A stretch of DNA of 64,000 nt from Cercozoa sp. M6MM (taxonomy: Eukaryota > Protista > Endomyxa: Ascetosporea). The translations under genes and the position numbers were made by a program. Location: NCBI GenBank assembly GCA_040357565.1, contig JBDODJ010000017.1. One strand, 5' to 3'. Position 1 is the stretch's first letter, and each line of letters begins with the position of its first letter. This document shows positions 1 to 64,000 of this stretch, one piece after another. The notes under the pieces were generated by a model. It made no database searches and was not told where the DNA came from. It was given only the letters and a program-made list of their open reading frames with translations.

Positions 1-63
1 ACCCTCTCCCTTAGCCCCCTCTTTACTTCCCTTTTAACCCCTCTTTAGCCCCCCCCCCCCCAG

Positions 64-279
64 TCCAACGCCTACTGCGACGTCGACGACCGCGAGATCG
101 TGCAGGTGGCCATGGCTGTGCTAGGCACGCCAGTGACGCCCAACATGCAGGTGCTGGCAGACTCGACTTCGCAGGAGAGGCGCTTCGTGCCGCTCGAGTT
201 CGCCGTGGCTGTGGCGGCGCGCGCCTGCCGCGTGCCCGAGTCGCGCGTGCATGCCGCCCTGGCACGTCTGCGTCTGTGA
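64..279 (+). CDS. Last exon of an uncharacterised gene entering from the left edge
   Basis: C-rich intron tail ending CAG at 61-63, then an open GC3-rich frame SNAYCDVDDREIVQVAM...ALARLRL ending TGA at 277-279. Confidence 0.6.
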   Translation, partial: SNAYCDVDDREIVQVAMAVLGTPVTPNMQVLADSTSQERRFVPLEFAVAVAARACRVPESRVHAALARLRL

Positions 280-793
280 ACGCATAGTTTTCCTTTGCTA
301 TGTTACTGCACACTTTCAGTAGTCATTGCTCTGACCCGTCCGCGTGGAGGTCATCATCTATGTCTCAAACAAGTTTGAGACTGGGGAGAAGCAGAAAGCT
401 CCGTCGCGGCTTCGGCCTGGCGGAGTTTTTGTTAAAAACGCATTAATACTACGACCAAGGACGTCTTCCTTCGGTCGAGATCCAGTGGGATCTTCTCGAG
501 ACCCAGTAGGGGTTTTTCACCTTCAGTTCTATCGTTGTCTCAACTGAGTGACGACTTAAGTTTTATCTAACTGAATGATATATTTAGTCTCTCCTTTCCC
601 TTACTGATTGGGCCATTGAGCCGCAGTAACATGCACACGACACAGTTATGTAACTTATAAAGTTAGGGGTACGGTGGCTTGGCTAGTTAGCTAGTCTGCC
701 AGGCTGGTCAGTTTCGTTTCAGTTAACGTTGCGGTTGATCAACTTGCGTTTCGACCAAGTTCGGTGTTCAATTCACTTGCCCTGCAGGCAGCC

Positions 794-2914
794 ATGGGTA
801 ACTCGGAGTTAGCGACTGGTGACAATTCTCTGCTTCCTCAGCATTGTTGCTCTATTCTCTCGACTGGGGTGTACTTAGACCGTTTTTTGGAGTCCAGTCA
901 CTCCACAGGTCGTAAATATACAAACACAGTGACAACCGGGGATCAACGTTAGTGCTGGCGGCTGGGTTCAGGGTGCGATTAGGACAGGGCAAGGGAGTAC
1001 TTAGGCCTTGTGGACTACCCTGCACTGACTGCATAAGGACACCAAAACAGTCACCCAAGTGAACAGACTGGTTTGTTTTTTGACGTACCAATTCCTCCAG
1101 CATCCAGGGATGACGGACAGTCGGCAGGAACGCGAGAAAGTGCTCGACAGCTTGTCTGAGTTCATCACATCGTGCCTGGAGTCGTACCGCAACTCGAAAA
1201 AGGCAAAAGATGAACCGACCGACTTTGACTTTGGAGAAAACGAAGCCACGGAACTCGCGGCTTTGCTCAGCGGCGATATTGAGCGTTTTGTTCGAAGACA
1301 ACTGACCGAAGGCAAGGGGCTTCTGAAGCACTGTGATATTTTGCTGTACATCGGCTGCGCTCCCTGGGTCATAGACATCTGTGGTACTTATGACTTTTGC
1401 TTCACTAAGCTTCGGCTAATTTGCAGTTTCTGTGTCAGGTCGCAACGTGTCCATGCACCTGTCGCACCTGATCCTCGAGGCACTGCCGCGCGATGGAGTG
1501 CCGCCTGTTCTACGTGCTGCGCACGACTACCTGCGCACTCAAGTTGTGCCCAGAATAGGAGACGGGATCTTAATTGTGCCCCAGTGTTACGAGCGACTCG
1601 ATTGTAATCACGGGCTATGGGTCTCCAAGACTAAGTTTTGGGTCTAGTATTAGCTGTTCTTGTAGGCCGCGCCATCAACCAAGAGGAGACTGTCGGACTG
1701 GCACCGGTGTGGTGCGACTTGCCTACCGACGTTCGAGTGCTCATCTGGCTCTTTTCGTTTCAGCAACTTATCGCTCGCGAAGATTGGCATGAGGATTTGT
1801 TCGACAACTTCGTCAAAGCAATGTCGCCGTGCAATGTGCTGGCGGCAGAGTTTCCGCCCGAGGCTGAAGCGTTTCGTGTCGTTCTTGCCGAAGAATTTGG
1901 GTCAATCGGTCGGGACGTCGAGTGGTCGCAACTACTGCTGCGTTTCCTGCAGAACGACGAGTTCGACTCGTTGTGCATGAAAAACAATCAGAACGAGTTC
2001 GACTTGCTGAACTTCTGCTTGATTTCCCGCATACTGTTGAAATCGAGGGTGGGCGGTGTTGGTGCCTTCCTGAATTCTCCTGAAGAATTTTACAAACTCG
2101 ACGACGACGTCCAGTTGCGCCTCATTGAGTTGGTCAGTTGGATCTTTTGATTCAATTTAGCAGTTGTCTCCCCTGCAGCATCATTTATCATTTTGTATTG
2201 ACTGGAGTCTGGGAGCAGTTCTACTACGTTTGCGGTCTGGAGGTCACTGATGATGGCGCAAAGTTTCGAACGCTGGCCCCTGAACCGGAAAAAATCGGAC
2301 TGCCGTTTCTGTATCGACTGGCTACCGCTGAGCTGTCGACATACAACGCGCTCTTCTTTGTGCATTTGACTCAAGCTTGTGTCCGAAGCCTCCAGGATCC
2401 CACATGCGCCAACTCCGATGTCGACATTGTGCTCGAAGAAGTCCTTGATGGGCTGATGAACCACTCCAGTCGCATCAAACTGACAACTGAAACTGAGGTA
2501 AATTTACACATTTAACAGTTTGTCTGTAAACTATATGTCTGTTAACTATAAATACAGAACACCTCGCCATGCCAACTCACTGAAGACGACGCAAAAGAAC
2601 TAGTGTCTTTGAACACGTCGGTGGTGGTACCGATTCTCAGAACTGCAGTGAACGAGTGCACTGGACGCCAGAAAACACGGGCCGCAAACATGCTTGAGAA
2701 GTTTCGCACTGCGGAGGTAAATTTACAAGGTGCATACTGGTACGCATACGCCGAATATAATTTTGCCCGTATCTAAGGCTACAATACTGATAGTACATGT
2801 TATGATTGCTTTGAAAAACAGCCTGCAACCAAACGTCGCAAAACTGTACTGTCCAGCAAACAAGATGAAATTGCCCAGTTTATACTAACCTAAAATATTT
2901 ACTTGTAGAAGTGA
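794..2914 (+). CDS. Multi-exon hypothetical helical protein with C-terminal basic NLS-like motif (PATKRRK)
   Basis: ORFs 1059-1607, 1638-2150 and 2138-2515 are joined by GT-AG introns; the last exons read ...EKFRTAE|PATKRRKT|K*. Start uncertain (794 or ~1110). Confidence 0.55.
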
Positions 2915-3190
2915 CTCTAATGAGAAATCCTCAACATCGCCAGGTGTGCTCGGTCGTGTGCTGGGGAGAGGGCGTCAAATTTACATCGTTCCGGAGCGAC
3001 AAAAAACAAAATTAAAAATGTTGCCACGCATCCGGCGTTTCAGTTGAACTGACTAGGCTTGCATTCATCGGTTAAACTACGTTACAGCTACTGTCGGTAA
3101 ACGCTCTAGGGCATTGACGGACGGAACTGAAGAACGGAACTGACTGACTCACGACTGCCGTGCCAGTCGCAGTTGATCATGAATTTTCGT

Positions 3191-4104
3191 TTATATACGC
3201 ACGCCACCATCGCGTACATCGATGATCGAATCGCAGTCCGAGTTCGATGAGTACAATACTGCCGCTCGAGCGAGTCTATCAACGCAATCCGATGCGTTGC
3301 AGTTTGAGAGCGCGGTTTCAGTAAGCGGAGCTTCGTCAGTCTTGGTGGGGGTGTTCTCGACCCATTTCAGCTTCCTTGACATCTGCAAAGCATGAGCACA
3401 TGTCACCCAACACAGAAAGGCAGGGTGACAGAAGCATAGCTATTCGCCTACCAGAGAGTAATCTGGCGCCACTGGCGAGAATGCGCGCACTGTTCTTGGA
3501 CAGAGCGTCGACAGAGCGCTGACGGAGGTGTGTGGCCACGGAGGCAGCGTGCTGCTCGAGCAGCGCCAGGTGGCCCTGCAACTCGTGCTGATTCGCCGTG
3601 ATCCACGGCAGTGCCGCGTGGAACAGCCTCTGTGCGCCGCCATTCCACACCAGCACGGCCACGCACAATGCGCGCAGCTCGGCAAAGCCCCAGACGAAGC
3701 CAAACACGGCATCGATCACGGTGTTGACAATGACGCCGAGTGCCAGCACGACAAAGTACGAGATCAGGTAGTCCTGTCCAGTCACAACCCCTTCAGGCAA
3801 CCCCTTCAGACAACAAAGGCGAAACAAACCGCTTCGTAGCGCAAACGGTTCGGCAGGTGCGACAAAACGCCAACGAGATCGCTTGGCGTTTCTCCCGCTG
3901 CTTCGGATTCCGAGTGTGACCTCATCGCCAGCTCCTTTTCGGCCGCTTGCACGAACAGGAAGGCTCTACAAAGACACATATGGCGGCACAACACAAGAAA
4001 GTAGAACGATGGCACCTTCGCAGCGGCATCATGATGCCAACGACGCTCACAAAGACATTGGCAACGAACCACGACAACGTGCCAAGTAGATCCAGAAAAT
4101 GCAT
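3191..4104 (-). CDS. TB2/DP1/HVA22 (REEP/Yop1)-like membrane protein
   Basis: Hydrophobic segment VFVSVVGIMMP, then LISYFVVLALG...AVFGFVWGFAELRALCVAVLVWNGGAQRLFHAALPW, resembling the REEP pattern YWVV...GA..(Y/F)...P; spliced. Confidence 0.55.
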
Positions 4105-4311
4105 CCTGGCGGGGTACCACCCGTTAAAACAGGGATTGTAACACTGTGCTCAGGCAGAATTCAGCCCAATCAATTGGGTGAGCTTGCTTTTAATTCAGCC
4201 TGTATAACTCTCCTGATCGGAGTTGTTCAGAAAAACACATGAGAATTTTCAGTTGGTATCGACGGATACAGGTTAGTTATTTGAGTTAAAGAAATCACTG
4301 GCAGCTCAAGT

Positions 4312-6900
4312 TTAGGAGCCCTCCTCGCCGGAGAGTTCGCCATCGCCTTCGCTGTGACGCGTGGCTCGCTGGTGAGTGCTTCGCAACACGCGCTCCCAGG
4401 TTCTGTCAGCAAAAAACAAACGGGTCAGTCAGTCGGTCAGCCAAAAAAGGTCAAACAAGCAGGGTCACACCGTCCGTGCGGATCGAGATGAGTGGGCGAC
4501 AGCGCCGTCACCAGCGAGATCGGCAGCATGCACGTGCGGTTGTTAACCAGGCCTGCGGGGAGGGGGTTCAGTTAGGTAAATAATGGGGTAGTAGTGAGAG
4601 AGGGGGGGGGGGGGGGGTAAAACCCGAAGTGAAGCCCGTGAAGCCGGCCATGGCGCCGTGGACGGCGTTGTGCGCCAGCACCATGCAGTAGACCTGGTCG
4701 CTGGCTGAGGCCGGGACAGATCGGACCATGTACTTGGGCTCATTGTCCTTGATGGTCAGCTCAATGTTCTGCTTCTTGAGACGCGTCTTGATCTCGTACT
4801 TCTGTGCACAACAAGGAAGTTCTTAGCCCCCTTTGCCCCCCACGTACCCCCTCTGGCCCCCTAGGGTACCAGGAGAGTGGAGATGTCCTTGAGTTTCAGG
4901 TTGCCACTGGCGTCGTACTCCTCCTCTCCCTTAAGCAGGTCCTGACCGGCACCCTCCGCCAGTACAATGACACAGTAGGCCTGTACAGTGTAGCCACAGG
5001 GATTGTAGCCACAGGTGATTGTAGCCACAGGTGGTAGTAGCCACAGGTGGTAGTAGCCACAGGTGCTTTTACCTGATGCTCGAGACAGTTGGCAACGTGC
5101 TGTACGACCTCGTCGATCGTGAAGCTCACTTCCGGCACCAGGCACAGGTCGGCGCAGCCACTGGGGGGGGGGGGGGGGGTAAGGGGGAAGGGGGTAAAGG
5201 GGTAAAGGGGCGGGGGACAAAGCACCTCGCCAAGGTGACATTGGCGGCAATGAAGCCACTGGCACGTCCCATCACCGTGACAACACCGACACCATTGCGG
5301 TGTGATCGTGCCTCTGCATCAATATGATCGATCATGATCGATCACAAGCAATCACAAGCGATCACAAGCGATCAATCAGGGACAAAAGGTACCAGTGTAG
5401 ACGGACTGCACGGCGCGATTGGCCTCCTCGACGGCCGTGTTGAAACCGAAAGAGCGATCGATCACGGCGATGTCGTTGTCGATCGTCTTGGGCACGCCCA
5501 CCACGCAGACCTGAGATGTCCAAAGCGACCGTACACCTGGACCAGTAGGCACTCAGTTTAGAGCGAACAACCTTGTGCTTGCGGCGGCGACACTCGTGGT
5601 GCAGAATCTGCGCGCCGCGATGCGTGCCGTCGCCGCCGATGATGTAGATCTGGTTGAACCCGTGCTGCTCAATGCCTGGGGGTGGGGGGGGGGGGGGGGG
5701 GGGGGGCGGGGGGTAAAGGGGAAGGGGGGGGGGGGGGGGTAAAGTGAAGGGTAAAGTGAAGGGTAAAGTGAAGGCTACTGTCCATGATCTTGTCGAGGTC
5801 AAAACCGCCGCGACTGGTCTGCAGCAGCGTGCCACCGTGCAGCCACGCGTTGTCCGTCTGCGCCGTGTCCGGCAGCAGCTGTGTCACCCAACAACACGTT
5901 TGTTTACATACATCAACACGCTTGTCTACACTAGGTAGTACCGGGATCGGCGGCAGTGTTTCCGAATAGCTGGGAGGGGGGTAAAGAGTGGATATAAGAA
6001 GGTGGAAGTATAAGAAGGTGGGGGGTATAAGAAGGTGTGGGGGGGGGGGTAAAACTACAAGCCAGCGTAGCCGCCACGGATGCCGTAGATTTTGTCGACC
6101 GAGTAGTTGTAGTACTACGGACCAGTTTGTTCACACATAGACACACTCAGGTACTGCACAGTCTACCAGCATGCTGACGAGTTCGGTGATGACGCGGTTC
6201 ATGCCGGGACACAATCCGCCTGGACACAGCCTCTCATACCCTCTTTTACCCCCCCCCCAGTCTGAAAGAAATACCGCAGGTCACAATGGCGGCGCACACT
6301 TCCGAAGGCTCGAAAACAATGTCCGGCCGCGGTCCGGCGCGCATGAATCCAACGGCGTCGCCCAGGCCCTCTCTGAGTCCAACACACGGGTGAAACACAC
6401 ACGGGTCACTGGTCACACACGTACCGGCGGACAGCATCCGCGAGAACGATCTGATCGTCGCCGATCGGGTGAGTGAAGCCACAGCGTCCACTGTCGCCTC
6501 CGCCTGTGGTAAGGGGTAAGGGGTGAGGGTTAAGACGGGGGTGAAAAGGTACGCGTGCGGAAGAACTTGTTGGGCACACTCTCGACGTCGAGAAAGTCGC
6601 GCAGATGCGCCACTTGGTGCACGTGCACGCGGTTGATCTTGACTGCAGTCCCCACAACATACACAAAGAAGCAGCATCACGAGTTGAAACACGAACCGTT
6701 CTCTGCAGTCCACGTGTGCTGCATGATCTTCTCCGACATGAGGCCATGCTGGCCCGAATGCAGCAGCGACACTGTGTCAATAAAATCAACCTGTAACAAC
6801 ACTGATGGCGAGAAACGCCTGCTTACGTTTCTTGCGAATCGGCCTCGGGTCTTGCTCAGCCGCCTGGGCGCTGATTCCTGACGCTGACGCACTCATATAA
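4312..6900 (-). CDS. PFK: ATP-dependent 6-phosphofructokinase (plant/kinetoplastid-type, group X)
   Basis: Spliced exons give [66 protein letters not shown] and [12 protein letters not shown]; stop TAA at 4312-4314. 5' end approximate. Confidence 0.95.
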
Positions 6901-7589
6901 TGCTCTGCACGCACGGGAAGCCAGTCAAGTCTGCAATCGCCGGGCGTGCAGCCTCTGGGTACGACGTCTGCGGGAGCGCTGGGTAAAATGTTATTTTTAA
7001 GTGAACGATCGAGTGGCAGGTAGTTTTATTGAACTGAGAAACGTAGTCAACACCGTGGTATCAGTGGATTAATTGCTATGTCTTCTGCAGCTGGCTGATT
7101 TGCGGCGCGCTGTTGCGGCACTATGCCAAGAAAGTTGTCGACTTGGCCTGCGCCTTGCATCGATCGTGAACTGCTCGTTTGATCCGAGATTTCAGAAGGA
7201 TCGTCCTGTTTCCGACACAAGGCACTATGCTGGCTGGGTTAATCTAGTATAGCTATGACGCACCAACTCGTCTTCCGGCTGATCCGATTGGAGCAATCGC
7301 TCGACCGACGACAAATCAAGTTCACGCGTAGTCTCGTCCGAACTCCAGTGCGCGAGCTTGCGGAACACTCTGTCAGTGGTGAAACAGGCATCAAACTGAT
7401 GTACATGTGCACCTACTTTTACTTTAGCGACTGTTTTGTACTGTACCTGCCAAGTTGCATGGCAGAAGGACGCCGTTGTGGCGACAGTTTCAATGCATAC
7501 GCCAGAGCCTGAGTGATGCCGCGTTGCAGAGGACTTTGAGTCTCTCCTATGCCGATGCAGATATTCAATATAACTAAAAATAGCAAACT

Positions 7590-9523
7590 GTACTGTACAG
7601 TACCTCTCTGTGGACCAGTGCGTTCGAGGGTCAACTCATGACGCAGCAGTGTGTCGTCCGGCACACTACAAGAGGCAGGCACGAAGCTCGCCTGCCGTAG
7701 TTTCTTCCGCGTGCTTGCAGAGTGCGCACGTACACGGGGTGACTGCGTGTGCTGCTGCTGTCGCCGGTACATACTCGGCGTAACCCGCGCGAAAGCAGGT
7801 GCCGTCAGCAAGTCGTACTCTGCCAGCAGTGCAGGCGGAGGACGCTCCAAAACGGCCTGCGGGGATCAAAAATCGTTCCGTTGTATATATTTAAAGGCAA
7901 AGAACGACACCAGCGCAAGCATGCCAATGCCCCAGACGTCCTGCTTGAACAAGTGCTGTGCAGGCAACTGACACTGCACAGGTGCTGTGTCGTCATCGAA
8001 GTCACTCCCGTCAAAGAGTTGGACGGAGCGCGGGTCGTGCCAGTAGGCCATATCACCGACTGCGGAACTGCGACATCTGCCGCGTTTGCGTTTCGCCTGT
8101 TGTACGAGTGTGCACAAGCGGACCTCGGGTGCGGCTACAAAGACTCGTCCCGAACTGGAGCTGAACTGTCGGACGGCACGAATGTCGGTCAAGACTTCGG
8201 GACTTGTGGTGCCAGGTGCGACATGAACAGCGCCGGCAAAGTTGCTTAGAACAGGCGAGAGGTGGCTAACGTGATCACTGGGCGAACTGCCCTGTGTCGC
8301 CTGCCGCGAGGAGCCTTGTAGTGCCGCATTGAGGTTGCTGACCGTTGTTGAAGTACTCAGGCCGAGTCTTCGAACTCGCACGGTTTGATCTGTGATGCCG
8401 CGATGCACGACGCCGTTGCGGTGCGAGTGTGCCACTCTACCAGTAAATACAGTGACATAAATGCGACAGTATTTCTGTACTGTCAAAATAAAAAGGTACG
8501 CTTCGCACAGCTCGGCCAAGAAGGAAAGACGAGACTCGAGCGAGTGGAACAATTGGTCTAGTTGCAGTTCGTGCACGGTCGGAAGCGAGTGGAACACGAT
8601 AGCCGTTCCGACTGCTTCGCTATGCACAAACAGCGGTGCTTCGATGTTCTTGTGCCATGGCTCGGCCAGCAAGTCGACAGTGAAGACATCGCCACTACCC
8701 CAACGATATAAACTTACAGTACCAATAAAATTATCACAATACTGATTGAGAGATGCAATAGAGACACCTCTTTCTGACGCTGCGGGGCAAATCAGAGTTG
8801 CCAAGGTGCACCTGGCGCAGCAGACGAAGATATCTACTGATACAAAAGACACTCGGACTCATGTAGATGTTTGTGGGGGCCGTGGCGACGTGACGCGTCC
8901 CTGTCCGCGAACTGAACCATCGGCGAAGGCAGTTGGTTTCGCGCTTCTCTTGCAGCATGCGCAGTGCTGTCGCGAACTCGGTATCGGCGGCAACGTGCAC
9001 CTTCCTGTCGCCGATAAGATCAGATGGCTGCACTTCGTTGCATGGCCTCTCTCCAAAGAAGCGTTCGCAGGCCGCCGTTGCCTCTCGCGTCAATTGCTGT
9101 AAGCGCCGGTTGTGCCACCCCAATGACATTGCCGACAACAACAACGTCTTCAGCATCGAGCGCAACTACGAACCGAGACAGGACAATGTAAATCTACGCT
9201 AAATCTACAACCCGATGGATACAGTTTATTCCTTTTGGAAGCCTACCGTCACCGTGCGACCTAGTACGCGCGAAAGGCCGCTCATTGTCGTAGTTTGGGT
9301 TGTCCGCAGCCGGTCTGTCGCAAACTAATGTGAACGTTGTGAGACATTTGCGAGTGGCGAGTGGCCTGGTCGGGTCGTTTCCAAGTGGTCGGAGGTTTTT
9401 TGTCGCTCGGACTTTGACACACACCCGTTTCAGCACGTGCGCGACTCTTTCTTTTTCGCGTGATATCAATCGCACGTCATGGCTCGGCGAACCTGTGATC
9501 CCCTTGCTTGAGTTAGGAATCAT
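7590..9523 (-). CDS. Protein kinase-fold protein, probably a pseudokinase
   Basis: Kinase C-lobe motifs in order: VAHSHRNGVVHRGI (HRD replaced by HRG), LSNFAG (DFG position), AAPE, QDVWGIG. Both ends approximate. Confidence 0.6.
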
Positions 9524-9782
9524 CTTTAAATTCAACTCGACTGCCAGTGCCGATATCGATGAGACGGTCCTAGCATGAATAACTGATACAAGTAGCGTAG
9601 CTTCGAAGAACAAAACGTGCACGTTGCATGCGAGTGAGAAAAACTGAAGTGGGTCCGAGTTTAATGAGAGTCGTTGTGAACGGAACTGTTGTGACGTGAA
9701 TTCAATTCGATTCATTGATTATCGTTATCCACTGCTTGGATGTGATTTACGCGACGTAACTGCGCGATAAGTACATATAACG

Positions 9783-10987
9783 TTACTGCGTACGACGCTT
9801 CTTCATGGGCGGTTCCTTCGCTTCTTCCGCTTCGTCGTCAACATCGTTCTCAGCCTGACCGGTGGCATCTTTGGTGACAATCTGCTCTGATGAGGCAGCC
9901 GGTGAGGCTGCAGCTTCTGTTGCAGCAACCCTAGCGCTTTCCTCATCAGCAGCTGTGGTTTCGTCGCGCGAAGTGGCGCTGCTGGCACTGCGACTGACGA
10001 CGAGCGTTTCTTCTTCTTCTTCGTCCTCGTCCTGCATCAAGGCCTCGCTCGGCGCGCTCGTGTCAGGTGAGTAGACTGGACGTGCTGCCATTTCGCAGAC
10101 GCTGTCTTCCACGTAGATGTGCGGATCACTCTGTTCAAAACAAGCGTTTCAAGTTTTTATTGGACAGGAAAAGTCAGAAAGCTTACGCATTCGAGATTAT
10201 CGACCCGACTGGCGTTTCGCTGGTATCGCTCCATATCGAAATCGATATTGAACAGCTCCAGATCTGCGTGCAGCAGGTTCGTCGACAAAGCCACCATGCC
10301 TGCAAAGAAAAGACAAAGTGTTTTTCCAGAACTGAAACAAAAAGGTCTGGTTGTACCAGCGTGCCGCGTTGATCCTCGCATGCAGAATTCAACGTGTGCT
10401 TTTTGGGCTTCTTCCGTGGCGATTACATCCTGTGCCTCGGCTATTTGTCTGTGCAGGTACATTCCACAAAGCTACAAAGCAATACCTCAAAGGCAACAAA
10501 GCACAGGAGACTCACCTTTCAATCTCTTCTTGAGTCGGCATGGCAGCGAGCTGCTCGTGCAACTCGTCGCACTTCTGTCTCTCCTGGTCAAGAGCCTTCG
10601 CCTCGCTGAGCTGCACCGTGAGTTCCTCGATCTTCTGCCGCACCTGCGCCACTTGCGCTCGAAGACTCTTCGAAAGCTCGACGTGTTTCTCTGCGCATTC
10701 GAACCGCGTCCAAAATAATAAAGAAACAAAGCGAAACTACTGTGCTCTTCGAGAAGCGAGTTGCGAGTCATGTTGCGAATCTTGCGCGACAATGACATAT
10801 GCTCGAGTGCTTGCAGTGCTGCTTTTGCGTGCTCTTGCCTGCGCGTATTAATTGTTCGATCTCACTTTGCGTTTCTCCAAAAAGGAAACCACCTGCTGTC
10901 GTCTGTCTCACGAATCAGGGCGCTCGTGTGCTTCAACAGCGCATCGATGTGCTCATCGGCGTAGCGCGCACGCTGCTCGTATTCCAT
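9783..10987 (-). CDS. THO complex subunit 7 (Thoc7/Mft1)-like protein with acidic tail and NLS
   Basis: Spliced coiled coil ...KIEELTVQLSEAKALDQERQKCDELHEQLAAMPTQEEIE resembles the THOC7 pattern L..AK..R..R.EYD.LA..I...P; ends PPMKKRRTQ*. Confidence 0.6.
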
Positions 10988-11182
10988 CTTTTTGGGAACG
11001 TTTAACGGATTTGGGGTCCAGCACAAACTTCACACTACAGCACACACGTCAGCTACTGCTCTGTGGGACCCTTGTGGTGTCTGAAACTTTCTGGCTCAAG
11101 CGGCTCGATTGAGTCAAAGTCCCTCTACAGCAAGCAAGCTGCCCTAATCACTGCAGTAGCAGCTTTAACGGGGTTTAATCAC

Positions 11183-12472
11183 AATGGCTGATGAATCGGT
11201 TTTAAGGAGAGAGCTAGATGCACTTCGACAAGGTGCAATCAATACTCTGTTATGCACGTGACCCCACGGTTTCTTTGTTGTTTGTGCAGATTACGCACTG
11301 ATGCAAAAAGACTATGAAAGCACAGTGACATTTCTTCGGGCGGAGCTGGCAAAGTACAAGAAGGAAGCTGAAGACAATAGGAGGGGCAGGTCGAATCTCG
11401 CCAGTGACGACAGCGACGCGCCGCCTGACGATGAGTTTGAGCAAGGACGCACACAAAGCGAGGACTTTGATGCTATTTTCGCTCTGTATGACATCTTTCC
11501 AAATGCAATTGACTGAACCCAGGAGAATAATAAGTTCGTCATTGTGCTTTTGAAACAGTCAAGCGCAGGTTCTTTCCACAAAGCTGAGTGAAGCCGAGGT
11601 TGCTCGTGCCACTGCACTAAACGACTGCGCAAGACTCGAAAAAGAAAACCAGAAGCTTCGTGAGCATATTGTGTTGTGCAGGAGAGTCATTCATCAGCGT
11701 AACAGTCGCTTCTTCGCTGTTTTTTCTGGTGCAGTTTTTTTCTGACGCAGTTTTTAATTTTGGTGTGCAGATGCGAAGCAAGCTGCAAGCGTTCGGAAAC
11801 GCACACGGCGGAAAGTGGAGCCACTTCCAACGTATTGAGACCTAGAAAAGCACTCCTTTGGTCTGATGTTTCTACTATGCGCAGGTCGGAAGAAGAAACA
11901 ATAAGATTGACACAGTTGCAAGCATCGCAGATCCTAAGAAACACATCTGAACACTCGCTTTCTAGTGAGGTGTTGTTCTTTTTTGATGGACGCTTCGTCT
12001 TGTACTTGCGTTGTTCCTTTAGAACAAGCAATTGAGACAAATCTCACAAGAACTCGCGGAGGAACTTGCACAGAATACAATGGTATCGATGCGGTCAGTT
12101 CGCATTTTTAGTGCAGCTGATTTGACTTTATACGCAGGCACTAAATTCTACAATGCAAGCGAATCGAATGCTTCTCAGTCGAGTGTATGTTTCGTTCAGT
12201 GCTTTAACCCATTCGTTCCGTTGAAGAAAGTAAATTTTACCTGTTCCTGCAGGGAAGAATTGGAAAAGTTTCTGTCGCTGACATCGGAACTGGAGCTGTC
12301 GGAAGATCTGCTGGGCACACCGGCCTCTGTGAGACGGCTAGAGCACATGCTTAACGACCTCGGTGATCAAGAGCAGCCTCACGATGAAACCGAATCTCTC
12401 AGTGCCCAGCCGTCAGACGGAGATCAAGAACTATCGACGACCAAACAAACTGAGCCTACACTAACTAAGTGA
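11183..12472 (+). CDS. Hypothetical coiled-coil protein
   Basis: MADESVLRRELDALRQ|DYALMQKDYESTVTFLRAELAKYKK...|QAQVLSTKLSEAEVARATALNDCARLEKENQKL joined by GT-AG introns. Confidence 0.6.
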
Positions 12473-12670
12473 GTGGTGACTCGTCGCAACTGTGTCCTGA
12501 TGGACCGGATAAGTCGTCCAGTACCTTCATTTCGAAATTCGCAGTTCCGTGTCCGGTTCCAATTTCGTTTGTGCACGACACTACCCGACCATACATCCAT
12601 ATCGTGTACACATACCGTACTACGCTCCGCCAAAACTACTTTTAGTTACTGTAACTATTCCTTTAGTTGA

Positions 12671-12740
12671 AAACTCCGAAAGCAACTGACACGTGCATCC
12701 CGACGGTGCCCCATGAAAGTCCGAACGCAACTGGCACGTG
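12671..12740. promoter_or_regulatory. Duplicated 25-bp element with CACGTG (E/G-box) upstream of the secreted-peptide gene
   Basis: aaactccgaaagcaactgacacgtg (12671-12695) versus aaagtccgaacgcaactggcacgtg (12716-12740), 3 mismatches. Confidence 0.35.
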
Positions 12741-12937
12741 TTACCGGGGACTGGTTTCGCTTGGTTCATACAGTAACCTGACCTTCTTTGCACTGCTCAG
12801 TATCGTACTTACTTGTCCCGGAAGTCTTGACACTTGAGCTCCTTGTCTGTGTACACTGCGGTAAATTTTTTTGCGACAGTACATTTTTGTCTCGTACACC
12901 CAGTGTTTTTGTGTCAACCTCGATCAGCAAATAAAAC

Positions 12938-13419
12938 ATGCGTCACCTATCGCGTCTGCTCGTTGCTGTCCTTGCACTTGCCGCTGCGCTGACGATTGGT
13001 GTAGAGGCTACGCAGGAGGGTTCTACCGCGAACACTGCAGCAGGTAAAACAACGCTGAAGAATTGGAACTGACATTCAATGAATCACCAGTGTCGAATCG
13101 TACCAGAATTCTACTGCTTATCACTGTCACAGAAAGCGTTGCACCGTTGCCGACACCTATTTTGGCCGAAACGAAGCCAGCCGCCAGTGCCCCGAAGCCA
13201 AAACCAAAACGCCGTTGTCGCTACTTAGGTGAGTTTTAAACTGAAACTGCCCCACCCCTCACCGGCACCCTCCGAATCGATCCTGTTCCTCACTCTGAAT
13301 TGTTTGTTGTAGACTCGGGGTCTCACGACTTTAAACCCACTCCAGAGCAGGTGGCTCAGTTCAACCGTTGCTCCAACGGCAACAAATCCGCGGACTCAGG
13401 CGCAAGCCAAGGGGACTAA
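12938..13419 (+). CDS. Small secreted protein / putative prepropeptide (102 aa, 3 exons)
   Basis: Exons 12938-13043, 13133-13228 and 13313-13419 splice in frame (309 nt). Signal peptide MRHLSRLLVAVLALAAALTIGVEA; KRR then a 2-Cys C-terminal segment. Confidence 0.75.
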
Positions 13420-14490
13420 TGGCAAATACAACCTGGGCCGGGGTGCAGCCTCCGCAACCAGCACTGGCAGCATAGCACCACTGATGTTCAGTCACTGTGT
13501 TTCATCCAGCACTCACGGCAGTCCGTAAAGAGGGTAGCGCAAGTGCAGCGCAGCTTTTAAGACGCGATGCGTGACTCTTCCGATCTGTATAACAGCAACC
13601 AACCACATATCGAAGAGGGATAGGGACGAGAAGACACCGAAAGTGATCCCCAGCGTGTCGTCGGCAAAATCGAGTCGCAAATTCATGGCACCCAGCTCGT
13701 TCAACAAGTATGATACAGTATACTTAGAACCGAGAAGAATGTTAGAACCGAGCATACCATCTCGGCCGAATCGCACACCACCCTTGTTCTTGCTCGCCGT
13801 CGTCCGTCAAGTCGTCTTCTCGTCTACGCTACTGTAACTTACTCGTACTGAGCGACGCTACCTAGTAGCTAGTATTCGATTCGATTGTAATTTACCGAAT
13901 TCGGATGCGTATTACAGCATGAGCTGCTGTGTCCGCGCGGAAGCAACCCTACAACTTACAAAAATCCTCAAAAGGTGGAAGATGCCGACGTGTGTTCGCT
14001 GGTATCCGGACCTACTGAGAGCTTCAATCCAGACTGTGGAACACCTGTGTTTGAGTAGGGAAGCCTTGAGCAAGATTACTTGTGTTTGAACTCAAAGAAG
14101 GGCTCTCTCGACCAGGTAATCTGATCTCTCCAGGACCAGTTGTCTCCGCTTCTACCCGTCCTCTGCCTTTCCAGAGGCCTTTCGTCTTTTCTTCTTTTCC
14201 TTACTTCACGCCAACTCAAGTACTTCTGAATCCACTACTCTGCTCTGACGACGTCTTTCCGTCTCAAGAACCCTTTTTAACTCCCTGCAGTAAAAACATC
14301 TGACGGGCTTTCTTTGCTTACGTTCCTTGATTTTTTTTGTATTTAAGCAAAGTACCGTCGCGTACCCTCAAATTTAGCGAGGAAGCCTGATCCCTATCTG
14401 AGAGGGCAGCGGTAACAGTGCATGCGCCCGCGTTTGATACGCCAGCATATGATCGTATCGTATGGACCAGATCCCGTCCAGTCCATTGAG

Positions 14491-15948
14491 TTAAACCTGG
14501 GTGGTAACAACCCGCGCAGTGACGACAACGGCACTGCTGACAGCGAGTGTAGGCGCGGCCTTCTCGAGCTGTCGCAGGCGTCGCCGGCGCGCCATGGCAA
14601 CGATGAGCTGCAGAAAGGCGTCGCGGAACAAAAAGACGAGTGCTGCCGTAAGTGTCGACTGCACCTGCGTGTTTCACACCAAGCAACGCCGAGTCACGTT
14701 ATTTGTTAAAGCTAAAAAGAAAGGTACCAGCTTCAGTCGCAGACCATTAAAGAAACTGAGAGCGCCCTCCTCTTGCAACTGCACAAGCACAGAGACATCC
14801 TTGGTACAAAGCACAAGACAGCAGGAAGCAAAAGTAGTCGTACCATAGCTTGTGCCAGAGCAACAATTGACAGCAGTTTGCGCAGCTGTGTTGTCACCCG
14901 ACACGTCGACTCCGCCGACTGCTGTTGCTCGGCCTGCTGTTCCTCCTCGGTGGTGTCACGTTGCAGACGCACCTTGAGTGTCTGGATCGGGTAAGTCGCC
15001 AGCGTGGCTGCGATCTTGCTCAAAGCACCAATCAGGAAGATCTGCAGCGGCGACAGCTTGAGAAACTGCAAGTGCAAAATAGTCAAGTCAAACAGTCAAA
15101 TCTCCTGAGTCAAGTCTTTTTTCAGTCAAACACTCTTCCACTCAAACATTGTTTCCGTTACTTTGAGTCAAACCTGACTCTTATAGTATGGAAAGAGAGA
15201 GGGTATACCTTGGATTTGGTGGCCACGAAACGTGCCAGCAGTCGCTTCAACAAAGCTGCCGCGGCGAACTGAACCGCCGGGTTCGAGCACAGCACGAGCG
15301 ACGGCACCATGCCACTCACGAGCCACGACAGACCATGCCGCTCGTGCAACTCGCGAATCTGCAGTCCCAAACAATAAACCCAACAGAAACGGCAATGTTA
15401 CACGAGAGCTGTACCGTCGACAAAAAGGAAGCGTGGTCACCCTCCCGTTTGGCAGTGATCTGTCGCGCATTCACGACCCAGAGCCAGTTGGTACTGTCAT
15501 ACGTGATATAGCAGGAACAATATAAAGCAGAAGGGTAAAGAAAGAGTACAGCAGAACAGTGCCGACGCCACTGGCGAACCCAACGGCCAGATTGCGCGAC
15601 GGCGACGACCCAGCACGCAGCAGTTTCGAGAACTTGCTGAAGAAGTAGTAGTACACTCCGTTCTGCACGGCCATCGAAAACATGGCGCCGCCAAAGCCCT
15701 TGTACAACGCGCTCATGCCCTGCTGCTGCACCAGCTGTCGCAGCATGCGCACGTTGCCGCCTGCCTCGCGCTGCCGCGACTGTACCTTCACGACGGCCGT
15801 GAACAACGGGTACGTTATGCTGTCCAACACACCCACTCTCAACACAACACTAAGCCTGCTCATACAATGTGCCATACCCCAGGGACGCGCAGCCTGCAGC
15901 GGTGCCTGCCACCGCAGACATCCACGGCGCACCGGAAGTCGACGTCAT
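14491..15948 (-). CDS. Mitochondrial-carrier-family protein, peroxisomal PMP34/SLC25A17-like
   Basis: Three carrier repeats: TYPLFTAVVKVQ, TNWLWVVNARQ, TYPIQTLKVRLQ; also LYKGFGG, GVYYYF, PSLVLCSNPAVQF and EEGALSFFNGL. Confidence 0.85.
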
Positions 15949-16302
15949 GAGCAAGGCTGCCGAAATGCACAAAAACTTATTGCAATCACAAAAATGAAAA
16001 AACACGACAGCCTAGTCGGCCCTAAACAAGCCAGTATGCTCACTCACCTATTAAACTTGCCAATTTAGCGCGTCTACCGTCTTCGTGTCAAGGAATTGCT
16101 GCCAGCACGAAGTCCACGGAGTCCCGATCAGCCGCTGGGAGCTCGCCGCCAAAACAATATAAATTGAGTCTCAGCAAACCCGCCTCACGTGTACTCCTGC
16201 CTTGCATGCAGTATTAACACAGTGTCACGCTTCCACAAATCACGTTTTCTCGCAGCCAGCAACACATCGTTTTTGTGAGGGCGGCTGCCGTGCAGTTGTG
16301 GT

Positions 16303-17987
16303 ATGGAGACACCTCTTAACGTCGCAACTAGAAGTGTTGCCACTCGGCATGACTCGATCCCAGTCGGCGCCTCTCCGAAGCTGACTGTTACTTTGCCCGC
16401 CGCTTCTGAAAGCCCAATACGAGGCTCCAAACGTGTCCTCCGAACTGACTCTGACACGAACTTTGGTAAAAGGCACTCCCTGCGTTGCCTCGAGTCCCTC
16501 AATCTCAAGTTATTTGGATTGTAGTTCTTGCACTCACTGGCGGCGACGAAACCTTTGTCTCAATCTTTCAACAAGCAGCGAAGGAGCTTACGAATCAAGA
16601 TGGCGTATGTATTTTCATAACCTTTTGAATACTACATTTGAGACCTTTGGATTGTGTTTAGGAGTATGCCTCCGTGAGTGAGCATTCCACCGACAGCCAG
16701 GTTACGCACTTGATCATTTCCACTGTTGAAAACGACGTTCCTCGCACAAGTAACTCTTCTGGCTTCCAGTGCTCTCATTGTTTTTGCTTTGTTCGATGCT
16801 TTCTTTGACCTTCAGTTCGACTGCTGTGTGCTCTCGCAAGGAGACAAGCAGGCCGACAGGTCCACCTACTGTCGATCGAGTGGCTGTTTGACTCAATGGC
16901 CGCAAAGCAGTGGCTTCCGTGCAATGATGAGAAGTACTTGTGGCAGCTGCCTGAGGAGCTTCCAGTCTCGTCTGTTCAGTTCCAGTTGGTATGCTCGGTT
17001 CTAACATTCTTCCGAGGACTCGCATATTTTTTATTCAGGACAAAGACGCAAAGAAGTTGGGTGACATGCGAATCATCATCTGCGAGACTTTGAGACGAAA
17101 GTTCAAGTCGCCTTCATTCGAAGAGCTGCAAGCTGTGGCCGAACAAGCGAATGCGACTGTCATTTGTCTCGTACCCTCTTTCTGCAGCTTCGAACCCATT
17201 GTTTGGTATTGTTCTAGTGCCTCAGAGAACGAAAACAATGGCCGGTGTGAATCGTGGCATCGAACGAAACAGCAGCGACAACAAAAACACTGTCGTGCTG
17301 GCGCCAAAGTCGATGCAACTGATTCTGCCTGATGAAATGCACCTCGTCTCACCTTTGGTACCTTTTGTTGCTTTCTTCTGTTGACTTGCTTCTATTATAC
17401 GTGCGCAATTCTTTAGTGGCTTTTTGACTCGGTTTCGCAAGGCAAAGTTTTAGCGTTTGATCATCCACGCGCACGAGTCGCAAACCCCAAGTCTCGCGAA
17501 CGAAAGACGCGAAGAAGCAAGGTCAGTGCGAGAATCGAAACCGTGTCGGAAAAGGAGAACTCGCGAAGCACGCGGCCGCCGAAGAAAAAGAGGCGGAAAG
17601 TTTCGACCGAAACTGGCTCGACTTCTCAACAACGAAAACCTCGAGTGCAGCAAGCAGAGCAGTCAAAGCTTCAGTCGCAGGAACAAACAGCAGAACAGCA
17701 GCGGCAGCCGCAACAGCAACAAGAGCAACAAGAACAACCACAGCAAGAGTCAAAGCAGCAGTCTCAGCAACAACCAAAACCATCAGAAGAACAACAGCCA
17801 CAACAGCAGCAAACAAAACCATCAGAAGAACAGTCACATCAGCAACAAACAAAACCATCAGAAGAACAACATCCACCCCAGCAACAAAAACCTTCAGAGG
17901 AACAATTTCCACACCAGCAGCAACCAAAACAAGCAGAAGAACAACAGTTACAGCAACAGCAGCAACAACAGCAGGAAGAATCACCCC

Positions 17988-18033
<46 letters not shown>

Positions 18034-18043
18034 NNNNNNNNNN

Positions 18044-18089
<46 letters not shown>

Positions 18090-18216
18090 CCACTCCAACA
18101 GGAACAACAACCACTGCAGCAGGAACAACAACCACTCCAACAGAAACAACAACCACTCCAACAGGAACAACAACCACTCCAACAGGAACAANNNNNNNNN
18201 NCAGCAACAACAGCAA

Positions 18217-18249
<33 letters not shown>

Positions 18250-18531
18250 GAGCAGCAACAACAACTCTGCCTCAGTGAAACCACGCCGAACAAAGAAGCA
18301 GTTGCAGCAGTGACAGTGCAGGTGCCAGCTGTCATTGTCAATGGTTCTAACGTCTCGGAACCGCTCAGTCCTGAGTCCAAGGAGGTCGCCGTCGATGACA
18401 CGGGTGATCACGCCGATTTTTTCATGCCCGACTTCCAGTTTGAGCCAAGTGACCACGAAGAGGAACGTTCGGGTCGCCATGGCAACGCAATGCAACTGGA
18501 CTCGCTTGAATTTGATTTTGATGACATGTGA
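16303..18531 (+). CDS. Tandem BRCT-domain protein with NLS and long Gln-rich tail
   Basis: Spliced exons give VLALTG...VTHLII...PRTIRLLCALAR...LLSIEWLFDSMAAKQWLP (BRCT signature), then a second BRCT-like start (PSFEELQAVAEQANATVI), PPKKKRRKV NLS and polyQ. Two N gaps lie in the tail. Confidence 0.7.
17690..18262 (+). repeat. Coding (CAA)n/(CAG)n microsatellite plus ~33-bp and 21-bp tandem units, with assembly gaps at 18034-18043 and 18192-18201
   Basis: Repeated aaaaccatcagaagaac and ccactccaacaggaacaacaa units are visible. Confidence 0.9.
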
Positions 18532-20302
18532 CGTCAGTACTATTTACCAGTTGACGAGGAGTCTAACTAGATATTTAATAAAATTCCATTCGTTGGTTGA
18601 AATTGTGATTTCACTTCAACTGAATTCGTAATCTCAAACCTAATGCGAGTGGCAACCACCCTTGATACTGGACGATAGTTCGGTTTCAAACTGAAGGAAC
18701 TTGAAGCAAATTTGCAGGCAAATTAAATGCCAGCTGATGGTGAGAAAGGAGAGCAGGATCATGCCCGGGTGACGTGCCTAAAATTGCGGACTGTACAAGC
18801 CAGGTCACGCAACTTGCGACGGTGTTCACCCAAAGTCTCAAAGCAGCTTGGCACGACTGCGGGTTTTTAGTTTAAGATGGGCTACCTGCAGGCAGTTTTG
18901 TTCTCGGCGTTGCTATCGACTATCTGTGCATCTTGGGTAGAATTGGCCCTGACTTCGGAGCAGAGGTATGTTGTTTGAATGGTCTACAGTAGTACTCAAC
19001 GCGTGTGGCTCTGCATGCGCGTTGTTCACTTTCCCCGGCCCTAGGAGAGAACTTCTCGGCTTGCCCCCGACAGAGTCCCCTCGCTTTGTTTCCTCTGTTG
19101 GCAGTGGCGAAACTGCGGAGTCTAGTGTACCACCAATTGAATGGACCCCAAGTCCACGCTGGGGACCGCGTCGAGAACAACTTGAAAACAAGTACTCCCT
19201 AATGCCTGCCTTCTTGTTTCCTCGAGGGGTGAGCCAACAGATATTTGTTGAGCGGTCTTTGAACACAGAGGAATTTGTCTTGTGCAGACTTTGGAGGCTC
19301 AGGAGGCGCTTTCCGTGTCGATAGCCTCACCAGTGCACACCGCAATGTATCGCACTGGTGGATTGCTCAGCGCGAGCTCTTGTAGTTCGCCGCCGCTTGG
19401 AGACAATGTAAACTTAAATTTACCTCCGCTTCCATTTTGACCTTTAGGTTAACATTGTCTCTGACCCAGGGGCGACCTCGTGTTGTGGCGATTCTGCGAC
19501 CTCAAACCTCGCAACCAGGACAGTAAGCTCAGTGTAAACTCCCAGTGAAGCATGTCCCACAGAGTAAATTTGTTTTTGCTGTTGCAGAAACACAGTCGAT
19601 GTGCTGAAGGTGTCAAAGCCGCCGAGTGGCCACTCTGCCGAACGGAACTTTGATGACGCTTCGGTTCGAGGAGACACGCTGTTTTATACTCTGTCCGAGG
19701 TGGCGCAGCAACTGACTTCTTCGCAGTATTAATAAATTTACTCTATTTATAGACGATATGTCGCGGACATAAACTTAAATATATATAAATTGATATATTT
19801 ATATATAATTAAACTGTAAGTTCTGGAATTTCCCCTGCGTGTCAACTTTAGAATCAACAGTGTCAAACCTGAGTTCGCTCAAGGAAGTCCTTCTCTACAA
19901 AACGTATTGTTCGTCTCAGCTCCGAGAGGAAGCAACACCGAAAGTTGGAAACCGCTTCTAATAGGTACAGTACAGCTTTGTAGCACTATACTGAAATGTT
20001 GTCACAACTATGTATCAATGCACAGATGTAAAGACAAAGAACGTGCGCGCAACGGTCTCAAAATACTTTCGTTCGATGTAATTTGCATACGTTTGATATC
20101 ACAAATGGTGACTTTAACAGGCTCAGATTAAGGTGTGCACATCAACAACTTTTGAAGACGCCAACCTTCCTTCCATGTGGCGATCCGGCTGTTCGTTTGC
20201 TGGTATAGTCAGCTTTCAAATATTGCCTGTGATGCTTTTTGAGGTATTGTGGGCAGTGATACCAGCGAAAGCGCCGCAAACGTACACTTGGCGTTCGCTG
20301 GA

Positions 20303-20790
20303 GATGGCCGAGCGTCGGCATAGTTTCCTCTCGCAGTGGCTCGACTCGACGCCACAGGCTGCGGTTGGCGAACACGTTGAAGAAGAAGACGACATTTTCG
20401 GCGAAACAGTCGAAACGAATGAAGTTGAGGACAACGATCAGTGCGCATGCGATGATGCTGTCTTTTTCAGCACACGCCCTCACGCTCCCTCGGTACACTG
20501 ACTCAAACTGGAATCCACTGTGTACACAGCACTGTGCGAAGCCCGGTGCACTGCCGCCGCTGCATCGGCGTGCCTCTGTCTTTGCGAATAATGCCAGTGG
20601 CAGCTTCGATGCAACGGAGAACTGGCCTTTAACCAGTCGCACGGATCCGGAAGTAGCTCGACAGGAGGTGAGATCATTTCTGACCGTCAGCAACCGCCAT
20701 TTTGCTACTTCACTTGGTCCAGTGGAAACTCCTCTCCGACAGAATGTGAAACTGTGCTCTCGATTTCCGTTGACGAGCGACGTTGGGTAA
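20303..20790 (+). CDS. Short hypothetical protein (spliced)
   Basis: MAERRHSFLSQWLDSTP...EEEDDIFGE followed by plausible GT-AG introns; 3' end uncertain. Confidence 0.35.
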
Positions 20791-21066
20791 TTGCCGAAAA
20801 TAAAAAGTCAACAACATTGACTGTTTATAAACGTCATCAAACGAAACACCAGAAACAACTATCCATCAGCCTGAACGTCAATTATTTTGGAAGCAGACTG
20901 GCCAGCTACTGCGTTGTAACACACGCCATTGCTGTGTGTACAGACGTGTGTTTATCGTTACCAGGCTCCCAAGCAGCACGTGAGCGCACCGCAAAGCTTG
21001 GCGCGAATTATTTCTTTTCTCGACCACAGTCTCTGCAGCAGTGCCAACCGCTGTCACACAGTGCAC

Positions 21067-22079
21067 ATGTCCTCTGAATTCGCCCCCTCGTCCAATGACG
21101 TGACCGTGAAGGTGTGTTCATGCTCCGTTTGACTGAGGTTTGCTGATCACTTTTTTGATTTGTGTGCTTTTGCTTTCGAAAGGTCGGCCTGATTGGCGAG
21201 TCACAGACGGGCAAGACGTCGCTTATGGGTCCGTTGTTCTGTTGTTTCCGTTTGTTCGTAAATCCTTACTTGTCGGTGTTGCAGTCAAGTACATTGAAGG
21301 TAAGTTTGACGAGGACTACATTGTGACTCTGGGCGTCACGTTCATGGACAAGACGATCCGCATCAAGAACCTCAACATCACGTTCAGTATTTGGTGCGTT
21401 TCGCTCGCTTGCCTTTCTTTTGTCAAGTTTTTGCCATGTGGACTATTGATGTCTCTCAGGGATCTCGGTGGCCAGCAACAGTACCTCGGCATGCTGCCGC
21501 TCGTTTGCAACGATGCGCACGCACTGCTGTTCACGTTCGACCTGACGCGCAAGGCCTCGCTCACGGTACATTGTTTTATTGTGCCCTGTTATGCCTTCCC
21601 TCTTCACAGTTCTTGCTTGCGAGTGCAGGCAGTCAAGCAGTGGTACCGACAAGCACGGCCGTACAACAAGAAGGCCATCCCGCTACTGATCGGTACCAAG
21701 TTCGACCTGTTCGACCAGCTGCCCGAAGCCGAGAAGGCCGACATTACCAAGCAGGTGTGTTTGCGTTGCCTTTGTGTGGACTGCCAACTCCTTTCTGACA
21801 GGTATCCTTGGAAGTGAATGCTTTGTTTGCGTTGCTGGACAGGCGCGCAAGTTCGCCAAGGCGATGAAGGCGCCGCTGATCTTCTGCTCGGCCGCCTCGT
21901 CGATCAACATCAGCAAGATCTTCAAGATCATCCTGTCCAAGGTGTTCGACATGCGCTGCGCAGTCAAGGAACTCAAGGGTGTCGGCGTGCCTGTCATCGA
22001 GTACCGAAACGTCGGCGGCAGCTCGTCCAAGAGAAAAGACGGCGCCGAGCAGGAGCAGCAGCCGGCCGAGGCGTCGTAA
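21067..22079 (+). CDS. SPG1: Spg1/Tem1 small GTPase (septation initiation / mitotic exit network)
   Basis: KVGLIGESQTGKTSLMVKY, YIVTLGVTFMDK, WDLGGQ, MLPLVCNDA, WYRQAR, IGTKFD and AKAMKAPLIFCSA across 5 GT-AG introns. Confidence 0.92.
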
Positions 22080-22417
22080 GCCGGCACTCCTCGTGTGACC
22101 TTCCCTCCCCTCTCTCATTTGATCTTCGGTGTCGACTTGGACTCGGCTCGACTCGCTCTGCACAACTGCAAGAGGAAAAACTGAGGACTGTTTTTTGTTT
22201 TATCTTCGCTTGTTTTATGATCTGTACAACGGAACGGTGCTGCGCTAACGGCGCTGTGCTAGCTCGACTAGCCCAGAGGGCCCGGAGCGGAGAGTGAAAA
22301 GAAGCGGAGGAGCCGGCCGTCCGGTCATCTGGTCAACTCGCGAAATAACGTTGTGCCAAAAATGCTATGAAAGCCGCTTTTTTGCACTAATTTTTTGCTT
22401 TTGTGCGTGAGGGTTCT

Positions 22418-22788
22418 ATGAGTCTGCGTTTTGTGGCCTGCTCGAGGCGGTTTGGATCCGCGAGCTCAAGAAAGTTGCATTCGTCATTGCCTGTCAGGAT
22501 GAGGCAGTCGCGGCGTTTAGCAACCGCTGCTGAGAACATAGAGACGGCGAAGAAAGAGCTTGAAGCAATCGCTAAAGGCACAGCTGATCGTAATCTGTCC
22601 GCTTTTTAATGCCTTACTGTACTGGCACCATATTACGCCGCTGGTAATTTAGGTGGCTCGGCCTTGTACATGCAGCCGATGATTGTCGTGTCGCTTTGTG
22701 GATTCTTGGGGAGCATGCTTCTGTATCATTACCTGGTATCGGAGGGCGAAGAGGAGGAGGAAAAATCTCGTTGGCGTTTCAGTTTGTA
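22418..22788 (+). CDS. Small single-pass membrane protein with mitochondrial-type presequence
   Basis: Arg/Ser-rich N-terminus MSLRFVACSRRFGSASSRKLHSS; one intron; then a TM segment MIVVSLCGFLGSMLLYHYL and an acidic tail ending TAA. Confidence 0.55.
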
Positions 22789-23333
22789 AAACTCTTTCTG
22801 CAGTCTCAACGAAATGCGTAATAGGTTCTCTTCTCTCTGACAACGGTTGCATTGTGATAGTCAACGCTTCCGCGAGATTTGGTCAAAAGACGACGGCAAG
22901 CCAGAGTAACGTCTCTCCGGCTCGATCCGATTCAGTTTAATTGTGACTTTGACTCGTTCGTGGTCATGTGGGTTCGGACCAAATAAACCAAACCAAACCC
23001 CCTCACTCCAACTGAACTGTCACGCTAAATTTACGTTAAGACTGAACAACTCAACGATCGCCTATCCTACTCACTGACAGTCGAACCTGACAGCGCAGAA
23101 TTCGAAGACTCGTCGTAAATTACTGACAGTGTTTGTGATCTGATCTCAGTCATGTTGGAATACAGTTACAGGAAGAGTCAGTGATTTAACGAAAAGAGAA
23201 GAACAGCGCTGAGATGAAGCAGGCGTTGAAGCATACAGCAGTCGACAAAGAAGCAGCACTCGATGAATTGGTGTAAATGTCCTGTATCAGGCGCTGCACT
23301 GCCTCGATGCGGTGCAAAATTTCCTGCATAAAT

Positions 23334-24130
23334 TTACATGACGCACTCAAGCTTGTAGTCTCGTGTTCTGGGAAAGACCTGATGAGACGCGAGTAGTCCC
23401 GGCGAAGAAGCACCAAAGTACACAGTCAGCGCTCCGTCATTGTAGCGATCGATCGTGTATTGACCAGTTGTCGAACGAGCCAGCTGAGGCAACTCGTAGC
23501 GCACCCGAACGCCTTGTGTCTCGCCGTAACTGTCGCAGGCTTGAGTAACCCTGCGCAACATTTGATGCACTTTGCGAGTGTCGCGTCCTCTTTTGCAAAA
23601 CACGAGAGCGTTGCGTGTGTGCAGCATCTGCGAGAGGTCAGCTTGTGCCTGAGATTTTGTGAGAGTGTCCAACTTGGCACGAGTCACTTCGACCCTCGCT
23701 TGCGATGAAGCATTCGCACATGCTGACCCGTGTACCCAGACCCTGCCATGTCCGGTGATGATATTCAAGGGATGTTCCAGGTCCCATCCTGCTGCAAATT
23801 ACGCTACTTTTTTCGTGAGTAAGAGCTGATTGGTAGTCATACCATCGTGCTTTTTGCATTGCGTGATTCCGCGCTGCAAGTGCGATGTCACTTCGGAGTA
23901 TTTTGTCGAGTGAAAGTCGATTTGGCACCGTTGTGCACTTGAACCCGAAACGCTCATTATGACCAAGAGCCCGATCGCTGAGAGTGACAATCCCGTCATG
24001 ATGCTGGCTTGTGCTATACAAGAGCACTATGCAGGCAGTTTTCGCTCAAGGATTGGCATGCGACATGGCACGCCTCGCATTCTGTCCACGTTGTTCGGAC
24101 TTGCTGTACAGTACAGCAACAGCACATCCA
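23334..24130 (-). CDS. Putative Smr-domain protein
   Basis: SLNIITGHG matches the Smr (I/V)ITG.G motif; the exon ends YNDGALTVYF (Smr G.l.v.l). DLHG motif degenerate; ends approximate. Confidence 0.4.
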
Positions 24131-24457
24131 GAAATCTAGACACGTGGGTGCCTCGGGCGGAAAAACAAAAACAAACTCAAGTCCGAACAAATACTAGCTT
24201 CATTGACTACAATAACACCTAAACTAGTGTCACACACTACTGAACACGTTTAGTGGTTTAATCAAGGTAATTTGGGGCCCAAGCTGTGATCATTTCCTCC
24301 TGGCTCAAAAATTGGGCCGCCCGAAAGGGGTGGGTTCACCAACGCAAAGGGGATTTGAGAGTAAACTTATAGTATCATAAGTTTACAGCCGACTGATGGT
24401 GCTATGAGTACAATGTGTTCAGAGTTCAGAGGCGAAGACGCTGGGGCGCCGGCAACT

Positions 24458-26394
24458 TTAGTGGCGTCGCAGGTGGCGTGACAGCCAGCCTTCTCGTCCT
24501 TGATCTACAATACAGTATGTACAGCAGCATGTAACAACACCACCGTAGGTCAGAGAGGAAGGAGAGCTTACGGCCACTGGTACGGTACTCGCGAGAGTAC
24601 TCGTACTCGTGATGTCGGTGACCGCCGCCATGCGTCTCGTGCTTGTGTTCATGTCGGTGGTAGCGGTGTTCTCCGTACGGGCCGTGCATGACCTGGTGGT
24701 GCCGTTCGTGCGACTCGCTGCTGTGGTGGCGACGGTGTGGCTACACAGAGGTCACACACCGTCAAAAGTGGCATCAGGACACCTGCATAGAAAAGAAAAG
24801 AAACGACCCACCTCGTGGAAGGATTCCACACGCCCGCCATGATGCACGCGAGTGCCCGAGCCGCCCTGTCGAACAAGTTCGTCGCGCTGTTGACGCGTCG
24901 CACGCAGCTCCTGCTTGGCCTTGTCCAAGTCGGACAGAGCGTCCACTGCGCCAATTCTCAAACATCAAAACCCAAACTGTGACAAGCTGCAAAGCTCTCG
25001 GTTTACTCAGTCGGAGCTGCAGCTGATCGGCGCGTTTTTCGAGTCGCCGGCGCATGACTTGTTCTTCGTCTTTCTCTACAAAGACAATACTATACAGGTC
25101 AATTTTTGTGCACAAAGACAACAAAGAAACCTTGGTTGGCAATGGCTGCCAAGTCTCGCCACTGACGCGCTTCAGTCACAGCACCGGCGGCCCTGGAAAA
25201 CTCAAGCAGAGATAGCACCCGTTTGCAAAGAGTAAAAATAAGCTTTAAGTAAAGTACTTGCTGTTGTCAGTACGCATATTTTCTACAGTTTCAGCAAGTC
25301 GTTCGTTCTCGCGGCGAAGACGGTCGTTCTCCTGTTCAAACAAAACGAATAAATTTAATAAGTTTAGAATTTAATTTTTAAGACTTGAAATGCTCTGATG
25401 GTAAATTTACAGCTCGCACGTGCGCAATGTCACGTTTGTCCATCTCATCCTGCGAGCGCTGCCGACGTGTCGCCTCCATGCCTGCACAGGAGTTGTGTTC
25501 ATATAGTGAGATAGCAAGGGACCAAACACACCGATCTGTCCAGGAGAAGCCTCTTCCTTGTAGCCACTGCGTTCGCGACCACGTTCGACTTCTCGCTCCT
25601 CCATGTGCGGACTGCGACGGCGCTGGCTTTCGCGACGGCCATACTCTTCCTCGCGGCGACTGTATCGTTCCTCTCGGCGGCCATACTCGCCACCGGGACG
25701 ACTGTACTCGCGACGTTCCCCCTTGCCAGTTGCGTACTGCGACAAACGGCGCTGTGCGTCACTCTGAGGCACCGGTTCTGCAAGAAACTTATCGTGTACT
25801 TCTAAATTATTGGGGTGAAAGTGAAGGTACCGAGTGGGCCTTCGTGTCGCTCGAAGCGTTCTTCGACACGGCGTTCTTCTTCTACACAGCAGTACAGTTG
25901 GGGTGATAAGGTAGATGGGAAGACAAAGTACCGTATCGGGGTTTACGACTGCCGTAGCGACCTTCCTTTCGTTCAATGTCGCGTTCGGCACCATAGGACC
26001 GTTGGCCACCACCTCGGTATTCTCTACCCTCGTCCTCTTTCTGCATGCGCTCTGCCAGCATACACACACACACACAGATATAACTATTCAATGATAAAAG
26101 AGCAGAGTTAACATATACCAAACGGGTCCTCTTCTCGTCGACCGCGATTTTCGATGCGACCGCTGACTTGCTCTTGTTTAAGCGCCTGGTCCGTCGATTC
26201 CTCGACGTGGGCCGGCTTGCGCTGCTCGCGACGACGCTCGCTGCTCGAGAGACTGGACGGCGATTCCGATCGACGCTGTCTCTGAAAGAAAGGAGTTATT
26301 TCTCACTGATAGTTGGCGTGTGGCGCAGTTGGAAAAATACCTCACGTCGCTCGGGCTCGTTTTGTCGCCCGCGCATTGAAGAGAAGAATTGCAT
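24458..26394 (-). CDS. Low-complexity Arg/Glu-rich coiled-coil protein with His-rich C-terminus
   Basis: MQFFSSMRGRQNEPERRE|RRSESPSS...REEERYSRREEEYGRR...ENDRLRRENERLAE...HRYHRHEHKHETHGGGHRHH, joined by GT-AG introns. Confidence 0.6.
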
Positions 26395-26626
26395 GTTTTC
26401 TCAATTTTGCTTTCCCCGCCTCCTGGCTTTTGGTCAGTCTCTTTCAAGGCTAGCTCTGTCGACACTCGCTGCAACAAAGTCGAGTACGCAGGGTAGACTC
26501 GAGATTCGTCCAAACTGCCACCAACCCGAAGTTGGCACGCGGCTCCCAGCCATACTGCATCGCTCTTTGGGTTTTTTGGCAACAGCTTCCAGTAACTTTC
26601 ACCTGCGTCGTGCTCGACCGTTAGCC

Positions 26627-28428
26627 ATGCCACGGGACTTCTCAGTTAAAACACCGGCAGTTCAAGTGAGCAGTGTTCAACACTATGCAGGTTCTATCAT
26701 TGGAGGACAGCATTCTATTGTGTGACCGAGTTTCGCTGCAGGTAGAAAAATCAGCTGGTGTTTTCTGACACAAATGTTCCTTTCCAAAGCGCTGCATAGA
26801 CAATAGTGCGAAACAGCTTCTCATCCGATGAGATACAAGTGGTCGCGGCGTTGTTGCTTCGCGCAGTGTCGGACGTTCTGCAGTTTGCGCGTGTCCAAGA
26901 TTACGTCAGGTTGTTGCCTTCGCGAGTAACGAAGAGCATTTTGCTTCCTTCCAGTTTCGAACAAAGTCTGTGGGTTATGCTAGAACGTGGTAACACTGAT
27001 ATTTTTTGAGTTGGGCAGCACTGAATGAATTATTTTACTATTGAAAACACTGCAGCAAGTGAGGACAGAGTGAAGCAAGCATCCGAGCACTTGTTCAGTC
27101 AGAGTCTACGTCTGTTCGAGCAGAGCAACAAGCACCCGAGTCCTTTGGCGGCGTGGATGCGTTCAATTTGTTTGTTGCCATGCTGTCGACTGTTGCAGTT
27201 TCAAACTGACGACACAGCAAGTGAGCTGTACGATGAGGCTTTGTATCGATGCAAAGCGATGATCAAACATTGGAGACATCGAGGGCGAGAGTACTCTGTC
27301 TACAATAAAGTGAAGTTGCTTTGCTTTACCATTTTGGTATTGCAGTTGCTGGGTTCACATTAACACGCTGACGCAAAACAACGTCGATTCGGTGCAAGAC
27401 GAGCTGTCTGCGATCCTGCGACACATCCTGGTCGGCAACACGGGCATTCTCAAGTTCCTCTCGAGTCGAAAGTACATGTTTCAGAGCGTCTGCTCGACGC
27501 TGCTGACTGTTCCTCATCAAGATGTGTATCGGTACTTTTAAAAAAGATGCTATATTGATCGGTAAACTGAAGTAAATTTGCAAGTTATTTGTAGTGCACT
27601 CGAGACCTACAAGCAAGTCGTGCAGGTGCCCTTTCGGTGCTTTGTGCACGCGAAACCTCGGTGGTTGAGTGGTAGCTCTTACATTCTAGCTGTAGTGTAG
27701 GTTGACTTGTGCTAGTTTTGTTAATTCTAGAGTGGAAACTGCGATGGTTGTTGCAGCCAGAAGATGAGAATCTCGTGTTCTCGCAAGAGTTTCTGCTGCA
27801 CGTGCTCGTGAAGTGCGTGGCTGACGGTTTGTGCGGAACAATCGACACTACGACGGTTGTGTCGGTTCTTCGATCACTCACTGAGCACGCGGAGCGTGTT
27901 GGCGTCATGCACATGCAAACCACGCTCGTGCCAACAACTATCAAGTCGGCAATCGACCTTTACTTCTTTGACCCTCACTACACGGATATTGACAACACCG
28001 ACTGTTCGATTCCACAGTTGCCATGGTCCGAGTTGAGACAGCTTGTGCGTGCTGTCAGCAAGAAGAAGCAGCTGTCACTGCGAGTGCTCCAGTCCATCCA
28101 AGTGGAGAGCACAAGCTCAGTGCTTGCTCAAGACGTACTGGATTGGACCACGTTTCTACTACACACTGACACTGACCAAAACCCCTCCGCTGCTGTGCGC
28201 TGTATTCAACGAATACAGCAGTACGCAAGACACCTGCTCTTGGACTTTTTCGACGACATTCGTAAACTGGCTTGTTCTTTCCATACCACTGGCAGTTCAT
28301 TGAAATGGCTGTGTGTAGTGCCGGCGCGCGTCAATGTGCCGCCAGATGTGGCACAACTTGTCGTTTCAATGCTTGCAGTCGATCCGCTGAGTGGTGACTT
28401 GGACTTCCTGCTTCCAACTTTGACGTGA
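26627..28428 (+). CDS. Multi-exon hypothetical helical protein
   Basis: ORFs 26806-27009, 27025-27363 and 27709-28428 are linked by introns; no recognised motif. Confidence 0.55.
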
Positions 28429-28788
28429 TCAGTGAACAACTGGACGGGCCGGTCACGGAACAGAAGCCGTTGTTGGGAAAAGTGAACTACTACGCTATGA
28501 TTTTACGCGACGGAAAGTTGCGTCGAAGTACGACAGTCTACGAAGAAACCAACGATGTAATTCACCTGTAGCAGTCCTGGGGTGAGTTATAAGCGCATAA
28601 ATATACAGTACAGTAGCCGTAATCCCGTCCACTGCCCGCTTCGGGTGCCATCCTACCCCTTTTGAAATTCCCCCACGCGAGCTCTGAAAGATACTATGGT
28701 AAAAGAAAGACACCGAACTACGCCCGGCCTGGGCGCGGTCTGAGCGATGACGTGCCGGCTGCTTAATCCAGGACTGGCGTTGCGCACT

Positions 28789-31700
28789 TCAAAAATGCAG
28801 CTGCTGCGGCAAGAGCGTGCTGTGGGCCGTGTGATTGTGCCGCGAGGCCGAGGTGCCCGTGGCAACCGTTCCCGGAGCATCTGGCGCTGTCCGGAAGCGC
28901 TGCTTGCCGCGTGGGTCGGTCCGAGGCGTGTGTGACATGCGATTGAAGCGCTGTGTCACCGAGGCTAGCACGTGCGTCGTGTCACGCATGGCCGCCTGTG
29001 CGATCAACGAAATAATAAGAGAGCGATATGTGTTTCAAACTAAAGCAAACCTCAGTTGCACTGGCTGCCCGCCGGGGACTCCAGGACACTACAGTATATA
29101 CAGATTATATATATCTGCATGTGTATGTTATAAGATGGCTACTGTTCTGCGTGGCGTCCACAAAGTCATGCGCCGTGACGCCGGCGTGCTCGTGGTCGCC
29201 GAGGTTGAGCGTGCGATCGCCGTCGGCGTCGTTCTCCTTGTCGTCCAGAGGACGGGGTTGCGCACGTGACTGTAATTATATACAAATATATATACATATA
29301 AAGATATACATATATATAAAGATATACATATATATACAAAGATAAATATATATATATATATATCAACATATATATATAAACACATATATATATATATATT
29401 TATAGATACATGTTGACGGGGTACATTGGGACGTGCGTCAGGCCGAGGTGACGGCGGAGCCACGTGCAGCACGTGCGAGGCACGCAGCACGCGCGAGTGG
29501 TGCTGCAGCGCGTGCACCAGTCGGAGCAGACGCGGCTCGTCCAAGAGCACGAGACCAGGCACGTCGCGATTGCGCACGTGTCTCAGTAGGCGCTGCGCGG
29601 CCGGTACCGTGGCCAGTAGAACGCACTGCGCGGCACGGCACTGCCGCATGCGGCGCCACAACTGATGCGCCTCGGTGCGACCCAGCTGGCCCTGTCGCAA
29701 CTGGTACGCATGTACCACTGCCTGTACTGGCTGCGATGGCGATTCCTGCAGGTGCCACTCGACGATATGTGCACGTGCGTACTCCGACTTGGCCGAGCGA
29801 ATCGGCGTTCCTTCCATAGACTGGGGGAGGTAGGTAGTAAAAGGGAGTAAGGGGGAAGGGCTACCGTATCGAGTTGGAAACTTTCGTTGTCGGTTGGTGA
29901 GGCAGCTGCCGTTCCGTACGGTGTCGGTGATGGTGACAGGGACACTGCCTCCTGTGTGTNNNNNNNNNNNNNNNNNNNNNNNNNNNNNNNNNNNNNNNNN
30001 NNNNNNNNNNNNNNNNNNNNNNNNNNNNNNNNNNNNNNNNNNNNNNNNNNNNNNNNNNNAAAGGGAGGGATGGAAGGGGAGGGGAAATGCACCAGCAGTA
30101 TGCGCACAGCTTCGGTGAACTGCGACGGTGTAGCACGTGTCAACCGGGCCACAAACTCCCTACTCGCGGGGGGGGGGGTAGGGGGAGGGGGTAAATTAGA
30201 CCAGTAGTACCTAGCGAAACTGGACAATTCGAGTGGCTGAACCGCATCGGCCAGAGCTAGTGCCTGGGGGTACGGGAGGTAGGGAGTAAAGGGGCAAGGA
30301 TAAGAGCGAGGTACCTGTTGCACACTGGCATTGGTCGGTGTGGCTCCCAGTGTGGGTGGCGAGGTGGCCTTGTCACTGTTGTTGTTGTTATTTTCGATGT
30401 TGCTATTATCGTTGTTGTGGTTATTTTCGCTGTGGGTACTTTCGTTGTTGTTATTTTCGTTGTTGTTGGGGGTAGTGCACTCAGAGGAGGTGTCCACCTC
30501 GGGCACAGGCGGCGTGGCAGGTGCCACAGCGAGTCGCACCGTCGGCGCCACCGCTCGCAGCAGCGGCAGCAGCGTGGTGTCTCTGCCCACCAGTGTCGCC
30601 GACTGCTCGTGCGCTGCGCTGTCGAACTGACTCGTCGCACTGGAGGGGAGGGGGTAAAGAGGGTCAGGGTGGGGGCAGGAGAGTAAAGTACACGACAACA
30701 CAAGTAGCGTCGAGTTGTGCAGCCAGTGAGGCGGCACGTCGCACTTCCTCCACCGACACAGACCGACCTTGTCGCTGGATGCAGGTCACCAGGACACTCT
30801 GACCCTGCCACTTGGCCCGCACTCGCAGGGGACTCTCCTCTGGAACACCGGAGGCGAGGGTAAGGGCAAGGGGTGGGGAGGGGGTAAAGATACCATAAAC
30901 TTGAAGTTGCTCCAGTTTGGCCGCCTGCAGCAGCGCAAAAACCATGCGGCGCCACTGCGTCGCATCTGCGTCCAGCAGTCTCTGGGGGGGGGAGGGTAAA
31001 GGGGTAAAGGTGGGGAGCGGGGAGGTAGAGATACCTGCAGCAACACATGAGCCTCGGCGTCGGAGGCATCGCTGGCGGCCAGCAGGTGCTGCACAAAGTG
31101 CTGCGACAGCACCGTGTCCTCGTTGGATGACACTTGTCCCAACAGCGACTCGGTGTCTCCCGGTACCACCGAGGTAGCTGCTGCCGTAGGCGAGATGTTC
31201 TGCATCAAGAAGGCCACGGTGCGACGAGATGTGCGCACGATGGCGCGCAGTCGTGCCAGGTCGGCCTCCTGCGCCGCGATCCTGCCGCGTATCTCGTCGG
31301 CACGCCGCACTTCCTCCTGGGGCACATGGCAAATAACAAGAAGTAACGGGGTGTCAAGCACACACCTCCTGCGCACGCAGACTCTCACGCATCTGCGTCA
31401 GCAGTTCTTCATTGCTCTCCTGCCGACGCGTCAGCACGTCGTGCTGCTCTTGCGAGACACGCAGCCTGGGGTAGGGGGCAGGTCGGGGGTAAGGGCAGGG
31501 GGTAAGGGCAGGGGGTAAGGGGTAAGGGTAGGTAGGAGATAAGGAAGTAAGGTAGGGGTACGACTCGTTGGCAGCGTCGAGTTGCAGGTGGCGTTTCTGT
31601 AGCGCCTCCTCGAGAGTGCGTCGCTGCTGCTGCTCCTGCCGAAGCGAGTGCTGCATCTCCTCCAGCGCTGTCTGCGCCGCATCGGCCGCCAGTCGCGCCG

Positions 31701-32286
31701 CCGCCAGTTCCGACGACAGACGCGTCGTTCGCGCTCGCTCCTCCGATAGCAAATTGCGCGAAGTCTACTCCCAGAAGGGGTAGGGGATAGGGGGAGCTGG
31801 GGGGAGGGGGTAAGGCACCTCCAATTCGTCCTCGAGCGCCTGGCGCACCTCGCCGGTCGGAATCAACTGTCGCAGTGCTTCGTCCAAGGAAGTACGTGCT
31901 GCCAGCTGCGTCTGTAGCGTCTTATTCCGCGTGTGCAACGAAGCGTTCGCCTCCTGAAGTTGTTGTCGCTGCGCGTCCAGCAACAACACGCGCTGCTTGA
32001 GTGCCGAGGCCTCTCGCTGCGACGCCTCGCTCTTCTGCCGCTCCTTCTCACACTTGTGCTGCCACTGCGCGCACCGCTCCTGCTCTGCCTGCAAGGCACG
32101 TGTCAAAAACACCACTGCCTCGGCACGTGGTGTGTCCTGCAACACAAGCACACAAACAAACATCGCCGGCTCACACGTGCCACACACAACGACAAAACTT
32201 ATCACAAATTTTTCGAAAATGGCAGTTGGCACTGATCGGCGCACCTCATCGCGTTGCGATTCCTCCTGCTGACTCGACGCCTCCAT
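28789..32286 (-). CDS. Coiled-coil protein with two tandem degenerate Mrr-like (type IV restriction endonuclease fold) domains
   Basis: ATG at 32286, about 14 exons. N-terminal heptad-rich region; domain 1 DATQWRRMVFALLQ...SVLVTCIQRQGRSVSVEEVR...CVVATSQFDSAA; domain 2 TPSQFTEAVRILLEA...VVHAYQLRQGQLG...VLLAT...LVLLDEPRL. A 100-N gap (29960-30059) falls in an intron. Confidence 0.7.
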
Positions 32287-32868
32287 TGGCACGCCGGTAA
32301 CGCGCCCCAACCTGTGGCGAGAACTATTTGGCACCTCTTGGCAAGATTTTAAATGGTGCTGAGGTGCTTTCGTGGCTACGCTGTAGACGCAATGCGGCCA
32401 TAGAACAGTGTGTCAAAGTGTTACTACTATATTAGAGGGTTTAATTGACCGAATGCAGCGATCGCTGCGATAGAAACGATTTACTTGACAAGAGTGTTGG
32501 GATCGCACCCTAAAACTCTCGCGCTGGGCCAAGAAAAGTCGAGCAAAACACTAGCAACTTGACAGATCACAGCTTGTATATACCAGGCGAGTCACCAGTG
32601 TAGAGCACAGCGTGCCAGGACACACAGGCGGTTCGTAGGGTGATCCGTGTGACCGGGCTGGGAAGCAAAATTTCCCCCAAGGATCCTGGGCCGCTCACTA
32701 ATCACTGCATCAGGCACGAATTCGACAAGAGAGTGCTCTAGTGGTGTTTCACGTCTACTCTAACGACACATTCTGTAAGCAGACAGTTTTTTCTGTTGGG
32801 CGTGCAATGTTGTTCCTTTCTTGCTCTGATCGACCGTTTTCCTCGCCCTAACATGTTAGGCGCAACGA

Positions 32869-35800
32869 ATGTCGTCTGATGAGGAGTACGAAGAGGGCCT
32901 TTTCGGGTCCCTCGAGGAGATGCGCACGGTGTGTAACAACATCGGCACAACAATTCAAAAAAGTACACCTTCTCTCCTTGAACTGACTGGCACATTGGGC
33001 CTGTGTGAAACTGGCGTTTACCCGTGTTGAAACTATCCAAGTGATCGCTCGTTTTTGTACAGCACAAGACAGCGGAGAGTTGTTGACGGCGATCGAGCGA
33101 TTCGGCAGTCTTGTGGAAGCCGCTTGCTCGCAGGAGCTGAGCGAGAGCGAGATGGACTTATTTGTGGATGACTTCCTGCACAAGTTCGTCAAAGCCGTAC
33201 TTCGCCGGCGACTCGATCACGTCGAGGGAAAACACATCGGTGATGTGGTCGAGACGCTCGTGCGCGTGCTCCACTTGCTGGTGGCGCTGCTGCCGACGTC
33301 GAGTCGCGACGGCGTGTGGGACACAATCAGCACATTGTTCAGCAAGAGCAACAACTTTTACCGAGCGCACGTGCAGGTACCTAGTCTTTTGCTGCTTGAG
33401 TGTCACTGTCGGTTGAGTGGCGTTTTGGTTCGGTAGGACGCCGCTGCCGAGGCGACGCGCCCGCCGGTGTGGGACCTGCGGCCGCACGAGGAGCAGCAGC
33501 GGCTGCGCGACTGGCGTTCGCAACTCCAGGTCGGCGATGCCGTGGACCTGTGGATGCGAGGCACCTGGGTGGTGGCCAAGGTGCTCGAGAAGCAGCAGAT
33601 TGACATGGGCACGGACGTGCCGGACAACATGGTGCAGCTGCTGATCCCAGTGCTCGAGAAGAAGGTCTGGCTTTCGCTCGACAACGAGCACGACGATCAG
33701 GTGTCACTCGCGCTGCGTGCTGTGCCGGCCGGCGAGTTCACCAGCAAGGACCCCTTCAAGAAGCGTCTCGAAGCTTACAACACCTGGCGATTGCGCCTGA
33801 AACCGCGCTCACGTATCGATGCGCTCGACGACGTGTCCAAGTGGTTCACTGCTGAGGTAGCGAGTTTTCCTTTTGCTACTGTTCTGTATCTGTATGGTGT
33901 ATGCTCTTCGTGTCTGGCAGGTCATTGATGTGGACTTCTCGGACGACATGCAGCCCGGCCGAGTACTCGTCGCGTACGACGGCTGGCCCGACTCTTACAA
34001 TGGTACACACTCTCTCCCAAGCCCGTCTGTCTGAGTGAACTGAGAGACATGCCTTCCGACAGAGTGGCTCGATATTTTCTCGACACGATTGGCGCCGTTC
34101 AAGTCGCGAGCGCGAGGCGGCCGCTCCACGTTGGGCGTGTCTGATCAGGTAGCTTGCATTCATACGCCAATTTGTTATCGTGAAAGGTATCGTTGACTGG
34201 TGTGTGCAGAGCGAGTGGGTGGCCTCGCGAATCGAGGACTCGGACGACCCTGAAGGCGTGTTCGCCGTGTTCCGCGGACCGCGCTGGGGCAGCATGCACC
34301 TCGTGCGACTGCTGCAAGAGTTTGGACAGCTCGGTGGCTTTGATACTCTGCTCAAGCGCATCTGCGTGTCGGTTCCTCCTGGGTACCTCACCCGCATCTC
34401 TGTTTTGGTAGTAGTTTCATGTATATGTTTTGTGTGTGCAGTGATGTACCCTCGCTCGAAGAAGCGCTGCCGGGCTGGAACTCGAAGGACGAAGAAACCT
34501 CCAGCGAGACCGCGGCACTCGTGTTCGATCTGGCGCGTCTGGCCGATGCGCAGGAGGAACTTGACACGTACTGCGAGGCGTCGATTGATGTATACGCACG
34601 CACCTCTCATCTAGTAGTTTCCTGTGCAGCGGATGTGTGTGTGTGTGTGTGTGCAGTTGATTGTGCGCGAGCTGAAGCTGCTGGCAGCGGTGTCGTCGCT
34701 GCTGGCGCGACCGCTGCTGCTGCACTTCGTACCGGCCGTGTTCCGTGCCACGCGGTCGCGCCTCATGACGCTGTCGGACGCTGACGTACGCGAGCTGTCG
34801 ACCGACGCGATCGATTCTATTGTGCGATCCTTCATGGACCTCATCGAGCGCGTGCGCTCTGTCAACGAGTGCGAGGTGCCCTTGCTTTCTCGCTCTCTTT
34901 GTTGTGTGTGTGTCTGTGTGTCTGTGTGTCTGTGTGTCTGTGTGTGTGATGCCCTATCTGTGCGTAGGAGTGGCTGGAGCAGTTCCTGCTGGACCTGAGT
35001 CTAATGCGACTGCGCTGTCCCAACGTGCAACGCAAGATCAACGGACTCAAGCACATCACTGAGCACATCAAGGCGCTCGAGCCGACGTACTCGAGCGGCT
35101 ACTACGGCAGCAACAGCTACTACGGCTACGGCACGGGGGCCTCGTCCTCCTACTACGGCTCGTCGTACACGTACGGTGGTCACCGTGCGTCGACGTCGGC
35201 GGTGCAGGAGCAGAACCGCGCCAAGGCGCTGCGCACCATCGCGCATCTCGACGAACAGGGCGTGTTTGCGGCTGTGTTCGACACGCACGACTCGCACACC
35301 GAGGTAGCCTCTGCATTCGGACATGCTCGTGTGAGTGTGTAAATGTGTGCGTGTGCATTATACAGGTGATGCGACGCTTCAGCGATGTGTTGCGCTTCTT
35401 TGCCAAGTACGACAAGCTGCGCAGCGAGCACATTGACGCCGTATGGACCGTGGTGGCGCGTGCCATGCGCATGCGCGACAAGGACACGCTGTCGGCGCTC
35501 ATCGAGATGATCAAGGACAGCGCCAGTGCGCTGTCGTTCGCGCACCTGCATCATATCTTCAGCAAGATCCGGTATCCCCTTGTTAAATCACGGGGAGGGT
35601 GAGAGGTAGACATCAACGCGACTTGTGCAGCGACTTGCCCTACGCGGACCTTACGGAGAATACGCTCGAACTGGTTGTGTCGCTGTGCAAGACCTTCTTC
35701 ACGGCGCAGCAGAAGAAGCCGCCCCCACCCAAAACTGGTGTGTTCGCTTGCTCCTCCTGTGCTTCCTCTGGATTGAGTGTTCGGACATAGGCGGTCTCGA

Positions 35801-37921
35801 TGACGTCGCTGAGAAGAGCGACGACGAGTTTGAGGACGAAGAAGAGGGCTATGGCGAAGACGCATTTGAAAGCATGTCGCAGACTTCGTCCAACGATAAT
35901 GTACTGCCTTGTGTGCATGCTTGTGACGGTGCATGTGTTGATGTATACGTTGCACATGCAGGTGTCGGAGGATACGGCGATGGAACTGGCACTCGAGGCG
36001 GTGGATTTGCTGTGGAGCATCCTGAGTGCCGACCCTTGCCAACACGCCTTCAAGGCCACCTTTGTCGACAAGGCGCGCACCGAGCTGGCGACACTCATGA
36101 AGCTCGCGCGACTCATGCGCCAGCGTTACACGTTCGCGCGTCGCTGCCTGGTGCATTAGTCTTTACCTCATACCAGCACCCCCCCCCCCGTATCCCCTAT
36201 CCACTGCAGGACAACATTCGCGCTTGGGTCGACAGCGAGGAGCGTGATGCGCGTCAGTGGATCGATATGTCGCACAATGCGGCCTTGCTGAAGGACGTAG
36301 TTAGCGCCTGGCTGCGCGCCGATCGTCCGCGCGTGCTGAAGCAATTCGACAAGGAGACGGGAGTCTATGCTGTGCTGGTGAACGCGCTGTGTGTGCCGGT
36401 TCCTGCCATCCCTGCCGACAGGTACCTTGACTGCGATTTGCAGACCATGCCTTTAAATGTCTGTATGTGTGTGTAAACAGGGAGGCTCGCATGCCGCAGA
36501 CGCCGGCCGAGATGGACCGAGCCAATATGGACTGTCTGAGCTACCTGCTGAAGGAGTCGACGTTTGTACTTAACGAGATGCACATCAAGCAGCTCTGGCA
36601 CGCTATGTCGAAGGACAACCGTCGTCGTGACATGGTACACTTGAGCGTCTGTATGTGTATGGGTGGAGAAGGTGCCTGTGAGATGACATACTCGAGTGTA
36701 GCTGCTGCTGTGGGCGCGCGACGCCATCAAGAAGCGCGAGCATGAGGAAATGATGGACGCGGAGGCGTTCGAGGTGCTGCTGAGCGAGCTCACGTCGGCC
36801 GTGCAGGGCCAAGAGTCGGTGTCGATGTCGACGGCGGCGTGTGAGCTGCTGGAGCGTTACTTTGTGCTGCGCAACGAGGACCTCGGCGCCATCACTGTCG
36901 AGAAACCGGCCGAGAAGAAGTCGACGACGACGACGTACAGCAGCTACTACTACTCTACGACGCCGACCTCGTCGACGCGCAAGGACAAGGACAGCGCCTT
37001 TGTGGTTCGCAACTTTGACGCGCTCGAGCCGTCCACTGTTGAAGCCTTCTGGGCCATGGCCATCAACGCCAAGAATAACAACGTCGCGCGACGTGCCACT
37101 CGCTTCCTCATCCGCATGTACAACTCACTGCGCACCGCCGACGATGACACGTAGGGCCATATACACACATGCACATGTTTCTCGAGAAGAGTTATCACGG
37201 GTGTTATGAGTGTGTGTGCACAGTGTGCCCATCACGGAGATGACGCGCGTGCGCGAGGCCTTCTTGCAGCGTGCCTTTGAGCTGGCCGAACAGGCTGACG
37301 ACAAGCTGAGCGCTCGCAAGAAGTGCCTCGATCTCGTCGAGGAACTCATGGATCACTCGTACTGCTTGCTTTGTGCGTGCGATATATATATATATATATG
37401 TAGATATATTTATTTGTTTATTTATTTAATTTTTTATTTATACATATATGTATGTATGTGCCACAGCGAGCGTCGTCGCGGTGTGTCTGGTCCGCGTGCG
37501 CACGGCGCGCTGGTGCGCGGTCGGCAGGTGCACATCAAGGTGCGCATTCGGCAGAAGGATCACGTCATTGAGGACGTGTGCGAGAACGACACCTTCTGGC
37601 ACCTGAAGCGGTACAATCCTCGTGTTACCCCGACCGTATTGTAGTATTTTAACCCTTACCCTGGTGTGCAGACAAATCAGTCGCGTGTTGGAGATGCATC
37701 CGGACACGATGCGTCTCGTGGTGGACGGACGCGACGTGAACCTGCTGATCGCCAACGGCACGCTGCTGTCGTCGGTGACGAACCCGATTATCAAGAAGAA
37801 GATCGCTGCTGCCGTGCGCAACACGAGCGACAAGGACTTCCGCGAGATCCTCATCTACGCCAGTCGACGCAACGACTACGACAAGCGACAGCCTGTCGTC
37901 GACAATGTCACGCAGAATCTG

Positions 37922-37998
<77 letters not shown>

Positions 37999-40694
37999 NN
38001 NNNNNNNNNNNNNNNNNNNNNNNNNNNNNNNNNNNNNNNNNNNNNNNNNNNNNNNNNNNNNNNNNNNNNNNNNNNNNNNNNNNNNNNNNNNNNNNNNNCC
38101 CCCCCCCTCCCGTAGACACCCAAGGCCGAAGCAGCGCTGACGTGGATCTTTGCCAAGTTCGCCAAGCGCACATGGGAGAGTCAGCTGCAGCTCGACGAGT
38201 ACGTGCAGTGGGAGAAGACGAGTCTGCGCGGACACCGCTACTCGGACGAGGCCATGCGCTTCCCGCAGTACATGTCGCGACGCGACTTTGGCGACTTTGT
38301 CATCGCCTGCGGTGCTGGCGAGCAGGCTGGTACCTGTCTCCCACTTCCACTTTGTTGACCATTCCCTACCTAATTACACGAGTCACTGCAGCCAACGAGA
38401 AACGTCTCCGCGACGTTGCGCGCAACTACGGCTCCGGTGCCGACCCCGAGCGGTATCATGTGTCTCTTCTGTGTCCCCCCCCCCCCGCACTACCTCGCAT
38501 GTGTGTGTAGTGACACAATTCCGCTGTGCGGTTTCCTGGAGTTCTACCGTCGCGCCTCGTTGGATCGACTGGGCTGCGTGTGGAACGATTTGCACGTGTA
38601 CGGCTTCCGCTGGGACTTCCGGCGGTACACTGAGCTTTCTGAGTGACCAGTGTGGCTCGGGTGTGATTTGGGAGGCATGTGTGCTTGTTGCAGTGATCTC
38701 GAGGTGCTGGCCGAGGAAGAAGCACTCGAGCAGGACTGGTCGCATGCGCCGCGCGCCATCCTCGTGTTCAGTGAGAAGCGCTACGTCGACAAGCTGTTCG
38801 AGTGGATGCGCTGCGCCGACACCAACGACAGCGCGCAGCGGTACCATACTATCCGTCCCCCCGTTTCCCATACGCCCGGCAGACCCCCCCCCCCCGTATA
38901 GGTCACTGCGTGAGCGCGTGTGGAAGCTGCTGTTGCGTCTGCCGACGGACCCGAAGCACACAGAGATGCTGCGCAAGGAGCCGGTCAAATACCTACCGGA
39001 GACGGCGCAGGACGCTCATGTGTTCGAGTACGCGCTGATCGCGGTGGAGGCGTGGCTCGATACGGACCCCGAGTTCGTGGAGCTTTTCTTTGCCAACGAC
39101 GCGCAGTGCTTCCGGCAGCTGTACGAGCTCTGGCTCGACGAGGGCACGCGCGACTGCGATGTGCATGCGCTGCGACTCATCTCGCGCGTGCTCATGCAGG
39201 CCATTCGCACGGTAGACCCCTCCCTTACCCTGTCTGTATTCCATCCTCTTGTCCCGCAGGTGCAACCGACGGCACTGCTGGCCACCAAGACAGGCACGGT
39301 GCGCGCGGCGGCCCAGCAGGCCGAGGAGGCGAGTACCAAGGCTGCCTCGAAGAACACGGGCAGCACGTCGGACACGGAGGACGAGGGCGACGTCGACTAT
39401 GACCATGCTGCTGACGACGAGAAGCAGGAGCCCGAGCAGGCGCCGGAAGAAGGCAAGCCCGAGGTGCAGCAGCAGGTGACCGAACCGCCGAAGGACGATA
39501 ATGCCATGTCACCCGAGCTGGCGCACAGCATCCTGCGCAACATTGCGCTCGAGCACGTCGTCATCTCGCTGCTGCGCACTCTGTATGTTGCCAATTTGCA
39601 ACTTGTTCTCTCATGCTCTTGCTTGGTTACATTCCCACCCACAGGTCGCAGGTGTCGGTTGAGACAGACGAAGAGGACCCGACCGTCGAACTGGCGGCTT
39701 CGCTGGCGCAGGCCTGCGTGTCCTTCGATATCAAGGTGCATCTTGTCTTCTGAACAGAAGGACAGGTAGATAAGCTATGTACAGGTGCTGCACGCGGTGC
39801 GCCGTCTGTTCAACGAGGAGCCCGAGGTGCTGTTCCGCTCGCTGCACTCATCGGTGGACACGGTGCGCGACCGCATGGGCAGCCTGATGACGCTCATTGT
39901 GACGATGCCGGCCGCGTCGATCGAAGACCGCCGCTGGGCCATCCAGAGTACGTCCCGACCACTGTGAGGTCTGTCTGTGTGCATGTGCATACTGTTGTGC
40001 AGTCCTGGTGGACTACGTTATCGAGCACGGAGCCGACAACGGCGATGGTCCCAACCAGAGTCGCATGACCGAGCACCTGTACACGCTGGGCGGCATGCTG
40101 CAGTCGGTACGCTGATTTTGTCCCCTGGGCGTATACGGACGTAGGTAGGACTGTTGTGTGGTGTCGCAGGTGGGCAGCGAGGTCTGCCAGAGCGACGACA
40201 CGTCGTGCAAGCTGCGGCAGAAGCTGCAGGCACTGACGGTGTTGCTGCTGCAGCACGTGGTCGATGTCGTTGACACTGTGCGCAAGGAACACACCTTCCT
40301 CACCTTTGCCGTGGGCGAGATGCACATGGTACAAGTCGGTGTACTCTATGTGGACACCTCTGTCTCATGACTCGTTGTAATACAGGTCGGTGCCATCCGT
40401 GCCCTGCGTGAGCTGGTGGAACAAGGCTACTGGGACTGGCAGCACTCGACGCTCAAGGTGAGCACCGTCATGGACGCACTCTTCCTCGAGTGTCTCTTCC
40501 CGAGCGAGCACGAGCCTGTGTGCCGGTAGCTTGACCCCCTCCCCATCCCTTACACTGTACACATGCATACACCTGCAGCAATGCGATGCTGCGCGAGGAG
40601 GCCTTTTTGCTGCTGGTGGCGGTGTCGTTCGTGACGCCGCGTACGCTGCTGCGTCTCGTGCGCATGCTGCGTGACCTGACGCAGGTAGGCTCTG

Positions 40695-40784
<90 letters not shown>

Positions 40785-43700
40785 GAATGTAGAGGTGTGT
40801 GGATGTGTGGCATGGTAACTGGACAGAACTTTGTGGACGCCGGTGGACTGGAGGCCATCAAGCGCAGTCGCAGCAGCTTCGCGGCGCAGCCGACGCGCAG
40901 CAGCACGAACTTTGTCGGTCTGCGCAACATGGCGACGACGTGCTACATGAACTCGCTGCTGCAGCAGTTCTACATGATGCCCGAGCTGCGTCGCCGCGTG
41001 TTCGACACGCCCGACCCGGACAAGGTTGCACTGGCGCGCCGGCAGGCCATCGAGAAGGCCGAGGATGGCGGCGATTCCGACTCAGATGTACCATACTTTC
41101 TTGTTGACATTAGTGACAGCTATTCCCCCTTCGTATGTACAACAGTTGGAGACGCCGGCCGGAGAGCTGGACTTGTCGGACGAGGCGATGCAGGCCGTGC
41201 CGAACGAGAGCATCGACTCGCTGCTGTTCCAGTTCAAGCGACTGGTGGCGCACCTCATCAGCAGCAAGCGGCAGTACTTTGACACGCAGCCCTTCTGCCA
41301 CGCCTACAAGGACGAGACCGGTCGCAAGCCTGTCGACGTGCGCGTGCAGCAGGACGCCAACGAGTTCTTCAACGTCTTCATCGACCGCATCGAGCGTAGC
41401 TCTCTTGCTGCTGCAGTGCCTTGCTTCGTGTACCCTCTTTGTGCACACAGGCGAGTTGAAGGAGCTGCGCGAGGCCGAGTTGGAAGCGGCCGGCGGTGAT
41501 GAAGAGAGCGTGCCACACCACGAGAACCTGCTGAAGGAGGTGATTGGCGGCACTGTCGTCAACCAGATGATTTGCACCAACTGCGGCGCTGTGCGCGAGC
41601 GGTACCTTGTGCCCAGTCTGAGAGGGAGGGATCCCCTTATCTATGTCTTGGTGTTGCAGAGAGGAGGACTTCTACTCGCTGTCAGTGGACGTCAAGAACA
41701 ATGCCAAGCTGTCGGAGGCGTGCGATGCCTTCGTGTCGAGCGAGCTGCTGTCGGGCGTGAACTGCGAGTCGTGCGGCCAGAAGACGGACACGAAGAAGCG
41801 CGCCGTGGTGGGACGCACGAGCGACACGGTGATCTTCCACCTGAAGCGCTTCGAGCTCAACTTCAACACTTTCCAGCACGAGAAGCTCAACAAGCGCTTC
41901 GAGTTCCCGATGGAGATCGACATCTTCCCGATGACGCGCGACGGTGCCGACGTCGAGAACGCGCCGGAACAAGAACAGGAGCAGGAGCAGGAGCAGGAGC
42001 AGGCTGAGCCGAAGCAGGAGGAGTCGGAGGAGTCGGACAAGTCGGAGGAGCCGGCCGAGCCGGAGCCGCAGGAGACAGCGGAGGAGCGCGAGAAGTACCA
42101 GTACGAACTGGTCGGCGTGTTGGTGCACTCGGGCACGGCCGAGGCGGGCCATTACTACTCGTTCATCGCCGACCGTCGCACCGGTCAGTGGTGCCGCTTC
42201 GACGACACGAGCGTGTCGCCTTTCTCGCCCAAGGACGAGCTCGAGCACGAGTGCTTCGGCGGAGGCACCTCGTCCTCCGGCTCTAAGAAGGACACTGGCA
42301 CCGGCACTGGTACCGACCCTCTTTTGTTTCTTAACGGAGAGGACGTTGTGTGTGTGTGTTTGGGACAGGTGGCTACACCGGCTACGGCAGCTACGGCTAC
42401 GGCACGGGCGGTGGCTACGGCAACAGCGACTGGGACCGCATGTACAATGCCTACATGCTCGTGTACGAGCGCAAGAGCTCGCTGCGTCGCCAGCGTGTGG
42501 TACCTCCCCTGCCCCGTGCATGTGTACGTATATGTGTATGTGTGACCTTGTGACCTTGTAACCTTGTGACCTTGTGCACCTGTGTAGCAGCAAGCGGCCG
42601 AGGAGGAGGCATCGGTGTCGGCGTCGCCGCAGCCGTCGGCGCAGAACAATGACAATAGCGAGTTCGAGTCGCGCATTCCGTCGCTGTGGCAGCACGAGGT
42701 GGAGTGCGACAATCACAAGCTGCGGCGCGAGCAGCAGATCAACTCGCGCGAGTTCTTCAACTTCGAGGCGGCGCTGTGCGAGCGCGCGCTGCGCCTGGCG
42801 GACGGCATGACGCAGGAGCAGCTGCACCACGACCACGAGCCCGAGGCCAGCGGCACGCGCTCGTGGCACAAGGTGATCGGCACCATGCAGACACTCATGT
42901 ACACGCACGTGCCGCAGCTGGCCGTGCGCGTGAGTGCCGAGCGACGGCCCTTCGTGGCGCGCGTGCTGGACCGCATGTGCGCACTCATGGAGCGACCGGT
43001 GTTCAACTCGCAGCTCATGCACATGCAGATGCTGCTGTCGCGCGTGTGGCCGCAAGCGAAGGTAGTCATTGCTGTGCTGTGTGCGTGGGTGTGGGGGTGT
43101 GCCCTGTATGTTGATGGGTGTGTACAGGTGGGCGACGGCAAGGACACGGTGGACGCCAAGCAGCTGCTGCTGGATCTGGTGATCTCGCGCGACGCCGAGC
43201 AGCGCGCCGTGTGCTGCAAGTTCCTGTCGCGCGTCGTGGCCGCGTGTGCCAACTCGATCGCCAACGCCGCTGCTGTGCTGCCTAAGCTGGGCGGTACACC
43301 CAATACTACAGATATATGTTTATATATATATATATGTTTATAGATATAACGTATATATCTGTGTAACAGACAAGGATCAGGAGAAGCTAAAGCAGCTGAT
43401 TGGCATGCTGCGACAGCGCATTGCATCGCTGTTCGACGCCATGCTGCGCATGCTGACGATTGTGTCTAAACACTGGACGCGCATGGACGACTACTTTGCC
43501 TGGATCGAGCACTCGCTGCGACAGGCGCCGCTGCTGCCTGGTCCTGGCACGGTAACCCCTCCCCTCCCCGTGTTTGTCTTGTATCGAAGTTGTTGACTTG
43601 CGCTGTTACCTTGCATCTGACCCAGGGCGTGGTGGCCACGTGTCTGCACGACGTGGACGCACTGCCGCGACTCGCGGATTTCTACCTGGCCGGCAGCACC

Positions 43701-44021
43701 GACAACGGCGCTGTCGACAGTGCCTCCTTCCAGATGTTCGCCGAGACGCGGTACATAACTGCACTGGCTGTCCTCTACTCTTGTCCTTCTTGTCCTTACC
43801 CCTGCCCTTATCCCCTATGTGCGTGTATGTGTGTCTAGACGAAAGTACGTGCACGGCAGCTACGCGCGCATGGGCAGTCGCTACAAGCGCGTCGACTTGC
43901 GCAGCGTGACGCGACTGATCGCGTCGCTCGTGTGCGTCACGACGGCCAACTCGGAGACGCAGGATAGCGCCGTGCTGTCGCGGTCGACTCGCTCCGTGCT
44001 GGACGACAGCACTGGTACCGT

Positions 44022-44069
<48 letters not shown>

Positions 44070-44079
44070 NNNNNNNNNN

Positions 44080-44128
<49 letters not shown>

Positions 44129-44980
44129 CCATGTGTATGTGTGTACTGGTATATGTATCTTGGCACAGGCGACGCGACGGACGTGCTGCCGGGCGTGTCG
44201 GGCAACACGGGCAGTCCGGCCTGTCTGAGCGACAACACGGCGGCGGCCTGGCTGATCGCCGGCGAGAACGACGTGCGCTTCATCACGTACCTGCTGGAGC
44301 GCGGCAGCGAGGACGGCGGTGGCGAGGCGGCCGGTCGCATGCTGTCGCACTGGAGCTTTGGGTGGCCCAAGTACTCGAACTTTGTGTCGCGCACGCTGAG
44401 CGAGAAGGTCACGGCACCGGCGCGTTCCTACGCCGTCGTCGCCGGCGGCAACGCGCACACGTAGCTGCCCTTCTTGTGACGTTGGGTCTTTGCGCTATCT
44501 GTTGTCACTCCCTTGGGTGTACAGATGTGGCATGGTGGCGGCCAAGTGGTTCCTCAACACGAACGACGAGTACCAGGTCACGCGCAACGACCTCTTCTGG
44601 TTTGGCACGCGCGGCGTCGCACGCACCGCCGTGCACGCAGGCGGTACTTCCCTGTGCTGTCTAACAGTGTGCTTGTTGGGCCTCAATGTTCAATGGTGTG
44701 TGCAGACGGCGAGGACAAGTCGGAGCAGCAGGTGGAGGAGCAGCTGGCGGCGATGGAGGCCGAGCACGGCAGCGTCGAGGGCGTGTTGGACACGCTGGAG
44801 ACACTGCGTGCCAAGTCGTCCTCACAGGTGCCTCCTCTCATTTCCCTTTTGTCTAATGGAGTGCTAACTGTATCTATGTATGTGTGTGGTGTAGCGTGCC
44901 ATCTACGCGGTGCTGGAGACGCTGTGGCTGCCGTTGCTGAGCGGTAACTATGTGTGCCAGTGCACTATCTATTTGGCCCG

Positions 44981-45026
<46 letters not shown>

Positions 45027-45749
45027 GGTGTGGGTGTGTGTGTGTGTGTGTGTGTCTATTATCTTTTCTACATACACGCTGGTGTTCGAGTAGAGAACCC
45101 GGTGATGGCGGCGTTCGCCATGGCGCCGTGGAGGCGAGCACGCTGGCAGTGGGTCGACCAGTTCCTCGTGGACTACGTGCAGGGCGCAGCAGCGTCGTCG
45201 TCGACGTACTACTACTCGTCGTACCCGTCGCGCGACACGCGCAAGAAGCAGAAGCTGCTCGAACAGCTCGTGGAACTCCTCGGACTGTACCAGTTGTCAC
45301 TTGTGGCCACCGAGAGGTACCTTGTCCTCCTCTACCTGTGTATGCCTATACTCACGCTGTGCTCTGTGTGTGTGTGTGCAGTACAAACGCCTCCAACAAC
45401 ACGACGAGCAACACGGGCGGCGGGAGCAGCTACGCCTATGAGGATGACTACGACAACCACCGTACCCTGCTGAGCTGACCCCCCCCCCCCCTCCGTGTCT
45501 GTGATGTGTACACACCGGCAGAGGTCGTGCCCTACACGGGCGAGCGAGCGCCGGCACACATGAACTCGGACACTGACACCGACACCGACACAGAGGACGG
45601 CATGCAGGTGCGTCCTTCCCCTCGTGTCTGACAGTGTGCGGGTACTGTACTGTGCCCCTCTGTAGATTCGGCCGCTTGACGACGAGTACGACGATGTGTA
45701 CTACGCTCCCGGTGGTGGTGGCGATGACTTTGTCGACAAGGGCATCTAA
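32869..45749 (+). CDS. Giant ubiquitin-specific protease (USP9/USP24/USP34-like, peptidase C19), ~48 introns
   Basis: Cys box FVGLRNMATTCYMNSLLQQ, QQDANEFF, FHLKRFE, His box YELVGVLVHSGTAEAGHYYSFI, WCRFDD and NAYMLVYER. Also N-terminal Tudor/MBT-like repeats, a ubiquitin-like segment and an EF-hand-like segment. Start MSSDEEYEE, stop TAA at 45747-45749. Confidence 0.93.
37925..37997 (+). repeat. Intronic (AC)n microsatellite followed by assembly gap 37999-38098
   Basis: Visible directly after the GT donor. Confidence 0.95.
40696..40778 (+). repeat. Intronic (AC)n microsatellite
   Basis: Visible ~10 nt after the donor. Confidence 0.95.
44023..44126 (+). repeat. Intronic (AC)n microsatellite with 10-N gap
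   Basis: Visible ~8 nt after the donor. Confidence 0.95.
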
Positions 45750-45904
45750 TGAGTAAATTGGTTGCGTTGTTTGCGTTGTTGTTACGGACCTAGCGTAGCC
45801 ATTTGATTCAGTTGCCACTGTAGCAATACAGCCCGCCCTGGCATTAGCTGTGTTCCCGTTTTTCATTGGCAGGTGTAAACGAGAGTAGATCCTAATAACT
45901 GAAG

Positions 45905-46640
45905 CTAATCCGAGTCCATTTCGCGTTGCTGCTGTCGCTCGGCGTGCTGGGAACGAAATCGCTCGGCTTCGTTGTGAAATTCAATGGAAGTCGCGCAGAT
46001 GAACATTGCAACCTTGTTCCGGACGTACGTTGCTCCTTCTGCCGTCCCGCGATGATCGCGAAAGCGCAAATAGAAAGTCGCAGCAGCCGCTTGTGCCGCT
46101 TTATGAACCTCGGCGACGGAAGCACTGTCCATTAAACAAGGTGCTTGAAAAACTTGCGAAAGCAGCCATGAGAGTGTACGTTCTAAAGCCGTGCATCCAG
46201 TGTCGCTTCGCGTCACGTTCCTCCCCTTCACGTGTCCAATCGGTGCGGCTGTCTGTCAGTGAGAAAATCGCACAGTCCTCAGTATTTAGATGAGGCACCT
46301 ACAGGTGTGCGCATACTTGGGTCGTGAGTGCAGATTGACGCTCCTGCCTTCGCCGCTCTTTGCAGGCCAGTACATCAGCACTTCATCAAAGCCACGGTAA
46401 AATCGGTGCTTAAGCCTGAGTAACAGCCCTATCTCTCCGCGCTTACTACGCATTGGCGTGAGGTTCTCAACGCGTTGCCTGGAAGAAACACACAGAATGC
46501 AGCGCATGTGGGTGGCAAGGCTGTTGATACGTAGCGCAGTGCATGCGCACGAGTCGCGAAGTGAGCGAGTTTCCCATCGACCGATGTAGTCATACACAAC
46601 GTACTGTGCAAGCAACTGAGGGCAGCGCTTTCACTGATTA
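45905..46640 (-). CDS. Hypothetical protein (spliced)
   Basis: ORFs 46286-46615 and 45905-46231 have protein-like composition; no family recognised. Confidence 0.4.
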
Positions 46641-46863
46641 ATCGTGCCTGCTGCGCGCACGGTCGAAACTGACCAAACTCCGATGTGTTTAGAATGAACC
46701 GGCTGCTTTGGTCATAGAGAAATTAAATTGAATCTGTCTTAGTGGTCTAATGATGTTAAAAGCGACTGCACAAAAGTTGGGTGACGTGTTTATTGTTTTA
46801 TTGGGCGCTCTCGATCCGCCCCGTCGCGTTCCCAGAGTTCTTAGCTGCACGAGCGGTGTGTGA

Positions 46864-48173
46864 ATGAAAACAGCACTGATCGCGTCATTTTTGGCGCTTT
46901 TTAGCGCTTTAGTGATCGCTGCCACACCCTGGTCATGCACCGAAGGTAAACATCGAAATTAATCATCGAAATTAATCCCAGTTTCGTGGATCTTGATCTC
47001 ATCTCAATTGCAGACAATTCGCTCTGCATTGGTGGCGAGCCCGCACTGTGGCTTTCTTCTGCGAGCTCAGAAGAGCCTGCAGTGCGAGTGGAACTGAGCT
47101 CGCGATCCTGTGAGCGAGCCGAAGTGGTGAGGTTAATTTCGCCCGCTGATTCGTCTCCGCGCGGAGACGCACCGAATGCGAAAAAACCCGGCGCGCGCTA
47201 TTGGAAGCTAAGCGCGAGTGCTGACACTTGCTTGAGCAGTTCCGTTGAGGTCAAAACTGTGGTCGTCTCAAAGGAGTCGAACCTCGAGTTGCTTCGCTTT
47301 GTGTGGCGAAAGCAAGATGACGGTACTTTTGCCCTTTTTGTTTTTCTTTTCACGTCTCTCTGTTTCACTTTGTGTCTTTTCAGTCCAAAGCGAATTTACG
47401 GATACGGACAGCGAAGTCTCTGGCGATCTCTCGGCCGTGCAAACTGTAAGTCATCTTTTAAGTTGAGATGTCTTTCATGCCCATTTGTCTCGGCGCAGTG
47501 GGACTACTTTTCGCTCGTGTACGTGGCGTACCGTTTCCTGCTTGAACACTGGAAGCAAGTGGCCCTCGCAATTCTCGGACTCTACGTGCTGCGCTTCCTA
47601 GACAAAAACTTCAAGCTGCGTCGCAACCTCATGCCGCAAGTGTGCTCGTGCATCTCAGTGTGCCAGCTCGGCATGGCGTATCTCAAGTAAAATTTCTTTC
47701 ATTTCCATACGTGAAAGTGTGCTGCGAGTGAAAGTAACTGCTGCTTGTGCTTTAGGGGACGAACGGCACAGGCGATGGGCAACGCGTGGCTCAACATGAT
47801 GGGTGGCCGCAATCGCCGCCGGCCGCCCAGTGAGGTGCGCAAAGGCAACTACCGCACCGCGCACGGCGTCGTTGACATGGACTCGGACGACGACGACGAC
47901 ATTGAGTGGCGGCCGCTCAATCTCAACCGTGGCTGGATGCGCAGCTCTGAGTGGCCGTGGAAGCTGCCGTTCTTTGACTTCGGCAGCAGAAACTCCGCCA
48001 ACAGCAGCAGCAACAACGAGGGTACCCGTGCTGCTCACGCAGCCGACATTGAGATGCCGCGTCGTGCCGAACAAAACTTGCACGATGATCTTGAAGATGA
48101 CGACTACACCGAGGACTCGCATCTGCTGCACGAGCAAATCATCGAGTTCCCACCCGCACCCATGCTTGAGTGA
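46864..48173 (+). CDS. Type I membrane protein (signal peptide, Cys-containing ectodomain, TM, acidic cytosolic tail)
   Basis: Signal peptide MKTALIASFLALFSALVIAA; TM VALAILGLYVLRFL; tail DSDDDDDIEW...PPAPMLE*. Confidence 0.65.
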
Positions 48174-48810
48174 CTCTGATTAGTACTTTAAGGTGTTACT
48201 GTCAACATCAAGCAATCTACTTGGCTGACTACTTGCTCCGCGTGGAATGGAAGCAACTAAGTTTAATTTATCAGTGAGTCATGCCAAAAAAGAAATGAAG
48301 TGTTTTGCTAAGGTTGAGTGCTGGTCACCTAACAATTGAGTGTTGTCTGACTTGGCATACCCTGTGTTTGGTAGAGTGGCGAGCAGCTCGAAACTGCTGC
48401 AAGAATTGAAACAGCCCTCTTTCCAGATAAAATTTACCAAGTACCTCAAAGGATACCGTGCTTGTTGACACCAAAGCAACTGACTTGCTCTATCTTGAGC
48501 AGGCAAGAGGGTTTTCTTTTTGTTTGTCTTCGAACAAACCTCTCAACACTCTCAACTGTAACGACGGCCCTACCTTGGGGTAACCTTCTCTCTTCTGATA
48601 TCTTTCGGTTTATTGAGACGTCGAACGAACACTAAATTAAACGACCTTACATTCTTACTTTTCTTTAATCGTTGCCTTCACTAAAATTGACAATCTCACA
48701 TCAACTAAGGGCTTCCAGTTACCCAATAACGTAGCTGTTTCTGTTCATGTAGCGTCGGTCGGTGATGTTTATCGTATCGCGACGTCCCGCCATATTCATG
48801 AGGTCAGACC

Positions 48811-51038
48811 TCAGCGGAATGTTGTGCACAGCAGCACGACATAGACGGGTAATGCCACGAACACACCAACACACACGCAGGCCATCGCTGTGCTATAGGG
48901 AAGACCCAGCTGCTCGCGCAGCAGTCCGACAGTGAGAGGAGACGTGGCGTTCCCGATAAAGTTCACGAAGAACCTGAGCAACAATTAGTATCCACTCCGG
49001 CCTTGCTTCCACCCCTAGGCTTCTATCCTTAGGGCAAACTTACGTTAGAATTGCTTGTGCAATCGAACGAAACTCCGGCTCAACTTGATATAGCACTAAC
49101 TTCGTAGCGGTCTACAACATTGAGTGAACAGTAAATTTACAAGACACAGAATCGAATCATTCCAAACCCGTTTCGATGTGTAAAACGCTTTACCGCGAAC
49201 TGCGTCATATTCGCGACAATTCCAACCGTGAACACAGCGTAGAAGGCCCACGAAGATGAGAAAAAGAACGACGCGACAACGACACTCGAAATTGTCCCCA
49301 ACGACAGCAGGTACCGAACTGCAGAACATACAGTGCGTTAGTGTTCAAAGTGAGAGAAAATTACCCATAAACCGTTGCTCAGCCACCGGCATCTTTGACT
49401 GATCAGTCGGTACCGATACATCCGCGGTGTCCTCTTGCTTCACTTGCACGGTTGTGCTGTCGAGATCGTTCTCTTCTACGTGCTCGAGGCGGTACTTCGT
49501 GGCCATTCGGTCTGCCAAGGAGGCCCCTGTCATGCCTATCAGTCCGCCCTTTGGAACACCACCCAGTACCGGTGCCAGGAAAAATAATGTATCCACATGC
49601 TAGGTACCACTACATTGAGCACGCCAAACGCCGCTCCAGCGGTCGCAGGCGACCAGCCAAGTTCCTTTGAGATTTTACATAGCACTCGAATTTGGACAAG
49701 GTTGGCGACACAGTGAAAATTAAACTCTTGAAAGTAGATAAATTTACACACCTTTTGCGAATAGTCTGAACCAAAAGTTCCCACGCCGCAAAAGGTGAAT
49801 GCTTTCAGAGTACTAACTGCCGACAAGGCAAGAAATATCCTCTGACGCAGAACGCACTCCACGGCACCGAGAAGCGACTCGTACTTGCTCGTTTCAGTTT
49901 TCTGAGTCAAGAAAGAGGAGACTGTTTGCAGACATTTGATAGAGGTGAAGTATTCACAATTGCAAAAGTCGCATCTCTGGGTGTCCGAGTCAGTGCGAAA
50001 ACAAAAGCGAGAGGCAGCATAACGACGGCGAAGAGTGTAAGCACGAGTTGCCACCGCACGCCTTGTTCAACTGTCGCCCCAGGTCAACAGTTCGTAGCAA
50101 CTGGCGGTACAATCTTAACTTGAATACCCAAAGCTCCTGCTAGTGACGAACCGATTCCTGCGCCTACATTAAGTGGTTGTTTGTACATTATGGTCTCGAA
50201 ATACACAACAACAAAGGCAATTCCTACCAATAGGAAGTGCAGCAAACAAGAAGGCAAGCCAGAACTGGTGTCTCTGTGGCGGCACTTGTTGCAAAATGAA
50301 CGGCTGCGCGAGTGTCGAAACTGCGGAGGAAGCAACAACATTGCCACTGATACGTTGAGATACGTAAGCAAGCATGCTCGTCAAACCACTCGATTTGCCC
50401 GCGCCGACGAAAGCACGAGCAAGCAGGCACACCCAAAAGTTAACGCTGCGCAACGCGACGTAAGTTTAAAACTGAGCCGAACGAGAAAGGCGAAACTAAC
50501 TGACCTCAGCCAGGCAGTAGCCAAGACCCCTGCCGTCCAGATCAGGCACTAAAGTAAAACAGATACTCTCCAAGAAGGAACGGAAGGGGTGGGGGCAATT
50601 TACAGCAACAGATGAGACACGAAGCTTGCTGGTAGAATCCGAACCTTTCTTGCTTGCCACTGGCAGAATCAATTATACTGTACCGACACTGTGCGAGTGT
50701 GTTGTCAAAGAAAAGATACCGTGGGCAAACAAGGGGGCAGCTATCACGAAGCCGACGAGAAAGCCCGTAAAGAGTGCGCCTTGTTGCAGCGGGTTCAATC
50801 TGCGCACGAACTGAAAGTGCTCAGTTCACTTACGGTACTTGAGCGGAGTTGTATACGCTAGGTCGTGGCTTAGCTGAGGGAGCATCGTCGCGAAAGCCGC
50901 TCTCTGCATGCGGCCGGTGGATAAAAAGAACTGGTACAGCATATCAGTCTCGGAAATAAAGGTGACCTCCGCCCACGAGATAGACCAAAACAGCGCCAGC
51001 AACGGCACTGACACGACATGCGTCACTGACAGATACAT
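48811..51038 (-). CDS. MFS transporter, Spinster-like
   Basis: QQGALFTGFLVGFVIAAPLFA, LLARAFVGAG, WLAFLFAALPIG, GASLADR, EFRSIAQA and FIGNATSPLTVGLL; many TM exons. Confidence 0.75.
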
Positions 51039-51129
51039 AGCGCAGCTCGCTATCGCGCATTGAGTGTGTGGTGGTGTCAGTTTTAATGTTGTAAACTGTT
51101 TTCTCGGCTGTTTTGGGCTCGGACTTAGT

Positions 51130-52735
51130 TCATTTTTTCTTTTTCTTGCGACCCTTTCTCTTGCCTGCGATGCCTTATCTTCAGTTAGAATCCCTAGACA
51201 AGATACTGTACCTTTCTTAGCTTTTTTGGCAGGCTTGTGCGCAGTCAGTTCTGCGCGTATACTGGCTGCGGTTCACATGGTATCACACATCTACTCTCCA
51301 CAAACTGATCTGTTCTTCACAAATTGAATACCCATATACTCAGTGTTTGGAGCGAAAATTGGCGAGAGCGAAAGCTGCGTCAGTCGCGGTGAGCTTTCGA
51401 CTGCCTGAAGTAGCAGTTCGGCATCTCGACTGAAGTCGTTGCCCAGCAGGTTTATGGAAGTCAACTGCGAGGAAGGCAAGAACTGAGCCATTGCATCGTA
51501 GGGAGACTGAAAGTTATCGATCTCATCCGTCGACATGTGGCAGTTCTTGAGGTCCAACTCTTTCAACGAACTCGCATGTGCGACTCCTTGCCACAGCAAA
51601 CAGCCGTCTTCTCCTCCGAGATGACACCCTGAGATGTCCAACTTGCGTAGGTTTGTACAGGTTGCAAGTACACGCTGCACGTGAGGCATGTGCGAGATTG
51701 CATCGCCGCGTGTTATTCCAGCTAACTGCCCACGAAGAGGGTACGAGTACCCATGCCACACACCTCGCAACAAAATCGATAATATACCGAAAGTTCAAGG
51801 AGTTTTTCGCCTGCTATTGAAGTTGTGACAGCAGGGTCGCCTTGTTGAGCTTGCGGTCGACGTAGCTGCAGCTGTGCTGATTCAGCTGGCAAGCAACTTA
51901 CAAACGCGCGGAGAAGTGAGTGACTCAGTTGCCACCATGATAAGTCCAAGAATGCGACTTTTGATGGGAAGGTCAGGAGTAGTTTTCCTAGGTGTGCACT
52001 GATCGCCTCATCAGTGACGCCGATGGAACGGAGCTTAACGCTTGTCAAACCAGTTCTGATCTGACGAAACAGCGCGATGAAGTCGGGAACGTGTTCGTTT
52101 GAGAATCCTTCGTGGCATATAACAAGCGTTTTAGTAAACGTCCATGGCTCAAACTACAACACTGCCATTATCAATACAATTTACAAGATGAGATAATGGG
52201 TTCGTGATATTTACGTAAATCTACCGTGTCTGTACATGCAGCTGGAACTGTCGTGGCATGAGCTATGCACTTTGCCCACGCTCGAAAGAAGTGCGGTGAA
52301 AGCGACGCTGGGGCTTCCACAAAAGGACGCAGCAACGCGTCGTCGACAAGCTCAACAGCTGATTCGTAGGAAGAGGAAGTTGAGACGACAAAACGCTTCA
52401 GTTCGACATCACCCTCTTCGGGGAATAAATGAGCTGCAATCAGGTCTCTTTCTTCTGCACAATTGAAACGAGCTGTATGAAGCGACTTGATGTTGATTCT
52501 TCCATGCTTTACCTGATGTTATTTCTCCCGCTTTCACGCTTTTGTTCAACTGGAGCAAGAAATCACTGTAAGTGCTCGGGTGGTATTGGTGTGTGTGTGT
52601 ACAAGACTCTACAGTAACAATCACTATATCATACCGTACCACTTCGCTACACTCTGGAAGCCGAGATAATATTCGTTCCGAATAGTTCGATTTTTTCTTC
52701 CCTTTTTGCTTTTTGCTCTTTTTGGCCACTGGCAT
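51130..52735 (-). CDS. RNI-like leucine-rich repeat protein with Lys-rich termini
   Basis: LRKLDISGCHL, LKELDLKNCHM, LTSINLLGNDF, LTQLSLS and VAFLDLS; starts MPVAKKSKKQKGKKK, ends KRKGRKKKKK*. Confidence 0.7.
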
Positions 52736-53203
52736 GGCCAGATAAATTTACGCAACGCCTCGACCTCGCAACTGTGGAGCTTTCTTTTCGACAAATAGCT
52801 CGCGTCTCTGGCCCGTGTAACTCGATTAAAGTCTCCTGTGATACCAATACGCAAAGTTGAGCCTCTGTTTTTGGCACTTGGTTGCATCCTCGCGGAGGTT
52901 GTGACCAAGCTCGAAAAGGCCAGGATTAGGTTGGATGCTAATGGGTTTTTTGACTATCTATAATGCCGGTGACGAACCTGGATTGACACGGGAAGCACAT
53001 CGTACAGACGGTGAGTCTCAGGAAACAAAAGAACTGTTGCTGGCAGCGTTCTTTTTAAAGGGAAAAGGTATCGGTACCCTACTCTCTATTACGTTAGTTG
53101 ACGGAGTACGCTAACGGAACTTAACTCGTACTACTGGACAGACATGTACACGGACCAAGCGGGTGGACTTGCGCTTGTGACCCACCCCAGGGCTGGTACA
53201 GTA

Positions 53204-53297
53204 CAGGGAAACTCGACTACACAGGTAGTTTCTTAGTAAACTGAACTAGCCAGGGAAACTCGACTACACAGGTGGTTTCTTAGTAAACTGAACTAGC
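53204..53297. repeat. 47-bp tandem direct repeat (2 copies, 1 mismatch)
   Basis: cagggaaactcgactacacaggt(a/g)gtttcttagtaaactgaactagc at 53204-53250 and 53251-53297. Confidence 0.95.
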
Positions 53298-53379
53298 TAA
53301 CACGACACGGACCGATGGAGCGGAGAGTCGAGTACACTTAAAAATCCAAGTTCGAATTCGTCCCTCGCCCGCCTCATGA

Positions 53380-54706
53380 TCAGAAGAAGCAAACGCGGAG
53401 TGTGTCTCGCTCGTACTGTGGCTGCACGTGCCGCTCGAACAGTGCGAGCACGTCCTTGCGTAGAAGTGCGTGGTCAAGCATATTCATCTTTTTGGCATCG
53501 CGTTCTGCTCACAAAACGTTCAGTGTGACACATCATGTCGCAAACAAGACAAAGTACGCAGATCAACAACGACGAGAGTTGCGTTGCCGAACTTGAGTGC
53601 ACCAGCGTCGGCAAGTTGCAGTAATCGAGCCTGGGAATTCCCAGTCATTCGTCGACAGATACAGCAACAAAGCAGCATATCGATAAATTTACAGGAGTGC
53701 CCACTGCCGCAGGCGTGACGCGAGTTTCCAGGTGCTGCTGTTGCTGCGCGACCTTCATGTGCTTTGCAAAGAGCTTCACAACGTGCATGTGCGACTCAAT
53801 CTTTTTCAACTCGCGAATCAAATCGGTGCAGCGACGCGCATTGCCGCTGATGATGATCAAGCTGGGGCTGCCCTTGCTTCCCTGTGCCTTCTTCAACTTG
53901 CGGCCCTTGCCGACGCCCAGCTGCTCTTTCAGCGAGTCACCGAACGCTTTCTGCACCACCTGTTTCAGGGCAGAGTTCTGTCGCACACCTTTCTCGCCTG
54001 TTTTGGGTCCAATCACTGCGACACAGAACGAAAATAGTCTCTCACGGCTGCAGTAAAAATGAAACCCCGCAAATAAAACTTAAACGTACAGAATTGTTGC
54101 ACGGGCAGCATTGCAGCCTCGTCCCACTCGCCCAGCTGCGAGAAGTGGTAGCGAACTTTCGCTCTGTCAGTCAGCGTATGCAGGCTGCCCAAAGGCACAC
54201 AAAACACCGATTGATCGTTTGATTACTGTGCAAGGTTATATATCCAACGCGTACTTGTGTTCAGGACTTTCGCGCGTGCCCTTCAAACGACGCTTTGAAC
54301 GCTTCTTTTCGGAAAGCACCTTGGCAGGTTTCTCTTCGGGTGTCTCTTCCGCTTGCTCTCCTTCAGAGTTCCCAGCTTTCTTGCTCTCATTGTCGTCTTT
54401 GCTGTCGCTCGCGCTCAGTTCTTCTTGCGGCACATTCTCATCGTGAACAACGTTCTCAAAGCTGGATACACACGTGCATCAGTGTTAGCAAAGTAGAAAT
54501 GTCTTTTATGATTACTCCAAGTCAGCCTCAAGCTGCTCGACACGATGCTGCGTTGCAGAGTTCCTGTACACAGTCACTGAGAGTGCAGAAATCAAGCGCG
54601 ATGTTTCGCGAACCTACTGCTTTTGCGTGCGACGCGACTTGGCCGAAGGTTCGCTCAGGGCCTTTTTTCCGCGCGAGCGTTTCTTGCTTGACTTGTTCTT
54701 GGCCAT
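53380..54706 (-). CDS. CMS1: CMS1/CMSS1, 90S pre-ribosome-associated protein
   Basis: GSPSLIIISGNARRCTDLIREL, VKLFAKHMKV, VGTP|ARLLQL, VVVD..RDAKKMNMLD. Confidence 0.85.
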
Positions 54707-54914
54707 GTGAGCGGTGCGTATCAGTATTATACGCTATGGACAACGATAAAAACCTCTAGAACAACACTCGGCGCCTCAAGTCGTTCTTGATTTGGCGATA
54801 TTGTAGCCAAGTTTGCTTTTTCTTGAAGTAGAGGTGTACTGTCGAGCGCTGGCATATGCGTGTAACTGTGCTGAGTTATCATAGAGCACGTTGGTTGAAC
54901 ATAATTACACAGCA

Positions 54915-56722
54915 ATGCAAGCAATAGATCACAGTGAGGTAGTCAATGTGACAAGAGAGCAAAAAGCTCGTGGAATCAGGTTGCGCGATAGTGTCCTCTC
55001 GATACCGGACGACATCGACATGAGAGACCCTGTGTCTTGCTTTTGCGATCCAAGTGGTATCTTCACAGTTGCAAACACTGATTAACTCTGACCAACACAG
55101 TCGGCGTGTTAATCAAAAACAGGTAGTAGCAACGACAACGTGTTTCACACGCAAGTCAGGCGTGTCCTGGGACTCGTGAATCCAAAAAGCGGTGGCGGCA
55201 AAGCTCTCAGGTAGCTGACGCGGTTTGCTTTTTCTCAGACTTGGAAACGTGGTGTTGCAGGCGGTGGCGAAAACTGGCGGCGAAACTCGAGGCGAATGAC
55301 ATTGAGACCGAAGTTCATGAAACGTACTCCGTTTGTTTCTTCTTGTTGTATGCTCGGAGAGATTTGTCTTTATACTGCAGTCAATCAGCGGCGGATTTTA
55401 CACTGATTGCGGCGTGCTGCGACCTGCGAAACTTGTGTGACGTGCTTGTGGTTTGCCTGTTTCGCTGTGCTTTGCTCCTCGTCACTTTGGCCTTACCCTT
55501 TGCCTCTGCCGCTTTCCTTCACCTTCTCTTCATCTTTCTTTACATTTCTTTAACTTTTTAACCTTCTTTTACCTTCCTTCACATTTTTAAACCTTCCTTC
55601 ACATTTTTAAACCACTCCCAATGGTTTGCTCAGGTGGTCGGAGGCGACGGGACTTTGCACGAACTGACGCAAGGTTTCGCGTTGCGCGCAGTTTTGGAGA
55701 ACTCCAATCGCGTCATCGAGTGTCCTGTGCCGGTGTGTATTCTGGCAGCAGGTACCTCTGTTGCTCCCTCCGATCTATGCCTGTAGTACTCCTTCTTGGA
55801 GACTTGATCTCCCGTGGTTGGTGGCGCAGGCACGGGCAATAATGTGTTGCGCACGATGGGTGCGCTGGACACTGAGACAGTGGCACAGGCATTGATACGA
55901 GGCAGTTACAGGTACATTGATGTGTTCAGGTGTCACCTGTGCGAGCGTGACACTGTCGACGACGCCGTCGCCGTCGAGTGTCCCGACTTTCTGTCTGGCC
56001 CTCTGGGTCCCAGGGAGTTTCCCTCGCAGCAGCAGTGTCAGCAGTACCTGCAGCTGCCACTTGACTCAGTACGGGTCAAGTTCGCCATCAATAACCTCGC
56101 GTGGGCACTCGGGGTAGACACCACGCGCAGTGCCGAGCATCACCGATGGGCACGCCTAATGCGATACGACATTGGCGCCGTCTCCAGTCTCCTGAGGTAT
56201 CCCACTTAAGGTTTGACCCTCCCCGTCTATCTCTCTATACCTAGTCTGTCTTCCCCTACCTCCCCTCAGGTACAGACACCACCGTGCCACACTCATCGTC
56301 GATGGACGAGAAATCGCCTCGCAAGACTGGGACTACATTGGCGCACAGAACAACCAGCACGGTCGTTTTGTCCCACGCATGTTGCTCTATTTCACTACTG
56401 CCTTATTCCCTCCCCCTACACAGGTGGCGCCGCGTCGAACCTGGCGCCCTTTGCCGTGCTGGACGACGGCATGGCCGACCTGGTTACCTTCGGCAAGCAC
56501 GGACGCTTCTCGGCCGTCGGCAAGTTCCTCAAACTCGGCAGCGGTCGGCACGTGCTGTGCGACGGCCTTGACTACCTGCGCGCGCGCAGCTTTTGCATCG
56601 TGCCGGAGGAGCCCTCCTTCATCTGCATCGACGGCGAGAACTTCCCGATGAACGCTCTGCGCGTCGATGTGCTCCGACGGGTGTTGCCGCTGGTGGTGCC
56701 CATAGCCAGCGGCAACAACTAG
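54915..56722 (+). CDS. Sphingosine/ceramide kinase-like lipid kinase (DAGK catalytic domain)
   Basis: LVNPKSGGGKA, VVGGDGTLHE, LAAG|TGNN, LAPFAVLDDGMADL and CIDGE. Confidence 0.88.
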
Positions 56723-57310
56723 CGCAGCCTTACTAAAACTACTGTACTACACCGAACGGAGGCAAAATGTAGGATGGCTTCGACCAACCGAGCGCATCTA
56801 CTCATAACGAGGCGGGCGGAAGTTTAATTATAGCCATCCAAGTGATATCCTGTCTGCAGCCTGCTGCCTCATCACCACCTGAGAGAGATGAAGCGAGATG
56901 CTCAGTGCACGAGGCTCTGCGCTACTGCAGCAGTTCGGCGAGCAGGTAGAGTGGCACAGGTTACGAAAAAGTTAAACGTAAAAAAACTGTGGAGTCCAGA
57001 GCATGGGTTAACAACACAGAGAAACTGACAGAATTTATCGGACTTCTTCGAAATAGCTGAAACAAACGCACTAAGCCTCCGATTCGAGCTTCCTTATAGT
57101 GGCAAAATACCGTTATAACAACAGGGCATACTACGGTACATCTAAGAAAAGCAATTTGAGTGCGGTTTGGGGGGGGGGGGGTTCGGTTTTGCCTCGAAAA
57201 ACTTCGCCGTACCCAGATAATAAAATAATGCCTGGGGCGGAGAGCTACTTGGATATGTTTGTCCTATCAAAACGAATATTAAGCGGAATGCATCCCAGTA
57301 TCGTTCTCGG

Positions 57311-59780
57311 CTAGGACGTGCGCGGCGCGCCAGCGTTCTGAATCGCGGACACGACACACTGCAGCGTGCCTTGCAGCGCCTCAGCCTGCCGTTGCACGCG
57401 ACTCTCGTCTCTGCAGACAGAAAGCAATCTCAACACCCATACACTCAGCAGACCAAACGTATCAATACCGCAAGCGCAGCTGAAGTTCTTCAACGGCATT
57501 CAAGACACGCGGCATCGACGCCAGTGTGTCAGCCTCACCGTAGATATCTGCAATAAGGAGTTAAGAAGTCTACTGCACCCAAACCAGTCAAAAAACCAAA
57601 AGGAAAAAACGCACCAAAGAAAACGTCGAGCACGTCCATGACAACGTCCGAGCTGCGTTCGTTGGCCACATTTCTGATACACCAGCGCAGCACAAACAAC
57701 AGCTGCTCCGACGACCTGAAATTGGAAAACACAACAAGTCAAACAAATACCAAAAATAATTTCAAAAAAAAACATGCCTGTGTGAAAGCGCATATTTGAG
57801 TGCGTTGCGTGCCCGGATTTCCTCAAGCACGGCCATAATGACCGTCTGTGGTCACTCAAATCGATCAGTAAATTAAGTTAAGGGAGAAGTGTATACCAAA
57901 TGCTCAGTGGCGAGGGCCTTGTCCAAAGCGGCGCCGTACTGGAAGCGTCGCAGGTCGTTCTCGTAGGGCGCGAGTTTCTGCTTGCGCACGCGCTCGACGT
58001 GAATGTCGGCCTGCACACAGAGTTCCACGAGGTGGCCAAGGGGTGAGGTGGTTAAGGGTGATGTGGTTAAGGGTGATGTGGTTAAGGTGAGGGGTGACAA
58101 AGGGGATGAATGTGGTTAAGGGAGCGACATGGGGGACAGACAGACCTCGTGCTGCGCCTTGCGGCCGCGCTTGAAGAAGGAGCGCGTGCCGGGCCGGACG
58201 CCCTGGACCGAGTGAGCCGGCGCCGGCTGCCACGTGGCCGTGACGTCGTCGGCGAGACCGAGTTCTTTGAGACCGTCCCACGTCAGTCGCTGCGACGGTT
58301 CGGCTGCGCCGCTCGCCACCGTCTTGACCGCGCGTTTCCTCAGCTGCACCGTGCCGTCAGCGCATCCGACGGCGAAACTCCGGTTGTCGGTACTCACGTC
58401 CAGCGACAGCAGCGGCTGGTCGAAGCGTTTCTGCGAGCGGGGGGGGGGCGAGCAACCCGGGTACGCGGGGGGGGGGGGAGGAGGTAAAGGCTACCTGGTG
58501 CACGAGTCGCATCTGCTCGAGGTCAAACACGCGCACATGCTGATCCAGCGAGGCCGAGAGTAGCCGCGCGTTCGACGTCGTCGCCAGCGCTGTCACCGTG
58601 TTGCCGTGACACTCAAACTCGTGCAGTACCTCGCCTGTACATGTGTCCATATGAACCGTATTGTAGCAACATTGTGGCCACATTGTAGCAACATTGTAGC
58701 CACATTGTAGCAACATTAGGACCATTGTAGCCACAGCTCTAGTTGTACCTCTCCGGACGTCCCACAGCTTGACGGAGCGACCGCCGGCGGTGGCGATCAT
58801 GGCACCGCCGCGCAGGAAGCGCACGCTCTCGACGGGCGCTCCGTGCGACACTGCGCCCGACTGCGACTGCGCTCGCGTGTCCCATAGACACACCTGGTGA
58901 TCGTAGCCACCTGTACAACATCGCATCCTTGATTAAAGCACACAAGGCACCCTAAATACTCTTGGGAGTACCCGTGCAGACCAGGTCGTCGTGCCACTCG
59001 GACACGTCGCAAGCGCGCACACTGTCGCTGTGTCCCGACAGTGTCGTTAAGGGAGCGCCCTGAGCCAGGTCCCACAGGCGTACTGTCGAATCATCCGAGC
59101 CGGACACTGGACGGACACTGGTCAGTGCGACATTCAGAGACAGTAGCGTGACATGTACCCACTCGGAAACCGTCGCGTGACCAGCGCACGACCTGACACG
59201 GCTTGCGGTGTCCCACGAACTTGCGCAACTGCGCCTTGGTCTGCGTGTTTAGAATGTACACGTGGCACAGCTGCGAGCCAGCCTACGCACACAAAGACAA
59301 AAGGTGTAACACAGGAGTGGGGGGGGGGGGTAACACAGGAGTGTGGGGGGGGGGGGTATGCTACCGCCAGCAGTTTGCCATCACGTCGCACACGACCACT
59401 GTAGGCAACGTCCTTGAACCGCGAGTACTACACAACAACATTTAATCAAACACATCCCAAACAACCAAAGGAACAAAAAAAAAACGGCAATTTTACCGTC
59501 TTGTCGCCGCGACTGTCCAGTGCGTCCAGTAGCTTCACCTGCGTCGACGCCGTCACCACGCACGAGTACGGCTCCAGCGCGCAAAAACTCACGTCCGTCA
59601 CTGGACCGTACAGTTTCTCTTCATGCACGACCTGTAACAGCAGTATATACCGTTAAACTCTTTCCAAAGAGAAAGAACCGCCCGCACCTTAAAATTTTGC
59701 CAATATCGATCCTCGGCAGTGAATCGCGCGCGAGACGCCGCCTGCTGGCGGAACTGAAGTTTACTGTACGGCTGCGCCAT
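57311..59780 (-). CDS. UTP15: U3 snoRNA-associated protein 15 (WD40 repeats plus UTP15 C-terminal domain)
   Basis: AEDRYWQNFK, GGYDHQVCLWDTR, SHGAPVESV, SASLDQHVRVFD, KQKLAPYENDLRRFQYGAALD and C-terminal ALQGTLQ. Confidence 0.9.
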
Positions 59781-59997
59781 GCCGCGGTGTCCCTACGGCG
59801 GTCTAGATCGCCCGTTGTCGCCCACAGCTCCTGGTGCCACCAACAAACAAAAATAAAATCACTCTGTATCGGCGCTCCGTACTGGTCCAAATGTGCTCGA
59901 TTGGACAAAATAATATGGCAAAAAATCGGCCGTGCTGCCTCGCACCTCTGCTTAAACTGGCAGGCACGGACGTGTGATCATAGTTGCCAACCTTACT

Positions 59998-62715
59998 ATG
60001 GTGCTGTCGTTGCATGCGCGCGCGCAAGTTCGACTTGCGTGGCGACGCCTGCTGGCCACTGTGGCGGCCGAGTCCTCCACGCAGCCGGCGCTCTTCCCGA
60101 TGCTGCCGTCGGCGACGCGTGAGAACAAGCTCAATGAGCTGTCCACGCTGGCTGTGCTGCAGAAGTGGGTATGTACAGCCTTAGCTTCTGTGCATCTGTG
60201 TTTATCTTGCGCCTGTAGGCTCGCAAACCACCCAAGGACGCGACAGCGCTCCGCTTGCAGCTGTTTGAGGGTGAGTCGATTCCGTCGTTTAAGGAGCACA
60301 GGACATATTTTGCCTTGCACAGATGAAGTGCTGCCGAACGAACCGGTGTTGTGCGCCTTGGAGGCTTCGCGATCGACTGAAGTACCTTTTCACTATTTTT
60401 GAATCAACTGGACTGGCTTTTGAGGCGCTTTGATTTAGCTGCTGGCCGACTACGAACTCGACGAAAGCAAAAACGGCCTGTTGATGCAGTTTGAGAAGCT
60501 GTCGACCGACCTGCTTGTGAGTTATTCCCCTGAAACTACCTGCAACCAACTGACTGACTGACTGAGACATTCTGGACAGTTGCTGCTCGAGAGCGGCTGC
60601 AGGGACATTGACGAGGAGGCGCTTAACAAGCGCATGCGCGACCTGGGTCTCAATTTCGACGACGATGTGGCCAAAAAGGCCAACGAAATCGCCGTCGACG
60701 AGCTGCGCGCTCGCTCTGCGGTACTGATCATTGCTTTTCGGGGGGCTGTCTCGGCAGTCATTTTTTAATCGCTTTTGTTTGGTATGACAGTTGATCGCCG
60801 ATCGCCAGGATTTTAGTGACAAGCATATCAAGCAAGCACTCCAGCAGCTCGAATGTGACAGTTCCGAGCACTTGCAGCTGCGGCACGTACCTTTGCTCTT
60901 TATCTTTGTATTTTCTGGCCGGCGTGTGGCGTGGGTCGGACTTGTGGCATGCCTGTGACGCGCAGAGAATAAGAGCGCGCCTGAGTCGCGTGCGCGGCGC
61001 CGTGGAGATGGTGCGTCTCACGATCAAGTTCCGCGAGTACCAGGAGGCGCAAAAGAACGGCGTCGAGGCATTGCCTCTCTATGGGTGAGTCAGTTTCTGA
61101 GATCAGAATGTGTGATCAGTTTCTGTGTGATCCGTTTTGTTGGGGGTTGAATTAAGAGTGTGCACTTAGTTCGGACCTCCAGACGAGGCGAAAGACGCAC
61201 TCGGTGCCACTGGAACTGGTGGAGAACAAGCTGTTTGGCGCGCCGCTGCTGAAGCGACTAGGGCTCAAGGAGTCGCTGCGCAAGCTGCTGGGCCTGCCCG
61301 AGTCGAGTCGTGGCCAGTCCAACGTGAAGGACTTCTCGCTGGAGCCAGTGACGCCGAAGCGACTCAATGGCGCCTTCCGATATGACCCGACGGTGAACTC
61401 GCGTCGTACGCCAATGTACGCCGCCATGGGCGCGCTCGGTGTACTTCTGGTGGGCTCCATCGGGTTCAACATCGACCCGATGTACCTGGTGCCAATGTAC
61501 CTGCCGATCGCGGCCTACCCGAGTGTCGTGCGGCCCTTCATCAACGCCTCTGGCGTACCTCTGCTTTTAACATCTATATATATATATGTATGTATATATA
61601 TATAAATATATATATATCCAATATATTTTACCATATACAACGTATAGATACATGGTATGTATACGTGTATGTAGAGATGGACAGATAGATTTATGCACCC
61701 CTGCACAGGCAGCCAAGAAGTCGCTGGAGCGACTGCAGCAGGAGCTGCACTTTGCACTGGACACTCGCACACTGGTGGCCAGCGGCGTGGCGGCCAAGGA
61801 GGACGAGATGCTCGTGCCCGTGCTGGTGGACGCGGCCTTCACGCGCGGCGACGACCGGCTGCGACAGGACTTTGCGGTCACATGCGCCGTGCTGTCGTGT
61901 CCGGTCGAGCTGCGGCCGCTCTTCCTCAAGCAGTCGCAGATCGGCGAGGGTTTGGACGACCTCAGTATGCTGGCCAGTCTCGGCGCTCCCGAGGACATTG
62001 CTGACCGTGCACTCGACATGGAGCGTCTGCTCGATGTCTATGCTGAGCAGTCGCACCTCTTCCAGCACCGTGCCGCCATTCGGTATCTGCCCTTACCTCT
62101 TACCCCCTCTCCTTGTACCCTATCTAGCTTACGTCTATCTTACCCCCCCCCCAGACTGCAAGGCACGGTGAGGACGCCAGTGGCCACCGAGATCAAGGAG
62201 GCTTGGCTCATCAGCAAGAGCGACAGTGCGTCGGACGATGATGAGGAGGAACACGTGGCCGTGTCTGACTTGACACACCTGCTGCCACAGGCTGGTGTGC
62301 TGTCCGACTTGTTCTCCATCGCGACGCACTGGAAGGACTGGAAGGGCAAGGACGGTCTGCTGGCCGCCTTGCATCACGTAGCGTGGCACTTATGCCCCCC
62401 CATTACCCTGCCCTTACTCTCCCCTTTACCCCCCCCCCGCAGGATCTGCACTCGCGTGCCGTGGGCGCGCATATGCGCTTCGGCGGCAACGAGGGCGTCT
62501 ACTTGTCGCGCAAGGAGAGGCAGCTCGCCAAGCGGCACGGCGTCGACGAGAGCGAAGTGCAGCGCATCAAGGAGCGCCGTACGCGCGCCATGCAGGCTGT
62601 CGGCGACCGCGCCTACGAGTTCGACTTGGCCAAGTTCGTCGACGGCAAGCCCGAAGACGACGACGATGACTCGGACGACAAGTCCGACGACGATTCCGAC
62701 AAGAAGCCGCAGTAA
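59998..62715 (+). CDS. Large hypothetical protein with possible organellar presequence and hydrophobic segment
   Basis: MVLSLHARAQVRLAWRRLLAT...; GC3-rich exons linked by GT-AG introns; hydrophobic AAMGALGVLLVGSIGF; acidic C-terminus. Confidence 0.6.
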
Positions 62716-62926
62716 GTCGAGTCACCGTGGCGGCACATTAGCTATAGGGCAGCACTTTGCCGTATTAGCGGCTTGGGTTGGCTGATTTATCGTTTGTTTT
62801 ATATAAATTATCTCTGTTTCAATTCATTGCAACCAAGTACCCCATCGTGCGGTGTCAGTTCGTCCAAAACTTGCGTTGAAAACGAAAATTAAATTAATCA
62901 TGACCCTCGCTGAGTTCTAATCCTAG

Positions 62927-64000
62927 CTACTCGGTGCGCTGCTGCTTCTGCGGCGGCTCCTCATTCGCCTCGGGATGCGATCGGCGCTGTTTGGCGGCCT
63001 GTTTTTAAGCACATAGACTTATTTGTGTTCTGGCTGAGTCTCCAGTCAACGCCCTTACCTTCTTCTTGCGCTGGTGGTTGCGTGCGTCCTGCGCTTGCTG
63101 CGTGTGCGACTTGCCGCGTGCCTTGGGGCCCCAGTTCTCCTGCGGGTTCGGCAGGAAAAGCGGCACCTGCAGGTCCGGGAGGTCCACCTTGGACCAGTCG
63201 AGCTCACTGCATCATATACACTACAAAAAATAATATGTGTATACTTGACTGGAGATACCGCAGCGGCGGCTTCTCGAGGAGCTTTCGTCGGAACTCGACC
63301 AAGTGCGACTTCTTCTTGTTCTTCTTGCTCTCCTTCTTCTTCTTCTCGGCAGTTTCCGGCGACTCTTGCTTCTGCCGCAAACCCGAAGTAGTACCCTAAA
63401 GAAACAACATTCCACGGAGAGTGTACCAGATGCTGCTTGCTCCACTGTCGGTAGATGTCGAAAATGTCGGCCGTCGTTGCGTCGGTCTTGAAGGCATCCA
63501 CGTCGGCGTGCGACCTCTAAGTGCATAAGTCTATGTTGGACAGACGAGGCAGGTGAAGAAGAAGGCCACTGCAGGCGATTACCGAGTACTGGAAGCCCGC
63601 GTTGATGAGTGCCGACGCCAGCTTGGCGTGCGGCAGCGACGGGCAGCCAAAGGCACGTGCCATGCCGCTCGTCGTGTAGTACAGCACCGAGTCCACCTCT
63701 GTCCATACGTACCGTCCACATGTACCGTCCATATGTCCCATATACTGGGGGAAGACTACCTTGGTGAGCCAGAGTGAGCAGTGCCTTGACACGCACCTTG
63801 GCGCCAAGCTGACCCTCCTCAAAGACTTCCTTGTTATCCAGCATCTATACAGAAGGAGGTAAAGAGTCCAAATGGCACCAAGTAGGGTGCGGGCTACCTC
63901 GAGTGCCTTGGTAAGGAAGTCCTTGTTATGCAGAGGGCCTGTCCAGATCGGTCCACCCAGCGTAAAGTTCTGGTCTGTCTCGGGACACTTAGCGAACTCC
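62927..64000 (-). CDS. TRM1: tRNA (guanine26-N2)-dimethyltransferase, 3' part (5' end beyond window)
   Basis: LGGPIWTGPLHNKDF, LYY, SALINAGF, SHADVDAFKTDA and FLPNPQENWGPKARG. Confidence 0.9.

Follow-up and report, generated by a model that had tools for sequence, protein, structure and literature searches.

What kind of protein is encoded by an intron-rich nuclear gene of the marine amoeba Cercozoa sp. M6MM (= Lemnamoeba sinaloensis, Rhizaria), in which a sequence-only reading had recognised a coiled coil followed by two tandem units resembling the catalytic domain of Mrr restriction endonucleases, and would such a protein cut DNA? That reading had also described both units as catalytically dead, and the whole as a bacterial defence fold that was domesticated long ago, duplicated and possibly turned into a reader of modified bases. 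We addressed these questions by profile and structure searches, which used single exons and then the identical public protein, MES1908268.1, as the queries. The window mentioned below is the whole stretch of DNA that was analysed, 64,000 nt in length.

Gene model and layout of the product

Joining the exons by their coordinates (Table 1) gave 2481 nt, encoding 826 amino acids and a stop codon, with introns that are all GT-AG and consistent in phase. The public protein MES1908268.1 (hypothetical protein MHM6MM_001235), which was retrieved with exon 12 as the query, is identical to this model letter for letter, and the annotation pipeline behind the public gene model used transcript reads (PMC11069148). 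The intron-rich eukaryotic gene that had been proposed is thereby borne out. C-rich introns of 44-55 nt, which are typical of the host, lie between all the domain-coding exons and therefore argue for a single transcript and a native gene. The gene joining a coiled coil to the two Mrr-type units is real and had not been annotated before, its product being a "hypothetical protein" in the public record. Among ten neighbouring ORFs, the sole Pfam match was a Ras-family exon.

The N-terminal part of the product was modeled by AF2 as two long helices (residues 3-105 and 109-259, pLDDT 75-90), and a heptad scan agrees with this coiled coil; long helices with heptads are what a generic coiled-coil protein displays, and NCBIfam and PADLOC returned generic coiled-coil matches only (SMC, HmpF, JetC). 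The coiled coil is present as proposed, but it spans about 260 residues rather than about 300. An Asn-rich linker does part the two units as had been noticed; in the AF2 model it is unstructured, at a pLDDT below 40. The C-terminal tail is the least certain portion of the gene model; the intron preceding it, intron 12, is AT-rich, 155 nt long and contains a (TA)n repeat.

Table 1. Features of the gene encoding MES1908268.1, in positions of the window
Feature	Positions	Strand	Remarks
Whole gene	28789..32286	-	15 exons, 826-aa product; GT-AG introns, phases; identical to public protein
Exons 1-5	32286-32245, 32136-31819, 31764-31562, 31465-31366, 31316-31035	-
Exons 6-10	30981-30894, 30839-30692, 30639-30315, 30263-30211, 30159-30093	-
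Exons 11-15	29951-29865, 29820-29425, 29269-29143, 29088-29051, 28995-28789	-
N-terminal coiled coil, residues 3-259	31203..32280	-	exons 1-5; AF2 helices and heptad scan
Unit 1, residues about 305-435	30516..31067	-	end of exon 5, exons 6-8; diverged Mrr_cat-like PD-(D/E)xK domain, predicted inactive by alignment
Unit 1 W325-R326	30954-30949	-	FE position
Unit 1 P348-L349-R350	30831-30823	-	PD/Asp position
Unit 1 T363-C364-I365	30786-30778	-	QxK position
Asn-rich low-complexity linker, residues 441-505	30255..30500	-	29% Asn
Unit 2, residues about 517-696	29446..30221	-	about exons 9-12; putative, more diverged Mrr_cat-like domain
Unit 2 F534-T535	30119-30114	-	FE position
Assembly gap	29960..30059		within intron 10 (30092-29952); flanks, SSR context
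Exon 11, residues 543-571	29865..29951	-	29-aa Ser/Pro/Thr-rich insert, between helix 1 and strands of unit 2
Unit 2 E592	29760-29758	-	Asp column
Unit 2 H608-A609-Y610	29712-29704	-	QxK position
C-terminal tail, residues 704-826	28792..29269	-	exons 13-15; mostly disordered, one helix 750-776

Two units resembling Mrr_cat

A Pfam scan of the single exons did not match Mrr_cat (PF04471), since introns interrupt the domains. With the whole protein as the query, the profile check gave a divided result: Pfam Mrr_cat matched unit 1 with E=6.8e-4 and 20.2 bits (residues 356-408 on profile positions 46-98 of 115), which is 0.8 bit below the gathering cut-off of 21 bits, but did not see unit 2. An HMM of our own, built from 64 bacterial Mrr_cat domains, scored 14.4 bits (p 1e-6) against MES1908268.1 and found both units, with p about 1e-6 to 4e-5 for unit 1. 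The 14.4 bits of unit 1 compare with a maximum of 4.4 among 2000 composition-preserving shuffles, none of which reached the real score. Unit 1 aligns with Mrr_cat from end to end in hmmalign and hhalign (hhalign P=2.6e-4 over 122 columns), lies beside Mrr_cat clusters in the ESM Atlas (TM 0.70-0.75), and shows the order a-a-b-b-b-a-b-a-b of secondary structures in the AF2 model, at pLDDT 40-60. It is located where it had been placed, in exons 6-8 from position 30981, and the residues quoted for it were correct apart from a Val that had been dropped where a codon is split: the protein reads V392-V393-V394 where two Val had been given. This evidence argues strongly that unit 1 is an Mrr_cat-like domain.

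Unit 2 is more diverged, and the support for it is graded accordingly. Our HMM aligned with its residues 614-680, and its 6.9 bits are marginal against a shuffle maximum of 6.2, with none of 2000 shuffles reaching the real score. hhalign against Mrr_cat gave P=3.5e-3 and a profile of E. coli Mrr gave P=2e-3; the ESM Atlas placed unit 2 with Mrr_cat clusters at a feature score of 0.90 and TM 0.57-0.64. AF2 folded exon 12 alone as b-b-a-b-a-b-a, and the order of elements modeled in both units fits the alpha-beta-beta-beta-alpha-beta core of restriction endonucleases, at pLDDT 40-60. The profile comparisons point moderately to an Mrr_cat-like domain in unit 2 as well. In both units, then, the match to the family profile is collinear, covers the whole domain and exceeds composition-matched chance, marginally in unit 2. 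Foldseek searches of the PDB with the whole-protein AF2 model had PD-(D/E)xK folds as their best rows (splicing endonuclease, Hjc, MspJI, Can2, Card1 and EcoO109I), at E>=5e-3 and none at E<=1e-3. The Mrr-like spacing that had been noted by eye goes beyond chance, as seen in the Pfam E-value, the p-value of our HMM and the shuffles of either unit, and the proposal of two tandem Mrr_cat-like domains on a coiled coil in a eukaryote is upheld, strongly for unit 1 and moderately, by HMM, hhalign and shuffles, for unit 2.

The likeness to Mrr might instead be convergent or due to chance, at least in unit 2, so that the protein would be an orphan coiled-coil protein carrying lineage-specific alpha/beta domains. 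All the Mrr scores are below threshold, the score of unit 2 barely exceeds the best shuffle, exon 12 alone has no Pfam match even at E=10, and its AF2 model retrieved many unrelated alpha/beta folds at similar scores in Foldseek and VIA. The ESM Atlas support comes from one language model, and a third of shuffled proteins also obtain 10/10 Atlas rows of the same family. On the other hand, several different methods picked the same family from about 24,700 Pfam models and 7.7 million Atlas clusters, the alignments of both units are collinear over the full domain and take in its characteristic C-terminal motif, and reversed and shuffled controls failed to reproduce the Mrr scores. We consider a chance or convergent likeness unlikely.

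Another possibility is that the gene model is an artefact or the gene is decaying, i.e., that it is a pseudogene, a misjoin across a gap, or a gene with another transcript in which exon 11 is skipped, a hidden exon lies in the gap, or the 3' end differs. An assembly gap does fall inside unit 2, between the exon 10 donor (30092) and the exon 11 acceptor (29952), both of which are phase 0 borders. On one side it is flanked by typical C-rich intron sequence, and on the other by an (AC)n run that reaches the acceptor. The short-read assembly of L. sinaloensis was broken by SSRs according to the genome paper (PMC13746701), and each of the five gaps of the window borders on a simple repeat, which argues that gaps in this assembly are caused by SSRs; the one in intron 10 is most likely an unassembled (AC)n microsatellite. 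A search of the other contigs of the assembly for one bridging the gap returned self matches only. Exon 11 is of low complexity, and its 0/0 phase means that the frame would be kept if it were skipped. When it was omitted, local alignment showed the Mrr_cat spacing of unit 2 to be restored, and our HMM aligned with the unit from end to end (HMM 16-142, 9.1 bits). The shortness of exons 13-15, with their atypical AT-rich flanking introns, and the orphan status of the protein might also be taken as signs of an artefact. Against this, the frame of 826 codons stays open across 14 canonical introns of consistent phase, an identical public model was made with transcript reads in its pipeline, and exon 11 lies between two typical introns and has the composition of an exon (51% pyrimidine vs 78-80% in the flanking introns). 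An artefactual or decaying gene seems quite improbable.

Catalytic positions and a possible non-cutting role

The catalytic motif of Mrr_cat pairs an Asp on strand 2 with a Q/E-x-K on strand 3 (D203, Q219 and K221 in E. coli), and according to the literature Mrr enzymes cannot do without two Asp residues and the Lys. This motif was found in neither unit: the HMM alignment puts W325-R326 of unit 1 at FE and T363-C364-I365 at QxK, with nothing acidic in its Asp column, and puts F534-T535 and H608-A609-Y610 of unit 2 at FE and QxK. The catalytic Lys and other active-site residues are missing from both. The replacements that had been listed, WR and TCI in unit 1 and FT and HAY in unit 2, are thus correct, except that the Asp column of unit 2 retains an acid, E592. 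Likewise, "catalytically dead" is a prediction from the alignments, and must be softened for unit 2, in which E592 is kept and a Q611-x-R613 register can be drawn.

Nuclease activity retained through a non-canonical site, whether in unit 2 or in the two units together, is very unlikely: a two-residue shift of the strand H-A-Y-Q-L-R would bring Q611-x-R613 to Q-x-K beside E592, H608 could serve as a general base, and active sites are known to migrate in the PD-(D/E)xK superfamily (PMC3424549), but all of three independent alignments (E. coli profile, broad HMM and hhalign) place H-A-Y rather than Q-L-R on Q-x-K, the Glu of helix 1 is replaced as well, Arg in place of Lys was judged likely inactive in the case of Cyanophora (bioRxiv 10.1101/2024.07.17.603841), and unit 1 offers no candidate catalytic residues whatever. 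From the alignments, we infer that neither Mrr-type domain cuts DNA. The superfamily is known to contain inactive homologues (PMC3424549).

The best explanation, to which we give a probability of roughly 0.6, is that MES1908268.1 is a lineage-restricted coiled-coil protein with two strongly diverged, non-cutting Mrr-type PD-(D/E)xK domains, probably a pseudo-nuclease that binds DNA or serves as a scaffold. The two domains, with the Asn-rich linker between them, would be carried on the N-terminal coiled coil, and with the loss of the catalytic residues neither would cleave DNA. Pseudo-nucleases of the same fold include ERCC1, EME1, FAAP24, Sen15/54, RecC and inactive REase modules of bacteria. 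By analogy with them, the dead domains might retain the abilities to pair with a like domain and to lie on nucleic acid, and the protein, dimerised through its coiled coil, might hold nucleic acid without cleaving it.

A bolder and improbable extension would make the protein the first member of a eukaryotic family not described so far, in which a dead Mrr-type pair on a dimeric coiled-coil stalk would clamp or sense a particular DNA structure or foreign DNA and leave it uncut. If that were true, eukaryotes would have a counterpart to the sensor modules that bacterial conflict systems build from inactive REases. More modestly, under the pseudo-nuclease reading a "hypothetical protein" from a rhizarian amoeba that has hardly been studied can be put to the test as a coiled-coil pseudo-nuclease carrying two Mrr-type domains. 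If expressed and DNA-binding, the protein would add a new architecture to the eukaryotic proteins that reuse the restriction-endonuclease fold non-catalytically, and another Mrr-type domain persisting in a eukaryote; the weight of either is limited by the fact that eukaryotic domains of the Mrr_cat group and dead PD-(D/E)xK modules are both already known.

Relatives, origin and comparison with known systems

With exon 12 as the query, HMMER run exhaustively over 1.84 billion representatives returned only MES1908268.1 and a spurious repeat protein, and a word-index search with residues 300-440 returned only MES1908268.1 itself. Metagenome and viral contigs yielded no relatives of the protein, a six-frame search of its own genome with PF04471 yielded nothing, the search for a paralogue of exon 12 there found only exon 12 itself, and PDB sequence searches with MES1908268.1 and with the E. 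coli Mrr profile gave nothing useful. By these searches the gene is lineage-restricted. With no homologue from which to infer a tree or donor, or to judge age, origin, conservation and selection, the idea of a long-domesticated bacterial defence fold is unsupported. Nor is duplication of the units demonstrated: comparing them directly by BLAST showed no significant self-similarity (E=0.11 at best, the search space being tiny), and the two are 18.7% identical on profile columns, no closer to each other than either is to bacterial domains.

The notion of a modified-base reader fares no better. In relatives of E. coli Mrr, PF14338 (Mrr_N) is fused to PF04471. Mrr_N is the N-terminal domain that carries the recognition of DNA and methyl-DNA. 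MES1908268.1 has no match to this winged-helix domain at E<=10, and the coiled coil stands in its place; no exon for a C5-methylase or MT-A70 was seen in the M6MM genome, a negative that carries little weight. No evidence hints at a role in reading modifications.

Among the closest known systems is Mrr_cat itself. It shares with both units a domain-length alpha/beta layout and a collinear order of motifs, i.e., helix 1 with an aromatic residue, a three-strand block, a helix, a "hydrophobic-T-S/T-x-F" strand, and a final strand and helix, and it was the family chosen for MES1908268.1 by Pfam, our HMM, hhalign and the ESM Atlas alike. Unlike Mrr_cat enzymes, MES1908268.1 is eukaryotic and split by introns, and has tandem domains fused to a long coiled coil; unlike the type IV, methyl-directed Mrr of E. 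coli, it lacks Mrr_N and has its D...QxK residues replaced. NA-iREase1 (PF22722) and fungal RRG7/DUF2034 (PF10356) share a clan or group with Mrr_cat; the former has been described as an inactive REase module and the latter shows that the Mrr_cat group is present in eukaryotes, and MES1908268.1 matches neither at E<=10.

In ERCC1, EME1, FAAP24/FANCM, Sen15/Sen54, the N-domain of RPB5 and archaeal two-repeat splicing endonucleases, the fold is present in inactive copies that serve in pairing and in contacts with nucleic acid. Several of them turned up as weak rows in our structural searches (3ajv, 2zyz, RPB5, FAAP24, MUS81-EME1 and XPF-ERCC1), none of which is significant; they belong to other clades of the superfamily, and none has a coiled coil with two Mrr-type units. 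Another parallel, likened here by description, is MutS1 of Cyanophora paradoxa, whose degenerate Mrr_cat-like C-terminal extension gives a weak match, is without close relatives and is missing residues needed for catalysis (bioRxiv 10.1101/2024.07.17.603841). Both are eukaryotic nuclear proteins with a weak Mrr_cat-type domain in which residues needed for catalysis are missing. The claim that no such eukaryotic family has been described holds for the exact architecture, which was not found elsewhere, but not for Mrr_cat-type domains in eukaryotes, which have been described before, as has the degenerate one of the Cyanophora protein; the latter protein has a single domain, with Arg for Lys, on a MutS mismatch-repair protein, whereas MES1908268.1 carries two on a coiled coil and is free of any repair module.

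Relation of the two units to Mrr_cat

The best Pfam family for the whole of P0001 (public protein MES1908268.1), the product of the gene under study, is Mrr_cat (PF04471), the catalytic domain of Mrr restriction enzymes, with E=6.8e-4 and 20.2 bits (cut-off 21), and the match places residues 356-408 on profile positions 46-98. An independent HMM was started from E. coli Mrr and relatives from public genomes; PF04471 genome searches then supplied its 64 diverse Mrr_cat domains, drawn from two other phyla. It gave 14.4 bits on P0001 (p about 1e-6 for one sequence), and none of 2000 shuffled versions of unit 1, the first of its two alpha/beta units, came near the real score (maximum 4.4 bits). 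Both hmmalign and hhalign aligned unit 1 across the whole domain (hhalign, 122 columns, P=2.6e-4). In the ESM Atlas, residues 300-440 adjoin Mrr_cat clusters with features 0.90, all 10 best rows belonging to the same family, and the ESMFold model of unit 1 has a TM of 0.70-0.75 to these clusters over 305-435. In the domains the AF2 model of the whole protein is of poor quality; even so, its best PDB rows are PD-(D/E)xK folds, namely a splicing endonuclease (E=5e-3), Hjc, MspJI, Can2, Card1, SfsA and EcoO109I. Unit 1 is, with a probability of about 0.9, a true, very diverged domain of the Mrr clade.

Support for unit 2 is weaker than for unit 1, yet consistent, and this unit is probably an Mrr-like domain as well. 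The E. coli-family profile aligns with 613-673 (P=2e-3), the broad 64-domain HMM with 614-680, and hhalign covers the entire unit (P=3.5e-3). Without exon 11, the HMM alignment extends over the full unit (positions 16-142, 9.1 bits, p 4e-5); the spacing is broken by the insert alone. The ESM Atlas gave features of 0.90 and a TM of 0.57-0.64 to Mrr_cat clusters. A Mrr resemblance arising by chance, which would concern mainly unit 2, is unlikely: the unit 2 score exceeds its shuffles narrowly (0 of 2000 reach it, 6.9 bits vs a maximum of 6.2), Pfam, run exon by exon and on whole P0001, reports no unit 2, and Foldseek and VIA-wide with the AF2 model of exon 12 returned many unrelated alpha/beta folds at similar scores, but the score of unit 1 stands far above its shuffle maximum and both units align over the whole domain. 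NCBIfam and PADLOC gave coiled-coil noise only.

The sequence-only reading of two Mrr-like domains on a coiled coil in an intron-rich eukaryotic gene is borne out, strongly for unit 1 and moderately for unit 2. The internal duplication that it also proposed is unsupported because the identity between the units on profile columns (18.7%) is the same as the identity that they share with bacterial domains (means of 17% and 14%, maximum 24%); direct BLAST between them was non-significant. Bacterial origin and long domestication are likewise unsupported, since no homologue of P0001 was found in 1.84 billion representatives, a word index, metagenome contigs or viral contigs, nor any paralogue in its own genome with exon 12 as the query, so that neither donor nor age is assignable.

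Features of P0001 and of the window
Feature	Position	Description
Two long helices	residues 3-105, 109-259	AF2 pLDDT 75-90; heptad scan concordant
Spacer	residues 260-304	AF2, low confidence
Unit 1	residues ~305-435	AF2: helix, helix, three strands, helix, strand, helix, strand
Linker	residues 441-505	unstructured, 29% Asn; composition and AF2
Unit 2	residues ~517-696	AF2: two helices, exon-11 insert, strand-strand-helix-strand-helix-strand-helix
Tail	residues 704-826	AF2, mostly disordered
Helix-1 F-E	unit 1 W325-R326; unit 2 F534-T535	alignment
Asp block	unit 1 P348-L349-R350 region; unit 2 E592	alignment; no acid in unit 1, E592 on Asp column
Q-x-K	unit 1 T363-C364-I365; unit 2 H608-A609-Y610	alignment
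N gap	18034-18043	abuts (AAC)n
N gap	18192-18201	abuts (CAA/CAG)n
N gap	29960-30059	100 N, abuts (GT)n; between exon 10 donor (GT at 30092) and exon 11 acceptor (AG ending 29952)
N gap	37999-38098	abuts (CA)n
N gap	44070-44079	abuts (CA)n

Gene model, assembly gap and host

Reading of the minus strand of 32600-28500, with GT...AG pairs listed and phases checked, gave 15 exons with GT-AG introns of compatible phase throughout and a coding length of 2481 nt, corresponding to 826 aa plus stop. The single true match of exon 12 in an exhaustive search of 1.84 billion representatives was P0001, recorded by NCBI as 'MAG: hypothetical protein MHM6MM_001235 [Cercozoa sp. M6MM]', and every letter of its 826 aa is the same as in the spliced model; that model was searched exon by exon, and later searches used the public protein. 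Nine of the 14 introns measure 44-55 nt and have a gene-strand pyrimidine content of 71-83%, vs 31-57% in exons, and the exon/intron assignment is grounded in this composition and in frame. Only short introns lie between the coiled-coil exons and the domain exons, which leaves no space for a second promoter; the locus is therefore one gene. It is native, real and previously unannotated.

Among the introns of the gene (window 28996-32244), the same nine are about 50% C, with donors of GTAC/GTAT/GTGC type. The three 3'-terminal introns are AT-rich, and one (29424-29270) is full of a (TA)n-type microsatellite. Introns 1 (32137-32244, 108 nt) and 8 (30264-30314, 51 nt) are divisible by 3 and free of in-frame stops; if retained, they would preserve the reading frame.

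A problem in the gene model is improbable: the gap at 29960-30059 lies within the intron between exons 10 and 11, but the splice sites, phases, identity with P0001 and distinct intron composition speak against it. The junction of exons 10 and 11 is phase 0 on both sides, and on the gene strand 33 nt of typical C-rich intron precede the gap and an AC-repeat follows it up to the acceptor. All five N gaps in the window have a simple-sequence repeat at their start or end, in agreement with the published account that such repeats, mainly AC:GT, broke the M6MM short-read assembly (PMC13746701). On these grounds the gap is most likely intronic (AC)n; it may hide an exon, and no other contig of the assembly spans it. 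Exon 11, the first after the gap, has 29 Ser/Pro/Thr-rich codons, phase 0/0 and exon-like composition with a typical intron on either side; it is retained as a predicted exon and, in unit 2, would make a loop inserted after helix 1 and ahead of the strands.

M6MM, currently named Lemnamoeba sinaloensis, is an amphizoic marine amoeba of the Apofilosa (Rhizaria) from fish gills, with a 23.7-Mb short-read assembly and a funannotate annotation that used transcript reads (PMC11069148, PMC13746701). A divergently oriented neighbor lies 582 bp from the gene start (window 32287-32868). The open frame at 21140-21814 (+) matches the Ras-family GTPase PF00071 (E=8e-12, residues 48-85) and presumably represents a single exon from a gene for a small GTPase, and a Pfam scan of long plus-strand ORFs at 35.6-45.5 kb of the window found no family.

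Catalytic positions and possible role

D203, Q219 and K221 are invariant in the E. coli family, and an Asp pair and a Lys are held in the literature to be essential in Mrr enzymes. The alignment places no catalytic Lys in either unit, and because of this the likeliest reading of the sequence is that both are "dead." Replacement of the catalytic positions, as first proposed, applies to F-E and Q-x-K in both units and to the acid in unit 1, but not to E592 of unit 2. Residual activity of unit 2 through E592 and the shifted register Q611-x-R613 is very doubtful, with Lys missing and His-Ala-Tyr at Q-x-K.

A role as a modified-base reader is unsupported: Pfam finds in P0001 no Mrr_N (PF14338), the domain that recognizes DNA in Mrr enzymes and that precedes Mrr_cat in the true ones (E. 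coli Mrr relatives). A six-frame search of the genome (E<=1e-3) revealed no exon of C5 DNA methylase (PF00145) or MT-A70 (PF05063); in a draft genome so rich in introns this negative is weak, and the MT-A70 control had no match anywhere.

A parallel coiled-coil dimer would display four inactive nuclease-fold domains, which would retain the pairing surface and the nucleic-acid-facing surface of the fold, as in ERCC1, EME1, FAAP24, Sen15/54 and RecC, so that P0001 would bind DNA, bridge it or serve as a scaffold for partners, with no cleavage. By this analogy, a non-cutting DNA binder, bridge or scaffold is a tentative assignment, with somewhat less than an even chance of being correct.

Comparison with known systems

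The Mrr_cat/DUF2034 group is already on record in eukaryotes, and inactive members are a recognized part of the PD-(D/E)xK superfamily (PMC3424549); a degenerate Mrr_cat-like domain has been described on Cyanophora MutS1 (bioRxiv 10.1101/2024.07.17.603841). The databases searched yielded no second protein in which two dead Mrr-type domains come after a long coiled coil. In contrast with curated Mrr_cat, P0001 scores 0.8 bit too low for Pfam and lacks the catalytic motif, and, unlike true Mrr enzymes, it has no Mrr_N. Because it falls short in two defining tests, the Pfam cut-off and the catalytic motif, P0001 is placed outside the curated Mrr_cat family, as what appears from its sequence to be an Mrr-like pseudo-nuclease.
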